NCBI GenBank assembly: GCA_038061335.1
Contig: JBBTZM010000005.1
Span: forward strand, 1 to 34,938
Source of the DNA: Patescibacteria group bacterium
GTDB lineage: Bacteria; Patescibacteriota; Minisyncoccia; UBA6257; GWB1-50-10
Reading direction: 5' to 3'
Length of the DNA: 34,938 bases
Shown: positions 1 to 34,938 of the stretch, piece after piece
How the letters are laid out: the number at the start of each line of letters is the position of its first letter
How positions within the stretch are numbered: position 1 is the first letter of the stretch
Program-made: the position numbers and the translations under genes
The notes under the pieces: model-generated
Seen by the model: only the letters and a program-made list of their open reading frames with translations
The model's database searches: none
Told to the model about the DNA's origin: nothing

Positions 1-70
1 GAATTTTTGACATGGGTCAATACTACCACACAAATCCTCGCTTCTCAATGCTTTGGCCTTATACAATTCG

Positions 71-100
71 TTGACAAAAAATTATATATCGTGGTATACT
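71..100 (+). promoter_or_regulatory. sigma70-like promoter (TTGACA, 18-nt spacer, TGG-extended TATACT)
   Basis: ttgaca at 71-76 and tgg+tatact at 92-100. The same TGGTAT-type extended -10 recurs at 511-519, 10033-10041, 19889-19897, 22182-22190, 26533-26541 and 27176-27184. Confidence 0.5.
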
Positions 101-104
101 TTCA

Positions 105-328
105 ATGTGAGTAACGTGAGAGAACGTTCACGATGATATCGGCGGACGTTCCCCTCCATCCACCCCCCCTGCCTTTGGCAGGGGGGGTGGTGTTTGCGCC
201 ATGTTTGTCTGCGACCCTGCCAAGGCAGGGGAGCAGCCACAAACATGAGCATCCCGAACCCCGCTTGCGGGGCGAGGGATTTCCTTTGTGATATAATAAA
301 ATCGGGTAGCAGATTTGCGTACTCACAT
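105..328 (+). ncRNA. candidate structured RNA of unknown family (closing stem plus three GC-rich hairpins)
   Basis: Starts 5-7 nt after the -10 box. 105-113 atgtgagta pairs with 320-328 tactcacat. Hairpins at 160-190 (14-bp stem), 200-247 (long stem with tandem GA/GA internal loop and CAAG loop) and 259-272 (CUUG loop). The only ORFs here are short and low-complexity. Confidence 0.4.
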
Positions 329-338
329 CAAATAAAAA

Positions 339-461
339 ATGGAGGCCACCACTGCTGCCCTTCGTTCGGCGGGTCTTAGCCCCTCGAGCGAAGGGAGGCA
401 GAAAGGCGACTTGTCGCAACGCGCTCTACCCGCTACTATACAAGGAGGCCAAATTGGCCTC
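339..461 (+). other. second structured non-coding segment ending in a weak terminator-like hairpin
   Basis: cccttcg (357-363) pairs with cgaaggg about 30 nt downstream. There is a gcga-CTTG-tcgc hairpin near 405. gaggcc/ggcctc hairpin at 445-461 is followed by tttgt. ggaggcc occurs at both 341 and 444. Confidence 0.3.
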
Positions 462-469
462 TTTGTAGT

Positions 470-524
470 ATTTATTCGTATTATTAGTATCATTAGTACC
501 ATTCGTATATTGGTATCATTTTTT
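470..524 (+). repeat. 'tacgaat/attcgta' word-repeat element ending in the conserved motif attcgtatattggtatcat
   Basis: 501-519 is identical to 22172-22190 and 26523-26541. It lies directly upstream of the secA ATG. Confidence 0.8.
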
Positions 525-3068
525 ATGAAATCATTCATCAAAAAACTCATTGAAGGCGACCCCATAAAAAAATACTGGAAGCGGGTCCCGGCGATAAACG
601 CCAAAGAAAAAGAGATAGAATCCCTCTCAGAAGAGGGCCTTTTGGAGCGCTCGAACAAACTGAAAGAAAAAGTTCAAGCGCATGGTATTGCTTCGACAAG
701 CCAAGCAAGTAATCGTTCTATTTTGGACGACGTTCTCCCCGAGGCCTTTGCGCTCGTCCGCGAGGCCGCGAAGCGAACCTTGAAGCAACGCCACTACGAC
801 GTTCAGCTTATTGGCGGCATGGCGATTCACGAGGGCAAGGTTGCCGAGATGCTTACCGGAGAGGGAAAGACGCTTGTCGCGACCCTTCCGATTTATTTGA
901 ACGCGCTTTCGGGCTATGGCGTTCATCTCATAACCGTAAACGACTACCTGGCCCGTCGCGACGCTATCTGGATGGGGCAGGTGTACCACGCGCTCGGAAT
1001 GAGGACTGCTTGCGTCGTGCATGACGCGGCATATATCTACGACCCGGAATTTGAGGGGAGCGAACTGGATGAAAAGAGAGACGAGGTGGCGAGCTTTCAT
1101 ATTATAGAGAAATTTCTGCGTCCCATATCGCGTAAAGACGCCTACGACGCGGATATTACGTATGGCACGAACCATGAATTCGGCTTTGACTTTTTGCGCG
1201 ACAATATCACGCTCGACTTGAAGCACAGAGTTCAGAGAAAGCACCACTACGCGATTATTGACGAAGTGGATTCAATTTTGATTGACGAGGCGCGCACTCC
1301 ACTCATCATCTCCGCGCCGGACGCGGAGTCGAGCGAGTACTACAAAACTTTCGCTCATCTTGTGGAACGCCTGACAAACGATGAGGACTACACGTTCGAG
1401 GAAAAAACCAAGACCGTGAGCATCCTTGAACCGGGCATAGACAAGGTGGAAAAGTTTTTGAATATCCAAAACATCTTTGCGCCGGAACATTCGCGGCTGG
1501 TGCACTTTTTTCAGGAATCCTTGAAGGCAAAATCCCTTTACCTGAAAGACCGCGATTACGTCGTCCACAATGGGGAAATTATTATTGTGGACCAGTTCAC
1601 GGGCCGTATGCTCCACGGCCGTCGCTATTCGGGAGGACTTCATCAGGCAATCGAGGCAAAAGAAAACGTCCGTGTGCGCGAGGAAAACAGAACCTACGCC
1701 ACAATCACGATCCAGAACTACTTCCGCCTCTATAGAAAAATCGCGGGCATGACCGGCACTGCCGAGACCTCTTCCGAAGAATTTTTTAAGGTGTATGGCC
1801 TTGAGGTGGTTTCCATTCCGCCGAACAAGGCCGTGGTTCGCAAGGATATGTCGGACGTGATATACAAAACTCGTGTCGCGAAATACAAGGCGATTGCCGA
1901 AGACGTAAAGGCAAGAATGGGAAAAGGCCAGCCCGTGCTTCTCGGCACGACCTCTATTGAACACAACGAAGTCCTCGCGACTTTTCTTCGCAAAGAGGGG
2001 ATTCCGTACGAAATTTTGAACGCGAAAAACCACGAACGCGAGGGAGAAATTATCGCGCAGGCCGGGCGACCCGGCGCGGTAACGGTTGCCACAAACATGG
2101 CGGGTCGCGGCGTGGATATCGTCCTTGGCGGGAATCCGGGCACGCCGGAAGATAAAAAGAAGGTTATAGAGGCGGGCGGGCTTCATGTCATAGGTACCGA
2201 GCGGCACGAGGCCCGGCGCATTGATAACCAGTTGCGGGGCCGCTCCGGCAGGCAGGGCGACCCGGGCTCAAGCCAATTTTATCTTTCGCTTGAGGACGAC
2301 TTAATGCGCATCTTCGGCGGAGAGCGGCTCATTGGCCTTATGAACACGCTGAAGGTTCCGGATGACCAGCCAATCGAGAGCGGCATGGTTTCAAAATCCA
2401 TCAATCAGGCGCAGTCGCGCGTGGAAGGTAATAATTTCGATATTCGGAAGCACTTGCTCGAATACGACGACGTCCTCACCCGCCAGCGCACCGCCGTGTA
2501 CGCGAAACGGGAAAAGCTATTAAACGCAGGAGACGAGAACACGATCCTGCCGCAGGCGATTGAATTCGCGGAAAGCGCGATTCGTGACGGAGAGATGATT
2601 GTGGAGCAGATGAACGCTGCGGGAGAGGCCACAGAGAAAATCGAGCACCACAAGAGTCAGCTTGAAGACGCGAAGCGTCGGTTAGGAATTTTTCCGGAAA
2701 AAATCGAAGATGAGAGAGCGAAAGCAATCGCCCAGTCCCTGGTCCGGGTCATTGACTCCCTCTGGGTGGACCATCTGGAGTATCTGGAGTCCCTCCGCGA
2801 GTCCGTAGGTATTCGCGCTTACGGCCAGAGGGAGCCCTTAATTGAGTATCGCAAGGAAGCGCACGTCCTCTACCAGAGCATGCAGAAAAACTTTGAACAT
2901 CTTGGAGGCAGTATCGTGTTCCAGCTTATACACGCGGATCTCTCTAGAACCAAGCCCGTGGAGGAAACACCGCGCCTCGCGATTCCGGGAGGCAAAGATA
3001 AAGTGGGCCGCAATGCTCCCTGCCCGTGCGGAAGCGGGAAGAAGTACAAGAGGTGCCACGGGGCATAA
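525..3068 (+). CDS. secA: preprotein translocase ATPase SecA
   Basis: The ORF runs 339..3068, but the SecA-like N-terminus begins at the ATG at 525 (MKSFIKKLIEGDP...). Contains MLTGEGKTLVATLP Walker A, DEVDSILIDEARTPLIIS and the C-terminal zinc motif CPCGSGKKYKRCHG. Confidence 0.97.
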   Translation: MKSFIKKLIEGDPIKKYWKRVPAINAKEKEIESLSEEGLLERSNKLKEKVQAHGIASTSQASNRSILDDVLPEAFALVREAAKRTLKQRHYDVQLIGGMAIHEGKVAEMLTGEGKTLVATLPIYLNALSGYGVHLITVNDYLARRDAIWMGQVYHALGMRTACVVHDAAYIYDPEFEGSELDEKRDEVASFHIIEKFLRPISRKDAYDADITYGTNHEFGFDFLRDNITLDLKHRVQRKHHYAIIDEVDSILIDEARTPLIISAPDAESSEYYKTFAHLVERLTNDEDYTFEEKTKTVSILEPGIDKVEKFLNIQNIFAPEHSRLVHFFQESLKAKSLYLKDRDYVVHNGEIIIVDQFTGRMLHGRRYSGGLHQAIEAKENVRVREENRTYATITIQNYFRLYRKIAGMTGTAETSSEEFFKVYGLEVVSIPPNKAVVRKDMSDVIYKTRVAKYKAIAEDVKARMGKGQPVLLGTTSIEHNEVLATFLRKEGIPYEILNAKNHEREGEIIAQAGRPGAVTVATNMAGRGVDIVLGGNPGTPEDKKKVIEAGGLHVIGTERHEARRIDNQLRGRSGRQGDPGSSQFYLSLEDDLMRIFGGERLIGLMNTLKVPDDQPIESGMVSKSINQAQSRVEGNNFDIRKHLLEYDDVLTRQRTAVYAKREKLLNAGDENTILPQAIEFAESAIRDGEMIVEQMNAAGEATEKIEHHKSQLEDAKRRLGIFPEKIEDERAKAIAQSLVRVIDSLWVDHLEYLESLRESVGIRAYGQREPLIEYRKEAHVLYQSMQKNFEHLGGSIVFQLIHADLSRTKPVEETPRLAIPGGKDKVGRNAPCPCGSGKKYKRCHGA

Positions 3069-3228
3069 CGAATATGTAAACATTTAAATATGTAAATATA
3101 TAAATATGCAAATTTTTTCGGTTGCAGTACTTTTTGGAGCGGCATACCATCTCGTGCGAGACGTGCTGCAAATAGCGGGTATCCAAAATGATGTTTTACA
3201 TATTTAAATCTTTACATATTTAAATTCT
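3069..3228. repeat. inverted 'acatttaaatatgtaaa' word repeats flanking an about 80-nt unique core
   Basis: Left arm 3071-3113 (atatgtaaacatttaaatatgtaaatat...) and right arm 3194-3225 (ttttacatatttaaatctttacatatttaaat). Core stem is 3122-3130/3163-3171. A related word copy lies at 3697-3719. Confidence 0.7.
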
Positions 3229-3234
3229 CAAAAT

Positions 3235-3696
3235 ATGGCAACGATTCAACGATTTGAGGACCTCGTGTGTTGGCAAAAATCGCGCCTTCTCGTAAGAGAA
3301 ATATATAAAGCAATGCAAGGCTGTAAAGATTACGGTTTCCGTGACCAGATTCAGCGTGCCGCGGTGTCCGTTTTATCCAACATCGCGGAAGGATTCGAAA
3401 GAGGAACAAAACAAGAATTTTTGAACTATCTCTATATCGCAAAAGGGTCCGCGGGCGAAGTCCGCGCTCAATTATACGTTGCCCTGGATGTCGGCCATAT
3501 AAATATTGAAACATTTACATATTTAAGTGGTCTTGCGCTCGATTGCTCCCGCCTCATACAAAGTTTCGCGGAGAAAGTAAAAGGCGGCTCAAGGCAGGGG
3601 ATGCAATGTAAGCCCGTACAAAAGCCCGACCCCGTAAAGGAGATAATAAAGGAAATGACCCCGGAGGTGTATAAGAGATTTTACAAAGACGAATAA
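3235..3696 (+). CDS. four-helix-bundle protein (23S rRNA intervening-sequence protein family)
   Basis: Family-typical sequence: FEDLVCWQKSRLLVREIY...RDQIQRAAVSVLSNIAEGFERGTKQEFLNYLYIAKGSAGEVRAQLYVA. Confidence 0.8.
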   Translation: MATIQRFEDLVCWQKSRLLVREIYKAMQGCKDYGFRDQIQRAAVSVLSNIAEGFERGTKQEFLNYLYIAKGSAGEVRAQLYVALDVGHINIETFTYLSGLALDCSRLIQSFAEKVKGGSRQGMQCKPVQKPDPVKEIIKEMTPEVYKRFYKDE

Positions 3697-3754
3697 AAAT
3701 ATTTAAACATTTAAATGATTTTAGAAAAAGAAATACAGATGATACAATACTATC

Positions 3755-4342
3755 ATGAAACGATTGCTTGATGTGCTGGGAGCGCTTTGTGGCCTTCTTG
3801 TCCTTTTCGTCACAACTCCTTTTATCGCAGTAGCCATCGCGAAGGAAGACGGACTTCCTGTCTTCATCAAACAAAAAAGAATAAGCAAAGGGAGGGCGAT
3901 AAACGTTTGGAAATTCCGCTCCATGGTGAAGAATGCGGAAGAAATGAAGAAGGCCCTGAACGAAAAAAACGAACGAAAAGACGGCCCGTTTTTTAAGCTC
4001 ACGCGTGACCCGCGGGTAACGAAAGTGGGTACATTTCTTCGGAGTTCGCGCCTCGATGAATTCCCGCAGTTTATAAATGTGTTGAAGGGCGAGTTATCTC
4101 TCGTGGGTCCCCGTCCCCACGAACCCGAAGAAGTAGAGAAATATCCGGAAAAGTATAAGGCAATCACGCGTGAAAAAGCCGGACTCACCTGCTTCTCGCA
4201 AATCATGGGGAGGCCCTTTCTGCCTTTTGAAGAGGAGATGGAACTCGACCTCGCATATATTCAAAAAAAATCTTTGGCAACCGACCTTGCCATTATCGCG
4301 AAAACCATAAAAATACTTTTGACAGACCGCAATGGAATATAG
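3755..4342 (+). CDS. undecaprenyl-phosphate sugar phosphotransferase (bacterial sugar transferase family)
   Basis: N-terminal TM segment, then KFRSM, DPRVTKVGTFLRSSRLDEFPQFINVLKGELSLVGPRP. A TACAAT -10 (3743-3748) sits 6 nt before the ATG. Confidence 0.9.
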   Translation: MKRLLDVLGALCGLLVLFVTTPFIAVAIAKEDGLPVFIKQKRISKGRAINVWKFRSMVKNAEEMKKALNEKNERKDGPFFKLTRDPRVTKVGTFLRSSRLDEFPQFINVLKGELSLVGPRPHEPEEVEKYPEKYKAITREKAGLTCFSQIMGRPFLPFEEEMELDLAYIQKKSLATDLAIIAKTIKILLTDRNGI

Positions 4343-4376
4343 ATTAAAATTTCTAATTTCTAATATCTAATTTCTA
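4343..4376 (+). repeat. 'ttctaattt' word repeat
   Basis: attaaaatttctaatttctaatatctaatttcta fills the whole spacer up to the ATG at 4377. Same vocabulary as 22878-22915 and 30669-30700. Confidence 0.8.
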
Positions 4377-5501
4377 ATGCGAATTGCTTTATTGCACGAT
4401 TACTTAAACCAGTACGGCGGTGCCGAGCGGGTGCTGGACGCTCTTTTGGAAATGTTTCCTGAGGCGGATATTTATACGCTTCTTTATGATGAGGTGAAAC
4501 TCGATGGAAAATATAAAGAGCGTATCAGGGGGACGAGTATGTTGGATATTCCGTTTGTCCGAAAGAACCACCGGAGGTGGATTCCGCTTTTTCCCTTCGC
4601 GACGAAAACTATTCGTAGTAGTACGAGGTACGATATCGTACTTTCTTCTTCATCCGGTTACGCGAAAGCATTTCCGATTCGCGGAAAAAGACATGTATGC
4701 TACTGCCACACTCCACTTCGATACGCGTGGGATGCTTCGTATCTCGAACACCATGTTCGCGCTCCGTGGTTTTTGAAAAAACTCGGGAGTATCTGGCGAG
4801 AGGTTTATTTGAAACCCTGGGATAAAAAAACGGCGTTACGGCCGGATGTGTTTCTCGCGAATTCCCGTTATATCGCGGAGAAAGTGAAGCAATGGTATGG
4901 CAGAGACGCGGAGGTTGTGGAGCCGCCGGTTTCCGCCGAGTGGTTCTCGTATGACGCGGATGTGTCGCAAAAAGAGTATTACCTTATGGTGGGCCGTCTT
5001 CTTTCGTACAAGCGTTTCGACATAGGGATACGAGCGTGCGAAACAATAAAGAAGAAATTAAAAATTGTGGGTATTGGGCCGGAGTATGAGCGATTGAAAA
5101 AAGAAGCGAATCCGTCTCTTGTTGAATGTATGGGACGGGCGAGTGACGTGGAACTGCGGAAATACTATGCCGAGGCGCGCGCGCTTCTTTTCCCGCAGGT
5201 TGAGGATTTTGGGCTTGTGGCGGCAGAGGCCCAGGCCTCGGGCCTGCCGGTCATTGCCTATAATAGGGGGGGAGCAAAGGAAATTGTGGAGCACGGGAAG
5301 ACGGGGGTTTTATTTGAAGAACAATCCGAACAGGGACTCACGAGGGCTATGGAGGAGTTCGAAAGAATGAATTTCGACAGGCGTTTTATCGCGGAACAGG
5401 CGGGGCGCTTCTCGAAAAGCGTTTTTAAGGATAAAATGAAAGCAATAATACATCGCTATGCAGGAAGTTCCGAAACAAAACATTATTCCGGTCTTGGTTG
5501 A
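4377..5501 (+). CDS. glycosyltransferase, GT4 (group 1) family
   Basis: C-terminal EX7E-type region: EDFGLVAAEAQASGLPVIAYNRGGAKEIVEHGKTGVLFE. Confidence 0.85.
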   Translation: MRIALLHDYLNQYGGAERVLDALLEMFPEADIYTLLYDEVKLDGKYKERIRGTSMLDIPFVRKNHRRWIPLFPFATKTIRSSTRYDIVLSSSSGYAKAFPIRGKRHVCYCHTPLRYAWDASYLEHHVRAPWFLKKLGSIWREVYLKPWDKKTALRPDVFLANSRYIAEKVKQWYGRDAEVVEPPVSAEWFSYDADVSQKEYYLMVGRLLSYKRFDIGIRACETIKKKLKIVGIGPEYERLKKEANPSLVECMGRASDVELRKYYAEARALLFPQVEDFGLVAAEAQASGLPVIAYNRGGAKEIVEHGKTGVLFEEQSEQGLTRAMEEFERMNFDRRFIAEQAGRFSKSVFKDKMKAIIHRYAGSSETKHYSGLG

Positions 5502-7545
5502 CGTAAAGAATCCGAATATAAACTATCGGCGTCTCGCTGGCATCGCGACCGTCTATCTTGGGAGCGGTGTTTCCCCGAAAAAGCCATCTTCTCTCGGGCT
5601 TCGCCTCGGAGTCGGCGCGGGATTTTTTCTTCTCCTTCTTTTCGGAGGTGTGTTTCTTTTGGGGACGCGGCATCTAAAAAATGTTGCCGCGGAGAAGGGA
5701 GAACTCATCGCGAAAAATATGCTCGCCTCCATTCAGCTCATTCAGGAAATGAATCCGGAAGAGGCGAGGCGCGCGCTCGAAGAAAATCGGAAAGAATTAG
5801 AAGAACTTGAGAGAATGGTCCGGGGAGGAAAGAAGCAGGCGATTCTCGGGGGCTTGGGAGAGGTGTTTCCCGGAATCCGTCTTAGTGTAGGACTCTTCGG
5901 GAAAGTATCGGAATTTAATCTTACGTTTCTGAAGCTCACGGAAATTATGTCGGAACTGCAGGCAAAGGGATTCGACTATTTTATGCATGACGGCGCATCG
6001 TTTGTGGCGCTTCTTGAAAAATCCAAAGCCGCCATACGCGACCTTACGAAAGAAGCGGCGGAGATTCAAAATAAAAGCGCGGGGCTCGCGAGCATTTCGG
6101 AATCAATGGCGAAATTTAACGGCACATTTCGCGAAGCGTACGTGAAGTATACTTCGGAACTCCACGGATGGGATGCAGGCCTCGAAAGCATCATTACCCT
6201 TCTTAATTCCAAGGTGGATCGCCACATCCTTCTTATCTTCCACAATCCCTCGGAGATGCGGCCCGCGGGCGGGTTTATCGGCTCGTATGGAGACATTGTA
6301 GTCCGGGACGGGCAGATGCAGAGCATGGATGTAGGCGACATTTACTGGCCCGACCACCCGAATAATTTCGAGAGAAAAATTATTCCTCCGCTTCCGCTCC
6401 AAAAATTGACGAAGGATTGGGGCGCGCGGGACGCGAACTGGTTTTTCGACTTCCCCACTTCGGCAAAAATAGTGAGGGAATTTTTAGAATCCTCCAAGGT
6501 GTACACGGAAAAGAAGGTCGTGTTTGAGGGGGCGATTGCCATAAATACAAAGGTGTTGGGAAGCATATTGGAATTCGTGGGCCCGATAGAGGCGCCCGAA
6601 TATGAGCTTACCATTACAAAGGACAATTTTTTGGCGGAGCTTCAAAGAGAGGTCGAGATCGGACGCGACAAAGAGCCGGGCAAAAACCCCAAGCGTATTT
6701 TAAGCGTGATTACTCCGACAATTTTTGAGCGCCTGGGCAAACTCGGCGAAGTAGAAAAGAAGGCGCTTGTGGAGCGCGTGGGCGAACATGTGGAGAAAAA
6801 GGATATTATGCTCGCCATGAAGGACGCTACGCTCATGAGCTTCTTTGGCTCGCGAGAGATGGACGGGAGCGTGTACGAGCTCCCCACCGGATTTTGGGGC
6901 GCGTATCTTGGGGTCGTAAACGCCAATATCGGAGGGGAGAAAACAGACGCTTTCATGGAAGAAAAAATTACGGGAAAGATTGACGTGTCAAACGACGGGA
7001 GCTCGTTCGTTACGCTTGGGGTCGCGCGAGCCCACCACGGAAAGGATGAAAAGGACCGGTGGTATCGCGCGGAAAATAAAAATTTCATTCAGGTCTACGC
7101 GAATCCGGATTCGAGCATTGTGGGCGTGGAGGGGAATACGAAGGGCGTGAAGTTCGAAGGGAGGTATGATAAAAAAGTATATGAGGAGATAGAGGAGGTA
7201 AAAACAATTGAAGAAACCGCGGTGTACCTTACGGATAAGTCGCTTTGGACAATGGACGCGTTTGGCAAAAAGGTGTTCGCGACATGGTTCAACGTGCCCG
7301 CGGGCGAGGCGCGCACGCTTGGCCTGAAATACGAGATTGGAGGAGAGAGCAACAAGGACCTCGTGAAAGGAAAGCCGTACACCCTCATTTTTGAGAAGCA
7401 GTCGGGAGTCGAGAGCCCCGTCGGCATTGACCTTAGGGCGCCTTTTGGATTCGTCTGGCAGGAATCCGGGGAGTCGGTCTATCGTTTTGAACGCCCGAAT
7501 CCAAAGGCGCGGGAGATTGTGGAACTCCATCTTGTGAAAAAATAA
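5458..7545 (+). CDS. DUF4012 domain-containing membrane protein
   Basis: N-terminal TM segment (GAGFFLLLLFGGVFLLG) and the motif RPAGGFIGSYGDIVVRDG, which I recall as DUF4012-typical. Overlaps the upstream gene by 44 nt, so the start is uncertain. Confidence 0.7.
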   Translation: MQEVPKQNIIPVLVDVKNPNINYRRLAGIATVYLGSGVSPKKPSSLGLRLGVGAGFFLLLLFGGVFLLGTRHLKNVAAEKGELIAKNMLASIQLIQEMNPEEARRALEENRKELEELERMVRGGKKQAILGGLGEVFPGIRLSVGLFGKVSEFNLTFLKLTEIMSELQAKGFDYFMHDGASFVALLEKSKAAIRDLTKEAAEIQNKSAGLASISESMAKFNGTFREAYVKYTSELHGWDAGLESIITLLNSKVDRHILLIFHNPSEMRPAGGFIGSYGDIVVRDGQMQSMDVGDIYWPDHPNNFERKIIPPLPLQKLTKDWGARDANWFFDFPTSAKIVREFLESSKVYTEKKVVFEGAIAINTKVLGSILEFVGPIEAPEYELTITKDNFLAELQREVEIGRDKEPGKNPKRILSVITPTIFERLGKLGEVEKKALVERVGEHVEKKDIMLAMKDATLMSFFGSREMDGSVYELPTGFWGAYLGVVNANIGGEKTDAFMEEKITGKIDVSNDGSSFVTLGVARAHHGKDEKDRWYRAENKNFIQVYANPDSSIVGVEGNTKGVKFEGRYDKKVYEEIEEVKTIEETAVYLTDKSLWTMDAFGKKVFATWFNVPAGEARTLGLKYEIGGESNKDLVKGKPYTLIFEKQSGVESPVGIDLRAPFGFVWQESGESVYRFERPNPKAREIVELHLVKK

Positions 7546-9413
7546 TGAATATTCGGAACTTTTGCATCATTGCCCACATTGACCACGGCAAGTCCACGCT
7601 CGCGGACCGGTTTTTGGAACTTACGAATACCGTGGAGAAACGGAAAATGAAGGCCCAGCTTTTGGACCAGATGGAGCTTGAGCGCGAGCGGGGAATCACG
7701 ATTAAAATGGCCCCTGTGAGAATGATGTATCATTCTCACAGGGGCCATCCTGAGCGAAGCGAAGGATCCAGAGATCCTTCAGCAAGGCTTCAGGATGACG
7801 AAAAAAATCAAAAATTTGTTTTGAATTTGATAGACACTCCCGGCCACAGCGATTTTTCGTACGAAGTTTCCCGCGCCTTGCACGCGGTTGAGGGCGCTAT
7901 CCTTTTAGTGGACGCGACCCAGGGCATTCAGGCCCAGACCCTCGCGAACTTGCGCGCGGCCGAGGCCGCGGGCCTTACCATCATAGGGGCTCTAAACAAG
8001 GTGGACCTGAACCCCCCGGGAATGGACGACTTGACTTTGGAGCTCGCGGAACTCATTCACGCGGAGCCGGATGAAATTCACCGCGTTTCCGGAAAAACGG
8101 GGCAGGGCGTGGAACAACTTTTACAGGCGGTGGTAGAAAAGATCCCGCCTCCGTCAATCCGCGTCAATCCGCGTAATAATCCGCGTGAGTCCGCGATGCC
8201 CGCGAGGGCATTGGTTTTCGATTCTTTCTACGACAACCACAAGGGCATTGTGGCCTCGGTGCGGGTGATGAATGGCATATTTTTAGGAGGCAAGGAAACC
8301 ATATTTGTGGCAACGGAACGAAAGTGGAAGCCAAAGGAAATCGGTATATTTGCGCCTCAATGTACGCCAAAAGAAACGTTAGAGGAAGGAGAAATAGGGT
8401 ATATCGCGACCGGAGTAAAAGATGTGGAAGACATCAAGATCGGAGATACCGCAATCCAAGGAGTTCGCGAGCCGGATATGTCGCTCCTCCTCGCTGGCTA
8501 CAAAGAGCCAAGCCCCGTGGTCTTTATTTCGTTTTATCCGGAAGACGCGGACGAGCACGAGGAACTCGGTAAGGCGCTCCAGAAACTTCGTTTAACGGAT
8601 TCGGCAATGACTATAGAGCCGGATGCAAACGAGGTTTTGGGGCGCGGCTTCAAGGTTGGGTTTTTAGGGAGTTTGCATTTTGAAATTATCGCCGAGCGCC
8701 TGAAGCGGGAATTTGACATCGGGGTTTCGACGACCTTTCCTTCGGTTGCGTATCGCGTGAAAATAAAAGGAGAATGGAGCGTGATTACGAACCCCATGGA
8801 CCTGCCCCCGGACGCCGAAATAGTAGAAGAGCCAATCGTGCGGGTGGAGATTTTAATTCCGGAGACGCACGTCAATAGTTTTTTCGGATTTCAGGAGCAT
8901 TTCCGATTTGGAGCAATCGAAACCGAAACACAAGGGAAAAGAATGCTCATTCGCGCCATGATGCCCCTTTCTGAACTCATGAGCGACTTTGACGACAAAT
9001 TGAAATCCGCGACGCAAGGATATGCCTCTTTTAGTTATGAGGTTGCGGGATACGAGCGGGCCGACATGGTACGGGTGGATTTTTTGGTAGCCGGAGCGAT
9101 TATCCCGGGCATGAGCCGCCTCTTCCACAAAAGCACTTTTGAGAAGGAAGCGCGGAAAACCGTGGAGCGGCTAAAAGAACTCTTGTCTCGCCAGCAGTTT
9201 GCTCAGGCCATCCAGGCGAGCGCCTTGGGGCGGATTATCGCGCGCGAGAACATTCCGGCGCTTAGTAAAAATGTCACCGGACACCTGTATGGAGGGGACA
9301 GGACGAGAAAGATGAAACTCTGGAAAAAACAGAAAAGAGGCAAGGAGAAGCTGAAAGAACGGGCGCACGTGGAAATCACGCCGGAGGTGTTTCGTGAGCT
9401 CTTAAAAAAATAA
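7545..9413 (+). CDS. lepA: elongation factor 4 (LepA) carrying an in-frame 21-codon insertion
   Basis: AHIDHGKST (G1), DTPGH (G3), NKVD (G4) and a full-length LepA C-terminal domain. The TAATG start overlaps the stop of the upstream gene. Confidence 0.95.
   Translation: MNIRNFCIIAHIDHGKSTLADRFLELTNTVEKRKMKAQLLDQMELERERGITIKMAPVRMMYHSHRGHPERSEGSRDPSARLQDDEKNQKFVLNLIDTPGHSDFSYEVSRALHAVEGAILLVDATQGIQAQTLANLRAAEAAGLTIIGALNKVDLNPPGMDDLTLELAELIHAEPDEIHRVSGKTGQGVEQLLQAVVEKIPPPSIRVNPRNNPRESAMPARALVFDSFYDNHKGIVASVRVMNGIFLGGKETIFVATERKWKPKEIGIFAPQCTPKETLEEGEIGYIATGVKDVEDIKIGDTAIQGVREPDMSLLLAGYKEPSPVVFISFYPEDADEHEELGKALQKLRLTDSAMTIEPDANEVLGRGFKVGFLGSLHFEIIAERLKREFDIGVSTTFPSVAYRVKIKGEWSVITNPMDLPPDAEIVEEPIVRVEILIPETHVNSFFGFQEHFRFGAIETETQGKRMLIRAMMPLSELMSDFDDKLKSATQGYASFSYEVAGYERADMVRVDFLVAGAIIPGMSRLFHKSTFEKEARKTVERLKELLSRQQFAQAIQASALGRIIARENIPALSKNVTGHLYGGDRTRKMKLWKKQKRGKEKLKERAHVEITPEVFRELLKK
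7729..7797 (+). repeat. in-frame palindromic insertion inside lepA (two hairpins)
   Basis: 7729-7747 is the exact reverse complement of 7708-7726. 7746-7797 is an imperfect palindrome (catcctga...gaaggatc caga gatccttc...tcaggatg). It encodes HSHRGHPERSEGSRDPSARLQ between the G2 and G3 motifs. Confidence 0.8.
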
Positions 9414-9416
9414 TGG

Positions 9417-9437
9417 GCGGGATATCGAATATCCCGC
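9417..9437 (+). terminator. hairpin after lepA (no U-tract)
   Basis: gcgggatat-cga-atatcccgc, a 9-bp stem, 4 nt after the lepA stop. Confidence 0.4.
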
Positions 9438-9502
9438 AGGCCACTGGGCTCTGAAATCATCAAGACCGAAGAAATGTCCGATATCCAACATAGCGCTACG
9501 AT

Positions 9503-9540
9503 GTCCTCAAACTATCTGCATATGTGGATGGTTTGAGGAC
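9503..9540 (+). repeat. 38-nt hairpin element, copy 1
   Basis: gtcctcaaac-N18-gtttgaggac. Its reverse complement matches 21986-22023 at 36 of 38 positions. Confidence 0.85.
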
Positions 9541-9598
9541 AAGACAATGCCCTCTCCATCTCCTTTCTTTTTTTTATTTTCTTGCATATAATTCGAAT

Positions 9599-9877
9599 AT
9601 GTCCCTCTGGAAAGTCCTTATTGTTGCTTTGATTATGTTCCTCGTCGGAGCAGGCCTTCTGAACCTGTGGAAAGAAAAAAAGGACTTAAAAAAAGAAAGC
9701 GAAAAATTGCGGGCAGAACTTTCCGGCCTTGTCGAAGACAATAAAAAATTGGAGGAGGAAGTGAAGTATTTTGAGGATGAGGAAAACCTCTTGAAAGAGG
9801 CAAAGTCCCAGTTCAATTACCGCGCTCCGGACGAAAAATTGTTTATTATCGTGCCGGAAGCGTCAAGTACGGAGTGA
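9599..9877 (+). CDS. FtsB/DivIC-like septum formation initiator (putative)
   Basis: Start chosen at MSLWKVLIVALIMFLVGAGLL (TM segment), followed by a charged coiled coil. TATAAT at 9587-9592 sits 6 nt before the ATG. The ORF-track start at 9524 is unlikely. Confidence 0.5.
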   Translation: MSLWKVLIVALIMFLVGAGLLNLWKEKKDLKKESEKLRAELSGLVEDNKKLEEEVKYFEDEENLLKEAKSQFNYRAPDEKLFIIVPEASSTE

Positions 9878-9883
9878 GCGAAA

Positions 9884-9954
9884 GCGAGTATGGTCTAGTG
9901 GTATGACACGAGCTTCCCAAGCTCGGAACGCGGGTTCGATCCCCGCTACTCGCA
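9884..9954 (+). tRNA. tRNA-Gly (anticodon CCC)
   Basis: Hand-folded cloverleaf: acceptor gcgagta/tactcgc, 3-bp D stem, anticodon stem cgagc/gctcg with loop ttCCCaa, T arm gcggg-ttcgatc-cccgc, discriminator a. No encoded CCA. Confidence 0.9.
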
Positions 9955-10052
9955 CAGAAGTCACCTTCGAGGCGTGGAAGAACGGAAAAGTATATTACGA
10001 CATTGCAGACATCCAGATATTGGGTTTGAAAATGGTATACTAAATTAACCCT

Positions 10053-11000
10053 ATGGCAATTCCCGCAATCGTATTTATCGTAAGCGCGCTTATCCTCGCG
10101 AAATCCGCGGACTATTTTACGGACGCGGCCGCGAAAATTGGCAGAGTCCTCGGCGCTCCGCCCTTCATTATCGGGGTGACGGTGGTTGCCCTCGGGACCT
10201 CCCTCCCGGAACTCGTATCGTCCATTGTGGCGGTAACAAGCGGCGCCTCGGAGATAGTGGCCGGCAACATCATTGGCGCGAATATCGCGAACATCTTTTT
10301 TATTCTGGGCATTATCGTGATTCTCGGGAGAAAGGTAAAAATTGATTACGATATCATAAGCGTTGACCTGCCGTTTCTTCTCGGTTCCGCGCTTCTTCTT
10401 ACTTTCGCGGTTTGGGATGGGAAATTTACTTGGACCGAGGGAGCGCTCTTTCTCGTGGGAATTGTAATCTATCTCGCCTATACCGTGTACGCGGAAAAGA
10501 ACCCAAAGGACACAAGAATAGAAAAACAAATTAAAAAAGGGAGGAAGAAAAAACTTGAGGCGCAAACAGCTCTAAAATTTTTTGGCGGAGGGATCGGCAT
10601 TTATATCGGCGCGACTTCTCTCGTGGGCTCGGTGGTACAACTTGGTGAGGTCCTCGACATAGGGACCGGAATTATCGCAATGACCGCAGTCGCTCTCGGT
10701 ACGACCCTGCCGGAACTTTTTGTGAGCATTGTCGCCGTCCGAAAAGGAAATCCCGAAATCGCGATAGGAAACATCCTTGGCTCAAACATCTTCAATTCGC
10801 TGGGCATTATCGGTGTTGCTTCTCTTTTCGGGAGTATCGCGGTGCCTGCTTCCGTGCTCATGTTCGGAATCCCGATGCTCCTTGCGGGAACCTTTCTCTT
10901 TATTTTCATCACCGAAGACAGGGAAATCACTGCGTGGGAGGGCTGGCTTCTTTTGGTGTTCTATGTCTTCTTTTTGGGTAAGACCCTTGGTATTATGTAG
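10053..11000 (+). CDS. Ca2+/Na+ antiporter (CaCA, YrbG-type)
   Basis: Two alpha-repeats: GTSLPELVSS...GNIIGANIANIF and GTTLPELFVS...GNILGSNIFNSL. Polytopic membrane protein. Confidence 0.85.
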   Translation: MAIPAIVFIVSALILAKSADYFTDAAAKIGRVLGAPPFIIGVTVVALGTSLPELVSSIVAVTSGASEIVAGNIIGANIANIFFILGIIVILGRKVKIDYDIISVDLPFLLGSALLLTFAVWDGKFTWTEGALFLVGIVIYLAYTVYAEKNPKDTRIEKQIKKGRKKKLEAQTALKFFGGGIGIYIGATSLVGSVVQLGEVLDIGTGIIAMTAVALGTTLPELFVSIVAVRKGNPEIAIGNILGSNIFNSLGIIGVASLFGSIAVPASVLMFGIPMLLAGTFLFIFITEDREITAWEGWLLLVFYVFFLGKTLGIM

Positions 11001-11003
11001 GGG

Positions 11004-11510
11004 ATGTCCATCCTTCCTCATATACTCATAACAACTGCCGGAGTCCACGCCCTGGGTCTCGAGGGAAATGATGTCCTCCTTGCGTATATCTTTGGCGTAG
11101 CGCAGGACCTTGACCACCTTATAAAAGTTCCTTTGTACGGCAGGAAATTTCGGAACAAAGAATACGCGATATCCGAAGGCAGGCCTCATATCGTAAAAAA
11201 AGTTGAATCCAAGGAGCACACATACGAAGTGCTGGGTTTGGGAATCAAGCGCTACTATACGTGGAGAACTCCGCTTCAGGAGCCGATTGCCCTTCTTTGG
11301 GTCATACCCCTTTCTTTTTATGTAGGGAGCGCGATTCCCGTCGTATTTTTCCTTCTCCATCTCTTTCTCGACTATCTCGCGGATTATCCCAAGTTTCCTC
11401 TTTTTCCTTTTTCGTTTCATTCGACAACCGGCCCCTTAACCGGAAGCCGGATAGGTCTTAAAGAAATGGCAATTAATCTCGTGTCTTTATGTATAATCTT
11501 TCTGAATTAA
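11004..11510 (+). CDS. hypothetical membrane protein (possibly a DUF457/YdjM-like hydrolase)
   Basis: Hydrophobic segments with His/Asp-rich motifs (DLDHL, HLFLDYLAD). The family assignment is weak. Confidence 0.4.
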   Translation: MSILPHILITTAGVHALGLEGNDVLLAYIFGVAQDLDHLIKVPLYGRKFRNKEYAISEGRPHIVKKVESKEHTYEVLGLGIKRYYTWRTPLQEPIALLWVIPLSFYVGSAIPVVFFLLHLFLDYLADYPKFPLFPFSFHSTTGPLTGSRIGLKEMAINLVSLCIIFLN

Positions 11511-12040
11511 GAAGAAAAAAAGACAACGTGATGCGTCCGTTTGCCGCGTGGGCGCATGAGGGCTTGGGCATCACTCCGAAGCAGGCCTCGCTTTTCTCGT
11601 TTTGCCTTGGTACCGGAGCCGTGGTCGCGATTTTCGGAGGGCAGGTGGGTATTGCTCTCCTCTTTCTCGTATTCACCATGCTCGTTGACGGCCTTGATGG
11701 GACCATAGCGCGAGAATATGCCTTTCAGTCAAAAAACGGCAAATGGCTCGATATGGGTCTTGATGCCGTAAACGAAATCATGCTCTTTTTCGCGCTTGCC
11801 TTCACAGGATACGCGGAGTTCAAAACCGCTGTTCTTGCAAGCTTCGCCGTGGTCCTTATCCGGACGATTCGGGATACATCCGGATTTGACCCCGGATTGA
11901 AGCGCGTCGTGCTATTTTTCGGATACTTCACTTCCTTTGAACTCGCGCTCCAGATTATCTTCTTCGCGAACATCGCGGGCTTTGCCATAGGAACCGTGAT
12001 TACGGATTACAAATATCAAAAAAATATAGATAAAACATGA
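11489..12040 (+). CDS. CDP-alcohol phosphatidyltransferase family protein
   Basis: DGLDGTIAR-X8-G-X3-D-X3-D-type signature (VDGLDGTIAREYAFQSKNGKWLDMGLDAVNE). An alternative start lies at 11531. Confidence 0.75.
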   Translation: MYNLSELRRKKDNVMRPFAAWAHEGLGITPKQASLFSFCLGTGAVVAIFGGQVGIALLFLVFTMLVDGLDGTIAREYAFQSKNGKWLDMGLDAVNEIMLFFALAFTGYAEFKTAVLASFAVVLIRTIRDTSGFDPGLKRVVLFFGYFTSFELALQIIFFANIAGFAIGTVITDYKYQKNIDKT

Positions 12041-14112
12041 GGGAACTCACTGAACTCTTTTGGATGTTTCTTCCCGCGGGCGCGGCAAATATCTCTCCTT
12101 TGCGCGGCGGGCGGAGTGGCGCATATTTTGGTACAATTAGGGGGCTACGCGCTTCACATGAAAAAAACTCCCATATGAATCCTTTTCGCCGAATATTTGT
12201 TTTTTTTGTCATAGCCGTTCTTTTTTTGGGAGGAGGGGCTATTGCCCGCGCGCACGAGGGGGGCGTCGAAGAAGATGGTGGGGAGAACTTGGTTCTTGAA
12301 TGGGTGAATTTTACGAAAGAAGGCATTGTGGCGAGCGCGCGAAACGAGGCGAGAACGCTTCAGAGAGAAGAGGGAGAAGTTGTTTTTGAGTGGCTTCGCT
12401 GCGAGAAGGGCGCGTGTTCAACGGTTGCCGCGCCGTATGAATGGAAAAATGAGGAGCCCTGGCAAAAAGGCGAGAGGCGCGTTGTGGATTCACGAGACGT
12501 CGAGGGCCTGAGGGCCTGGGTTCTTAGCCAGCCGTTTGGCGTAAGCCGCGTACGGGTTTTGCTCGACCCCGGAGGCGCTATCGCGGAGTCGAGCGAGAGT
12601 GACAACGCGTGGGAAGAGCGTCCCATAAGCCCGAAAACATCCGGCAAGGCGCTCGCGGCCCGCGACGCGCTCCTTCAAAAAATTGAGGGAGAGACGCCAG
12701 AAGTTCTTCCCGGGAGCGGGCTGTATATGTTTAAGAGTATCTGGAGAGAAATGAACGTATTCTTTGTATTTTTTGATAAAGAAAAGAGGGCCGAAAAAAG
12801 GTTGGCGCGGGCGAAGGAGCGTTTTTTGGAGATTGAGGCGCTTGTCGCGGAGAAAAAATATGAACACGTGGCAAAAACCATGTATCGTATGATGGAAGAT
12901 TTTGAAAAGGCAAAGCGCGCCGCAGGGAAACAAGAACTCGCGGAAAGAGTGAAAGGCGCCCTATCGCTTGAAGATGTAGAAACGAATGCCCCGCTTCAGT
13001 ACGCGTGGGAAATCCATGAGGCGAGGAAGGGGCTTTTGGTGGGAATTTCGCGGCGTCTTTTCGAGTTGCGGGAGGATGAATACATATTTGAGATACTTCA
13101 CGACGGAGTGAGAAAGAGAAGCGCGGGGCCTTTTGCCCTACTTCGCGGTTTGAAGTTTTTGGGGAATGTTCAACAATATTATCCGGGAGGAGAAAGCGAG
13201 GAGATACAAACGCTGGAGCGGGAGCTTATAGAAGAGTTTGAACTCCGGCTTGCGTATCTGCCGGAAGACATACGGCAAGAGACGGCTTCATATATTACGC
13301 ATATCGCAAACGACGAAGAGTCCGCGACTCGTTTTCTACAAAGAATCGCGCTCCTTGAAGATACAGAAGGCAAGGGCATTGAAGCGGCAAGGCGCGCGCT
13401 TCGGGATGCCGAGTCCGAAATCCGCGGAGAATTAAAAGAGAAGCTCGAAGAAAAAACAAAAGAAGAGGAACGCGCGAGAACAGAGGCGGCGGTAAGGGAA
13501 AAAATGGAGAGGAAGGGCGAGGAGGGCATGATTATCGAGAGTCCGAAAGAAAAAGAAGAGGAAAAAATTCCGGAAGAGGCCCTTTGTTCCGAACACATTC
13601 TTCCCGTGTGCGGGGCGGATGACGTGACGTATGAAAACGAGTGTATGGCGAAAAAGAAGGGAGTGAAAATTTGGAAGGAAGGCGTGTGCGAACTCGCGCT
13701 TCCGGACCTTTTGATTTTTCAGGCGGAACTAACCCCCAAAGAGCCGAAGAGCGGGGACTGGCTTGGAATTCAGGCCTTTATAACAAACAACGGGGGAACC
13801 GCCCAAAAACTTTTTCGAAACCGTTTGCGGATTGACGCGGACATCAATGGATTTTTTGACGCGCTTCCGAATGATGTTTCTTTGAATCTGCTTCGGACAA
13901 GTTCTTCCGAGCGGATTTGGTGGGAGAAGGCCTGGCAGACGGTAGAGGGAGTGCATCGCCTGGAGCTTTGCGCCGATTCCGGAAGAGCGGTTGAGGAATC
14001 GAATGAGGGAAATAATTGTACGATTCTCGCCTTTCCCGTGGGGCCGGCGCCTACTTCCACGCTCGAGGCAAGCACGAGCACGAGCGCAAATGCAAGCACA
14101 AGTATTCCTTAG
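12037..14112 (+). CDS. large secreted/anchored protein with a Kazal-type domain and CARDB-like ends
   Basis: C-X7-C-X6-Y-X3-C Kazal spacing in CSEHILPVCGADDVTYENECMAKKKGVKIWKEGVC. CARDB-like endings (DPGGAIAESSESDNAWE, DSGRAVEESNEGNNCT). A signal/TM-like segment follows the alternative start at 12175. The ATGA overlap with the upstream stop supports 12037. Confidence 0.7.
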   Translation: MRELTELFWMFLPAGAANISPLRGGRSGAYFGTIRGLRASHEKNSHMNPFRRIFVFFVIAVLFLGGGAIARAHEGGVEEDGGENLVLEWVNFTKEGIVASARNEARTLQREEGEVVFEWLRCEKGACSTVAAPYEWKNEEPWQKGERRVVDSRDVEGLRAWVLSQPFGVSRVRVLLDPGGAIAESSESDNAWEERPISPKTSGKALAARDALLQKIEGETPEVLPGSGLYMFKSIWREMNVFFVFFDKEKRAEKRLARAKERFLEIEALVAEKKYEHVAKTMYRMMEDFEKAKRAAGKQELAERVKGALSLEDVETNAPLQYAWEIHEARKGLLVGISRRLFELREDEYIFEILHDGVRKRSAGPFALLRGLKFLGNVQQYYPGGESEEIQTLERELIEEFELRLAYLPEDIRQETASYITHIANDEESATRFLQRIALLEDTEGKGIEAARRALRDAESEIRGELKEKLEEKTKEEERARTEAAVREKMERKGEEGMIIESPKEKEEEKIPEEALCSEHILPVCGADDVTYENECMAKKKGVKIWKEGVCELALPDLLIFQAELTPKEPKSGDWLGIQAFITNNGGTAQKLFRNRLRIDADINGFFDALPNDVSLNLLRTSSSERIWWEKAWQTVEGVHRLELCADSGRAVEESNEGNNCTILAFPVGPAPTSTLEASTSTSANASTSIP

Positions 14113-14152
14113 TAACAAATTGGTACAATATCAGTAAAAAATCAGTAAAAAT

Positions 14153-14198
14153 AAAAAATGTCAGTTTACAAGCGGCCGCTTGTAAACTGACATTTTTT
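14153..14198. terminator. perfect 22-bp bidirectional intrinsic terminator
   Basis: aaaaaatgtcagtttacaagcg/cgcttgtaaactgacatttttt, with an A-run and a T-run on either side. Confidence 0.8.
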
Positions 14199-14229
14199 CA
14201 GAGAGGGGAAAAAGAGGTATAGTGGAAGC

Positions 14230-17106
14230 ATGGGAAGAATCGACAAGAACAATCTGTTTTGGACATATTACAAAAATCTGAACCCTGCCCAGAAAAAAGC
14301 GGTTGATACCATTGAGGGCCCGGTCATGGTGGTCGCGGGTCCGGGGACGGGAAAGACGAGCGTTCTCACGCTTCGCATCGCCAATATCTTACGGAACACC
14401 GACATCGAGCCGGAAAATATTCTCGCGCTTACGTTTACGGACGCGGCGGCTTCTAATATGCGGCGACGCCTCGCCGAAATTATCGGCTCTCCGGCTTACC
14501 GCGTCGGCATACAGACATTTCACGGGTTTTGCAACGACCTTATCCAATCCTATCCCGAGGAATTTCCGCACATCGCGGGGTCCAAGCCCGCAACCGAAGG
14601 CGACCAACTCCGTCTCCTCGAGTATCTCGTGAAACATGGCGCATACATTACCCTCCGCCCGTTTGGGGACCTCTTTTTTTACGTCCGCGACATCCTGGGC
14701 GCCATAAGCGCGCTAAAGCGCGAAGGCGTCTCCCCCGAAGAATTTGCCCAGGTCATAAAAAAGGAGAAAAAGGAATTCGCGTCCATTCCCGAGCCAAAGC
14801 ATATCAAGGGTCCGCACAAAGGCCGCATGAAGGGAGTGTATGTGGAAGAAGAAAAGCGCATAAAAAAACATGCGGAACTCGCGCGTCTCTACAGGGCCTA
14901 TGAGGAAGAATTGCGGAAAAAAAGAATGTATGACTGGAACGACATGATCATGGAGACCCTTCGTGTGGTTTCGAAAAATAAAAACTTCCTCCGCATCCTG
15001 CAGGAAACCCATCAGTACGTGCTGGTGGACGAGCATCAGGACACCAATAACGCCCAAAACAAGGTCCTGGAACTGCTGTTGAACTTTCATAAAAATCCGA
15101 ACGTGTTCGTGGTGGGGGACGAGCGGCAGGCAATCTTCCGCTTCCAGGGGGCTTCCCTGGAAAACTTTTTGTATTTCAAAAAATGCTACCCTGGGGCAAA
15201 ACTCATCGTCTTGAAGGAAAACTACCGGTCCGAAGAAACAATCCTGAAAGCCGCGGGAAGCATTCTCCCCGGGAGTCCCCTTCAGGCCGCGAAAAAATCA
15301 CGCGCCGCGGAAAAAATAATTATCTATTCCTCGGAAAATGAAGAAACCGAAGCCGCGCTTGTGGCCCGCCTCGCAAGCGAAGACGTAAAAAAAGGCATAC
15401 AAGGCGAGGAAATAGCGATTCTTTGCAGGGAAAACAAGGATGCGGAAAAATATTCCCGCGCCCTTCAAAGAAAGGGAGTGCCCCACGGAATCGAATCCGA
15501 AAAAAACGTGCTGGAAGAAGACGTTGTCCGTGCCTTTATTCTCCTTCTTCGGGCAGTCGAGCGTCTGGGGAATGACGAACTCCTTGCCGAGGCCCTGCAT
15601 ATTCCCTGCCTTGAAGTCGAACCCCTTACTATATGGAAAATGGCAGAGGAGGCAAGAAGGGAAAAGAAACGGCTCTACGACGTGGTAAAAGAACGGGACC
15701 CGAAAACATATTCCCGCTTTTCCGCGTGGAAAACAAAGAGCAGATTCAAAACCCTGCCCGTGTTTTTGGAGGAAGCGCTTGAGGAATCCGGCCTGCTTTG
15801 GGAAGCGTTGAAAGAGGGAAGTTCGGAAAGCGTCGCGGCGCTCCGCGCGTTTTTTGAGGAGATAAAAAAGTTTCTTGAGGCCCGAAAAAAGGCAACGCTG
15901 AAGGACTTTCTCTCGCACCTCGAAACCCTGGAGCGGCACAACGTGGCAATAAAAAGAAAAAGAAAAAAGAGGCCCGGATGCGTCCGCGTTATGACCGCGC
16001 ACGGCGCCAAAGGCCTTGAATTCGATTCTGTCTATATCGTAGGAGCGTATGACGGCCACTGGGGAGGAAGGAAACAAAGGAATCGCCTGCCACTCCCTAA
16101 AGAAGCGGAAGAGGAGGACGGCGACGAAAGGCGGTTGTTTTACGTAGCCCTGACTCGAGCGAGAAAAAAAGCGAGCATAACCTATTCCAAAGAAAGCGCC
16201 TCCGGAAGAACCCTTCTCCCCAGCCGGTTTGTAAAAGAAATAGACGAGGCGGTGCGGGAGGAACAAGAAGACGCGGAAGGAGAGAAAGAAACCGGAGCAG
16301 GGATCTTCGCGGGGAAAAAGAAGACGGCGGAAAAAAAAGAAAAATCGTATTTGCGGGAGTTGTTTTACAAAGAGGGGCTTTCCGTAACCGCGCTCAATAA
16401 TTACATAAAATGTCCGTGGAGATATTTTTATTTGAACCTTGTGCGCGTGCCGAAGTTGCCCGAACCGCACCAGACCTATGGCATCGCGGTACACGCGGCC
16501 CTTCGGGATTTTTTTGAAAAACTGAAGCATGAGGAAGAAGGAACGGACTTTCTCGTGCGTCGCTTCACCGACCACTTGCGCCGCGCGCCCTTTCTGGAAA
16601 TTTTCGAAGCATGGGAAAAGCGCGGAAAGGAGGCCCTGCGGGGATACGGAGAGAAATACAAGGGCCATTGGAATACGAACGTGTTGACCGAGGTCGGAAT
16701 AAAGGGGATAGAAATCGCGAAAAACCTCACGATTCGGGGCAAGATAGATAAGATTGAGTTTTTGGGGAGCGCGGGGAGAGTAGCGGTTGTGGATTACAAA
16801 ACAGGGAAGCCAAAATCGCGCAAAGACGAAAATCTCGCGCGCCAGCTCGCGTTCTACGGCTTGCTCCTTCAAGAGTACAAAAATGGAAAGTATGCGATGG
16901 AAAAGGGAGTCCTGGACTTTGTGGAACCGAATGAACGGGGTATCTGGAAGCGCGAAGAATTTGAAATAGAGGAAACACAGAAAAAAGAACTGGTGGAACT
17001 CTTGAAAAAAACCGCGGACGAGATATTACATATGAAATTTTGGGATACGCGCTGTGAAGACAAGACCTGCAAATACTGCCGCCTCCGAAATTTTTTGGAA
17101 CAATAA
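14230..17106 (+). CDS. UvrD/PcrA-type helicase fused to a PD-(D/E)XK (Cas4/AddB-like, Cys-cluster) nuclease
   Basis: AGPGTGKTS, VLVDEHQDTN, VMTAHGAKGLEFDSVYIV. C-terminal CPWRYFY...IDKIEF...VVDYKTGK...CEDKTCKYC. TATAGT at 14218-14223 sits 6 nt before the ATG. Confidence 0.85.
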   Translation: MGRIDKNNLFWTYYKNLNPAQKKAVDTIEGPVMVVAGPGTGKTSVLTLRIANILRNTDIEPENILALTFTDAAASNMRRRLAEIIGSPAYRVGIQTFHGFCNDLIQSYPEEFPHIAGSKPATEGDQLRLLEYLVKHGAYITLRPFGDLFFYVRDILGAISALKREGVSPEEFAQVIKKEKKEFASIPEPKHIKGPHKGRMKGVYVEEEKRIKKHAELARLYRAYEEELRKKRMYDWNDMIMETLRVVSKNKNFLRILQETHQYVLVDEHQDTNNAQNKVLELLLNFHKNPNVFVVGDERQAIFRFQGASLENFLYFKKCYPGAKLIVLKENYRSEETILKAAGSILPGSPLQAAKKSRAAEKIIIYSSENEETEAALVARLASEDVKKGIQGEEIAILCRENKDAEKYSRALQRKGVPHGIESEKNVLEEDVVRAFILLLRAVERLGNDELLAEALHIPCLEVEPLTIWKMAEEARREKKRLYDVVKERDPKTYSRFSAWKTKSRFKTLPVFLEEALEESGLLWEALKEGSSESVAALRAFFEEIKKFLEARKKATLKDFLSHLETLERHNVAIKRKRKKRPGCVRVMTAHGAKGLEFDSVYIVGAYDGHWGGRKQRNRLPLPKEAEEEDGDERRLFYVALTRARKKASITYSKESASGRTLLPSRFVKEIDEAVREEQEDAEGEKETGAGIFAGKKKTAEKKEKSYLRELFYKEGLSVTALNNYIKCPWRYFYLNLVRVPKLPEPHQTYGIAVHAALRDFFEKLKHEEEGTDFLVRRFTDHLRRAPFLEIFEAWEKRGKEALRGYGEKYKGHWNTNVLTEVGIKGIEIAKNLTIRGKIDKIEFLGSAGRVAVVDYKTGKPKSRKDENLARQLAFYGLLLQEYKNGKYAMEKGVLDFVEPNERGIWKREEFEIEETQKKELVELLKKTADEILHMKFWDTRCEDKTCKYCRLRNFLEQ

Positions 17107-17116
17107 TTTTTGACAT

Positions 17117-17773
17117 ATGCCGGAAGAAAGAAAAGAGCGAGCAAAAAAATTGATTGCGGTCTTGAAAAAATTATTTCCCAACGCGGGCATGATTTTGAAT
17201 TATGGAAATCCCTGGGAACTTTTGGTCGCGGTGGAACTTTCGGCCCAGTGTACCGACAAGCGGGTGAATATGGTAACCGAGGCGCTCTTCAAAAAATACA
17301 AAACCCTTGACGACTACGTCCGTGCGCGGCCGAACAAGTTTGAAAAAGATATTTATTCCACCGGATTCTACAAAAACAAAACAAAAAATATCCTCGCCGC
17401 CGCAAAAATGGTGAAAGAAAAATTTTATGGCAACATCCCGAAAACTATGGAGGAGATGCTTCAAATCCCCGGAGTTGCCCGAAAAACCGCGAATGTGGTT
17501 TTAGGAAATGCGTATGGCATCGTGGAGGGCGTCGCCGTGGACACTCATGTCCGCAGGTTTGCCCTGAAGTTTGGGCTCACCAATCACAAAGAGCCGAAAA
17601 AAATCGAAAAAGACCTTATGGAAATTATTTCCAAGCGCGACTGGTTTCGCTTTACCTACCTCGCTATCGAATATGGTAGGCACATATGTCCGGCCCGGAA
17701 GCATGAGTGCGTGAACCACCCGCTCTCGAAAATCTACCCAAGGGCCGCGCGCACTTGGCCAAAAGCAAAGTAG
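17117..17773 (+). CDS. nth: endonuclease III (HhH-GPD DNA glycosylase)
   Basis: LLVAVELSAQCTDKRVN, HhH motif LQIPGVARKTANVVLG, and VDTHVRR. Confidence 0.9.
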   Translation: MPEERKERAKKLIAVLKKLFPNAGMILNYGNPWELLVAVELSAQCTDKRVNMVTEALFKKYKTLDDYVRARPNKFEKDIYSTGFYKNKTKNILAAAKMVKEKFYGNIPKTMEEMLQIPGVARKTANVVLGNAYGIVEGVAVDTHVRRFALKFGLTNHKEPKKIEKDLMEIISKRDWFRFTYLAIEYGRHICPARKHECVNHPLSKIYPRAARTWPKAK

Positions 17774-17774
17774 T

Positions 17775-18392
17775 ATGTATGACAGAATAATACGCTCCAA
17801 GCGCAAAACTCTTGGATTGGAAGTAAGAGAGAACGCCGAAGTAATTCTGCGCCTGCCGTGGAGAGCGCGAGAAAGCGACATAAAGCGTTTTTTGCGAAAA
17901 AACGCGGAGTGGCTCGAACGCGCGAAAAAGAAAATATTGGAACGGCAAAAAAACATTCCAGAATTGGAATTCCGCAAAGAGGCGTATGTTCCCTATCTCG
18001 GAGCATCCTATCCATTGAAGTGTTTGCTTCACGAGAAGAAAGAGGGGAAGGAGGCATTTGTGGCGTGGCTGAAAAAAGAAGCAAAAAGAATATGCGAAAG
18101 CCGGGTCGCGCTTTACGCGGGAAAAGCAGAAGTAGAGTGTACGGGAGTACGTATTTCAAGCGCGAAAAAAAGATGGGGCTCGTGCGCTTCTCCCGGAAGA
18201 TTATGTTTTGCCTATCGCCTTGTTCTTGCTCCGCTTTGGGTGTTGGATTATGTCGTGGCGCACGAGGTGTCGCACCTTCTCCACAAAAATCACGGCAAGC
18301 GTTTCTGGAAAAAAGTGGAAGTCCTTTATCCGAAGTATAAAAACGCGAGGACATGGCTACACACCCATGGTCACCTATTGAATGTAGTATAA
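17775..18392 (+). CDS. DUF45/YgjP-like (M48-family) metallopeptidase
   Basis: VVAHEVSHLLHKNHGKRFW zinc motif near the C-terminus. Confidence 0.75.
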   Translation: MYDRIIRSKRKTLGLEVRENAEVILRLPWRARESDIKRFLRKNAEWLERAKKKILERQKNIPELEFRKEAYVPYLGASYPLKCLLHEKKEGKEAFVAWLKKEAKRICESRVALYAGKAEVECTGVRISSAKKRWGSCASPGRLCFAYRLVLAPLWVLDYVVAHEVSHLLHKNHGKRFWKKVEVLYPKYKNARTWLHTHGHLLNVV

Positions 18393-18420
18393 TATTCGAA
18401 AAGGTCGGAGAAATTGTTTT

Positions 18421-18852
18421 TTGTTTTCTATGTTGGACTTCACCATAAATTATTTTTGGGTTGTTATTCTCTCGGTCCTTGCTATGGGTGTTGGCGCGCT
18501 TTGGTATTCCCCGGTTATGTTTGGGAATCTTGTTATGAAACTTTCCGGCATGGATGCCATGCCTCCGGAAAAAATTGCGCAGATGAAGAAAAAAGCGACA
18601 AAAGGATATGTTGTGGGATTCGTGGGGACGCTCATCATGTTTGCGGCGTTTGATATGTTCCTTACCTCGATTCAGGCAAGTTCCCTGCTCGAGGGCGCGA
18701 TTGCGGGTTTGGTGCTTGTGTTTGGATTTATCGGAGTCGCGACCTTGAATCATGTCCTTTGGGGAAATGACTCGCCGAAACTCTGGCTCCTGAACCTCGC
18801 GCACTATGTTGTCATTCTTACGGTCGTAGGGGCCGTGTTTGCGGTCGTATAA
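18421..18852 (+). CDS. DUF1761 family membrane protein
   Basis: Four hydrophobic segments and an N-terminal GALWYSPVMFGN motif that I recall as DUF1761-typical. Confidence 0.6.
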   Translation: MFSMLDFTINYFWVVILSVLAMGVGALWYSPVMFGNLVMKLSGMDAMPPEKIAQMKKKATKGYVVGFVGTLIMFAAFDMFLTSIQASSLLEGAIAGLVLVFGFIGVATLNHVLWGNDSPKLWLLNLAHYVVILTVVGAVFAVV

Positions 18853-18906
18853 TTCTAGACCTCACATTCTTGATTCTTTGGGCGTAATTTTCTATCATTA
18901 TTGCTC

Positions 18907-19827
18907 ATGAATCTAACGAAATTAAAAATAGCGCTCGCGTTTGGAGTCGCGGTCGCGCTTGTAATTGGAGGAGTGGCGCTTCTTGGTACCCGAAACGCAG
19001 GCGTTTTGGAGGGGCCTCCCGAAGCGACAGAAGGGAGTGTGCCAGAGAAAAAGGAAGAACCTAATGCGACAAGCGTTATTCCGAGCGTCTCAAAACAGGC
19101 GCCCGCCCCCGCAAAAGAAGTAATAGAGAATGAGGCGGCTCAAAAAACAAGGGCGCTTATTGCGCGCGCAAAAGAATTTTTGAAGGATGACCCCGGGAGG
19201 GAGGTTTTTCTCTGCTCGGCAGACCCCTGCAAAATTTCCACGCAGCGATTTGAAACAAAAGCAGACGGGTATCATCTGGATTGTGGGGGATTAACGCTCG
19301 CTCCGCAGGAAGGCGTCAGGGTCGGAATTTCCATTGCGGCCGATGGCATCATCATAGAAAACTGCGGCTTTCAGGAGTTTGATACCGCGATAGAAATAGA
19401 AGGGGCGGGCGCGGTGATTGTAAAAAATACTATTACAGGAAGCGCGGGGAATGGCATAGTGCTTACGGGACAAAAGGCCCTGCTCTTCGAGAACACGATT
19501 GAAGGCAATAGGGGAGCCGGAATTTTTGTGGCGCGAGAATCCAATGAGCACGCGATTGTGGATAACGTATTGCGGAACAATGGAACAGAGGGCCTGCATA
19601 TTCTCGGCGCGGGCGCCCTCACGGTTATTGATAATCTCATAACCGGAAATAAAAGCGAAGGCGTTTGGCTCTCCGGTAACGCGCGCGAAAATCTCCTCTT
19701 CGAAAACATAATCGAGGAAAATGGGGGAGAATGCGGGGTATTCTTGGGCACAACAGGAAATGAAAGTCCTGTGGGGAATACAATGATAGATAATACCACC
19801 GACAAAAAAGAGGTGTGGTGTACATAG
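18907..19827 (+). CDS. membrane-anchored right-handed beta-helix repeat protein
   Basis: ATG at 18907 (the ORF-track start at 18901 is TTG). TM anchor, then repeated about 22-aa units (NTITGSAGNGIVL, NTIEGNRGAGIFV, NVLRNNGTEGLHI, NLITGNKSEGVWL, NIIEENGGECGVF). Confidence 0.65.
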   Translation: MNLTKLKIALAFGVAVALVIGGVALLGTRNAGVLEGPPEATEGSVPEKKEEPNATSVIPSVSKQAPAPAKEVIENEAAQKTRALIARAKEFLKDDPGREVFLCSADPCKISTQRFETKADGYHLDCGGLTLAPQEGVRVGISIAADGIIIENCGFQEFDTAIEIEGAGAVIVKNTITGSAGNGIVLTGQKALLFENTIEGNRGAGIFVARESNEHAIVDNVLRNNGTEGLHILGAGALTVIDNLITGNKSEGVWLSGNARENLLFENIIEENGGECGVFLGTTGNESPVGNTMIDNTTDKKEVWCT

Positions 19828-19841
19828 GGTAAAAGATAGGA

Positions 19842-19874
19842 GCAAAAAAGAGGGCTTGGAGCCCTCTTTTTTGC
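19842..19874 (+). terminator. intrinsic terminator
   Basis: gcaaaaaagagggct-tgg-agccctcttttttgc, with a T-run. Confidence 0.75.
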
Positions 19875-19925
19875 TCTTGTGGCGTTTGTGGTATACTTGA
19901 TATATAAATTTGTACTACACTTTTT

Positions 19926-20357
19926 ATGAAAACCTCAAACTTACTACTCATTCTCGGCATCGGCGGACTCGTCATCATTGGCGTAGCGCTCTTTTTTCGC
20001 GGAGAGCGTCCGGAGTTGCCGGCAGTCGCGGCGCCGGAAGTAAAAATTGTGGTTTTGAAGCAGGGGGAGGGGGATACGGGCGTGGAAAACGGAGACGCCG
20101 TTGTAGTGAATTATGAAGGGCGGTTCGAGGACGGCAAGGTCTTTGACTCGTCCTATGATCGCGGACAGCCCTTTGGCTTTACCGTTGGTCTCCGACAGGT
20201 CATCGAGGGTTGGGACAAGGGTTTGCTTGGCATGAAAATAGGGGAAAAGAGGCAACTCACCATTCCTTCGGAGTTCGCCTATGGTGAAACCGGCCAAGGT
20301 CCGATTCCTCCGAATACGACCCTCATTTTTGACGTGGAACTCCTGAAAATAAATTAA
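19926..20357 (+). CDS. FKBP-type peptidyl-prolyl cis-trans isomerase (membrane-anchored)
   Basis: VVVNYEGRFEDGKVFDSSYDRGQPFGFTVGLRQVIEGWDKGLLGMKIGEKRQLTIPSEFAYG. TGGTATACT promoter at 19889-19897. Confidence 0.9.
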   Translation: MKTSNLLLILGIGGLVIIGVALFFRGERPELPAVAAPEVKIVVLKQGEGDTGVENGDAVVVNYEGRFEDGKVFDSSYDRGQPFGFTVGLRQVIEGWDKGLLGMKIGEKRQLTIPSEFAYGETGQGPIPPNTTLIFDVELLKIN

Positions 20358-20725
20358 GTTGTGGAAACCCCCAGCGGATTTTTCGGGCGGCGGGGCCTCA
20401 AATACTCTTTGATTCGTTCACGATCCTCGTTTTCCTTATCGCCCTTGAAATAGAGCTCTATAAATTCAATTCGTTGTTCTTGCTCAACATACGAATATAT
20501 GACTCGCAGAAGATGATTATTTCGCAGGGCGCGGCATGCCAAGTGTGCTTTTACAATTTTGATTGTTACCAAAGAGGAAATAATAATGAAATTTTTACCA
20601 ATGCCGGTTGGAGCAGTGAAAAGAACTCTTTTGAACTTTTCGAAGTCATCGCCAAGTGTCTTATATTTTTTAGAAAGCCGTTTGAATTCTTTTTGAAATT
20701 CTGGCAGTTCACTAAAGTTCGTCAT
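20354..20725 (-). CDS. putative RelE/ParE-superfamily-like toxin
   Basis: Small basic protein directly downstream of, and overlapping by 14 nt, a DUF4065 antitoxin gene. RVIYSYVEQEQRIEFIELYFKGDKENED resembles the RelE/HigB C-terminal core. The family call is tentative. Confidence 0.5.
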   Translation of the reverse strand: MTNFSELPEFQKEFKRLSKKYKTLGDDFEKFKRVLFTAPTGIGKNFIIISSLVTIKIVKAHLACRALRNNHLLRVIYSYVEQEQRIEFIELYFKGDKENEDRERIKEYLRPRRPKNPLGVSTT

Positions 20726-21503
20726 ACTCTCTTACGGAAGTTTTCTCTGGACGATAAAAAACGTGCTCGTATTCAAGAGGTTCCCTGTCTTTTGCGGCAA
20801 CCCAAGGAGTATCTAAATGTGACAACGCCGAAATTTGTGTCGCGGTCAGATCTCCCAATCGGTCAATTTCCCAGTCAATATGCGCAAGTTCTTGCGCGGA
20901 AAGAGCCGATAAATCAAGCGGCTCATTCGGATTAACAAGATACTTTGTTTGGTCGTGCTTATAGAATTTACTTTTTATCTTTTCAACTTTTGCATCTCTT
21001 TCCATCTGGTTTATGATTTTTGCGAACATGACCGGCGTAGGGCCGTAGTGATTCTTTATATATTTGGCGCCGATAAGCTGCTTTTCAAATTTTTCGTAGT
21101 AATCAAAGTCAATAAAATAAAGTAACTTATAAAGCACAGTTTGTCCGATATTCGGTTTGCCGCCTATCTTCGCCAAAATATAAAGGAGCGTTTGTTCAAA
21201 TTTTTCTGCTTTCTCTTGTGGGACGCTGATGCGAATTTCGCCCTTGGCTTCTTGTTTCTGTTTCTTTTTACCCTCAATCTTAACGACCGTTTTCGTATCT
21301 TCTTTGCCCTCTAAAAAATTTTCAAAAGGAATATCAAAAACCTCCGCTAACTTTTTGGCTTCGGTGATGGTTAAATCTCGTTTCCCCTGTTCTATCTGCA
21401 TATAGGTAGGGCGAGACATTTTAAGTGCGGACGCCAAAAACTCCTGCGTCAAATTGCGCTTTTTTCGTTGTTCTTGAATGAATTTTGCAAGATAATTAAC
21501 CAT
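20712..21503 (-). CDS. XRE-family HTH fused to a DUF4065 (SocA/Panacea) antitoxin domain
   Basis: N-terminal RKKRNLTQEFLASALKMSRPTYMQIEQGKRDLTITEAKKLAEVFDI. DUF4065-like QTVLYKLLYFIDFDYYEKFEKQLIGAKYIKNHYGPTP. Confidence 0.75.
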   Translation of the reverse strand: MVNYLAKFIQEQRKKRNLTQEFLASALKMSRPTYMQIEQGKRDLTITEAKKLAEVFDIPFENFLEGKEDTKTVVKIEGKKKQKQEAKGEIRISVPQEKAEKFEQTLLYILAKIGGKPNIGQTVLYKLLYFIDFDYYEKFEKQLIGAKYIKNHYGPTPVMFAKIINQMERDAKVEKIKSKFYKHDQTKYLVNPNEPLDLSALSAQELAHIDWEIDRLGDLTATQISALSHLDTPWVAAKDREPLEYEHVFYRPEKTSVREYDEL

Positions 21504-21511
21504 ATATTGTC

Positions 21512-21547
21512 AGTATGGGCGACGCAGGATTACTTGTCAATAGTAAT
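21512..21547 (-). promoter_or_regulatory. toxin-antitoxin promoter with an overlapping inverted-repeat operator
   Basis: Minus strand reads TTGACA (21535-21540), a 17-nt spacer, then CATACT (21512-21517), 8 nt before the ATG. The attact-N7-agtaat inverted repeat (21529-21547) brackets the -35. Confidence 0.55.
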
Positions 21548-21559
21548 GTAAAGAAGTTA

Positions 21560-21815
21560 TACATAGTCGCCTATGCGCAGGGCGCGCCCGTTTCATCGTG
21601 CCCCGCACGCGCTCGGGTTCCGATTCCCTGCTTGCCGCGTATTCTGAATTTAGCGCGAACCCATTTTGAGCGAAATTGCTGACGCAATTTCGGAGAAAAT
21701 GATTTCGAGCCGTACTGTAAAGATATAACCACGAAACAAGTCCAAAAGGACTTGTTTCGTGGTTCATGTCGGGCTGCCGGCCTGCCTGCCGGCAGGCAGG
21801 GAATCGAACCCGGTC
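21560..21815. other. GC-rich structured spacer with inverted tRNA T-arm-like repeats and several perfect hairpins
   Basis: cgggttccgattccctgcttgccg (21614-21637, plus strand) matches cgggttcgattccctgcctgccg (reverse complement of 21790-21812). Hairpins at 21671-21692 (9 bp) and 21727-21764 (17 bp). Perfect 20-nt palindrome at 21781-21800. Confidence 0.6.
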
Positions 21816-21840
21816 TATCCCGCCCACAATTATGATAAAG

Positions 21841-21911
21841 TCGGGGTAGGCGGAATCGAACCGCCACTACATACACCCCATGCATGCGTACTACCACTAT
21901 ACTATACCCCG
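21841..21911 (-). tRNA. tRNA-Pro (anticodon GGG)
   Basis: Hand-folded from the reverse complement: acceptor cggggta/taccccg, D arm gtat-agtggta-gtac, anticodon stem catgc/gtatg with loop atGGGgt, T arm ggcgg-ttcgatt-ccgcc, discriminator a. No encoded CCA. Confidence 0.9.
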
Positions 21912-21985
21912 TTTTTGTGTAACTCTTGAAGTATATCCTAGGTCGCGGTCGTGCGCAATCAAAGTGAAAATAACAAGATACACAT

Positions 21986-22023
21986 GTCCTCAAACTATCC
22001 ACATATGCAGTTAGTTTGAGGAC
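21986..22023 (-). repeat. 38-nt hairpin element, copy 2 (inverted relative to copy 1)
   Basis: gtcctcaaactatccacatatgcagttagtttgaggac. The reverse complement matches 9503-9540 at 36 of 38 positions. Confidence 0.85.
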
Positions 22024-22104
22024 GCAAAAGTTGTCCACAGGAGGGCCTATTTACATTTGTGGTAGTTGTGTATAATAGAGATACACAATATAAGATACAA
22101 ATAT

Positions 22105-22190
22105 ACAAATGGTACGAATGATACTAATGATACGAATAAAATTCATTTGTATTATTCGTATCATTAATACAATTCGTATATTGGTATCAT
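22105..22190. repeat. long imperfect inverted repeat of 'tacgaat/attcgta' words upstream of lexA
   Basis: Left arm caaatggtacgaatgatactaatgatacgaataa, right arm ttattcgtatcattaatacaattcgtatattggtatcat. 22149-22193 is nearly identical to 26500-26544. Confidence 0.8.
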
Positions 22191-22196
22191 AGCAAT

Positions 22197-22877
22197 ATGC
22201 ACACTCTCACCAAACGTCAAAACCAGGTGTTGAAGGTCATCGAGGCATATATCGCGAAGCATGATGAGCCGCCGACCATTCCGGAACTTCAGAAACTTTT
22301 GAAGGTTTCCTCGACACGCACCGTAACCCAGTACCTTGAGTCGCTCGAAAAAAAGGGCTTCATCGCCCGCTCGAAAAATAAGACAAGGGGCATTCGGCTA
22401 AAAGACCAGTCCGGAGACGCCTATGGTGAAACATTCACGTTTCCGGTCATAGGAGCCGCGGCCTGCGGCAGTTTGAATGTCTATGCCGAGGAGTCGTTTA
22501 ATGAGTTCGTTCAGGTCGCGAGGACGATATTCGGCGGGAAACGGAGGAACGAGGTAATTGTGATTCGCGCTCTTGGTCTTTCCATGCAGGACGCGGGCAT
22601 TCGGGACGGCGACCTCGTATTAGTAGAACTGACTGACGACGTAAAAAATAACGATATTGTCGCGGCGGTCATAGACGGCATGGCGGTTATTAAAAAAATT
22701 ACCTTCACTAAGGATGCCGTTGTCCTGAATCCCGTAACCTCGGTGGGTTCTTATCGGCAAATTATCATGCGGCGCGATTTTAAGATATTGGGACGCGTGG
22801 TGCACACCATAAAGGCATCGAAACAGAGTGAGGATATAGAGGTTGTGCCGGAACCGATGATACGAGGAATGGTTTAA
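22197..22877 (+). CDS. lexA: LexA repressor
   Basis: Winged-HTH N-terminus (LTKRQNQVLKVIEAYIAKHDEPPTIPELQKLL...LESLEKKGFI). S24 peptidase core: GLSMQDAGIRDGDLVLV (Ser) and AVIKKI (Lys). Confidence 0.9.
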   Translation: MHTLTKRQNQVLKVIEAYIAKHDEPPTIPELQKLLKVSSTRTVTQYLESLEKKGFIARSKNKTRGIRLKDQSGDAYGETFTFPVIGAAACGSLNVYAEESFNEFVQVARTIFGGKRRNEVIVIRALGLSMQDAGIRDGDLVLVELTDDVKNNDIVAAVIDGMAVIKKITFTKDAVVLNPVTSVGSYRQIIMRRDFKILGRVVHTIKASKQSEDIEVVPEPMIRGMV

Positions 22878-22999
22878 AATTTCTAATTTCTAATTTCTAA
22901 TTTCTAAACAATCTCAAATGTTAAAATTTAAAAACGTTTTAGAGATTTGGATTTTGGGTTTGTTTAGAGATTAGGGTTTAGAGATTAGAGATTAAAATT
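22878..22999. repeat. long imperfect inverted repeat of 'ttctaattt / agagatta' words
   Basis: Left arm 22878-22915 (aatttctaatttctaatttctaatttctaaacaatctc), right arm 22942-22999 (gagatttgg...tttagagattagagattaaaatt). It fills the lexA-rarA spacer. Confidence 0.8.
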
Positions 23000-23007
23000 A
23001 TGAATAT

Positions 23008-24234
23008 ATGGAAAACAATAATTCTCCTCTTGCCGACCGGCTCCGTCCAAAAACGTTTGAGGACTTTGTGGGGCAGGAGCATGTGGTTGGCCGAGACGCG
23101 CTCCTTAGGAAGGCGATTCTACAAGACGTTCTCCCATCAGTCATCTTCTGGGGGCCTCCGGGAGCAGGAAAAACAACCCTCGCCCACATCATAGCCGAGT
23201 CCACAAAGGCGCACTTCGAGAAGATGAGCGCGATTACGGGCGGGGTGGAGGATATCAAGGGAATTGTTAAAAAGGCGAAGGATTATAAAAAGGCCTACGG
23301 AAAGCAGACCATCCTTTTTATTGACGAAATTCACCGCTTTAACAAGCGCCAGCAGGACGCCCTCCTCCCGCACGTGGAGGACGGGACCATCATCTTTATC
23401 GGCGCGACCACGGAAAATCCAAGTTTTGAAGTGAATTCCGCCCTGCTTTCAAGAAGTAGGGTGTTTGTCTTAAACGCTCTGGAGGCCGGTGACATAGAAT
23501 CTATCTTGAAGCGCGCCTTGACCGATAAAGAGCGCGGGCTTGGTAACCAAAAAATAGACATAAAAGAAGACGCTTTGAAATTTCTCGCGAGCATGGCAAA
23601 CGGGGACGCACGGGTGGCCCTGAATGCTTTGGAGCTCGCGGTAAACGCCGGGTGTAACGTTACTGTTGAATCAATAAAAGAAGCCCTCCAGCGCACCCAC
23701 CTTTTGTATGACAAAGGCGGGGAGGAGCATTACAACATCATCTCCGCCTTGCACAAGTCCATGCGTGGAGGAGACGCGGATGCCGCCCTCTACTGGCTGG
23801 GGAGAATGTTGCAAGGCGGAGAAGACCCGCTCTATATCGCCCGCCGCCTGATTCGCTTTGCCTCCGAAGACATCGGCATCGCGAACTCCCTTGCCTTGCC
23901 GCAGGCGGTGGCGGCCTATGACGCCTGTCACTATATCGGCATGCCGGAATGCGAACTCGCCCTCGCCCAAGCCACGGTCTATATGGCAAAGTCCAAAAAA
24001 TCAAACGTCCTCTACACGGCCTACGGCAAAGTAAAAGAAGACATTAAAAACCTCCCAAACGCGCCCGTACCTCTCCATTTGCGAAACGCGCCGACCAAGC
24101 TTATGAAGGACCTGAACTACGGAAAGGATTATAAATACACACCTGATTTCAAAAGTGGTGAGGATGTAAAGCAGGACTATCTTCCGGAAAGATTAAAAGG
24201 CAAGAAGTATTTGGGGGAAGGTGAAAAATTTTGA
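23008..24234 (+). CDS. rarA: replication-associated recombination protein A (AAA+ ATPase)
   Basis: LRPKTFEDFVGQEH, GPPGAGKTT, LFIDEIHRFNKRQQDALLP, and the MgsA C-terminal region (HYNIISALHKSMRGGDADAALYWL). Confidence 0.95.
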   Translation: MENNNSPLADRLRPKTFEDFVGQEHVVGRDALLRKAILQDVLPSVIFWGPPGAGKTTLAHIIAESTKAHFEKMSAITGGVEDIKGIVKKAKDYKKAYGKQTILFIDEIHRFNKRQQDALLPHVEDGTIIFIGATTENPSFEVNSALLSRSRVFVLNALEAGDIESILKRALTDKERGLGNQKIDIKEDALKFLASMANGDARVALNALELAVNAGCNVTVESIKEALQRTHLLYDKGGEEHYNIISALHKSMRGGDADAALYWLGRMLQGGEDPLYIARRLIRFASEDIGIANSLALPQAVAAYDACHYIGMPECELALAQATVYMAKSKKSNVLYTAYGKVKEDIKNLPNAPVPLHLRNAPTKLMKDLNYGKDYKYTPDFKSGEDVKQDYLPERLKGKKYLGEGEKF

Positions 24235-24246
24235 TGATTGGCTTTT

Positions 24247-24280
24247 ATACATATAAAACACGATCGTGTTTTATATGTAT
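24247..24280 (+). terminator. perfect palindromic hairpin after rarA
   Basis: atacatataaaacacgatcgtgttttatatgtat (17-bp arms). Confidence 0.6.
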
Positions 24281-24311
24281 ATTTAGAAAAGTAGGATTCA
24301 AAAATAGGATT

Positions 24312-24683
24312 ATGTACCCGGAGGGATTTTGGGTGGCAATGGATGACGTCTTGCTTACGTACTCTGACAAACGAAACTACTATAAAATGCAAATTGTAAA
24401 TACCGATGTTCCCGAGAGGCCTTTAATAACCGCGGAAGTAAATCCTGATGCCGAGGGCCCTTTCAGGGCAGACCAATCTTATGCCACGTGGGACGGCGAG
24501 AAAAACCGCCTCCAAATTATCGCCCTTCCAAAAACAGAAGACCCCGATGGATTTATCGTAGTCTTAGTGGGTCCGACTGAAATAAAAAAAGCACCTATCG
24601 CTGGAGCATTCGGTACTTTTCCGGACCCGTCGATTATGGAGAGATATTCAAACAAATTCTCTCCACATTCGAGTTTTCTCTAA
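24312..24683 (+). CDS. hypothetical protein
   Basis: Start chosen after the terminator hairpin (MYPEGFWVAMDD...). I recognise no family. Confidence 0.45.
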   Translation: MYPEGFWVAMDDVLLTYSDKRNYYKMQIVNTDVPERPLITAEVNPDAEGPFRADQSYATWDGEKNRLQIIALPKTEDPDGFIVVLVGPTEIKKAPIAGAFGTFPDPSIMERYSNKFSPHSSFL

Positions 24684-24756
24684 AAAAATAGGGCCCGACG
24701 GAACATCGGGCCACATCGGACCACGTAGAATCTGGTCGCCTTCGCCCTAGCCTAGT

Positions 24757-25392
24757 TCAGCGAGAACTGCGGAGACGAGCCCAAACGACTGGCATCGTAC
24801 CGCGCGGTTCTACGGAAGTTAAGGTCGGAGTAGATTCTCGGAAGAAGAACCTCGAGGGCAGAAACTTAGTGATTCGGGGTTCGGGTTGAAGTTCAGCCAC
24901 GAAGAGCACCGATTCATTCCAGAAGGCAAAGGAGTAGTCCTTCTCGCCGGGAACGAAAAGTGTTCCGAGAACAATCTCGACTCCCCCCCGAATACGGAGA
25001 GTGCCGTTCTGGAACACAACCGCGCTCTCTACCTCAACCCATCCATGTCGGGTTTCTGGAGAGACACGAAAGTAGTGAAGATGGGCTATGCCGAACTCAC
25101 CCCAGAATGAAGAGGGAAGGAACACGGCCTCCTTGAGGTCCGACGTAGGGGGGCTCACATCAACCCCGAGGAACATGAGGTTGATATCATCAAGGGGTTT
25201 CTGTGCGACGGTAACGAGTTCGTATGCTCGGTGGAGACCTTGCTGAATCTGCTTGGCTTCATCGCGAAGGTCAACCGGTTCGGGAGGAGGCGGAGGAGGC
25301 AGAGAGGGGTCCCACCACACTCTTTGAGCAAGAGCGCCTCCCGCGAACACCGAGTAGACCAACAGGGAAACGAGCGCAAGGCGCTGAAACAT
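24757..25392 (-). CDS. hypothetical secreted protein
   Basis: Signal-peptide-like N-terminus MFQRLALVSLLVYSVFAGGALA, then a proline run. A strong GGAGG lies 7 nt upstream of the ATG, which is unusual in this window. Confidence 0.55.
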   Translation of the reverse strand: MFQRLALVSLLVYSVFAGGALAQRVWWDPSLPPPPPPEPVDLRDEAKQIQQGLHRAYELVTVAQKPLDDINLMFLGVDVSPPTSDLKEAVFLPSSFWGEFGIAHLHYFRVSPETRHGWVEVESAVVFQNGTLRIRGGVEIVLGTLFVPGEKDYSFAFWNESVLFVAELQPEPRITKFLPSRFFFRESTPTLTSVEPRGTMPVVWARLRSSR

Positions 25393-25461
25393 GGAATACC
25401 TCCAGTCATGGCATCCGCGTTTGATTGTGAACGACTCACTAAAAATAAAGTAACATAAGAA

Positions 25462-25500
25462 GACAAAAAAATCAAATAACGCCCAAACATCGAAGGCGTT
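25462..25500 (-). terminator. intrinsic terminator after rpmB
   Basis: Minus strand reads aacgcc-N11-ggcgtt followed by atttgattttttt. Confidence 0.6.
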
Positions 25501-25523
25501 TCGTGATCCTTAATTTTTAATCC

Positions 25524-25715
25524 CTACTTCGCGATTTTCACCATGCTACGCATGCACTTGGTGCACGCAAGGATGGAAGCCCCTGTTTTGGGGTTCGTTG
25601 TTTTTTGAAGGTTTGCTTTCTTTTTCTTCCAGTCCACGGGGTTGTAGTTGCCGCGGAGGAGTTTCCTCACCCCCCCCATCATATGTGATTTTCCGCAAAG
25701 TTCGCATTGGCGCAT
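25524..25715 (-). CDS. rpmB: 50S ribosomal protein L28
   Basis: MRQCELCGKSHMMGGVRKLLRGNYNP...ACTKCMR. The start is at the internal Met, not the ORF-track start at 25754. Confidence 0.85.
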   Translation of the reverse strand: MRQCELCGKSHMMGGVRKLLRGNYNPVDWKKKKANLQKTTNPKTGASILACTKCMRSMVKIAK

Positions 25716-25725
25716 AATGCAGTAG

Positions 25726-25754
25726 AGAATATATATTTTTGAATCGCCTGTCAA
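25726..25754 (-). promoter_or_regulatory. rpmB promoter
   Basis: Minus strand reads TTGACA (25749-25754), a 17-nt spacer, then TATTCT (25726-25731), 10 nt before the ATG. Confidence 0.55.
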
Positions 25755-25760
25755 TGTTTT

Positions 25761-25797
25761 GGATATCGGACCCCGCCAAGGCGGGGTCCGATATCCT
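25761..25797. terminator. 16-17-bp GC-rich hairpin with a CAAG/CUUG loop between two minus-strand genes
   Basis: ggatatcggaccccgc-caag-gcggggtccgatatcc. No clear U-tract. It shares the core cccgccaaggcggg with 28365-28378. Confidence 0.5.
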
Positions 25798-25814
25798 GAA
25801 TATTAATTTGAAAA

Positions 25815-26405
25815 TCATCCAAGCGTTGTTTCCTCGTACCTCTTCTCGTCAAAGTAAAAGCGGTAAAACACGGGGTTTTCTCCGGCATTGATTTGCAGGA
25901 TAATGGAACGCTGGGCGGGAGACACCCGGAATTTCACTACACCCGGTGAAACACTTTTCGGGGCAATGGAGTTGAATGCTCCGGTACTATTTGAAGGCCG
26001 GAGATTATTGCCGGAAGAAATATTGACGATTTCAAACATGCTCTGCGTCTCAAGCGCGCTGTAGGAGGAGGCCTCGCTCGTGAATGCGCGGAAGTTTACG
26101 GATACGTTGCCATCGGCGTCTTTTGATACGCCTTCTATAATCACCGCGATATTGGTTTGGGGTTCGAGGCGAGCGCTCGAAAGTGCGCGGAAAATAATCG
26201 CCGTGGGAATCGTTACAAGACCCGTGTTTTCAGTATTGGTCGAGGTTGGTGTGTCAGAAACCACTTCCGGCAGGGGAGGAGTAGAGGTCGCGGTAAGAAT
26301 GGAATTATTTTGAAACACCTCCTCGATATCAGAGAGTTTCTGCAGAACTGCGAAAAATCCTCCGACAAGAAGAAGTATTATAATCAAAGGGAGTCCGTAT
26401 TTCAT
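25815..26405 (-). CDS. hypothetical membrane-anchored protein
   Basis: N-terminal TM segment (LPLIIILLLVGGFFAVL), then a Ser/Thr/Pro-rich linker. TAAAAT (26412-26417 on the plus strand) sits 6 nt before the ATG. Confidence 0.55.
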   Translation of the reverse strand: MKYGLPLIIILLLVGGFFAVLQKLSDIEEVFQNNSILTATSTPPLPEVVSDTPTSTNTENTGLVTIPTAIIFRALSSARLEPQTNIAVIIEGVSKDADGNVSVNFRAFTSEASSYSALETQSMFEIVNISSGNNLRPSNSTGAFNSIAPKSVSPGVVKFRVSPAQRSIILQINAGENPVFYRFYFDEKRYEETTLG

Positions 26406-26425
26406 GTGTATATTTTAGCACAAAT

Positions 26426-26541
26426 ATGATACAAATATACTAATGGTACGAATGATACTAATGGATACGAATAATTACGAATGAGAATACAGCAGATTAG
26501 TATTATTCGTATCATTAGTACAATTCGTATATTGGTATCAT
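26426..26541. repeat. long imperfect inverted repeat of 'tacgaat/attcgta' words in a divergent promoter region
   Basis: Left arm atgatacaaatatactaatggtacgaatgatactaatggatacgaataattac, right arm gtattattcgtatcattagtacaattcgtatattggtatcat. Confidence 0.8.
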
Positions 26542-26545
26542 AGCT

Positions 26546-27151
26546 ATGGAAACCATCTTTTACATCATTATTTTGCTTTTTTCCGTCGTGATTCACGAAG
26601 TAACTCATGGTCTTGTTGCTGATAAACTCGGCGACCCCACCGCGCGCCTCGCGGGCCGGCTCACCTTAAACCCGATAAAGCATATTGACCTTTTTGGCTC
26701 CATTATTTTGCCGCTTACGATGGCGATTCTCCCCGGCGGCTTTATTTTTGGCTGGGCAAAACCCGTGCCATTCAACCCGTATCACCTGAAACACCCGGAA
26801 CGGGACGCGGCCCTTATCGCGATTGCCGGCCCCATAAGCAATTTTTTGGTGGCCGGGGTTTTTGGCGTTCTTATAAAAATCGGCGAAGCAGCGGCAATTC
26901 CGCTTATCGCGGGGGCTCTCCCGCTTTTTGCGGCAATTGTATGGATAAATATCATTCTCGCGGTTTTTAACTTGGTTCCCATTCCGCCCCTCGACGGCTC
27001 AAAAGTTCTCTTTGCTCTCCTCCCGCGCTCCGCGGATACATTCAAAATGCTTCTTGAACAATACGGATTCATTCTCCTTCTCTTTTTCATTTTCTTCGGA
27101 TTTCAGGTCATAACTCCGCTCATGAGGATTCTCTATGAGTTTTTGGTCTGA
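26546..27151 (+). CDS. site-2 protease family (M50) membrane metalloprotease
   Basis: HEVTHG zinc motif and NLVPIPPLDGSKV. Confidence 0.85.
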   Translation: METIFYIIILLFSVVIHEVTHGLVADKLGDPTARLAGRLTLNPIKHIDLFGSIILPLTMAILPGGFIFGWAKPVPFNPYHLKHPERDAALIAIAGPISNFLVAGVFGVLIKIGEAAAIPLIAGALPLFAAIVWINIILAVFNLVPIPPLDGSKVLFALLPRSADTFKMLLEQYGFILLLFFIFFGFQVITPLMRILYEFLV

Positions 27152-27156
27152 AACAT

Positions 27157-27184
27157 TTGACAACAAGCCAATTTTTGGTATTCT
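27157..27184 (+). promoter_or_regulatory. str-operon promoter
   Basis: TTGACA (27157-27162), a 16-nt spacer, then TGG-extended TATTCT (27176-27184). Confidence 0.6.
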
Positions 27185-27206
27185 TAAACACGTTTTGTAC
27201 ATGAGG

Positions 27207-27243
27207 TACGAATATACGAATACCATACGAATAGTACGAATAT
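27207..27243 (+). repeat. 'tacgaata' word repeat in the rpsL 5' UTR
   Basis: gaggtacgaatatacgaataccatacgaatagtacgaatATCAG. Direct repeats only. Related to 32027-32064 and 34031-34068. Confidence 0.8.
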
Positions 27244-27253
27244 CAGCTTTGGC

Positions 27254-27670
27254 ATGCCTACGGTAAATCAACTTCTAAAACACGCGAGAAAGAGCAGGGT
27301 AAAGAAAGAAAAGACGCCGGCGCTTCGGCGGTATTTTAATTATCTCCACAACAGGCCGGTGGATTCCCCCTCGCCTTTCAAGCGAGGAGTGTGCGTGAAG
27401 GTGTTTACCACGACTCCAAAAAAACCGAACTCCGCGCTCCGAAAAGTGGCGCGCGTGCGGCTTACAAACGGGATGGAGGTAACCGCCTATATCCCGGGAG
27501 AGGGGCATAATCTGCAGGAACACTCGGTGGTCGTGATTCGGGGCGGAAGGGTGAAAGACCTTCCCGGAGTGCGTTACCACGTGGTGCGAGGCGTGCTTGA
27601 CACGCAGGGGGTGGGCCCGAGAAAACAGGGACGTTCAAAATACGGAACAAAGAGACCAAAAGAGCAATAA
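27254..27670 (+). CDS. rpsL: 30S ribosomal protein S12
   Basis: MPTVNQLLK...[31 protein letters not shown]. Confidence 0.97.
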
Positions 27671-27700
27671 TCTGCAATTTGCAATCTGCAATTTGCAATC
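27671..27700 (+). repeat. tandem 'tctgcaatttgcaa' word repeat in the rpsL-rpsG spacer
   Basis: tctgcaatttgcaa tctgcaatttgcaa tc: two copies, followed by the ATCAG motif. Confidence 0.8.
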
Positions 27701-27710
27701 AGTGTATAGT

Positions 27711-28184
27711 ATGCGCAAAGGAGGTAAATATAAAAAACAGGAGCCGCAGCCGGACTATAAATATAACCGCATAGACATGGGTCGGTTTATTAACTATTTA
27801 ATGAGCCAGGGTAAAAAGAGCGTGGCGGAAAAGGTGTTTTACGGCGCGCTGGAAGAGGTGGAAAAGAAAACAAAGGCGAACCCGGTGGAGGTGTTTGAGA
27901 AGGCGATGGAAAACACTTCGCCTACCGTGGAGGTTGCCTCCCGCAGGGTGGGAGGGGCGAACTATCAGATTCCCATCGAGGTCCGGCCACAGAGAAAATT
28001 TTATCTTTCCTCGCGGTGGATTATAAACGCGGCGCGAGGAAAAAAGGGAAAGCCGATGCATATCCGGCTTGCCGAAGAAATTATCGCGGCTTCGAAAAAC
28101 GAAGGGGAGGCGATAAAGAAGAAACAGGACACTCATCGCGTGGCTGAAGCAAACCGCGCGTTTGCCTCCTTTTTAAGGAGATAG
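27711..28184 (+). CDS. rpsG: 30S ribosomal protein S7
   Basis: Start at the internal Met (MRKGGKYKKQEP...). Contains VEVASRRVGGANYQIPIEVRPQR. Confidence 0.95.
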   Translation: MRKGGKYKKQEPQPDYKYNRIDMGRFINYLMSQGKKSVAEKVFYGALEEVEKKTKANPVEVFEKAMENTSPTVEVASRRVGGANYQIPIEVRPQRKFYLSSRWIINAARGKKGKPMHIRLAEEIIAASKNEGEAIKKKQDTHRVAEANRAFASFLRR

Positions 28185-28199
28185 GCAGGGGCAAGGAAG

Positions 28200-28285
28200 C
28201 CGGTATGGTAAGGGGGTAAGGGTAAGGTAAAAAAACACTAACTACCTAACCCCTAAACCAAACCGGCATCTCTACCTTAACCCTA
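28200..28285. repeat. imperfect inverted repeat of 'ggtaagg / ccttacc' words
   Basis: ccggtatggtaagggggtaagggtaaggtaa ... ctacctaacccctaaaccaaaccgg ... ctaccttaaccct. Confidence 0.7.
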
Positions 28286-28297
28286 TTACTATTTTGT

Positions 28298-28471
28298 ATG
28301 CCCCGAGAATATCCAATAGAAAAAGTAAGAAATATCGGCATTATCGCCCACATAGACGCGTCGTCCCGCCAAGGCGGGACTTCCCTAAAACCCAGCGGTT
28401 TTAGTATTTCCGCCACGGGGAAACTCCCGTTTCCCCGACCCCTTTCCCGCATCTCTGTGGGCGGCAGGTAA
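28298..28471 (+). pseudogene. duplicated fusA 5' fragment (21 codons) fused to insert-derived sequence (57-codon ORF)
   Basis: 28298-28360 encodes [21 protein letters not shown], identical at the protein level to fusA codons 1-21. It then diverges inside the P-loop and stops at 28469-28471. Confidence 0.8.
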
Positions 28472-28483
28472 TTTATTTAATCT
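28361..28483 (+). other. 123-nt GC-rich three-hairpin insert between the two fusA 5' copies
   Basis: Hairpins at 28362-28380 (gtcccgc-caag-gcgggac), 28385-28404 (ctaaaacc-cagc-ggttttag) and 28416-28437 (cggggaaac-tccc-gtttccccg), the last nested in 28410-28464. Confidence 0.7.
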
Positions 28484-30580
28484 ATGCCAAGGGAATATCC
28501 AATAGAAAAAGTAAGAAATATCGGCATTATCGCCCACATAGATGCCGGAAAAACCACGGCAACCGAGGGTATTTTGTATTTGACGGGCCGGACTCACAAA
28601 ATCGGCGCGGTGCACGAGGGAGACACGCAGATGGACTGGATGGAACAGGAGCGCGAGCGCGGCATCACCATTACTTCGGCGGCCACAACTTGTTTTTGGA
28701 AACCAAAGCACTACCCGTCAAGCGGTACTCATCGCGTGAATATCATTGATACTCCCGGGCACATTGATTTTACGGTTGAGGTGCAGCGTTCACTCCGGGT
28801 CCTCGACGGCGCCGTGGTTCTTTTTGACGGGAAGATGGGGGTGGAGCCCCAGTCCGAAACCGTATGGCACCAGGCGGATGGGTTTGGCGTACCAAGAATT
28901 TGTTTTGTGAACAAGATTAATCAGACCGGCGGCGACTTTTGGAAAAGTTTGAAGTCAATTCGCGAACGCCTAAGCCCCAACGCCACCCCGATCCAAATCC
29001 CAATTGGGTTTGAAAAAGAAATCCGGGGAGTGGTGGACCTTGTAAAAATGAAGGCCTATACCTATAAAAATTACAGCGACAAAGAACTCGGAGAAGAAGA
29101 AATTCCGATTGAGCTCATGGAAGAGGCGAAAAAATGGAGGCATGAACTCATGGAAAAGGCCGTGGAGTCGGATGACACGCTTATGGAAAAATATCTCGCC
29201 GGAAAAGAATTGGAAGAGAAAGAATTGGTTCACGCGATTCGCAAAAGTACGCTTCAGGGCAAACTCTTTCCGGTTTTGGGAGGAGACGGAAGGGGAGTCA
29301 TCGTGGAGACGCTTCTTGACGCGGTGGTAAACTACTTGCCGGCTCCGACCGACCTCCCGCCCGTACAAGGGACACATCCGAAAACGGACAACAAAGAAGA
29401 ACGGAGCGCGAAAGACGAGGAACCATTTGCCGCGCTCGCTTTCAAAATTGCCTCGGACCCGTTTGTGGGCGCGCTTACCTTTTTTCGCGTGTATTCCGGA
29501 ACGCTTGAGAAGGGAAGTTACATTTTAAACGCCTCAAAAAATTCTCAGGAGCGGGTGGGGCGCATCGTCCGTCTCCATGCGAACCAGCGGGAAGACGTGG
29601 ACGCCGTGTATGCCGGAGAAATTGCGGCAATTGTTGGCTTGAAAAACACCGGAACCGGAGACACGCTCGCAAATCCCGAGCATCCGATTCTTCTTGAACG
29701 CATCTCTTTCCCCGAACCCGTGATTTCCGTAAGCATTGAGCCAAAGACAAAGGCGGACCAGGAGAAGATGGGCATCGCGCTTCGACGACTTTCGGAAGAG
29801 GACCCGACCTTTAAGGTGGGAGGGAACAAGGAGACGGGCGAGACCGTGATTTCCGGCATGGGAGAACTTCATTTGGAAATTCTTGTGGACCGGATGAAGC
29901 GCGAATTTACCGTGGAGGCAAACGTGGGCCGCCCGCAGGTGGCGTACAAGGAAACGATTAGGGCAGAGGCCGAGGCCGAAGGGAAATATATTAAGCAGTC
30001 CGGAGGACGCGGTCAGTATGGACACGTATGGCTCCGAGTTGCTCCGAGAGAGCGCGGCGCGGGATTTGAGTTTGTAACCAAGATACGCGGAGGAGTTATT
30101 CCTCAGGAATATATTCCCGCCGTTGGAAAGGGCGCGAAAGAGGCCCTGGACAAGGGCGTCGTTGCCGGATATCCGCTTGTGGACATCGAGGCAACGCTTT
30201 ATGATGGCTCGTTTCACGAGGTGGACTCTTCGGAAATGGCGTTCAAAATTGCGGGCTCCATGGCGTTTCAGGAAGCGGTACGGCGCGCCAGTCCCGTGCT
30301 CCTTGAGCCGATTATGAAAGTGCAGATTATCGTTTCCGCGAATTTTTTGGGAGACGTAACCGGAGACGTAAACGCGAAACGGGGAAAGATTCTTCAAATG
30401 GGAGAGCGCGAGAGCGTACGGCTCGTGGATACGGAAATTCCGCTTTCCGAGATGTTTGGATACTCGACCACGCTTCGCTCCATGACCCAAGGGCGCGGCT
30501 CCTTCACCATGGAGTTTAGCCACTACGCCGAGGTGCCGAAACATATCGCGGAGCAAATTGCGGAAGGAAAAAGAAGGTGA
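28484..30580 (+). CDS. fusA: elongation factor G
   Basis: [22 protein letters not shown] and full five-domain length (698 aa). Confidence 0.97.
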
Positions 30581-30601
30581 GAATCGGGACTATTCGGAAT
30601 G

Positions 30602-30630
30602 TTGTCAAATAAAAGAAAGTTTGATACAAT
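30602..30630 (+). promoter_or_regulatory. tuf promoter
   Basis: TTGTCA (30602-30607), a 17-nt spacer, then TACAAT (30625-30630). The implied 5' UTR of about 125 nt contains the word hairpin. Confidence 0.6.
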
Positions 30631-30668
30631 TACCGACGCACGTGTTTGCATAAATAGGTCGAAAATAT

Positions 30669-30750
30669 AAATTTCCAATCTCTAATATCTAATTTCCAAT
30701 AAATGTCCAAATGATCGAATTGGTAATTAGAAATTGGTAATTAGAAATTT
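30669..30750. repeat. imperfect inverted repeat of 'tttccaat/ttctaat' words in the tuf 5' UTR
   Basis: aaatttccaatctctaatatctaatttccaat (30669-30700) against attggtaattagaaattggtaattagaaattt (30719-30750). Confidence 0.8.
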
Positions 30751-30759
30751 TAACCAGAT

Positions 30760-31956
30760 ATGGCAGAAAAAGCAAAATTCAATCGTTCGAAGCCGCACGT
30801 AAACGTCGGCACTATCGGACACGTTGACCACGGAAAGACGACTTTGACCGCGGCGATTACGCACGTCTTGCACATGAAAGGTCTCGCGAAAGAAGAGCGG
30901 GTGGACCAGATTGACAACGCTCCGGAAGAGAAGGCCCGGGGAATCACCATCGCGCTCCATCACTCGGAGTACGAATCCGAGAAAAGGCACTACGCGCACA
31001 TCGACGCGCCGGGCCACGCGGACTACATTAAGAACATGATTACGGGCGCGGCCCAGATGGACGGCGCGGTTCTCGTGGTTTCGGCCTCGGACGGCCCCAT
31101 GCCCCAGACCCGTGAGCACATTCTGCTTGCCCGCCAGGTGGGAGTTCCGGCCATTGTTGTCTTCTTGAACAAAGTGGACACGGTGGATGACCCGGACCTT
31201 GTGGACCTCGTTGAGTCCGAAGTTCGGGAGCTCTTGAACAAATACGAGTTTCCGGGAGATACGATTCCGATTATTCGGGGTTCGGCCCTAAAGGCCCTGG
31301 AAACAAAGTCCCTGGACGAGGCGGCTGCGAAGCCGATTCTTGAACTCATCGAAGCGCTCGATTCGCACATTCCGGAGCCGGTTCGCGACCGCGAAAAGCC
31401 ATTTCTTATGGCAATCGAAGATATTTTCTCGATTGAGGGACGCGGCACGGTGGTGACGGGACGCATTGAGCGCGGAGTTGTGAAGTTGAACGATGAGGTG
31501 GAGATTATCGGACTCCGACCCACCGTGAAGACCGTCGTTACGGGTATCGAAATGTTCCAAAAGCTTTTGGATGAGGGTCAGGCGGGCGACAATGTGGGAG
31601 TTCTTCTCCGCGGAACGAAGAAAGAGGATGTGGAGCGCGGGCAGGTGCTCGCGAAGCCGGGCTCGGTTACTCCGCACACCGAATTTATCGCCGAGGTGTA
31701 TGTACTCTCCAAAGAGGAGGGCGGGCGGCACACTCCGTTTTTCAAGGGCTACAAACCCCAATTCTATTTCCGGACAACGGACGTAACCGGAGAAGTAATT
31801 TTGGGAGAGGGAATTGAAATGGTGATGCCCGGAGATACGGCAAACGTAACGGTCACGCTTATTTCCCCGGTCGCTCTGGAAGAGAAACAGCGATTCGCGA
31901 TTCGCGAAGGAGGAAAGACCGTGGGAGCGGGAGTGGTAACGAAGGTTATGAAGTAG
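30760..31956 (+). CDS. tuf: elongation factor Tu
   Basis: [28 protein letters not shown]. 398 aa. Confidence 0.98.
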
Positions 31957-32026
31957 ATTCAAAATTTTCTTGAATCAGGGCACAGGAGCGCAGGTTCCTG
32001 TGTCCAAATTCGCGAAGATTGAAAGT

Positions 32027-32103
32027 GAGCTACGAATGTACGAATAGCATACGAATATACGAATCCGATTCGTATATTCGTACAAGATTTGTACATTCGT
32101 ATA
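32027..32103. repeat. 'tacgaat' word hairpin between tuf and rpsJ
   Basis: Left arm 32031-32064, loop ccg, right arm 32068-32101. 32027-32064 matches 34031-34068 at 37 of 38 positions. Confidence 0.85.
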
Positions 32104-32110
32104 TCAGGGC

Positions 32111-32440
32111 ATGCCCCCAAAAAAAGAAGAACAAAAAGAGCGGCTACGCATCAAGGTAAAGGCCTATGACGCGAAGCTTATAGAAAATTCCGTGCGCCAG
32201 ATTATCGAGGCCATTCGTCGGCAGGGCGGAGAGGTGGTGGGTCCGATTCCCCTCCCCACGGAAATCCGAAAATACACGGTGAACCGTTCGACATTCGTGC
32301 ACACGAAATCGCGTGACCAGTTTGAAATGCGGATTCACAAGCGTCTGGTTGACATCATAAGCCCCCAGCAGAAAATGGTGGAGTCGCTCACCAACTTAAA
32401 TCTTCCTTCCGGCGTTGACATTGAGGTAAAGATGGGATAA
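32111..32440 (+). CDS. rpsJ: 30S ribosomal protein S10
   Basis: LRIKVKAYDAKLIENSVRQIIE...GPIPLPT...FTVNRS-type core...RLVDI. Confidence 0.97.
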   Translation: MPPKKEEQKERLRIKVKAYDAKLIENSVRQIIEAIRRQGGEVVGPIPLPTEIRKYTVNRSTFVHTKSRDQFEMRIHKRLVDIISPQQKMVESLTNLNLPSGVDIEVKMG

Positions 32441-32532
32441 AATTTAAGAGATAGGTTCTAGCGCGGACTGAAGCTCAAAAAAATGTGGGAAGACCTTCGA
32501 AGTCGTTACGACCTCTCAAGGCGCCCCGCAGG

Positions 32533-32561
32533 CAACCGAGCACGGTCTTCGGTTGTTTTTT
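32533..32561 (+). terminator. intrinsic-terminator-like hairpin plus T6 between rpsJ and rplC (possible attenuator)
   Basis: caaccga-N9-tcggttg followed by tttttt. It ends 7 nt before the rplC ATG. Confidence 0.45.
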
Positions 32562-32568
32562 ATTGCGT

Positions 32569-33018
32569 ATGGAAAAAATTCAAGGGAAAAAAATAGGGAT
32601 GACGCAGGTTTGGAAGGGCGATACGGTTCTTCCGGTTACCTGTATACGCGTGGAGGGAGACACCTTGCCGGAAGAAGGCGCTTACGTGATTATTCATGGA
32701 GTTACGAAAGGAAAAGGATTCCAGGGCGTGGTCAAGCGCCATGGATTTCACGGCGGGCCGAAGACCCACGGGCAAAAACATTCTCATCGGGCGCCGGGCT
32801 CTATTGGCGCGACTGCTCCCCAGCGCGTGATTCCGGGAAGAAAGATGGCGGGACGAATGGGAGGCGACTCAAAGACCCTGAAGCGCGTGCGCGTGGAAGA
32901 AGTTCGAAAGGAAGAAAAAATTATTTTGGTGAAAGGTCCCGTGCCCGGAATGAGAAAAAGCAGGGTGGAAATAGAAATTCCAAACGACAAATCACAAATT
33001 ACAAACAATACCGAATAG
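32569..33018 (+). CDS. rplC: 50S ribosomal protein L3 (short form, 149 aa)
   Basis: Start at the internal Met (MEKIQGKKIGMTQVW). Contains KGKGFQGVVKRHGF, HRAPGSIGA and GRKMAGRMG. Confidence 0.9.
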   Translation: MEKIQGKKIGMTQVWKGDTVLPVTCIRVEGDTLPEEGAYVIIHGVTKGKGFQGVVKRHGFHGGPKTHGQKHSHRAPGSIGATAPQRVIPGRKMAGRMGGDSKTLKRVRVEEVRKEEKIILVKGPVPGMRKSRVEIEIPNDKSQITNNTE

Positions 33019-33057
33019 TCAATTTATTTGTGATTTGGTGCTTGTGATTTGTAATTT
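32987..33057. repeat. 'caaatcaca / tgtgatttg' word inverted repeat spanning the rplC 3' end and the rplC-rplD spacer
   Basis: acaaatcacaaattacaaaca (32987-33007, coding DKSQITN of the rplC C-terminal tail) against tttgtgatttggtgcttgtgatttgtaattt (33027-33057). Confidence 0.7.
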
Positions 33058-33059
33058 TT

Positions 33060-33698
33060 ATGCACATAGATATCGTAAACACAGAAAATAAAAAGGTGGG
33101 CGCCATGGAACTTCCCGAGGGTGTGTTTGGCGTACAGTGGAATCCCGAACTTTTGCATCAGGTGATGACTTCGCTTACGACGCGGAAGCGCGCGCCTCTC
33201 GCGCACACGAAGGGCCGGGGGGATGTGCGCGGCGGCGGGAAAAAACCATGGCGTCAGAAGGGGACCGGCCGCGCGCGGCACGGCTCGACGCGTTCTCCTA
33301 TCTGGGTGGGAGGGGGCGTGGCATTCGGGCCCACAAATGAAAGAAATTTTGAGAGAAAAATAAACAAAAAGATGAAAGCAAAAGCCCTGTATTCCCTGCT
33401 TTCGAAAAAATTAGAAGAGCGGGAAATCGCGGTTATTGATGATTTCGGAGTACAGGAGCCGAAGACCAAGACATTCGCGGCAATCCTTCGCGCTTTTTAC
33501 GGAGACGTACAAAAGGCCCCCCGCACTCTTTTTGTCGCGGCAAAAGGAGAGAGAGCCGCGCTCCTTTCGGGGCGGAATATCAAATATACAAGCGTGAGCT
33601 ACTCGAATGGATTGAATATCTTGGATTGCCTTCGGGCAAAGAAAATAATTTTTGGAGAAAAGGCGTTGAAAGAATTTATAGGGCAACAGACAACATAG
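33060..33698 (+). CDS. rplD: 50S ribosomal protein L4
   Basis: RGGGKKPWRQKGTGRARHGSTRSPIWVGGGVAFGP. Confidence 0.93.
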   Translation: MHIDIVNTENKKVGAMELPEGVFGVQWNPELLHQVMTSLTTRKRAPLAHTKGRGDVRGGGKKPWRQKGTGRARHGSTRSPIWVGGGVAFGPTNERNFERKINKKMKAKALYSLLSKKLEEREIAVIDDFGVQEPKTKTFAAILRAFYGDVQKAPRTLFVAAKGERAALLSGRNIKYTSVSYSNGLNILDCLRAKKIIFGEKALKEFIGQQTT

Positions 33699-33699
33699 T

Positions 33700-34032
33700 A
33701 TGGGTATTTTCAAAAAACAACCGAATAAAGAGAAAAAAAATGAGTCCCTCACCTTGAAAAAGGTTTCGCATTGGATAGAGCGGCCGTGGCTCAGCGAAAA
33801 AGCGACTGATTTGAAGGAGGCAAACGCCTATGTATTTAAGACGCGCCTCGATGCCGGGAAAACGGAAATTAAAAAAGAAATAGAGGCGCGATACGGCGTT
33901 CGCGTCCAGGGAGTGCGCGTCATACGGAGGATGGGGAAGGCGAAACGCTTCGGCAAACACGTTGGACACCGCGCGAATACCAAAAAGGCAATCGTGAAAT
34001 TGCAGAAAGGAGATACCATAGACATCATATGA
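33700..34032 (+). CDS. rplW: 50S ribosomal protein L23
   Basis: Position between rplD and rplB. Contains YVFKTRLDAGKTEIKKEIEARYGVRV and KKAIVKLQKGDTID. Confidence 0.9.
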   Translation: MGIFKKQPNKEKKNESLTLKKVSHWIERPWLSEKATDLKEANAYVFKTRLDAGKTEIKKEIEARYGVRVQGVRVIRRMGKAKRFGKHVGHRANTKKAIVKLQKGDTIDII

Positions 34033-34105
34033 GCTACGAATATACGAATAGCATACGAATATACGAATTTGTATATTCGTAGAAGATTCGTAAATTCGTA
34101 GATCA
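34031..34105. repeat. 'tacgaat' word hairpin between rplW and rplB
   Basis: Left arm 34035-34068, right arm up to 34100, then ATCAG. It begins on the rplW stop codon. Confidence 0.85.
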
Positions 34106-34113
34106 GCGAAAGC

Positions 34114-34938
34114 ATGAAGATATACAAGCCAACATCGCCGGGACAGAGAGGCACAATACTTGTCTCGAGAACCCTTTCAAAGGAAAAACCCTTGAAGGCG
34201 CTTTTGGTTTCAAAGAAGCGCCAGGCAGGGAGAAACAGCGCGGGAAGAATTACCGTGCGGCATCGGGGGGGCGGCCACAAGAGGCGGTATCGTCTTCTTG
34301 ATTTTCACCAGAAGAAATTCAATGTTCCCGGGCGAATAGAGGGAATCGAATACGACCCCTATCGCTCGGCTCATATCGCGAGGGTGCTCTACGCGGATGG
34401 AGCGCGCGCGTACATTCTTGCCCCCCATGGGCTGAAAGAAGGAGATGCCGTACAGACGATTTCCGAGGGTATCGAGATGAAAGAAGGAGTACGGCTCGCC
34501 CTGAAAGGTATTCCCGCCGGAACATTCGTGCATAATGTGGAATGTACTCCCGGCAAGGGAGGAGCTCTCGCTCGAGCCGCGGGTTCCGCGATTCAGCTTT
34601 TGGGAAACGAGGGGAAGTACGCGCATGTGAAAATGCCTTCCGGGGAGGTGAGAAGGATATTGAACGAGGGCTACGCCACTATTGGCAAACCTTCGAATTC
34701 CGAGCATAATTTGGAAAATTTGGGAAAGGCGGGGCGCTCGAGGTGGCGCGGCATACGCCCGACCGTGCGGGGAAGCGCGATGAATCCGGTGGACCATCCC
34801 TACGGCGGAGGAGAAGGCAAGGCCGTGCGCGGGACGAAAAGACCAAAAACAAAATGGGGTAAAATAACCGGAGGCAGAAAAACAAGGAGAAAGAAAAAAT
34901 GGTCAAACAAACTGATTATTCAGCGCAGAAAAACAAAA
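34114..34938 (+). CDS. rplB: 50S ribosomal protein L2 (3' end runs off the window)
   Basis: Hand-translated, since it is absent from the ORF track for lack of a stop in the window: MKIYKPTSPGQRG...RHRGGGHKRRYRLLDF...MNPVDHPYGGGEGK. Confidence 0.95.
   Translation, partial: MKIYKPTSPGQRGTILVSRTLSKEKPLKALLVSKKRQAGRNSAGRITVRHRGGGHKRRYRLLDFHQKKFNVPGRIEGIEYDPYRSAHIARVLYADGARAYILAPHGLKEGDAVQTISEGIEMKEGVRLALKGIPAGTFVHNVECTPGKGGALARAAGSAIQLLGNEGKYAHVKMPSGEVRRILNEGYATIGKPSNSEHNLENLGKAGRSRWRGIRPTVRGSAMNPVDHPYGGGEGKAVRGTKRPKTKWGKITGGRKTRRKKKWSNKLIIQRRKTK

Follow-up and report, generated by a model that had tools for sequence, protein, structure and literature searches.

A predicted pair of separately transcribed RNAs, base-pairing and co-evolving across an order of ultra-small CPR bacteria

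Upstream of secA this genome carries a strong promoter that reads into sequence with a very stable predicted fold, and the locus raises the question of what RNA is made there and whether it belongs to any described family. The window (the whole stretch of DNA analysed, 34,938 nucleotides) had been read in a preliminary description as holding one RNA domain of about 220 nt at 105–328, closed by pairing of 105–113 with 320–328 and enclosing three hairpins. We compared the locus with more than 70 related Parcubacteria genomes, the closest being Candidatus Kaiserbacteria, and the comparison points to two separately transcribed RNAs, RNA-1 and RNA-2, which would base-pair with each other and appear to co-evolve across an order of ultra-small CPR bacteria.

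All of the physical features first reported were found again. The near-consensus promoter (TTGACA, 18-nt spacer, 71–100) is present and scores 11 of 12 plus the TG, and no credible ORF follows it, the frame from 339 into secA being open only by accident. The fold of 105–328 reaches −120.2 kcal/mol, compared with −75.5 ± 4.8 in dinucleotide shuffles (z = −9.4; 0 of 200 as good), and the hairpins 160–190 (14 bp), 200–247 and 259–272 all belong to the minimum-free-energy structure. Conservation separates these features: the promoter and hairpin 160–190 recur in relatives and the 105–113/320–328 pairing is both conserved and covarying, whereas hairpins 200–247 and 259–272 are kept within the genus at most. 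The interval 105–328 also left mostly outside the conserved second half of the locus (304–360 with the GGAGGYCACC box, and the hairpins up to about 475). The features of the locus, with predicted transcript ends, are as follows.

71–100, + strand: promoter of RNA-1, with −35 box TTGACA at 71–76, an 18-nt spacer and extended −10 box TGgTATACT at 92–100.
105–196, + strand: RNA-1, a predicted small RNA of about 92 nt; match to covariance model R2 at 109–175.
105–113, + strand: segment A, AUGUGAGUA, single-stranded 5' end of RNA-1 with conserved core GUGAGU at 107–112; partner A' at 320–328.
122–151, + strand: hairpin P2 of RNA-1, with stem 122–129/144–151, apex stem 131–134/138–141 and conserved apex CGAUGAUAUCGG at 131–142.
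153–159, + strand: segment B/X, CCUCCAU; partner AUGGAGG at 339–345; lengthened by a 9–12-nt block X in other families.
160–196, + strand: intrinsic terminator T of RNA-1, with a 14-bp GC stem at 160–190 and tail UGUUUG at 191–196.
197–288, + strand: lineage-specific spacer holding hairpins 200–247 and 259–272; alignable only to a same-genus relative.
289–297, + strand: extended −10 box of RNA-2, TGaTATAAT, with TATAAT at 292–297.
303–475, + strand: RNA-2 (predicted), comprising hairpin C (loop conserved), the alternative hairpin, one further small hairpin and a terminator; match to model R1 at 303–361.
304–360, + strand: hairpin C, strands S1 GGGUAGCAG at 304–312 and S2 CUGCUGCCC at 352–360, closing a 39-nt loop.
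317–328, + strand: A', GCGUACUCACAU, conserved G[CU]ACUCA[CU]; partner is the 5' end of RNA-1.
339–351, + strand: B' and conserved box, AUGGAGGCCACCA; order-wide consensus UGGAGGUCACC.
352–401, + strand: alternative hairpin of S2 with downstream strand S3, −35 kcal/mol, mutually exclusive with hairpin C.
439–477, + strand: terminator-like hairpin of 13 bp (439–467), followed by a U-rich tail; a repeat of the GGAGGCC box lies in the 5' arm at 444–450.
470–524, + strand: repeated promoter element (ending in GTATATTGGTATCAT plus 5 nt) before an essentially leaderless secA; outside the RNA pair.
525–3068, + strand: secA, start ATG at 525; Pfam SecA_DEAD at 1.9e-115 and four further SecA domains.

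RNA-1 would begin 5–7 nt past its −10 box and end at the U-rich tail of its terminator. A promoter scoring at least 9 of 12 occupies the same place in 49 of 69 RNA-1 copies, compared with 3% of random positions, and the RNA is single-copy in each genome with an R2 match. Its architecture is alike in 69 genomes: a 5' GUGAGUA, a covarying hairpin with the conserved apex, CCUCCAU and an intrinsic terminator. In hairpin P2, 92.6% of cells are paired, both sides have changed in 12 of 13 pairs, and the covariation score is 0.508 where shuffles give 0.200 (none of 500 as high); the consensus of the apex across RNA-1 copies is CGAYGAYRUCGA, with invariant unpaired nucleotides. A hairpin (median 14 bp, −21.6 kcal/mol) and a U-tract follow the X segment in at least 58 of the 69 copies, and the hairpin at 160–190, formerly placed inside a larger domain, is this intrinsic terminator of an RNA of about 90 nt. 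The start-stop pair AUG-UGA at the 5' end, already suspected to be fortuitous, is a coincidence, relatives beginning GUGAGUG or GAAUGAGUG. The RNA-1 model matches 47 of 151 genomes of the order, a count kept down in part by low sensitivity (7 of 7 other sampled family-f1 genomes were missed); RNA-1 is visible by eye in five inspected f1 relatives.

In place of the spacer, other genera have unrelated sequence, a small inserted ORF (lying between RNA-1 and RNA-2 in one genome) or nothing. A second conserved promoter, with its −10 box at 292–297, speaks against the single transcript first assumed and for a second RNA, starting at about 303 and probably ending near 475. In nearly all short-stem copies of RNA-2 a −10 box ends about 5–8 nt ahead of the hairpin, and it is kept in copies unlinked to RNA-1 as well (G144, G058, G084, G029, G097). 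The RNA-2 promoter scores at least 9 in 33% of copies, compared with 3% of random positions, and two genomes (G117 and G169) carry a perfect TTGACA-N16-TATAAT. Of 151 genomes in the order, 98 (about two thirds) yield exactly one RNA-2 match with model R1, which also finds the RNA in 8 of about 117 genomes of the class outside the order; the genomes searched from the phylum outside the class gave no match.

Hairpin C covaries strongly: 96.3% of cells are paired, both sides have changed in 10 of 10 pairs, and the score is 0.935 where shuffles give 0.260 (none of 500 as high), with slid controls at most 51% paired. Its loop carries UACUCAC and AUGGAGGCCACC. In 32 aligned copies the GGAGG and CACC of the box are invariant and the U nearly so; the exact box pattern is present as a single copy in 97 of 401 genomes, with the control giving 1 match. 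Pairing of S2 with S3 in place of S1 is predicted in 41 of 72 genomes, strongly (−20 kcal/mol or lower) in about 30. A U-tract follows S2:S3 in 13 of 72, only about 9 of these being strong hairpins, and the window copy is without one. The terminator-like hairpin at 439–477 is kept in two relatives (L002 and L003).

The single-stranded segments of RNA-1 are complementary to two segments of the hairpin C loop of RNA-2. In the window, 320–328 (UACUCACAU) is complementary to 105–113, the A:A' duplex reaching −12.0 kcal/mol, and B:B' (CCUCCAU/AUGGAGG) reaches −11.1 kcal/mol, the GGAGG of the RNA-2 box being complementary to CCUCC/CCCUU of RNA-1. Over 69 cognate pairs, 94.8% of A:A' cells are paired, compared with 89.6 ± 0.5% when partners are shuffled (0 of 1000 reach 94.8%), and at one position 30 genomes have AU and 31 have GC, a clean switch. 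Both helices show compensatory insertions, of 3 nt in both A:A' strands of L006 and as CCAAU/AUUGG in B:B' of L007. The pairing shows many distinct compensatory variants, including CUAUUUGUA/UACAAAUAG, CGAUUUGUA/UACAAAUCG, UUCUGUUUG/CAAACAGAA, UUCUUUUUG/CAAAAAGAA and AUUAUACAUUG/CAAUGUAUAAU. Mean X:X' energy is −14.1 kcal/mol for cognate partners and −8.6 for partners from other families, and mean A:A' energy −15.4 and −12.8, respectively (0 of 5000 permutations in each case).

Among the 69 genomes with both RNAs, 56 have them in same-strand tandem; the other 13 have them on different contigs or 2–64 kb apart (7) or on opposite strands (6), and in these 13 the complementarity still co-varies. 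Because it does so where the partners are unlinked or on opposite strands, the pairing is most simply read as acting in trans. Unlinked pairs are among the best (G144, −17.8; G105, −15.4; G084, −18.3), and for each of them 0 of 65 foreign partners is equal. RNAcofold of the two window RNAs gave no gain for the core, as is expected, since nested-structure folding cannot represent loop docking. At the level of sequence, the comparison demonstrates that there are two genes, that they are complementary in trans with covariation, that each is single-copy, and that their surroundings are syntenic.

RNA-2 lies on the same strand, 18–340 nt ahead of murB, hpf or secA, in 57 of 72 genomes checked, and holds this leader position also in 6 of the 7 genomes with an unlinked RNA-1 (G029, G058, G068, G097, G105, G144). 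The genes downstream in relatives are murB-hpf, murB-hpf-secA, hpf-secA or secA. In most genomes the end of RNA-2 falls 20–100 nt ahead of the murB or hpf start codon, which leaves no room for a terminator plus promoter, so that RNA-2 is there probably part of the mRNA. This genome differs in layout: murB and hpf are not adjacent, and the promoter element before secA is one of 10 copies in the genome, each 4–7 nt ahead of an ATG. Since this leaderless promoter lies downstream of a terminator, RNA-2 looks like an independent transcript in the window.

We consider control of a leader hairpin by a small RNA the most likely function, with a probability of roughly 55%. RNA-1 would be a stand-alone RNA with a sigma-70 promoter, an intrinsic terminator and two single-stranded segments split by a hairpin, and RNA-2 would begin at its own promoter with hairpin C, whose loop would display UACUCAC and then AUGGAGG, an order that, read 5' to 3', matches that of the complementary segments of RNA-1. 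RNA-1 would dock in trans on the loop by both helices, of about 9 and 7 bp here and up to about 10 and 15 bp in relatives, turning hairpin C into a three-way junction in which the conserved UCACC and the RNA-1 apex would stay unpaired. In most relatives RNA-2 would be the 5' leader of murB-hpf-(secA) or hpf-secA, and docking would lock hairpin C against a downstream competitor, a hairpin that shares its 3' strand and in some lineages is a terminator; in this way the operon's read-through, processing or translation would be set. Attenuation cannot serve as a universal mechanism, because the competing hairpin is strong in less than half of genomes and a U-tract follows it in only the 13 of 72. 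In this genome, control of secA may be weaker or lost, since RNA-2 has its own terminator and secA a separate leaderless promoter. The transcript ends and the direction and level of regulation are predictions from these signals. The complementarity of small RNA and leader, a feature of trans-encoded base-pairing small RNAs, is kept by compensatory change.

A less probable but serious alternative is that the two RNAs form a two-piece stable ncRNA or RNP with a cellular function of its own, a counterpart of raiA/ModT in Firmicutes and Actinobacteria, and that the murB-hpf-secA position reflects synteny or co-expression, not cis-regulation. The single copy of each RNA per genome is consistent with this, as are the invariant unpaired nucleotides of the pair (GGAGGUCACC box, junction nucleotides and P2 apex), the window arrangement, with a separate terminator for RNA-2 and a separate promoter for secA, and the family that has no adjacent murB and hpf and retains both RNAs (7 of 7 genomes). 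Against it stand the close spacing of RNA-2 to murB or hpf in most genomes and the arrangement of three strands S1, S2 and S3 with covarying S1:S2, which is typical of a switch. To our knowledge, raiA is reported only from Bacillota and Actinomycetota. Like the present pair, raiA RNA is single-copy, with its own promoter and terminator, and lies ahead of the hibernation-factor gene raiA/hpf and near secA (PMC10861870), a likeness of copy number, promoter and hpf/secA neighbourhood that concerns context only. raiA is about 160–250 nt long with P1–P8, two pseudoknots and a conserved UUAGACGUAA linker, its defining features being one transcript closed by P1, a P3/P4 core, PK1 and PK2 (PMC12968392). 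Here there are instead two RNAs with other conserved sequence; the raiA motif/ModT model (RF03072) gave no match at E ≤ 10 on the window or 17 homologous loci, and the linker is absent from window positions 1–540.

Much less probable is one contiguous RNA of about 220–360 nt, transcribed from the 71–100 promoter and closed by 105–113/320–328, with internal hairpins; helices A, B and C would then fold within one molecule as a double pseudoknot. The tandem layout of the 56 genomes would permit the helices in cis upon terminator read-through, the window terminator has a weak U-tract (UGUUUG), and the contiguous fold is very stable. The 13 genomes with unlinked or opposite-strand halves, in which complementarity is intact, argue strongly against it and against the closed domain of the preliminary description; a canonical terminator and a canonical promoter separate the halves in most genomes, and the sequence between them is not conserved.

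The pair also appears to match no described RNA family. At the Rfam 15 gathering threshold only two tRNAs pass in the whole window; the best match in 1–620 at E ≤ 10 is rli38, with 29 bits against a threshold of 49, such sub-threshold matches being chance, and the 17 homologous loci gave no match to the pair. The SRP RNA models (RF00169 and RF01854) have no match on the window, the best in the genome (15 bits) lying on another contig in apparent coding sequence. ARAGORN found no tmRNA in the genome and RF00023 no match at the locus. The GNRA loops present here cap plain terminator stems. SRP RNA, tmRNA, RNase P and 6S identities were rejected, which bears out the earlier view that the RNA is no routine one, and our search found no published description of the pair. 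A divergent member of a known family (SRP RNA, tmRNA, RNase P RNA, 6S RNA, raiA, T-box or another riboswitch) is therefore very improbable, in spite of the suggestive location by secA and hpf and of the lack of detected SRP RNA or tmRNA elsewhere in this genome and of SRP RNA in five complete relatives, because no Rfam family comes near threshold in the window or the 17 loci, relatives with this RNA pair have tmRNA elsewhere (102–137 bits), an RNase P candidate lies on another contig of this genome, the helix-8 GNRA/AGCA motif, T-arm and T-box sequence are absent from the pair, and the two-gene architecture fits none of the families.

Readings of individual segments were considered as well. 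A coding interpretation starts from the ATG at 339, in frame with secA, and a peptide MEVTT that recurs in relatives; yet AUGGAGG is one strand of a covarying helix, the subsequent codons are helix strand S2, some relatives have a TTG or an inserted U in place of the ATG, and others have a closed frame. We also rejected GGAGG as a Shine-Dalgarno sequence masked by CCUCC as a general mechanism: CCUCC is missing from 20 of the 21 16S 3' tails that could be read in the order, Shine-Dalgarno-like motifs are depleted ahead of ORFs (46 of 423, compared with 85 of 423 in the background), and no start codon follows the box. Loss of the anti-Shine-Dalgarno in the lineage has already been published (PMC9297842). 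Mimicry of a tRNA CCA end by the box was set aside, its last base varying among relatives (ACCA, ACCC, ACCU or ACCG), as was a conserved trans partner of the box, the 10-mer GGTGACCTCC having mostly re-found RNA-2 itself on the other strand. This lineage carries GUACUCACC in 16S in place of the standard sequence. Mimicry of it by the RNA-2 ACUCAC, and of the 16S 3' tail by the RNA-1 X segment, looked suggestive in one genome (G033). The tails of 20 other genomes are unlike X, and the covarying A:A' position does not track the invariant 16S base. We judge the resemblance of RNA-1 and RNA-2 to 16S sequences to be coincidence.

Several known systems share parts of this design. First, as in T-box leaders, a trans RNA would dock at two separated leader sites, and competing helices share one strand (S1:S2 and S2:S3), with a terminator version in some lineages. 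In contrast, the effector here would be a dedicated small RNA of about 90 nt and not a tRNA, the T-box model has no match on the window or the 17 loci, and no Stem I, specifier loop or T-box sequence was found. Second, DsrA, RprA and ArcZ, acting on the rpoS leader, likewise come from separate genes with their own promoter and Rho-independent terminator, have short imperfect complementarity to a structured leader, and pair in a way expected to alter the leader fold and downstream expression. A separate gene, a promoter and an intrinsic terminator, as in trans-encoded sRNAs, are likewise indicated for RNA-1 by sequence signals. Unlike in those systems, an apical loop would be bound here at two blocks in swapped (non-colinear) order without opening of the stem, conservation and co-variation of the pair extend over an order and into parts of the class, and there is apparently a single dedicated target site; masking of a ribosome-binding site is also not the obvious read-out in a lineage without anti-Shine-Dalgarno.

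Third, the countertranscripts that control plasmid replication, CopA-CopT (R1), RNAI-RNAII (ColE1) and pT181/pIP501, rely on contact between a small RNA and the loop of a hairpin in the leader, which in pT181/pIP501 directs a choice between alternative folds, one of them a terminator ahead of the regulated gene. However, each of those RNAs is read from the strand opposite its target in the same DNA, so that the two are complementary throughout. Neither trait of such cis-antisense RNAs is found in the present pair, which is in same-strand tandem in 56 of 69 genomes, with 7 more unlinked, pairs by two short co-evolving blocks and occupies a chromosomal housekeeping locus. Finally, two-piece tmRNA resembles the pair in that two base-paired molecules make one functional structure, but it is cut from one permuted precursor and keeps its tRNA-like and tag-coding parts, whereas two promoters and no tRNA-like domain are seen here, and relatives have an ordinary tmRNA elsewhere.

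The invariant unpaired UCACC and CGAUGAUAUCGA apex are unusual for a simple antisense pair and suggest a protein partner or a tertiary fold. Tentatively, RNA-1 and RNA-2 might assemble in trans into a three-way junction resembling a riboswitch, in effect a split aptamer or the core of an RNP, whose invariant nucleotides (UCACC, junction purines and this apex) would bind a protein or ligand and couple murB, hpf and secA to a growth signal in bacteria with ribosomes that lack the anti-Shine-Dalgarno; this would be a new class of two-gene structured RNA and not a usual antisense pair.

Very few ncRNAs are known from the candidate phyla radiation, whose organisms are uncultured, with genomes of about 0.6–0.9 Mb and little room for regulation. 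Here, roughly two thirds of an order's genomes, together with some sister lineages, keep single-copy genes for a dedicated small RNA and for the hairpin it targets. Their covariation is so clean that sequence by itself suffices to delineate the two RNAs and their contacts, and the pair would add a family missing from Rfam. Because the target heads genes for cell-wall synthesis (murB), ribosome hibernation (hpf) and protein export (secA), the RNA pair is plausibly a growth-state control point in organisms that have no anti-Shine-Dalgarno and rely heavily on leaderless mRNAs.

The preliminary description had read positions 105-328 as a single promoter-driven RNA of about 220 nt upstream of secA. 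Its observations held: a promoter scoring 11/12 (TTGACA at 71-76, an 18-nt spacer and TGgTATACT at 92-100) precedes position 105, the nonamers AUGUGAGUA (105-113) and UACUCACAU (320-328) are complementary, hairpins are present at 160-190, 200-247 and 259-272, and no credible ORF was found in the RNA region. The fold of 105-328 reached -120.2 kcal/mol (z = -9.4 against dinucleotide shuffles), and that of 100-530 had z = -10.4; secA starts at ATG 525, and all SecA Pfam domains are present in its product. The interpretation was partly right, and what did not stand was the reading as one RNA, since the locus comprises two genes.

DNA similarity to the region is kept in few genera and only as two islands, at about 91-214 and about 273-364 of the window. 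Upstream regions aligned from five genera shared one plan: a promoter, a 5' GUGAGU(G), a hairpin with apex CGAUGAUAUCGG and CCUCCAU, then a GC hairpin with a U-tract, a variable stretch, a TATAAT box and a hairpin with the loop GCGYACUCAC...AAAAAUGGAGGUCACCA. We refer to the two products as RNA-1, a small RNA of about 92 nt (about 105-196) with segment A, hairpin P2, segment X and a terminator, and RNA-2, which begins at about 303 and carries hairpin C (S1 304-312, S2 352-360), whose loop holds the contact blocks A' and X'. Of 401 genomes of the order, 97 contained an exact pattern from the second island, ACTCA-N8-30-TGGAGGYCACCA, in one copy each, and its reversed control gave one match. At the pattern-matching loci, the first island closes with a canonical intrinsic terminator and a canonical promoter precedes the second, a perfect TTGACA-N16-TATAAT in some. 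Covariance models were constructed for both parts, that of RNA-2 comprising hairpin C and its loop. Among the 69 genomes with both RNAs, 56 have the two in tandem on a single strand, separated by 47-561 nt; in seven the RNAs are unlinked (on separate contigs, or 2-64 kb from each other), and in six they lie on opposite strands. In one genome a small ORF is inserted between them. The unlinked, opposite-strand and ORF-interrupted arrangements rule out a single transcript.

The RNA-2 covariance model identified exactly one copy in each of 98 genomes among the 151 of the order. Elsewhere in the class it matched 8 of about 117 genomes, where the box is slightly different (UUGGAGU...), and beyond the class it matched none of the sampled genomes of the phylum. 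RNA-1 was matched in 47 of 151 genomes, one copy each, by a weak model that missed all seven other sampled genomes of the window's own family, yet RNA-1 is visible by eye in five relatives of that family. The closest SecA (86% identity) belongs to a groundwater Candidatus Kaiserbacteria MAG, and the other relatives are Parcubacteria/Paceibacterota.

In the RNA-2 loop, A' (G[CU]ACUCA[CU]) precedes X' by a few nucleotides, and UGGAGG comes after X'; on RNA-1, A forms the 5' end, and X with CCUCC/CCCUU lies immediately before the terminator. Because this order is shared by the two RNAs, they would not form a colinear duplex, and the two helices would join hairpin C at a junction. For A:A', 94.8% of cells were paired in cognates versus 89.6 +/- 0.5% with shuffled partners (0/1000 reached the cognate value); the core is invariant, one position is AU in 30 genomes and GC in 31, and in locus L006 a 3-nt insertion on one strand is matched by one on the other. 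The mean X:X' duplex was -14.1 kcal/mol in cognates versus -8.6 with partners from other families (0/5000 permutations reached it), with many distinct compensatory sequence pairs, and unlinked pairs were as complementary as tandem ones (G144, -17.8; G105, -15.4; G084, -18.3; G068, -15.2). In the window's family an A-rich run stands in place of the X block, leaving CCUCCAU:AUGGAGG alone (-11.1 kcal/mol), a pairing that carries the compensatory insertion CCAAU/AUUGG in locus L007. It is very likely that these are two RNAs pairing in trans. Six related loci (L051, L057, L058, L062, L037 and L048) contain the loop module GGAGAGCACUCAUUC... in two or three partial copies arrayed in tandem around RNA-2, some including the X' block, and such copies would give RNA-1 additional docking sites.

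In 57 of 72 genomes examined, RNA-2 is followed on the same strand, after 18-340 nt, by murB (then hpf), hpf (then secA) or secA, and this arrangement holds in six of the seven genomes where RNA-1 is unlinked (G029, G058, G068, G097, G105 and G144); gene identities were confirmed with Pfam (Ribosomal_S30AE for hpf, FAD_binding_4 for the MurB N-terminus, SecA domains for secA). In most genomes 20-100 nt separate RNA-2 from the start codon, and RNA-2 is therefore the operon's 5' leader in them. In the window's assembly, neither murB nor hpf was found with partial query sequences. S2 can alternatively pair with a downstream strand, S3, as predicted in 41 of 72 genomes, with about 30 strong hairpins (-20 to -52 kcal/mol); in 13 genomes the S2:S3 hairpin precedes a U-tract, and only about 9 of these 13 hairpins are strong. 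S1 covaries with S2 despite this alternative, which is a hallmark of a switch. The window contains the following two hairpins.

352-401, forward strand: alternative hairpin, -35 kcal/mol, without a U-tract
439-467, forward strand: separate terminator-like hairpin, 3' of the alternative hairpin

In the latter, the 5' arm carries a second copy (444-450) of the GGAGGCC box that is present in the RNA-2 loop (341-347), a duplication also seen in loci L002 and L003. Either copy could therefore pair with the 3' arm of this hairpin or with the CCUCC of RNA-1. A repeat of about 50 nt (...GTATTATTCGTATCATTAGTACCATTCGTATATTGGTATCAT; window 470-524) has 10 copies in the genome, each ending 4-7 nt before an ATG; others lie at about 22094-22190 and 26422-26541 of the window and on contigs C12, C57, C62, C80 and C88, frequently in divergent pairs, with GTATYATT motifs repeated upstream. 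The repeat has the appearance of a strong promoter module of the extended -10 type that would yield leaderless mRNAs; in the window it drives secA, which is thereby essentially leaderless. Elsewhere, a 153-aa ORF (3235-3696; MATIQRFEDLVCWQKSRLL...) is presumably similar to the four-helix-bundle "23S rRNA intervening-sequence protein" family.

The preliminary description had proposed an Rfam scan, and no family matched the locus: Rfam 15 returned two distant tRNAs only for the window and no meaningful match for 1-620 at E <= 10, and none of its families matches the RNA pair in the window or in 17 homologous loci. SRP and 6S models gave no match at the locus, and contig 22 holds an RNase P candidate. 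Neither tmRNA (ARAGORN, RF00023) nor smpB (PF01668) was found in the window's assembly (0.67 Mb, 101 contigs, 90% complete); because relatives have a canonical tmRNA elsewhere in their genomes, both are probably encoded in sequence missing from the assembly. SRP RNA (RF00169, RF01854) was not found in the window's genome or five complete relatives, the Ffh M-domain (PF02978) was matched in 0/101 genomes of the order and 0/121 of the phylum, and the window's assembly contains no ORF with SRP-GTPase motifs. The phylum-wide zero suggests that the search is insensitive here, and SRP is mentioned in a Saccharibacteria paper, so these negatives do not establish an absence. The raiA/ModT RNA of Firmicutes and Actinobacteria is likewise single copy, upstream of raiA/hpf and near secA, but it is one RNA with another core and a conserved UUAGACGUAA linker. 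The closest functional analogues, trans-encoded small RNAs acting on leader hairpins, plasmid countertranscript-driven attenuation and T-box leaders, each depart from RNA-1/RNA-2 in a defining feature. Full-text literature searches found no published description of the pair.

Both internal helices covary strongly: hairpin C is 96.3% paired, with double changes in 10/10 pairs and covariation of 0.935 versus 0.260 in shuffles, and P2 is 92.6% paired, with double changes in 12/13 pairs and covariation of 0.508 versus 0.200. Three elements are nearly invariant yet unpaired: UCACC 3' of GGAGG, the P2 apex CGAYGAYRUCGA and a purine-rich stretch that precedes A'. These nucleotides, together with an RNA-2 transcript that looks independent in the window, favor the main rival, a stable two-piece RNA or RNP instead of leader regulation; the position of RNA-2 before the operon and its switch-like S1 covariation point to the latter. 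Classical SD masking is unlikely, because CCUCC is lost from the order's 16S, being absent from 20 of 21 readable 3' tails (loci L220-L245; GGAWCAAUUAAAYU-like) and kept in only one family, and because, in the window's genome, SD-like motifs are rarer upstream of ORFs than in background sequence. Anti-SD loss in a Parcubacteria subgroup was already published (PMC9297842). In the same 16S loci, the universally conserved stretch GUACACACCGCCCGUC reads GUACUCACCGCCCGUC, and the genes of G052, G021 and G066 have apparent insertions directly after GUACUCAC.

At the level of genome comparison, the evidence shows two single-copy genes, compensatorily maintained trans complementarity and an RNA-2 fixed at the head of the murB-hpf-secA cluster. 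In the leader-regulation reading, RNA-1 would dock on the hairpin C loop, stabilizing a three-way junction against the S2:S3 alternative, and docking may alter termination, processing or translation of the operon; in the processing route, the intermolecular helices of 10-15 bp would serve as RNase III substrates. To the whole statement, two trans-pairing RNAs with a regulatory role, we assign a probability of about 0.55. This locus holds the Kaiserbacteria-type copy of a two-gene RNA system that is order-wide and previously undescribed.

Follow-up and report, generated by a model that had tools for sequence, protein, structure and literature searches.

The lepA gene of the window, as we call the whole stretch of 34,938 nucleotides analysed here, encodes translation elongation factor 4 (622 aa; ORF at 7545-9413, forward strand) and hosts an in-frame segment of palindromic DNA in the turn between beta strands 2 and 3 of the G domain. 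This segment is a real in-frame remnant of mobile palindromic DNA and is most probably translated as part of LepA. The reading that we favour as a whole, and consider fairly probable, is that of a remnant of mobile palindromic DNA in the beta2-beta3 turn, with hairpins that would be made and kept up at the DNA level, and with a selfish or neutral character towards the host.

The extra peptide in LepA and the DNA encoding it

The lepA product scored 654 bits against the TIGR01393 equivalog model (cut-off 533.9), and the LepA_C domain (PF06421) was present in all of the LepA homologues. Its best solved relatives were LepA/EF4 structures (2ywe, 5imq and 3cb4), the alignment to 2ywe being full-length, and relatives keep the DUF4012-lepA-DivIC synteny of the window. 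The initial annotation had placed an in-frame insert in the G domain, after switch I and before G3, and this location was borne out. The GTPase motifs G1-G4 (AHIDHGKS, GITIK, DTPGH and NKVD) are intact and their columns are invariant in both LepA alignments, and in the alignment with Aquifex LepA (2ywe) a gap of 21 residues in the reference falls exactly at the insert. The spacing from GITIK to DTPGH is 47 in the window; among the nearest relatives without an insert, it is 25 in 58 proteins and 21 in 11 proteins. Therefore, the net insert amounts to 22 or 26 codons within its own clade. The size of the insert depends on the reference, and the 21 codons originally proposed hold when E. coli or Aquifex is taken for comparison.

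The extra peptide H63-K90 (7731-7814, forward strand) was delimited in the homologue alignment by the conserved residues Y62 and F91, which anchor beta2 and beta3. An AF2 model of the window LepA (mean pLDDT 86.6) predicted both beta2 (residues 57-63) and beta3 (residues 90-97) confidently, with the insert between them. Residues 64-89 were modelled as coil with a short helix at 82-87, in a loop of lower confidence (pLDDT 63-72). The position suggested earlier, a loop between these two strands, is thus the one given by the model.

The 5' junction hairpin (7707-7748, forward strand) is composed of the host codons M55-A-P-V-R-M-M(1-2) (7707-7726), a 2-nt loop and an inverted copy (7729-7748) that translates as (Y)HSHRGH. 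Both arms are 20 nt long and were 100% complementary in an inverted-repeat search, and from the coordinates no other long perfect inverted repeat of the window falls within a conserved coding region. The perfect 19-bp stem seen previously is therefore real and in fact has 20 bp, being one base longer on each side, and the inverted copy of adjacent coding sequence was likewise recovered, since the insert starts with the exact inverted MAPVRM codons.

Next in the insert comes a copy of a pan-bacterial palindromic repeat (7746-7799, forward strand), which has the nucleotides CAT (7746-7748) in common with the 5' hairpin and reads as HPERSEGSRDPSARLQDD. It consists of the left arm CATCCTGAGCGAAGCGAAGGATC (7746-7768), the loop CAGA (7769-7772) and the degenerate right arm GATCCTTCAGCAAGGCTTCAGGATGAC (7773-7799). 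Within the imperfect palindrome 7746-7797, which had been recognized from the start, pairing is perfect both in the outer arms CATCCTGA/TCAGGATG (7746-7753/7790-7797) and in the inner arms GAAGGATC/GATCCTTC (7761-7768/7773-7780), and the stretches between outer and inner arms are only partly complementary. Translation of the right arm gives QDD in lepA where the canonical right arm gives TGA in this frame.

A 3' junction hairpin (7804-7828, forward strand), absent from the initial annotation, was detected in a decayed state. The insert end AAAATCAAAA (7804-7813) pairs with TTTTGAATTT (7819-7828), encoding the host residues V-L-N-(L), and the arms are 90% complementary. The fold-back signature is present at both junctions and not at the 5' junction alone. 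The fold of the 116-nt region has a free energy of -60.9 kcal/mol, compared with -27.2 +/- 3.7 kcal/mol in 200 dinucleotide shuffles (z = -9.0), none of which was as stable.

No second copy of the palindrome was detected in the 35-kb window at up to three mismatches, and no transposase or GxxExxY gene was found there. Rfam searches of the whole window at gathering thresholds identified two tRNAs and nothing else; the region 7600-7900, searched at permissive E-values, gave only chance matches to miRNA/snoRNA-like hairpins.

The same lepA contains a second in-frame insert derived from a repeat (SIRVNPRNNPRESAMPA; 8154-8208, forward strand, with the repeat-derived insert at 8154-8196), which falls in the linker connecting the G domain to domain II. 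It comprises three direct copies of AATCCGCGT followed by the mini-hairpin ATGCCC-GCGA-GGGCAT, which includes the host codons R-A-L. Its residues 207-212 have pLDDT values below 50 in the AF2 model. The unit repeated here matches the inverted repeats on either side of the GxxExxY element of L001/L217, which is described below.

A recurrent insertion site and its nuclease alleles

The beta2-beta3 turn of LepA is a recurrent insertion site in this clade of Patescibacteria. Extra residues were detected in frame at the exact site of the window in 49 of the 119 nearest LepA homologues, while the other 70 have no insert there. The spacing at the site ranged from 27 to 62 in the inserted homologues and from 173 to 182 in five that contain PF13366, and both cargo and length of the inserts differ completely from one homologue to another. 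A metagenome sample yielded ten further inserted alleles, all ten in frame. The 49 inserted homologues, and likewise all inserted alleles known at the DNA level, keep the reading frame and contain no stop, one of them over a stretch of 93 residues, although all of them were collected via intact proteins or protein patterns, by which frame-broken alleles would be missed. P0092, which starts inside the nuclease domain, was considered as a frame-broken allele, but L086 and L087 have stretches of N at the 5' hairpin, and the truncation is a scaffold gap rather than a break of the frame.

The five homologues with PF13366 hold a complete GxxExxY nuclease domain of the PD-(D/E)XK type at the site. 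The domain of P0002 scored 122.7 bits against TIGR04256 (GxxExxY; cut-off 35), and all five retain intact PD...E-x-K and GxxExxY motifs. The domains are read through in frame without a stop or a separate start, in LepA proteins that are 56-79% identical to that of the window, and the nuclease element is flanked by inverted repeats of its own. Outside the insert region, P0002/L001 and P0001/L004 are each 86% identical to the window. The former has the nuclease at the site and the latter only HPRASAQVEY, which is a leftover of the right flank of the nuclease element plus the 3' hairpin. P0004 is empty at the site, and P0105 resembles P0043 minus the nuclease core. Such solo-flank leftovers were found at the insert site in P0001, P0052 and P0105, and in L001 they occur at the second lepA site.

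It is possible, if doubtful, that GxxExxY acts as a homing-type endonuclease in the form of an in-frame domain without intron or intein, and that it cuts empty lepA alleles in the sequence coding for beta2-beta3. The hairpins would then be scars of break repair or parts of the structure it recognizes, and the insert of the window would be what remained after the ORF was lost and replaced by another repeat. Such a history would account for an element with intact motifs and its own inverted-repeat flanks at an identical site in five LepA proteins, for the solo-flank leftovers and for the patchy distribution among close relatives, and the junction YHSHRG is common to the window and the nuclease allele P0002. 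An island of nucleotide identity that takes in flanking host codons (see below) also favours homing, but this island lies between two repeat-bearing alleles and not between nuclease alleles. Both the activity of the nuclease and its target are putative. In addition, a fold search placed GxxExxY closest to Cas4 (the best match) and lambda-exonuclease-type enzymes rather than to known homing endonucleases, and the match to I-Bth0305I had an E-value of 0.24. Nearly all of the best 120 of 989 GxxExxY homologues are free-standing small genes in intergenic positions, which also argues against homing, and among these 120 no in-frame fusions to host genes other than lepA were found, only LepA fragments.

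At the free-standing GxxExxY genes L208 and L211, junction hairpins like those of lepA are absent and only weak flanking inverted repeats were seen. A relationship of GxxExxY to T7 endonuclease I was also considered and rejected, the sequence match reaching only E = 0.5 and the fold search giving no support for a junction resolvase. In the literature, GxxExxY/PDDEXK_3 was found only listed as 'function unknown'.

A broader proposal is that of a so far undescribed selfish element of the CPR, driven by a GxxExxY nuclease made as a domain of the host protein, which would insert in frame into permissive loops of essential genes without intron or intein. Its integration or upkeep would produce inverted, not direct, duplications of both target flanks and thereby hairpin junctions. 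The 28-nt arm of the repeat would be a second, non-autonomous passenger that uses the same entry route and has a sequence-specific partner protein. We regard this as unlikely.

Junction hairpins, covariation and nucleotide conservation

The 5' hairpin has 20 bp without a mismatch in the window, L002 and L213, and 9-11 bp in L001, L216, L217 and L011. The 3' hairpin is a perfect 12-15 bp in L001, L012, L022, L213 and L218 and 11 bp in L037, L216 and L217, and it covaries with the host codons across alleles. In the inserted alleles L214, L215, L007, L010 and L014-L017 the hairpins are decayed or absent, as is the case for the decayed 3' hairpin of the window. Three synonymous host differences separate the window from L002/L213, and all three are compensated in the insert arm. 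The peptide of the insert follows these compensated DNA changes and is HSHRGH in the window and HSYGSH in L002/L213, a non-conservative change that falls exactly where the pairing of the DNA requires it. The initial annotation had considered that palindrome-free orthologues might share the same extra residues as a lineage-specific loop; this is not so, as L002 and L213 also carry palindromic DNA.

In two small sets of alleles picked for having the hairpin (6 and 10 alleles), covariation was found at 5 pairs of the 5' helix, with 10 cells changed on both sides, and at 5 pairs of the 3' helix, aligned as arms only, with 17 cells changed on both sides. The covariation score, the percentage of paired cells and the number of doubly changed cells were reached in 0 of 500 shuffles, a control that ignores phylogeny. 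One-sided (G-U) states were almost absent in both helices. Arms of the same allele were complementary at 10.8/12 positions versus 8.6/12 for arms of different alleles, a value matched by 0 of 20,000 permutations. This Watson-Crick covariation, in the face of a freely changing peptide, points to copying at the DNA level and not to selection on the peptide. The hairpins were also examined as perfected forms of a universal native quasi-palindrome, and this found no support; uninserted alleles (e.g., L013) show occasional weak complementarity between beta2 and beta3 and nothing consistent.

Two features appear to be undescribed, namely hairpins formed with host codons at both junctions of an insert, and their near-exclusive Watson-Crick covariation with synonymous host changes. 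The hairpins may be peculiar to lepA and not to the elements inserted there.

From these patterns we infer a fold-back mechanism of insertion. The junction hairpins would have been made, and kept perfect, at the DNA level, either by fold-back (snap-back) synthesis at a break or by intrastrand template switching during replication. Template switching is known to make perfect hairpins and multi-base compensatory changes in single events (PMC8794818). The cargo between the hairpins may have been copied from repeat copies elsewhere or obtained by homing-like conversion from another allele. Selection would merely act as a filter for variants that keep the frame, avoid the TGA of the right arm and form a hydrophilic surface loop; LepA would thus remain functional, and the insert would be selfish or neutral to the host.

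At the nucleotide level, no other 75-nt stretch of the gene is as similar as the insert region, in which 73/75 positions are identical between L002 and L213 (mean 49.9, sd 6.9) and 68/75 between the window and L002. This contrasts with the fourfold sites, where identity reaches only 37% for the window against L002 and likewise for L002 against L213. In L002 and L213, the near-identical stretch extends over 79 nt and takes in the host codons for GITIKMAPVRM, which fits co-conversion or recent transfer. That the insert region is the most conserved part of the gene despite synonymous saturation suggests recent transfer or constraint at the nucleotide level, and would fit a function of the RNA or DNA in the host just as well.

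Such a function would imply that the hairpins are selected by the host as an RNA or DNA structure, for example as a site for RNase III or as an element at which ribosomes pause, so that LepA expression or the folding of the G domain during translation is adjusted, with the peptide as a by-product. A perfect helix of 20 bp is long enough for RNase III. The very stable fold (z = -9), the compensatory changes in both helices and the combination of the gene's most conserved nucleotides with a peptide that is not conserved are what a selected structure would show. However, RNA selection tolerates one-sided G-U states, and these are nearly missing. Several inserted alleles have decayed or lost the hairpins, including the 3' one in the window, and in other phyla the core repeat turns up in contexts of all kinds. 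Since the insert is absent in 70 of 119 close homologues and variable in cargo and length in the rest, LepA requires no uniform structure. Host selection on the structure is accordingly judged improbable, and DNA-level copying of the hairpins is preferred.

Removal of the segment before or during translation, as an intron, an intein or a translational bypass of the type of T4 gene 60 or the mitochondrial byps, would explain hairpins at both junctions with conserved codons adjoining them, but is very improbable. Every inserted allele is open and in frame, even those with 93 residues or with a spacing of 173-182 and a nuclease, and the right arm has been altered from the canonical TGA so as to read QDD. 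The element is also shorter than a ribozyme would have to be. The intron test by Rfam, which covered the window, gave no intron or ribozyme match, and the intein test, made on the domains on record for P0002 (GTP_EFTU, PDDEXK_3 and LepA domains only), gave no Hint or intein family.

An artefact of assembly or amplification (a chimeric inverted repeat), raised in the initial annotation and conceivable in that assemblers struggle here and two contigs of a relative have N-gaps exactly at the 5' hairpin, can be dismissed with near certainty, as lepA continues normally on either side of the segment and the same architecture recurs, with lineage-specific compensated differences, in independent NCBI, ENA, JGI and Logan assemblies of different organisms whose LepA proteins are 57-86% identical.

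The palindromic repeat and its relation to known systems

The consensus of the repeat, TGTCATYCTGAGCGAAGCGAAGRATCTC, was built from 126 instances in other genomes, and a recognisable partner arm was present in 55 of these, mostly 10-50 nt away. Its 19-mer core was matched exactly at no fewer than 120 genome loci, spread over many phyla and including those of an Acidobacterium and a Mucilaginibacter (L152), and in 76 viral contigs as well. Peptides of the PERSEGS/LQDD type had been named as translations of a widespread palindromic repeat, and this distribution confirms it. The copies are numerous, mostly intergenic and sometimes nested, and in other phyla they lie in every kind of context. In-frame copies were identified inside genes for a sigma-54 activator, RibF, RsmE and a PdxK-like kinase, all verified by Pfam. 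The likeness to Rickettsia palindromic elements (RPEs) that had been put forward is thus supported, and the search beyond the window, for which a single copy is on record, shows the repeat both within genes and outside them in many phyla. In lepA itself, identity of the left arm extends over 24 nt in L002 and L213, and L215 has its own variant of the left arm at two different sites.

At a repeat copy in another gene (L106), inspected by eye, no junction hairpins derived from the flanks were seen. A link between the repeat and GxxExxY was rejected: an HMM built from the five LepA-embedded domains had no match in the six-frame ORFs of 120 repeat loci or of the window, and no GxxExxY gene was located within 8 kb of the 120 loci. 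Neither the repeat sequence or its typical peptides nor in-frame palindromic inserts in CPR were found in the literature searched.

The in-frame colonisation of essential genes by palindromic repeats is best known from Rickettsia, and it extends to Patescibacteria and, as far as this repeat is concerned, to several further phyla. One hot spot in a universal translation factor is occupied by a complete nuclease domain, by what is left of it after decay or by an unrelated repeat, and these take one another's place within short evolutionary distances. The junction hairpins provide a natural record, readable from sequence, of hairpin creation and correction at the DNA level inside a gene under strong protein constraint. 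The host codons change only synonymously and the insert arm follows, so that DNA copying can be separated from selection on RNA structure more cleanly than in RNA genes. Inserts of the lepA type also inflate and mis-name proteins, one LepA going under the name 'GxxExxY protein', and the hairpin is a place where contigs break. A 19-mer that is identical across phyla and viral contigs merits a name and an explanation.

RPEs and intragenic MITEs insert repeatedly and in frame into unrelated genes and add a peptide where the fold allows it (review PMC10969869). Like them, the repeat in lepA is a short palindrome of many copies that is also in frame in unrelated genes and here occupies a surface loop. 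However, it has a far wider host range than RPEs, spanning many phyla and viral contigs, and its conserved unit is an arm of 28 nt, while an RPE is an element of about 150 bp that encodes a conserved peptide. The flanks in lepA are inverted host copies, and no direct target-site duplication was noted in the junctions that were read, which distinguishes them from both RPEs and MITEs. REP/BIME sequences are similar in being short, highly conserved imperfect palindromes that are mostly intergenic, of many copies and sometimes nested. REPs, on the other hand, are genus-specific, tied to RAYT and extragenic by definition, whereas the arm of the lepA repeat is conserved across phyla and no associated transposase was found in the window.

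The junctions resemble the quasi-palindromes of template switching in that they contain the reverse complement of adjacent sequence, perfect stems and Watson-Crick double changes without G-U intermediates. That mechanism is on record for mutation spectra and for RNA genes, rRNA among them, but is not known as the bracket of a mobile insert in a protein gene. Bypass elements such as T4 gene 60 and the mitochondrial byps are also short, hairpin-forming inserts next to conserved codons of coding regions; they are interrupted by stops or by breaks of the frame and have take-off and landing codons that match, whereas all of the lepA alleles are open and in frame. With the homing endonucleases of inteins and introns, the lepA alleles share a nuclease ORF at one precise site of a conserved essential gene, a patchy distribution and decay to remnants. 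The nuclease in lepA differs in lacking a Hint domain, splice-junction residues and an intron; it has a Cas4/RecB-like PD-(D/E)XK fold and is simply read through as part of the host protein.

LepA and its palindromic insert

The open reading frame at 7545-9413 (forward strand) was identified as lepA, since its product matched the curated equivalog TIGR01393 with 654 bits (cut-off 533.9) and aligned over its whole length with solved structures of LepA/EF4. The initial annotation described an in-frame palindromic insertion in the G domain of this gene; that finding is real and its overall interpretation was essentially right. Its palindromes were recovered, namely a 5' inverted repeat that is perfect over 20 nt with a 2-nt loop (7707-7726/7729-7748), and two perfect 8-nt arm pairs inside 7746-7797 (7746-7753/7790-7797 and 7761-7768/7773-7780). 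A third hairpin (7804-7813/7819-7828), absent from that annotation, pairs the insert end with the host codons V-L-N-L. The folding energy of the 116-nt insert region was -60.9 kcal/mol (z = -9 against shuffles), and an Rfam search gave no family matching this region.

The spacing between the conserved motifs GITIK and DTPGH is 47 in the LepA of the window. The proposed insert size of 21 codons holds in comparison with Aquifex but not with its own clade, where 22 or 26 codons are extra. The AlphaFold model (mean pLDDT 86.6) bore out the proposed position in a loop: residues 64-89 were modelled as a lower-confidence loop and short helix between the strands beta2 (57-63) and beta3 (90-97). As the best explanation, the insert is probably what remains of mobile palindromic DNA, retained in frame in a hot-spot LepA loop and translated.

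The insertion site in relatives and the GxxExxY nuclease

The nearest 120 LepA proteins were from Patescibacteria, with source names including Jorgensenbacteria, Brennerbacteria and Paceibacterota. Among the 119 having both motifs, the GITIK-DTPGH spacing was 21 in 11 proteins, 23 in one, 25 in 58, 27-62 in 44 and 173-182 in five. The five longest encode a complete GxxExxY domain (PF13366/TIGR04256) in frame between beta2 and beta3, with the GxxExxY and PD...E-x-K motifs intact. The DUF4012-lepA-DivIC neighbourhood is conserved, indicating that the lepA genes are orthologues.

At the DNA level, 19 distinct inserted alleles and that of locus L218 were compared. Alleles of the MAPVRM subclade share one plan: beta2 codons, their inverted copy, cargo, an inverted beta3 copy and the beta3 codons. 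In the relatives L001, L216 and L217 the cargo is a nuclease ORF flanked by inverted repeats of its own (peptides TETRKDAE, INADNDADQRG and PRESA/PRKSA). Many alleles have AT-rich low-complexity palindromes instead, and the window, L002, L213, L214 and L215 contain a copy of another palindrome. Leftovers of the nuclease-element flanks were present at the site in the homologues P0001, P0052 and P0105. No flank-derived hairpins were detected in the more distant inserted alleles L007, L010, L014, L015 and L017; internal palindromes persist in some distant alleles, e.g., L010 and L014. In L086 and L087 (both P0092), runs of N lie exactly at the 5' hairpin of the nuclease-bearing lepA and the gene call is split. 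Palindromes of this kind break assemblies and yield false truncated proteins.

GxxExxY proteins were mostly free-standing genes of 125-155 aa among the best 120 of 989 homologues, and no function was assigned to them in the literature searched. The domain model (pLDDT 93.8) had Cas4 SSO0001 as its closest fold (E = 4.5e-4, TM 0.54), followed by lambda-exonuclease and RecB-type nucleases, and from these matches GxxExxY is a predicted minimal PD-(D/E)XK nuclease. We infer a homing role from its position, patchy distribution and leftovers. A nuclease-driven homing cycle is one of the two main rival explanations, compatible and partly overlapping with the remnant of mobile palindromic DNA preferred here. 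The nuclease-bearing LepA of L001 (P0002, GCA_030695805.1) carries the name 'GxxExxY protein' in a MAG labelled Nanoarchaeota. Its DUF4012-lepA-DivIC order and 79% identity to the LepA of the window indicate a Patescibacteria contig, and the record is probably mis-binned or mislabelled.

Junction hairpins and possible transfer between lineages

In the window, as in L002 and L213, the 5' junction hairpin pairs perfectly over 20 bp; in L001, L216, L217 and L011 it spans 9-11 bp. The 3' hairpin is perfect over 12-15 bp in L001, L012, L022, L213 and L218, 11 bp long in L037, L216 and L217, and decayed in the window (9/12); it accounts for the recurrent peptides SE(Y/F)ILNL, AQVEYILNL and KQ(E/K)FVLNL in LepA homologues. 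Between the window and L002, all three synonymous host differences in the 5' arm (GCC/GCT, CCT/CCC and GTG/GTA) are matched in the insert arm, whereby the peptide HSHRGH becomes HSYGSH. The variable codon after Met60 (ATGAT, ATGGT, ATGC) is likewise mirrored there (ATCAT, ACCAT, GCAT).

Five pairs changed on both sides in each helix, in 10 cells (5') and 17 cells (3'). None of 500 shuffles reached the observed covariation score, percentage of cells paired or number of doubly changed cells for either helix, in sets that were small and selected by presence of the hairpin (that of the 3' helix aligned on its arms only) and with statistics that ignore phylogeny. The number of pairs showing a double change was unexceptional, being reached by 33 (5') and 192 (3') of the 500 shuffles. 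Pairing dropped to 18-50% in slid registers, and one-sided G-U states were nearly absent from both helices. Arms were complementary to their own partners at 10.8/12 positions versus 8.6/12 across alleles, which none of 20,000 permutations matched. That the arms are perfectly Watson-Crick paired as the peptide varies freely argues against selection on the peptide and favours copying at the DNA level. Such copying would both create the junction hairpins and keep them perfect; intrastrand template switching is documented to produce, in a single event, perfect stems and compensatory changes of several bases (PMC8794818). An AddA/AdnA-like protein that combines a UvrD-type helicase with a PD-(D/E)XK (PDDEXK_1) nuclease is encoded at 14230-17106; this break-processing enzyme would be of interest if hairpin junctions come from break repair.

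The lepA proteins of the window and L002 are 71% identical and those of L002 and L213 68%, with 37% identity at fourfold sites in both pairs, values that approach saturation. In all three comparisons the insert region was nevertheless more similar than any other 75-nt segment of the gene, with 73/75 for L002 and L213 (gene mean 49.9, sd 6.9). These two share a 79-nt stretch with two differences, which starts in the GITIKMAPVRM host codons, spans the hairpin and ends in the left palindrome arm. Outside the insert region, P0002/L001 and P0001/L004 are both 86% identical to the window, but their cargo differs (nuclease and nuclease leftover, respectively), while that of the window recurs in the more distant L002, L213, L214 and L215. 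Both observations agree with an exchange between lineages, by transfer or by conversion that took flanking codons along, and also with strong nucleotide-level constraint. The other main rival is an RNA or DNA structure selected for the host. Passive decay of an ancient insert does not fit, and splicing, bypass and artefact are disfavoured or excluded.

The linker between the G domain and domain II (IPPP to RALVFDSFY) is strongly variable in length among homologues. In the window it holds a second in-frame repeat-derived insert (8154-8208). There the unit of the nuclease-element flanks of relatives, AATCCGCGT, is repeated directly three times to form SIRVNPRNNPRESAMPA (8154-8196), and the mini-hairpin ATGCCC-GCGA-GGGCAT, which includes host codons R-A-L, follows. 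ATCCGCG was counted 14 times across the window (about 4 expected). This site carries a solo pair of nuclease-element flanks in L001 and the pan-bacterial repeat in L215. Its hairpin varies with the host codons (ATGCCC/GGGCAT in the window and L004, GAGCTC/GAGCTC in L002), which modestly supports flank-copying as general, the stems being only 6-8 bp.

The core palindrome and related elements

The core palindrome of the insert belongs to a pan-bacterial repeat. An exact copy of its 19-mer CTGAGCGAAGCGAAGRATC occurs at no fewer than 120 loci (L088-L207) of species-representative genomes, among others from Acidobacteriota, Nitrospirota, Chloroflexota, Bacteroidota, Gemmatimonadota, Firmicutes, Verrucomicrobiota, Cyanobacteria, Gracilibacteria and Saccharimonadales, and in 76 IMG/VR viral contigs (L219-L294). 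The conserved 28-nt arm TGTCATYCTGAGCGAAGCGAAGRATCTC contains GCGAAGC, a very stable DNA mini-hairpin. A partner arm was found in 55/126 instances, mostly 10-50 nt away, and outer arms CAGGCTGCGGAAAAA...TTTTTCCGCAGCCTG enclose some of the copies. Short tandem duplications that take in GTCATCCTGAGC and about 8 further nt lie upstream (e.g., L105, L115, L119 and L155). In 120 repeat loci the repeat was not linked to GxxExxY genes.

The type of peptide that the initial annotation called typical of such a repeat was confirmed, the translations being HPERSEGS, VILSEAKDL, ILRFAQDD and SLRMT. Linkers of Pfam-verified genes from other phyla (L106, L176, L205 and L170) also contain in-frame copies: two in a Bacteroidales sigma-54 activator, one per inter-domain linker, one in RibF, separating its FAD synthetase from its flavokinase domain, and others in RsmE and a PdxK-like kinase. 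The lepA of L215 carries its own left-arm variant GTCATCCWGAACAYAGTGAAGGATCTG, read as HPEHSEGS, at each of the two variable sites (~1690-1720 and 2116-2143), which speaks for multiplication of the repeat within genomes. Translation of the arms gives TGA in the canonical right arm in the HPERSEGS frame; every repeat-bearing lepA allele reads QDD or QND instead, pointing to a filter for an open frame.

Two intergenic palindromes of the TGTCCTCAAACTATC...GATAGTTTGAGGACA type lie in the window, one (9502-9541) a short way downstream of lepA and close to tRNA-Gly (9884-9955), the second (21986-22023) adjoining tRNA-Pro (21840-21911). Long AT-rich imperfect intergenic palindromes (3071-3225, 22113-22178, 32026-32106 and 34030-34105), e.g., one just downstream of tuf, are composed of the short units TACGAATA and TAAATATG. 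The relationship between those at 32026 and 34030 is clear, and the palindromes resemble the low-complexity lepA-insert cargo of other CPR genomes.

The literature searched yielded neither a name nor a paper for the repeat, and no description was found of inverted duplication of the flanks together with covariation, of a nuclease domain read through at this lepA site, or of conservation of the repeat across phyla. The known counterpart is the Rickettsia palindromic elements (RPE), and the lepA insert represents an RPE-like phenomenon in a new host group.

Follow-up and report, generated by a model that had tools for sequence, protein, structure and literature searches.

A duplicated fusA start in a Patescibacteria genome probably marks a miniature, protein-less insertion element that restores the gene it interrupts

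Organization of the fusA locus

The sequence analyzed here (the window) is a stretch of 34,938 nucleotides from a Patescibacteria group bacterium (assembly GCA_038061335.1, contig JBBTZM010000005.1), in which the start of fusA, encoding EF-G, occurs twice behind rpsG. The duplication had been described in an earlier note on this DNA, and its structural description was reproduced: positions 28298-28360 and 28484-28546 have an identical 21-residue translation, 50 nt are identical between the copies (28307-28356 and 28493-28542), the upstream copy runs on into the insert and ends at a TAA stop (28469-28471) as an ORF of 57 aa, and the downstream copy opens an intact EF-G of 698 aa. The features are listed below, all on the forward strand and with names that follow the interpretation proposed further on.

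27711-28184, +: rpsG (ribosomal protein S7) of the str operon, 5' of fusA; ORF with S7-like translation
28185-28297, +: putative native rpsG-fusA spacer, low-complexity G-rich/C-rich, folding as a long hairpin
28298-28360, +: putative displaced native fusA 5' end, codons 1-21, cut at AHIDA/GKT
28298-28471, +: chimeric 57-codon ORF (21 EF-G codons and 36 codons read from the putative element)
28345-28360, +: candidate left target half-site, CGCCCACATAGACGCG, pairing with 28448-28463 at 14 of 16 positions as the closing helix of the minimum-free-energy fold
28361-28546, +: whole putative inserted element, 186 nt, delimited by its absence from relatives and by an architecture that recurs in the examined loci L086-L165
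28363-28380, +: hp1, variable hairpin GTCCCGCC AA GGCGGGAC, from the fold
28378-28452, +: conserved core, covariance model R1, 97.6 bits, E = 1.5e-23
28385-28404, 28405-28415, 28416-28437 and 28437-28448, +: core subparts, respectively hp2, linker, hp3 and pyrimidine tail GACCCCTTTCCC
28448-28463, +: target-complementary segment CGCATCTCTGTGGGCG, reverse complement of the fusA G1-motif codons
28464-28483, +: AT-rich leader, putatively element-borne, holding the stop of the upstream ORF (uORF); style unlike the native spacer
28484-28546, +: putative element-borne replacement fusA 5' end, codons 1-21, with only synonymous differences from the native copy
28484-30580, +: intact fusA (EF-G, 698 aa)
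Putative element boundaries: 5' end TCGTCCCGCC..., 3' end ...CACATAGATGCC
fusA sequence that would adjoin the native copy in an element-free site: GGAAAAACC

The insert between the copies (28361-28483, 123 nt) forms three hairpins of 7-9 bp, as previously noted, with z = -4.4 against shuffled sequences, and when it is folded with its flanks the pairing of 28345-28360 with 28448-28463 gives a closed four-way junction. The complementary segment (28448-28463) matches not only the upstream copy but also the downstream one (14 of 15 positions, 28531-28545). Neither the EF-G nor the 57-aa ORF gave a record when looked up by exact match; the latter is called as a gene in no public record, and the EF-G is 100% identical to MEK7478957.1.

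The two 63-nt fusA starts differ at copy positions 6, 7, 9, 60 and 63. All five differences are synonymous, as had been claimed, although the gcg/gcc difference is uninformative because GC followed by any base encodes alanine, which leaves four informative ones; in the window alone, the probability that four random substitutions would all be synonymous is 0.0014.

A second assembly with the same structure

The same structure is present in a second assembly (GCA_964366735.1, locus L085), which differs from the window at 10 of 10,097 nt (99.9% identity) and carries rpsG at 3228-3701 (PF00177). Its upstream copy reads GTT CGC where the window has GTA AGA, which adds three synonymous differences, and the copies of this assembly thus show seven informative differences, all synonymous (P = 5e-6). 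Since this second assembly shows the same structure, an assembly artefact in which two strain alleles were set in tandem is scarcely credible, even though the source is a metagenome-assembled genome: the assembly was deposited independently, with 10 SNPs per 10 kb, identical junctions and a more diverged upstream copy, and dozens of contigs, which come from various projects and were built with various assemblers, show the same architecture.

A conserved core at many gene ends

The search for copies of the insert elsewhere, proposed in the earlier note, located its core at many conserved gene ends. At least 600 pattern matches were obtained; among the matches listed, 120 were confirmed and 80 loci were kept. 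Elements on at least 80 metagenome contigs share with the window a core of about 68 nt (28382-28449) at 82-98% identity (98.5% over 68 nt for L091). A gapless alignment of 73 sequences shows covarying helices; the two core hairpins have 98% of their cells paired and seven pairs changed on both sides, which none of 500 shuffles equalled. Within the window, positions 28378-28452 are the sole match to the R1 model. The hp1 position is filled by unrelated hairpins in other family members, and the only match to the hp1 18-mer from the IMG/VR scan was an unrelated generic hairpin, present twice in a phage contig (L084) that is itself unrelated.

No Rfam 15 family matched the insert at gathering or relaxed thresholds, the window giving only two tRNAs and the best sub-threshold score in 28150-28600 being 24 bits against a cut-off of 75. 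Likewise, IMG/VR searched with the translated insert and the core motif, and PLSDB and INPHARED searched by blastn, gave nothing beyond L084. No description of such elements was found in a limited literature search, which is no proof of novelty. The family is large and apparently undescribed, located at conserved gene ends in bacteria of the candidate phyla radiation (CPR). The earlier note had also pointed to a hairpin insertion in lepA (7750-7805), and this tie does not hold, as the insertion is a different palindromic repeat that reaches only 5.6 bits with the R1 model.

A recurrent order was observed across the family: a displaced native gene end, a variable hairpin with the core, 10-18 nt complementary to the target, a terminator or AT-rich leader, and a replacement end fused to the intact gene. 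Every such core has a truncated displaced copy on one side and the intact gene on the other, about 20-130 nt from the core, and the window carries all three family features, that is, the core, the pair of truncated and intact gene ends and the target-complementary segment. The core was found at more than 25 different targets. Protein-coding targets are entered at the 5' end (fusA in three lineages, lepA twice, typA twice, rplK and a trxB-like gene) or at the 3' end (rpsI three times and groEL), and tRNA targets, of about 17 kinds, at the T-loop/3' end. In 45 distinct elements the core lies 38-75 nt from the 3' end of a tRNA gene on the opposite strand, with a 15-25-nt copy of the same tRNA 3' end on the other side; at tRNA targets, one terminator hairpin follows the displaced fragment and a different one follows the intact tRNA.

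These recurrences bear on the case that the earlier note had set against its own proposal, a decaying one-off duplication. A single local event, whether the start was duplicated in tandem or a diverged allele recombined illegitimately with the help of homology, would make the insert the rpsG-fusA spacer of another strain, in keeping with the hypervariable, hairpin-rich spacers of this clade and with the similar lengths of insert (123 nt) and native spacer (113 nt). However, unrelated loci on at least 80 contigs share this core at 82-98% identity, and it was never found as an rpsG-fusA spacer without a displaced fusA copy, which makes this explanation highly improbable. A simple tandem duplication, with the insert homologous to the native spacer, was rejected: the sequences 5' of the two copies are unrelated.

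fusA in related genomes and origin of the two copies

The comparison of rpsG-fusA spacers with those of relatives, also proposed earlier, showed that the element is absent from three loci (L081-L083) with EF-G 87-88% identical, each having a single fusA start and a spacer of 39-53 nt. In addition, 80 fusA loci from GTDB contained no duplication, no second AHID-type start and no core. The upstream copy sits in a native-style spacer context: its spacer shares the short-motif style of the 39-53-nt spacers of L081-L083 and ends in TTTTGT before the ATG, and the spacer of L083 likewise ends in TTTTGT-ATGCCCCGAGAATA. Moreover, of the two copies the upstream one is the more similar to the L083 start, sharing 56-57 of 63 nt with it, against 51 of 63 for the downstream one.

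The earlier note had taken the exclusively synonymous divergence as a sign that both copies evolved as coding sequence. The better account of this divergence is that the copies come from functional fusA genes of different lineages, rather than that both were kept under selection at this locus. Third-codon-position identity with genus-level relatives is only 53%, and differences between copies are conservative or synonymous in 8 of 9 cases in L094, in 12 of 13 in L109 and in 7 of 7 at the present fusA. The identical 50-nt centre was considered as a recombination core and rejected, since L085 has three more differences inside it, and the identity in the window strain is therefore attributed to secondary gene conversion.

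A selected cis-regulatory leader, in which an EF-G-mimicking uORF of 57 codons and a structured RNA control the translation or transcription of fusA, takes up the alternative of the earlier note, a translated upstream ORF that regulates fusA. The wholly synonymous informative differences (7 of 7), the strong structure of the insert and the position of the uORF stop, 12 nt 5' of the fusA ATG, would all suit such a leader. Nonetheless, the structure is missing from the orthologous loci (L081-L083 and the 80 GTDB loci), being absent at all other fusA loci examined save those with the same mobile core; the logic of a uORF is inapplicable to the cores that lie antisense to and downstream of tRNAs or at the rpsI and groEL 3' ends, and at other GTPase loci the displaced copy has H-to-Q changes within the invariant AHID motif. 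Regulation as the origin of the structure is accordingly quite improbable, and the chimeric ORF is probably a by-product of the insertion.

A gene-restoring miniature element as the likely explanation

We consider it likely that positions 28361-28546 are a copy of a miniature, protein-less, non-autonomous element that inserts site-specifically and restores the gene into which it goes. This interpretation builds on what was observed: the sequence belongs to the family, its architecture recurs, relatives lack it, the upstream copy has a native context, and a segment is complementary to the target. It agrees with the main idea of the earlier note, that a miniature, integrase-free element had entered a conserved gene end bringing its own replacement, for the core recurs at gene ends, the relatives lack it and the upstream context is native; the suggestion of a remnant is replaced, as the sequence appears to be a complete member of a protein-less family of about 190 nt and not a decayed larger element.

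The 186 nt comprise a folded module, a target-complementary segment, a leader and a replacement fusA 5' end. In the proposed mechanism these would correspond to the four parts of a family member: a folded module in which a variable hairpin is followed by the two conserved, covarying ones and by a pyrimidine tail; a stretch of 10-18 nt whose complement lies in the intact target; a brief signal for expression, which is the AT-rich leader here and a terminator hairpin at tRNA targets; and a copy of the target gene end. The element would have entered fusA after codon 21 (AHIDA/GKT), displacing the native first 21 codons and the native spacer upstream, where they would now head the 57-codon chimeric ORF, and its own 21 codons would have been joined in frame to the remaining fusA, so that the gene stays intact. 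The element-borne start would descend from the functional fusA of another lineage, which would be why the differences between the copies are synonymous, and in the window strain the centre of the displaced copy may later have been homogenized by gene conversion. Integration would be carried out by a putative enzyme encoded elsewhere and directed by the complementary segment.

The fusA, rpsG and tuf starts of this organism have no Shine-Dalgarno sequence. Ribosomes that translate the chimeric ORF would pass through the hairpins and stop 12 nt 5' of the ATG, which could aid initiation at fusA; the uORF may thus matter for fusA translation.

The joint of the element is placed only within about 8 nt, because neither an excised or circular form nor an exact pair of empty and filled sites was seen. 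As the intact gene retains the target after insertion, re-insertion must be limited somehow; it is nevertheless possible, since one locus (L122) holds a tandem array of three units 5' of one tRNA-Gly. A further point against the restoring-element reading is that it gives no account of how a new gene end is gained at a target switch.

The complementary segment and the search for an enzyme

Among the 45 tRNA loci, 38 have a complementary segment that fits the intact gene more closely than it does the displaced fragment. In nearly all, the segment stops at position 22 counted from the tRNA 3' end; in 24 of the 45 it runs past the end of the fragment by at least 3 nt, and at the rplK locus (L124) it spans the joint. 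From sequence comparison, these patterns suggest that integration may be guide-directed. A further and more tentative possibility, which we hold to be doubtful, is that the core and the complementary segment form an RNA or folded-ssDNA guide module that programs a putative trans-acting CPR recombinase or transposase at any chosen sequence, a bridge-RNA-like and reprogrammable arrangement whose cargo would be the replacement gene end. If so, that cargo would allow the element to settle at the best-conserved sites that essential genes offer, tRNA T-loops and GTPase P-loops among them.

As the earlier note had stated, no integrase was found in the window: none of 24 window ORFs compared with Pfam contains a recombinase domain, no ORF lies inside the 186 nt, and neither a recombinase nor a transposase or reverse transcriptase was found in the 35 kb. 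Among the family loci, no recombinase, transposase or reverse transcriptase occupies a fixed position beside the elements, and clustering of 538 surrounding ORFs yielded only LAGLIDADG/WhiA-like proteins (five contigs) and large serine recombinases (four contigs), in both cases without a fixed position relative to the element. DEDD-Tnp recombinases were absent from the window, and no such ORF was recurrent in the 80 loci. No autonomous version, which would have an ORF in the interval from core to intact gene, was found; L095 was considered as such and rejected, as the nucleotidyltransferase-like and phosphoribosyltransferase-like genes in that interval are unrelated and only a tRNA fragment is present there.

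The same data were weighed against homing without a dedicated recombinase, in which the core and the replacement end would spread among orthologous CPR sites through homologous recombination or the repair of double-strand breaks. A free-standing homing endonuclease might make the break, or natural transformation might bring in the donor DNA; the conserved gene on both sides would supply the homology arms, and the complementary segment would merely close the folded module. Copies do differ as diverged orthologs would, and the complementary segment looks like the copy on the element side, both of which co-inheritance from a donor would yield; gene conversion between fusA copies is seen between two strains, and a LAGLIDADG/WhiA-like ORF lies 0.1-1.3 kb from elements on five distinct contigs. 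This explanation is nonetheless unlikely, for it accounts for orthologous spread but not for one core with the same architecture at more than 25 targets, the presumed cleavage site is retained in the intact copy, a plain closing stem needs neither the fixed tRNA end nor the overshoot of the fragment, and the LAGLIDADG-like ORF, which has no fixed position, is absent from most loci including the window.

Comparison with known systems

Integrative conjugative elements of the SXT/R391 family insert site-specifically into prfC at its 5' end, which gene encodes the translational GTPase RF3 (PMC2791158). SXT, however, is about 100 kb long, with its own tyrosine integrase and a 17-bp identity between attP and attB, whereas the fusA element has 186 nt and no protein and, unlike SXT, a conserved folded core and a target-complementary segment. 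Hochhut and Waldor reportedly found in 1999 that SXT brings a new 5' coding end and a promoter, so that the gene stays functional. More generally, e14 and phage 21 at icd, as well as islands at tRNA and tmRNA genes, insert inside a conserved gene end and bring a replacement end; such insertion leaves the displaced fragment as a direct repeat with mostly silent differences, and tandem arrays occur at one tRNA. Integrase target sublocations, the T-loop among them, are said to have been described by Williams in 2002. Gene-end restoration is likewise seen at fusA, with an intact product of 698 aa, a native upstream context and insert-free relatives, while the element-encoded integrase of e14, SXT and tRNA islands has no counterpart in the 186 nt; besides, each of those elements has a dedicated integrase for one site, whereas here one non-coding core is found at more than 25 targets and at both 5' and 3' ends.

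Like this family, CIMEs, which are non-autonomous and derive from integrative elements, and MITEs carry no mobility gene, are presumably mobilized in trans and occur in many copies across genomes. CIMEs, however, are remnants of several kb flanked by attL and attR, and MITEs are bounded by terminal inverted repeats with short target-site duplications; conserved structured cores, segments complementary to the target and gene-end cargo are missing from both. The ends of the present element (TCGTCC... and ...GATGCC) are not inverted repeats, and its flanking repeat is not a 2-15 bp duplication but has 63 nt, diverges at silent sites only and ends at the gene boundary. A self-splicing intron or intein does not fit either, given the complete second gene end, the in-frame stop at 28469-28471 and the lack of any intron family match.

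IS110/IS1111 elements are described as having a bridge RNA or seekRNA, a structured non-coding module with short stretches that match the target by complementarity on either side of the joint, with a programmable target and with stand-alone copies of the RNA gene (10.1101/2024.01.24.577089, PMC12288879). The present family differs from them in that no DEDD or serine recombinase was found near the fusA element and no donor-binding loop was evident; IS110 elements, in turn, lack replacement gene ends and have no sequence or Rfam similarity to this family.

Internal sequence that base-pairs with the DNA directly 5' of the insertion point is also known from IS200/IS605 elements and PATEs and from the EBS-IBS pairing of group II introns; these have structured ends and also occur as miniature ORF-less derivatives. 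The guides of IS608, however, have 4 nt and pair non-canonically, group II introns are spliced, span 400 nt or more and require no replacement exon, and neither group duplicates gene ends as this family does. Integron attC and CTX-phi attP, which are folded single-strand recombination sites, have a site-like imperfect stem around a structured region and function in a strand-specific manner, but their stem is conserved and their centre variable, whereas this family conserves the centre and varies the stem with the target. For the present core, the clues to strand disagree: the strand opposite fusA is favoured by GNRA loops and A.C mismatches, the fusA strand by possible U.A-U and C+.G-C triples.

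Implications and further observations

If the proposed reading is true, essential genes of tiny CPR genomes (fusA, lepA, typA, rplK, rpsI, groEL and most tRNAs) would be routinely invaded by self-repairing elements of about 190 nt, and the known strategy of restoring gene ends would extend to elements without proteins. The presence of one non-coding core at more than 25 targets, with matching complementary segments, points to target choice by base pairing, which would make the family a candidate for a new programmable mechanism of DNA insertion. Moreover, the family would mark horizontal exchange among CPR lineages and, in annotation, would account for truncated pseudo-starts, tRNA fragments and spurious small ORFs beside conserved CPR genes. 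Against the proposed reading, a sub-class of cores was also observed 15-18 nt from tRNA 5' ends, with neither a flanking repeat nor a complementary segment.

Duplication of the fusA 5′ end

The window holds a Patescibacteria (CPR) str operon, which includes the following genes:

27254-27670, rpsL
27711-28184, rpsG
28484-30580, fusA
30760-31956, tuf

An identical 21-residue peptide is encoded by 28298-28360 (upstream copy) and by 28484-28546 (downstream copy), which differ at 5 nt and share an identical central stretch of 50 nt. The upstream copy reads on into a 123-nt insert, where a TAA (28469-28471) ends the ORF 12 nt 5′ of the fusA ATG. The insert forms three short hairpins (z = -4.4); when its flanks are included in the fold, a helix between 28345-28360 and 28448-28463 closes a four-way junction. 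Sequence, translation and folding thus bear out the earlier note, which described the first 21 fusA codons as duplicated around a 123-nt three-hairpin insert. Its claim of five exclusively synonymous differences holds in that all are silent, but gcg/gcc carries no information on selection because GCN always encodes Ala, and only the other four count (P = 0.0014 under random substitution). Neither fusA start in the window is preceded by a Shine-Dalgarno sequence, and fusA translation would have to start 3′ of strongly folded RNA. Translation of the 57-codon ORF from the native initiation region could open the hairpins and permit re-initiation at the fusA ATG, 12 nt further on.

The duplication is real and stable, since a separately deposited assembly (L085, GCA_964366735.1), equal to the window at 10,087 of 10,097 nt, has exactly the same junctions. 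Three of the ten differences, all synonymous, are grouped in the upstream copy (GTT CGC in L085, GTA AGA in the window), and because of them the original copy-to-copy divergence amounts to 8/63 nt, with 7/7 informative differences silent (P = 5e-6, random substitution). The 50-nt identity was considered as a recombination core and rejected, as the L085 upstream copy differs within that stretch; these differences point instead to later gene conversion between the window copies. Six of the ten differences between the assemblies sit in two tight clusters: one in the displaced copy (28327, 28328, 28330), where the window strain matches its own downstream copy, suggesting gene conversion, and one in tuf (31047, 31053, 31062), which is unexplained.

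Comparison with the closest other EF-G genes (L081, L082 and L083; 87-88% amino acid identity), a check that had been proposed, revealed one start only and rpsG-fusA spacers of 39-53 nt without the insert, and neither a second fusA start nor the insert was found in any of 80 species-representative fusA loci. The rpsG-fusA spacers of this clade are lineage-specific, of low complexity and built of short motifs, a style matched by window 28185-28297 (113 nt), including the terminal TTTTGT-ATGCCCCGAGAATA also present in L083. The upstream copy is identical to L083 at 56-57 of 63 nt, versus 51 of 63 for the downstream copy; third-codon-position identity to L081-L083 in the rest of fusA is only 53%. 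The native-style spacer and the greater nearness to L083 argue that the upstream copy is the native fusA 5′ end and that the insert and downstream copy are incoming DNA.

A family of elements with a conserved core

A metagenome collection scanned with patterns back-translated from two insert frames returned at least 600 matches, of which at least 120 were confirmed and at least 80 loci kept. The suggested search for the insert elsewhere thus placed its core at no fewer than 80 metagenome loci, with window 28382-28449 showing 82-98% identity to them (blastn, among the matches listed). At least 73 distinct cores align without gaps over 75 columns, and covariation backs two hairpins (hp2 and hp3), with 98% of cells paired and seven pairs changed on both sides among the matches listed; this level was reached in 0/500 shuffles, and slid controls collapse. 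Among the same matches, mutual information revealed a loop-linker pair (columns 16-35; C-G in 48 and U-A in 20 sequences) and a column 30 that tracks pair 10-25 (U with A-U, C with G-C). Since column 30 follows this pair and the tail GACCCCTTTCCC mirrors the hp3 3′ strand, pyrimidine-motif triples on the fusA-sense strand are suggested; however, hp3 loops have the GNRA form when read on the other strand, and the sense strand shows more A.C than G.U mismatches.

No Rfam family matched the insert, the covariance model of the core (R1) detected a single copy in the window (97.6 bits), and the core was not found in IMG/VR, PLSDB or INPHARED. The EF-G on the element-bearing contig L087 is nearest to CPR EF-Gs.

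As separate observations, the linker and hp3 5′ strand (CCGCCAC GGGRAAAC; columns 33-47, window 28410-28424) resemble GTPase G1 coding sequence (CGCCCAC ... GGNAARAC), as does the reverse complement of the tail (GGGAAAGGGG; columns 60-71, window 28437-28448), which could be coincidence or the relic of a GTPase-derived ancestor. The first hairpin, GTCCCGCCAAGGCGGGAC, has two exact intergenic copies (692-709 and 4047-4064) adjoining GCTCAGGATGAC-type repeats on an unrelated IMG/VR viral contig (L084), and looks like a hairpin of a generic kind that is widely shared.

Architecture and targets

Every well-resolved copy among the matches listed has the same order on the element strand: a truncated gene-end copy, a variable hairpin or short left end, the conserved core, a target-complementary stretch of 10-18 nt, a short spacer, and the intact gene with the same start or end. 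For at least 45 distinct elements, the distance to the 3′ end of an opposite-strand tRNA gene is 38-75 nt; these cover about 17 amino-acid specificities among the matches listed and are flanked on the other side by 15-25 nt copied from the 3′ strand of the acceptor/T-arm. At tRNA loci a terminator-type hairpin makes up the spacer, and a second, different hairpin belongs to the displaced fragment. Protein-gene targets are:

fusA 5′ end: window, L134, L087
lepA 5′ end: L094, L097
typA 5′ end: L125, L164
rplK 5′ end: L124
trxB-like gene 5′ end: L109
rpsI 3′ end: L103, L141, L137
groEL 3′ end: L138

All translational GTPase targets are cut at the G1 (AH[IV]D) motif. The two copies diverge by 3-21%, through synonymous or conservative changes: 8/9 differences are synonymous at L094 and 12/13 at L109, while replacements at L087 and L124 are ortholog-like and in variable residues. 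AQ[IV]D replaces AH[IV]D in the displaced copies of L094 (lepA), L125 and L164 (both typA), as expected once selection is gone. In L122 (3750-4345), one intact tRNA-Gly is preceded by a tandem array of three units, each made of a 3′ fragment of tRNA-Gly, the element, the complementary segment and a spacer, which is the pattern that repeat insertion at one site would give; in the first of these units the hp3 loop is enlarged by an insertion of 33 nt.

A sub-class of cores lacks both the flanking gene-end repeat and the complementary segment:

L102, 3997-4071
L154, 713-787
L126, 4000-4074
L149, 4012-4086
L153, 4140-4214
L144, 2277-2351
L104, 764-838

These always lie 15-18 nt from a tRNA 5′ end on the opposite strand, either tRNA-Thr(ggt), between tRNA-Tyr and tRNA-Thr, or tRNA-Arg(gcg), and have the hp3 loop TCAC and the tail end CCT.

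A target-complementary segment

In the way it matches the target, the complementary segment resembles a guide. At 38 of 45 loci its fit to the intact tRNA exceeds that to the displaced fragment (mean score 11.4 vs 8.3), and a perfect complement to 14-16 nt of the intact gene is present at L094, L125, L164 and L122. This better match could also arise if guide and replacement copy were co-inherited from the donor lineage, but co-inheritance leaves two features unexplained: the match stops at the 5′ edge of the T-loop (position 22, counted from the tRNA 3′ end) at nearly all loci, and the segment runs at least 3 nt past the end of fragment homology at 24/45 tRNA loci. At the rplK locus it spans 7 nt either side of the joint. 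The junction-proximal 4-9 nt of the displaced fragment are often element-specific variants (e.g., TCAC or GAGTCGAAC replacing the tRNA's own T-loop), which suggests that the exchange point probably lies a few nt inside the guide-covered segment.

Integration and relation to known systems

Non-coding and variably present among relatives, the element occurs at many conserved gene ends and is always accompanied by a displaced native end and an intact gene. The family, its architecture and the element-free relatives support the earlier proposal of an element that targets a conserved gene end and brings a replacement copy, and extend it to many targets. We consider it likely that integration is site-specific and that the gene is restored by the element's own copy, whose descent from the previous host's gene would account for the silent copy-to-copy differences. 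More tentatively, and at less than even chances, pairing with the complementary segment may choose the target and an enzyme encoded elsewhere may catalyze the exchange. The enzyme search found no candidate in the window, in agreement with the reported lack of an integrase there, and none at a fixed place near elements among the matches listed. Among these, the only loosely recurring ORFs nearby were large serine recombinases (four contigs: L088, L114, L129, L153) and LAGLIDADG/WhiA-like ORFs of ~230 aa, with an N-terminal HTH and the LAGLIDADG-like motif LLAMLYLGEGAK, 0.1-1.3 kb from elements on five distinct contigs and without fixed orientation:

L114, 5047-5752
L130, 4435-5212
L150, 830-1439
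L155, 2797-3136
L162, 303-1002

The element shares the logic of e14 at icd and of tRNA islands, and its closest known counterpart is SXT/R391, which occupies the 5′ end of prfC, also a translational GTPase gene (PMC2791158). It differs from all of these in being 186 nt long and protein-less, and in having one conserved structured core for more than 25 targets plus a target-complementary segment. That segment resembles the bridge or seek RNAs of IS110/IS1111, the guides of IS608 and the EBS-IBS pairing of group II introns; none of the proteins or ribozyme domains that define these three systems were found. A limited literature search returned no account of such elements. Among gene-end-restoring integrative elements, the feature is a new variant that is miniature and non-autonomous, with a substantial chance of operating by a so far undescribed guide-directed mechanism.

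Other features of the window

The hairpin insertion reported in the LepA G domain is present as an in-frame palindromic insert at 7750-7805 of lepA (7545-9413), with sequence CATCCTGAGCGAAGCGAAGGATCC...GGATCCTTC...CTTCAGGATGAC and translation HPERSEGSRDPSARLQDDE, but this repeat is distinct from the fusA element (model R1, 5.6 bits) and was rejected as a member of its family. GAGCGAAGCGA occurs both in this insert and in the reverse complement of TCGCTTCGCTC, the left end that many family members have. The window also has, at 3235-3696, a 23S rRNA intervening-sequence protein gene (PF05635) and, at 20712-21503, an HTH-Panacea gene (SocA-like antitoxin). Additionally, intergenic spacers are composed of short repeated motifs (TACGAATA, TTTCTAA, GGTAAGG) laid out as long imperfect palindromes:

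22084-22196
22878-22993
26422-26547
27202-27240
28185-28297
32026-32114
34030-34113

Related motifs return at several of the window's spacers, and relatives carry other motifs at the same positions.

Follow-up and report, generated by a model that had tools for sequence, protein, structure and literature searches.

Word hairpins at gene junctions of the str and S10 operons in a Patescibacteria bacterium, probable gene-less relatives of a nuclease cassette

The described systems closest to the elements reported here are the intervening sequences of 23S rRNA, the Ssn/NTS repeats and the REP/RAYT elements. The 23S rRNA intervening sequences are bounded by inverted repeats at which RNase III cleaves, contain heptamer repeats and carry an ORF for the four-helix-bundle protein S23p. 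They are known from Coxiella, Leptospira, Salmonella and others (PMC4990558) and also from rRNA genes of the candidate phyla radiation, CPR (PMC11270868). In the Ssn/NTS system (SRM), small GIY-YIG nucleases cut a dispersed hairpin repeat in its single-stranded form and modulate transformation or recombination (PMC11893778).

Here we analysed a window of 34,938 nt on contig C5 of a Patescibacteria (CPR) genome (G000; 670 kb, 90% complete). The genomes of CPR bacteria are among the smallest known from cells, yet in this one 255 of 431 intergenic regions, which is more than half, share repeat sequence with another. The str, S10 and spc operons, which are the most conserved operons in biology, are broken up at successive junctions by hairpin elements, and two of these, in the window, are imperfect palindromes of about 80 nt made of TACGAAT words. 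Our literature searches returned no description of such elements at mRNA junctions.

Like the 23S rRNA intervening sequences, the TACGAAT elements are small inserts whose inverted repeats form a long (here predicted) transcript stem, with or without a small ORF, and heptamer direct repeats adjoin the ORF start. The ORF family of the intervening sequences (S23p, the 23S-IVS proteins of TIGR02436) recurs in two sister cassettes of this genome, and one of the two lies in the window. However, the intervening sequences occupy helices 25 or 45 of 23S rRNA, whereas all TACGAAT copies lie between protein-coding genes and none in either helix. The cargo of the TACGAAT family is a GxxExxY nuclease of the PD-(D/E)XK class and not S23p, and the genome holds at least 24 copies. 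Excision by RNase III was demonstrated for the intervening sequences, while for the TACGAAT elements we only infer it. With Ssn/NTS the elements share a small nuclease gene flanked by the hairpin repeat and many gene-less copies near important genes, and in both cases the gene tends to be present in genomes that contain the repeat. The differences are the fold (PD-(D/E)XK instead of GIY-YIG), the arms made of 7-nt words and the exact placement from stop to start; moreover, cutting of the repeat was demonstrated for Ssn/NTS, while for the TACGAAT arms it is putative.

REP/REPIN-RAYT elements are likewise short intergenic palindromes with tens to hundreds of copies, genome-specific families and doublets that make a larger hairpin. 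They differ in the GTAG head and the Y1 (RAYT) transposase, neither of which was found here, and in lying mostly at gene 3' ends without abutting starts. MITEs such as Correia/NEMIS, RUP, ERIC and the Rickettsia palindromic elements resemble our elements as non-autonomous palindromic copies of a larger element that are transcribed in operons (inferred here) and can supply nearby genes with signals. The stems of Correia elements are substrates of RNase III. In contrast to MITEs, the parent here carries a PD-(D/E)XK nuclease and no transposase parent was found, it is uncertain whether the target is duplicated, the arms consist of arrayed words and the positional bias relative to start codons is extreme. 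The TAACTGA repeats of Beggiatoaceae (PMC4679880) and the cyanobacterial STRR also consist of 7-nt words, in arrays of 2-6 placed a few nt from starts, including those of ribosomal-protein operons, and their host genomes or genes are poor in Shine-Dalgarno sites. Unlike the TACGAAT elements, they are direct arrays with no partner arm and no described cargo gene.

The TACGAAT hairpins of the window

Copy 1 runs from TGAGC through four TACGAAT words with an AGCA internal loop, a CCG loop and four ATTCGTA words with a CAAG internal loop to TATCAG, and is separated by GGC from the rpsJ ATG at 32111 (Table 1). In copy 2, the rplW stop codon is the element's own TGA (34030-34032), and the rplB ATG at 34114 directly adjoins the tail GATCAGCGAAAGC. 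The first-pass annotation had described near-identical left arms, each followed by an imperfectly complementary right arm. We confirmed both points: 38 of 39 nt agree between 32026-32064 and 34030-34068, and the two arms of each copy are complementary at 83% (40-nt arms, copy 1) and 82% (38-nt arms, copy 2). The stems are about 31-33 bp long, and the opposite strand of both copies folded about equally well. An Rfam scan of the window at gathering thresholds returned two tRNAs only and no known RNA family over the hairpins. The features of an intrinsic terminator were not seen either: the stems are AT-rich and not GC-rich, and the sequence after them is ATCAGC without a run of T.

Table 1. Word hairpins, word arrays and the sister cassette in the window; z, folding energy relative to shuffled sequences
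Feature	Position	Strand	Location	Match	Fold
Sister-kind full cassette, TIGR02436 four-helix-bundle gene within CATATTTAAAT word arms	3071..3720	+		profile match C5:3268-3582, 7.8e-29	
Solo left arm (TGAGG + 4 TACGAAT words)	27202..27253	+	rpsL leader	24.5 bits, model positions 1-39	
(C/T)TGCAAT heptamer array x4	27671..27710	+	between rpsL stop (27668-27670) and rpsG ATG (27711)		z -1.03
GGTAAGG/CCTAACC-type word hairpin	28184..28296	+	after rpsG stop		-44.8 kcal/mol, z -3.22
TCTAAT/AATTAGAAAT-type word hairpin	30669..30750	+	tuf leader		-21.3 kcal/mol, z -2.62
Gene-less TACGAAT element, copy 1	32026..32107	+	tuf-rpsJ spacer	81.0 bits, model positions 1-77	-39.9 kcal/mol, z -8.74 (vs 200 shuffles)
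ACAAATC-type word hairpin	32989..33057	+	spans rplC stop and rplC-rplD spacer		z -2.07
Gene-less TACGAAT element, copy 2	34030..34113	+	fills rplW-rplB junction	81.9 bits	-36.6 kcal/mol, z -7.64 (vs 200 shuffles)

A hairpin-less relative had been noticed in the rpsL leader, and indeed 27202-27241 matches the left arm at 77% and has no partner (z +0.85). This solo arm is fused straight to the family tail ATCAGCTTTGGC, just before the rpsL ATG at 27254. The rpsL-rpsG spacer contains a different word, as had also been stated, with an array of four (C/T)TGCAAT heptamers and ATCAG at its end (27671-27702). They form direct repeats only, and comparable arrays were found at C39:7657 and C95:6295. Most likely, this array is an orphan arm of another word family which shares only ATCAG with the TACGAAT elements. 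The solo arms at rpsL and rpsG are those that most closely resemble the TAACTGA and STRR arrays.

It had been proposed that all four elements share GAG(C/G) and ATCAG ends. ATCAG was present at all of them, 7, 8, 3 and 7 nt from the ATG of rpsL, rpsG, rpsJ and rplB, respectively. The GAGC of the rpsG spacer, however, lies inside the rpsL coding sequence and probably occurs there by chance; with this one correction, each element of the initial description was found in the sequence. We rejected ATCAG as a general pre-start signal: near start codons it is peculiar to the TACGAAT family, and outside that family it was no commoner before ATG than in permuted controls.

Copies, cargo and empty sites of the TACGAAT family

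Searching the 670-kb genome with nhmmer, we found 24 full copies of the family and about 10 solo or partial arms. Among intergenic 7-mers TACGAAT/ATTCGTA ranked first; the genome has 316 copies, of which 78% fell within intergenic calls, the gene calls being crude. The 24 loci have the same 77-nt sequence in common, including the non-repetitive termini and the internal loops, with a mean identity of 81% and a maximum of 97%. Each arm is built of four words with 1-nt and 4-nt spacers (23 parsed copies). The variable low-complexity interior suggested at first was not observed, since both arms are about 87% conserved across the family copies and the variation lies between families. The match of 37/38 nt had further suggested that the left arm is better conserved than the right, and this we rejected (87.2% vs 87.8%).

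A genome-wide search for the elements and their position relative to start codons had been put forward as a check. The 3' end was start-proximal in 23 of the 24 full copies, with an ATG 2-15 nt past the ATCAG/GCTCA end. The stop codon of a co-oriented upstream gene lay within 3 nt of the TGAGC end in 16 of the 24, and the orientation was constant among the copies of this genome. About half of the downstream genes encode ribosomal proteins, 11 of them confirmed (L6 was read from the sequence, the others were identified by Pfam). Further ones are an S21-like gene with no Pfam match and the genes for GroEL, MetK, AtpF, PilB and PilT.

On another contig (C80:8389-8864), beyond the view of the first reading, the same arms and termini surround a cargo gene. 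The arms of this full cassette, 8389-8431 and 8825-8864, match the family model with E-values of 4e-9 and 3e-7. The cargo, at C80:8431-8826, is a 131-aa ORF of the GxxExxY family (TIGR04256, 1.5e-30; PF13366, 5.8e-31), whose fold class is PD-(D/E)XK. TGAGC supplies with its TGA the stop codon of pilT, and at the other end GCTCA and a following TG together make the pilC ATG. Since the same arms bracket this gene, we take the hairpins to be gene-less derivatives of a nuclease cassette. Inverted word arms, of five different word families, bracket all three GxxExxY genes and both four-helix-bundle genes of the genome. Among the relatives, GxxExxY was present in 8 of 9 genomes with ACGAAT-word matches and in 4 of 31 without them. 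In genome G021 the GxxExxY gene lies between that genome's own ACGAAT arms, and in a small nuclease tree the arm word class follows the nuclease clade. G002, of the same genus as our genome, has its own word hairpins yet no GxxExxY match. Neither Y1_Tnp (PF01797) nor RVT_1, the two families searched for, was found in the 90%-complete genome, while the positive controls for PF01797 matched, and we rejected an origin from RAYT/IS200-type elements or retroelements.

Comparing the same operon junctions in related genomes, which had also been suggested, revealed differences in presence and absence. The rplW-rplB spacer is as unusual as claimed, with 81 nt here and -4 to +5 nt in 11 of 11 relatives; G002 has an empty ATATGAAG site with an ATGA overlap. 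Empty sites were found in relatives at rplW-rplB, rplP-rpmC, rplE-rpsN, rpsN-rpsH, rpsH-rplF, groES-groEL and nusG-rplK, and at all seven of these junctions ATG or ATGA flanks the insert on both sides. Only 10 of 18 copies have an A directly before TGAGC, in part since the site is taken by TAA stops, and the metK and rpsJ copies have no left-hand ATG. A target duplication is therefore not secure. Several genera fill the same junctions with different word families, and nusG-rplK was occupied in five of six genomes and groES-groEL in three of five, always by the genome's own word family. Given these repeatedly occupied junctions and the bias toward ribosomal genes, host benefit or insertion hot spots fit as well as pure selfishness.

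The family was also present in a second organism from the same groundwater sample (contigs L125-L127 and L131), whose flanking genes are 65-74% identical to ours. Of its six elements, five are 89-95% and the sixth is 84% identical to copies of our genome, in which the mean is 81%. Some of them occupy junctions that are tight in our genome. For three of the five full-length copies, the better fit to the family model is on the strand opposite to that of the gene downstream, and in the one copy that we inspected the interior alone was flipped, while the termini kept their orientation. Within the population no movement was seen, as the replicate assembly L123 (99.8% identical to C5) carries the same five copies. 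Since the family was copied to new sites and is common to different organisms, it behaves as selfish or mobile DNA. The initial suggestion, a defined element class with conserved ends, had left two options, mobility or generation in situ. The 24 near-identical loci, the empty sites, the nuclease-bearing copy and the copies in another organism argue for such a class and for copying from site to site, and microsatellite expansion in situ is no explanation for the family.

A proposed mechanism and its alternatives

We think it rather likely that the hairpins are gene-less copies of a selfish or mobile, heptamer-armed cassette whose full form bears a GxxExxY nuclease gene and whose arms would form a stem in the transcript. 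The full form has TGAGC-TACGAAT...ATTCGTA-GCTCA arms around the PD-(D/E)XK gene. Surviving copies occupy the few nucleotides that separate a stop from the next start, or they immediately precede the start codon where the gene is promoter-proximal. There, the element can itself provide the TGA of the upstream gene and leaves an ATG 2-15 nt past its end. Transcribed within the operon mRNA, the arms would pair into a stem of about 31-33 bp which would juxtapose stop and start, so that termination-reinitiation coupling would outlast the insertion.

By analogy with the stems of 23S rRNA intervening sequences, this stem is a likely RNase III substrate; processing is plausible from that likeness and from the RNase III gene that the genome has at C16:3759-4151. 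Cleavage would give the downstream cistron a very short leader, which would suit a lineage without Shine-Dalgarno pairing and with many leaderless mRNAs. Shine-Dalgarno sequences were not enriched (16% vs 20% in the control), while TATAAT was enriched at -12 to -7 genome-wide. The 16S 3' tails of G002 and G003 have no CCTCC, and the lineage appears to have lost the anti-Shine-Dalgarno tail of its 16S rRNA. The nuclease probably recognises the arms, and repair provoked by it among the copies would account for their likeness within each genome.

It is possible, though we would not expect it, that the host has co-opted the arms as a helix with the upstream stop codon in its base and its end 5-12 nt 5' of the AUG, either for shunt-like reinitiation or as a stand-in for the missing Shine-Dalgarno helix on the 30S platform. 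A terminating ribosome would then cross the stem to the next start, in the geometry of ribosome shunting in plant pararetroviruses, and a selfish element that seeks start codons would now be part of translating the internal cistrons of essential operons. If the hairpins do serve translation without Shine-Dalgarno pairing, this would be a new way to select internal starts.

The placement could also be explained by host expression devices in which a stable helix 5-12 nt before the AUG and a short tail are selected in a lineage without Shine-Dalgarno pairing. Such devices would mark internal starts, hold stop and start together for reinitiation or protect the downstream mRNA, and their sequence would be free to vary. 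This agrees with the start-proximal 3' ends (23/24), the constant orientation, the mostly highly expressed housekeeping genes downstream, the occupation of nusG-rplK (5/6) and groES-groEL (3/5) by each genome's own word families and the lack of both a Shine-Dalgarno signal and an anti-Shine-Dalgarno sequence in the 16S tail; the pre-start TAACTGA heptamers of Beggiatoaceae read similarly (PMC4679880). However, in close relatives these genes are expressed although their junctions are tight and carry no insert, there is no hairpin at the solo arms of rpsL and rpsG, the TACGAAT arms also bracket a nuclease gene, and three of the five full-length copies in the other organism match better on the opposite strand. 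Nor do the stems point to selection on one strand: over the 24 copies they have 22 G-U pairs and 15 A-C mismatches, which is no excess, and no compensatory pattern. The sense strand was more stable than the antisense strand in only 11 of the 24 (Wilcoxon p 0.55), and without an asymmetry of either kind we dropped the idea that a sense-strand stem is under selection. Overall, we consider host devices unlikely, but worth keeping in mind. Equal folding of both strands is what a DNA-level signal would be expected to show, and the arms may be cognate DNA sites of a GxxExxY nuclease that serves the cell, as Ssn and NTS do in Neisseria, with the placement near highly transcribed genes mirroring exposed single-stranded DNA. 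There is a published precedent in Ssn (PMC11893778), the nuclease gene has its own repeats on both sides and these are also present as many gene-less copies, and the arm word class follows the nuclease clade, if only in a small tree. We find this improbable, as the fold is PD-(D/E)XK and not GIY-YIG, G002 has word hairpins with no GxxExxY match, and the exact stop-to-start placement is left unexplained.

Two further readings are less likely still. If the elements were mobile promoters from which the downstream gene is transcribed without a leader, this would fit the TATAAT-like box at -12 to -7 of many genes in the genome and a sister family whose end, TATTGGTATCAT, is an extended -10 that lies 4-6 nt 5' of ATG codons. 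The TACGAAT family, however, reads ATCAGC at -12 to -7, the -10-like hexamers nearest to it (TATATC, TAGATC, TAGCTC, TAGCAG) vary among copies and have no conserved final T, and copies lie inside operons that are contiguous in relatives. For the TACGAAT family itself we rejected the promoter reading on the -10 sequence, and we regard mobile promoters altogether as very improbable. Hardly credible is an origin in place, by slippage expansion of simple repeats and palindrome correction, separately at each junction. Among the long simple repeats of bacteria, heptamer arrays are described as the most frequent kind (Mrazek 2007, as cited in PMC4679880), there are many word families with singletons among them, and in the family of genome G001 the uniformity of words within an arm exceeds the complementarity of the arms. 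Yet the 77-nt sequence is common to 24 loci (mean 81%, up to 97%), copies in another organism are 84-95% identical (five of six 89-95%), and the same arms enclose a gene. For the TACGAAT family this origin is already contradicted, and it could be revived only for singleton arrays.

The link to a nuclease-bearing parent gives the very large GxxExxY family, annotated as of unknown function, a concrete genomic behaviour. It also extends the old puzzle of the 23S rRNA intervening sequences from rRNA to mRNA and makes two questions tractable, namely whether the nuclease cuts its own arms and whether RNase III cuts the transcript. In practice, these elements break assemblies, one of them being hidden by a scaffold gap of the present contig, and they yield spurious ORFs and shift start-codon calls in CPR annotation.

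Other word hairpins in the window

Hairpins of other word classes lie at further junctions of the window (Table 1). The one in the tuf leader ends 9 nt 5' of the ATG at 30760, and its word class also brackets a four-helix-bundle gene on contig C78. The hairpin at rplC-rplD ends 2 nt 5' of the rplD ATG at 33060; in relatives this junction measures -11 to +26 nt, except in one that has its own 181-nt word hairpin. The hairpin after the rpsG stop lies upstream of a duplicated fusA 5' end. A 409-aa ORF that read as an L2-S19 fusion turned out to be an artefact, produced by a run of Ns.

Hairpins in the str/S10 operons

We confirmed the observation of two near-identical hairpins of the 7-nt word TACGAAT in the tuf-rpsJ and rplW-rplB spacers. 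Their left arms agree at 38 of 39 nt, and each is followed by an imperfectly complementary right arm (83% and 82% complementarity). Folded as RNA, they reached -39.9 and -36.6 kcal/mol (z of -8.74 and -7.64 against shuffles), and the opposite strand folded about equally strongly. The rpsL leader carries a single TACGAAT-word arm, fused directly to the tail of the family and hairpin-less (z +0.85), as the first-pass annotation had claimed. In the rpsL-rpsG spacer, the different word and the ATCAG end that it described were confirmed, in the form of four (C/T)TGCAAT heptamers. The GAGC assigned to this spacer falls within rpsL, probably by chance. ATCAG precedes all four start codons by 3-8 nt; its closeness to start codons is a mark of the TACGAAT family only and not a general signal.

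Two side observations concern the neighbouring genes. Upstream of a TCTAAT-word hairpin, the fusA-tuf spacer has a near-consensus promoter, so the tuf hairpin would sit in a 5' leader and not in an intercistronic spacer. The start of fusA is present twice: two copies of its first 63 nt, 94% identical, flank a GC-rich insert of some 124 nt.

The window lies on contig C5 of a 670-kb genome (G000; 101 contigs, 90% complete), and the closely matching public records are Patescibacteria/Parcubacteria-type metagenome-assembled genomes. TACGAAT/ATTCGTA is the most frequent intergenic 7-mer of the genome (316 copies), and a genome-wide search with a profile built from five copies recovered 24 elements of full length and some 10 partial ones. 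Those that were parsed follow a common layout: TGAGC at the 5' end, a left arm (TACGAAT-R-TACGAAT, AGCA, TACGAAT-R-TACGAAT), a loop of 0-19 nt, a right arm (ATTCGTA-Y-ATTCGTA, a four-base spacer, mostly CAAA, CAAG, CACA or AAAG, and ATTCGTA-Y-ATTCGTA) and, at the 3' end, (T/G)ATCA or GCTCA. Between this end and the start codon of the following gene is a short tail, often GC-loop-GC (GCTTCAGC, GCGAAGC, GCGAAAGC).

In 23 of the 24 copies, the ATG of an ORF lies 2-15 nt beyond the element, and in 16 of them a co-oriented ORF stops at most 3 nt from TGAGC. The element's own TGA is the stop codon of rplW, rplP, rpsC and an ORF on contig C58, and likewise of pilT at the full cassette on contig C80. 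Ribosomal-protein genes make up half of the genes downstream of full-length copies (12/24). Eleven are confirmed: L2, S10, L16, L29, S14, S8, L17, S11, L11 and L10 by Pfam, and L6, which we take to be such from reading its sequence; the twelfth candidate, an S21-like 70-aa protein, had no Pfam match. The others include GroEL, MetK, AtpF, PilB, PilT and an FtsE-like protein. S12 and RNase J are preceded by partial copies and AtpE by an element of a sister family (the names GroEL, MetK, PilB and RNase J are presumed from reading the sequences). The metK element lies between the metK ATG and an upstream region (...aaaggtgc...gggaaagataa...cttcctttt.ggga) which is conserved in four genomes (G000 and loci L098-L100 of the relatives G001, G002 and G012) and looks like a candidate SAM riboswitch.

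Coordinates of the described features
Feature	Sequence	Positions
TACGAAT hairpin, tuf-rpsJ (left arm)	window	32026-32064
TACGAAT hairpin, rplW-rplB (left arm)	window	34030-34068
Single TACGAAT-word arm, rpsL leader	window	27202-27253
Promoter TTGTCA-17 nt-TACAAT	window	30602-30630
fusA start and its duplicate	window	28297-28359, 28483-28545
Cassette with CATATTTAAAT arms	window	~3071-3720
GATACCAATATAC...TATTGGTATCAT family	window	474-519, 22113-22190, 26447-26541
GxxExxY-bearing copy of that family	G000:C80	1244-1700
Conserved region upstream of metK	G000:C93	4380-4490
100-N scaffold gap, rplN-rplX, just beyond the window	G000:C5	37943-38042
Opposite-strand copies, second organism	L126	814-899
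	L131	977-1048
	L127	300-375

Gene cassettes with word arms

On contig C80, the family model placed two half-sites 394 nt apart, enclosing a 131-aa ORF that matched TIGR04256 'GxxExxY protein' (1.5e-30) and PF13366 of the PD-(D/E)XK nuclease superfamily (5.8e-31). This cassette reads, in order, the pilT stop as TGAGC, left arm, GC, ATG...TGA, right arm and GCTCA+TG, the latter forming the start of the next gene, which we take to be pilC. The genome has three GxxExxY genes and two four-helix-bundle genes (TIGR02436, a protein family originally found in 23S rRNA intervening sequences). Inverted word arms bracket all five, with a different word family each: TACGAAT, CGCGGAA, GATACCAATATAC...TATTGGTATCAT, CATATTTAAAT and TCTAATT/AATTAGAAAT. 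Gene-less hairpins with cassette-type word classes occur in the str/S10 region in the tuf leader and at rplC-rplD and rpsG-fusA. Since a nuclease gene lies between the same arms and such word classes also form gene-less hairpins, we regard the TACGAAT hairpins, judged from sequence, as gene-less copies of the nuclease cassette.

The GATACCAATATAC...TATTGGTATCAT family is also palindromic. Its end is TGGTATCAT, which resembles an extended -10 box and lies 4-6 nt before the start codons of secA, lexA and an M50 protease; the family may be a mobile promoter for leaderless transcripts.

ACGAAT-word matches were patchy among the relatives (9/40). GxxExxY was present in 8 of these 9 and in 4 of the 31 relatives without such matches, although the genomes are related and so the samples are not independent. 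In G021, a genome of a different genus, a GxxExxY gene lies between ACGAAT arms of its own, which are also found immediately before many start codons. A tree of 15 nucleases put the CGAAT-armed genes outside a well-supported clade with CGCAGAT, CGCGGAA, ACGCAAA and CTGATA arms; for the arm word keeping step with the nuclease clade, this small tree is suggestive only. A nuclease gene with word arms was also observed in frame inside lepA (after ...ERERGITIK) and a recG-like helicase gene (after DEQHRFGV) of relatives, at loci L107 (G001), L109 (G021) and L108, L119 and L111 (G007, G001, G027). The open frames there span 774-896 aa, and the cassette would either interrupt or lengthen the host protein.

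Insertion sites and a second organism

The first-pass annotation had held that rplW-rplB junctions are normally tight, and we found -4 to +5 nt in all 11 relatives examined. The empty site in G002, of the same genus, reads ATATGAAG with an ATGA overlap, and the filled site in G000 reads ATATGA, 77 nt, ATGAAG. Six more junctions are empty in at least one relative: rplP-rpmC, rplE-rpsN, rpsN-rpsH, rpsH-rplF, groES-groEL and nusG-rplK. ATG or ATGA stands on both sides of the insert at 7/7 junctions having an empty site, which fits a start-codon duplication at insertion. We do not regard such a duplication as secure, since just 10 of 18 copies have an A before TGAGC, often one that belongs to a TAA stop codon, and ATG is missing from the left side of the metK and rpsJ copies.

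Different genomes tend to have elements at the same junctions, each from its own word family. The nusG-rplK junction is filled in G000, G001, G002, G021 and G007 and empty in G012. At rplE-rpsN, rpsN-rpsH and rpsH-rplF, G000 has TACGAAT copies where G001 has CACGAAT copies. The word hairpins of G002 are of CCGAAT type, and it has a remnant at rpsH-rplF. Word-hairpin repeats break assemblies: L123, a replicate assembly from the same sample, fills the rplN-rplX gap with a hairpin of the CACGAAT family, the dominant family of G001, and a 409-aa rplB fusion was an artefact of a second N run, at rplB-rpsS.

A pattern scan of public metagenome contigs gave matches only from the sample that the window comes from (Hainich groundwater well H43). 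A different organism is the source of four low-coverage contigs (L125, L126, L127 and L131); its ribosomal, secY and pilus genes have 65-74% DNA identity to G000. Compared with the G000 copies, five of its six elements are 89-95% identical and the sixth 84%; the mean identity among copies within G000 is 81%. Some of them lie at junctions that are tight in G000 (rpsE-rplO and the rplO-secY ATGA overlap), and one occupies a site where G000 has a different family. Such near-identical copies in a distinct co-occurring organism are the strongest sequence evidence that the family has moved, and stand beside the empty and filled congener junctions and the nuclease-bearing copy in the same genome. Within the population we saw no movement: L123, at 99.8% identity, does not differ in its set of five copies.

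For three copies in the second organism, the family model gives its better match on the strand opposite to that of the downstream gene. In the one inspected, on L126, the TGAGC end and the ATG-side tail keep their orientation and the interior is flipped, which suggests a flip-flop inversion within the palindrome.

Start signals, proposed mechanism and alternatives

The elements sit within operons that are contiguous in relatives. The stop codon falls within or at the stem's 5' base, and a few nt separate the 3' base from the ATG. Shine-Dalgarno motifs were not enriched before G000 start codons (16% vs 20% in the control), and many of these are preceded, at -12 to -7, by a TATAAT-like box, a hallmark of leaderless mRNAs. 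The 16S 3' tails of congener G002 (GGATCAATTTTTTT; ...GTGGATCAATTTTTTT in L121, G002:C40) and family member G003 (GGATTAATTACACT; ...GTGGATTAATTACACT in L120, G003:C1) lack the CCTCC anti-Shine-Dalgarno, a reading taken from these two genomes, the 16S of G000 being incomplete.

In a cell without Shine-Dalgarno signals, internal cistrons would rely on stop-start coupling being tight. If an insert keeps stop and start adjacent by its folding and brings its own TGA, it could be tolerated where others would be lethal, which would explain the exact stop-to-start placement. The stem is probably a substrate of RNase III, whose gene is present in G000, by analogy with 23S rRNA intervening sequences, where a 28-bp terminal stem is cut by this enzyme (PMC4990558). 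Such a cut would leave only a very short leader on the downstream cistron. The arms are a plausible target of the nuclease, as the flanking repeats are for Ssn nucleases (PMC11893778), and repair between copies would then homogenise the family of each genome. We saw no RNA-strand-specific selection in the stems.

We consider it unlikely that the hairpins persist because they help the host, whether in translation or by stabilising mRNA. Such a benefit would agree with the preference for highly expressed genes and with the recurrent filling of the same junctions, but empty sites in congeners and solo arms argue against necessity. A cellular role of nuclease and site, as in Ssn/NTS, would be compatible with the cassette reading and is less probable still; both pair a nuclease with a cognate repeat, but the cassette nuclease is not GIY-YIG. 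Promoter and terminator readings of the TACGAAT family failed specific tests, and so did the in-situ generation that the first-pass annotation had allowed for.

The gene-less cassette copies belong to none of the known systems compared. They resemble 23S rRNA intervening sequences, which occur with or without an ORF and have heptamer repeats adjoining its start (PMC4990558), in their way of working, but do not lie in rRNA. REP/RAYT is also of the nuclease-with-cognate-repeat type, but this reading failed, G000 having no RAYT. Our literature search found no paper on cassettes at mRNA junctions in which heptamer arms enclose a GxxExxY or four-helix-bundle gene. The TAACTGA repeats that precede start codons in Beggiatoaceae come nearest to them in spirit (PMC4679880).
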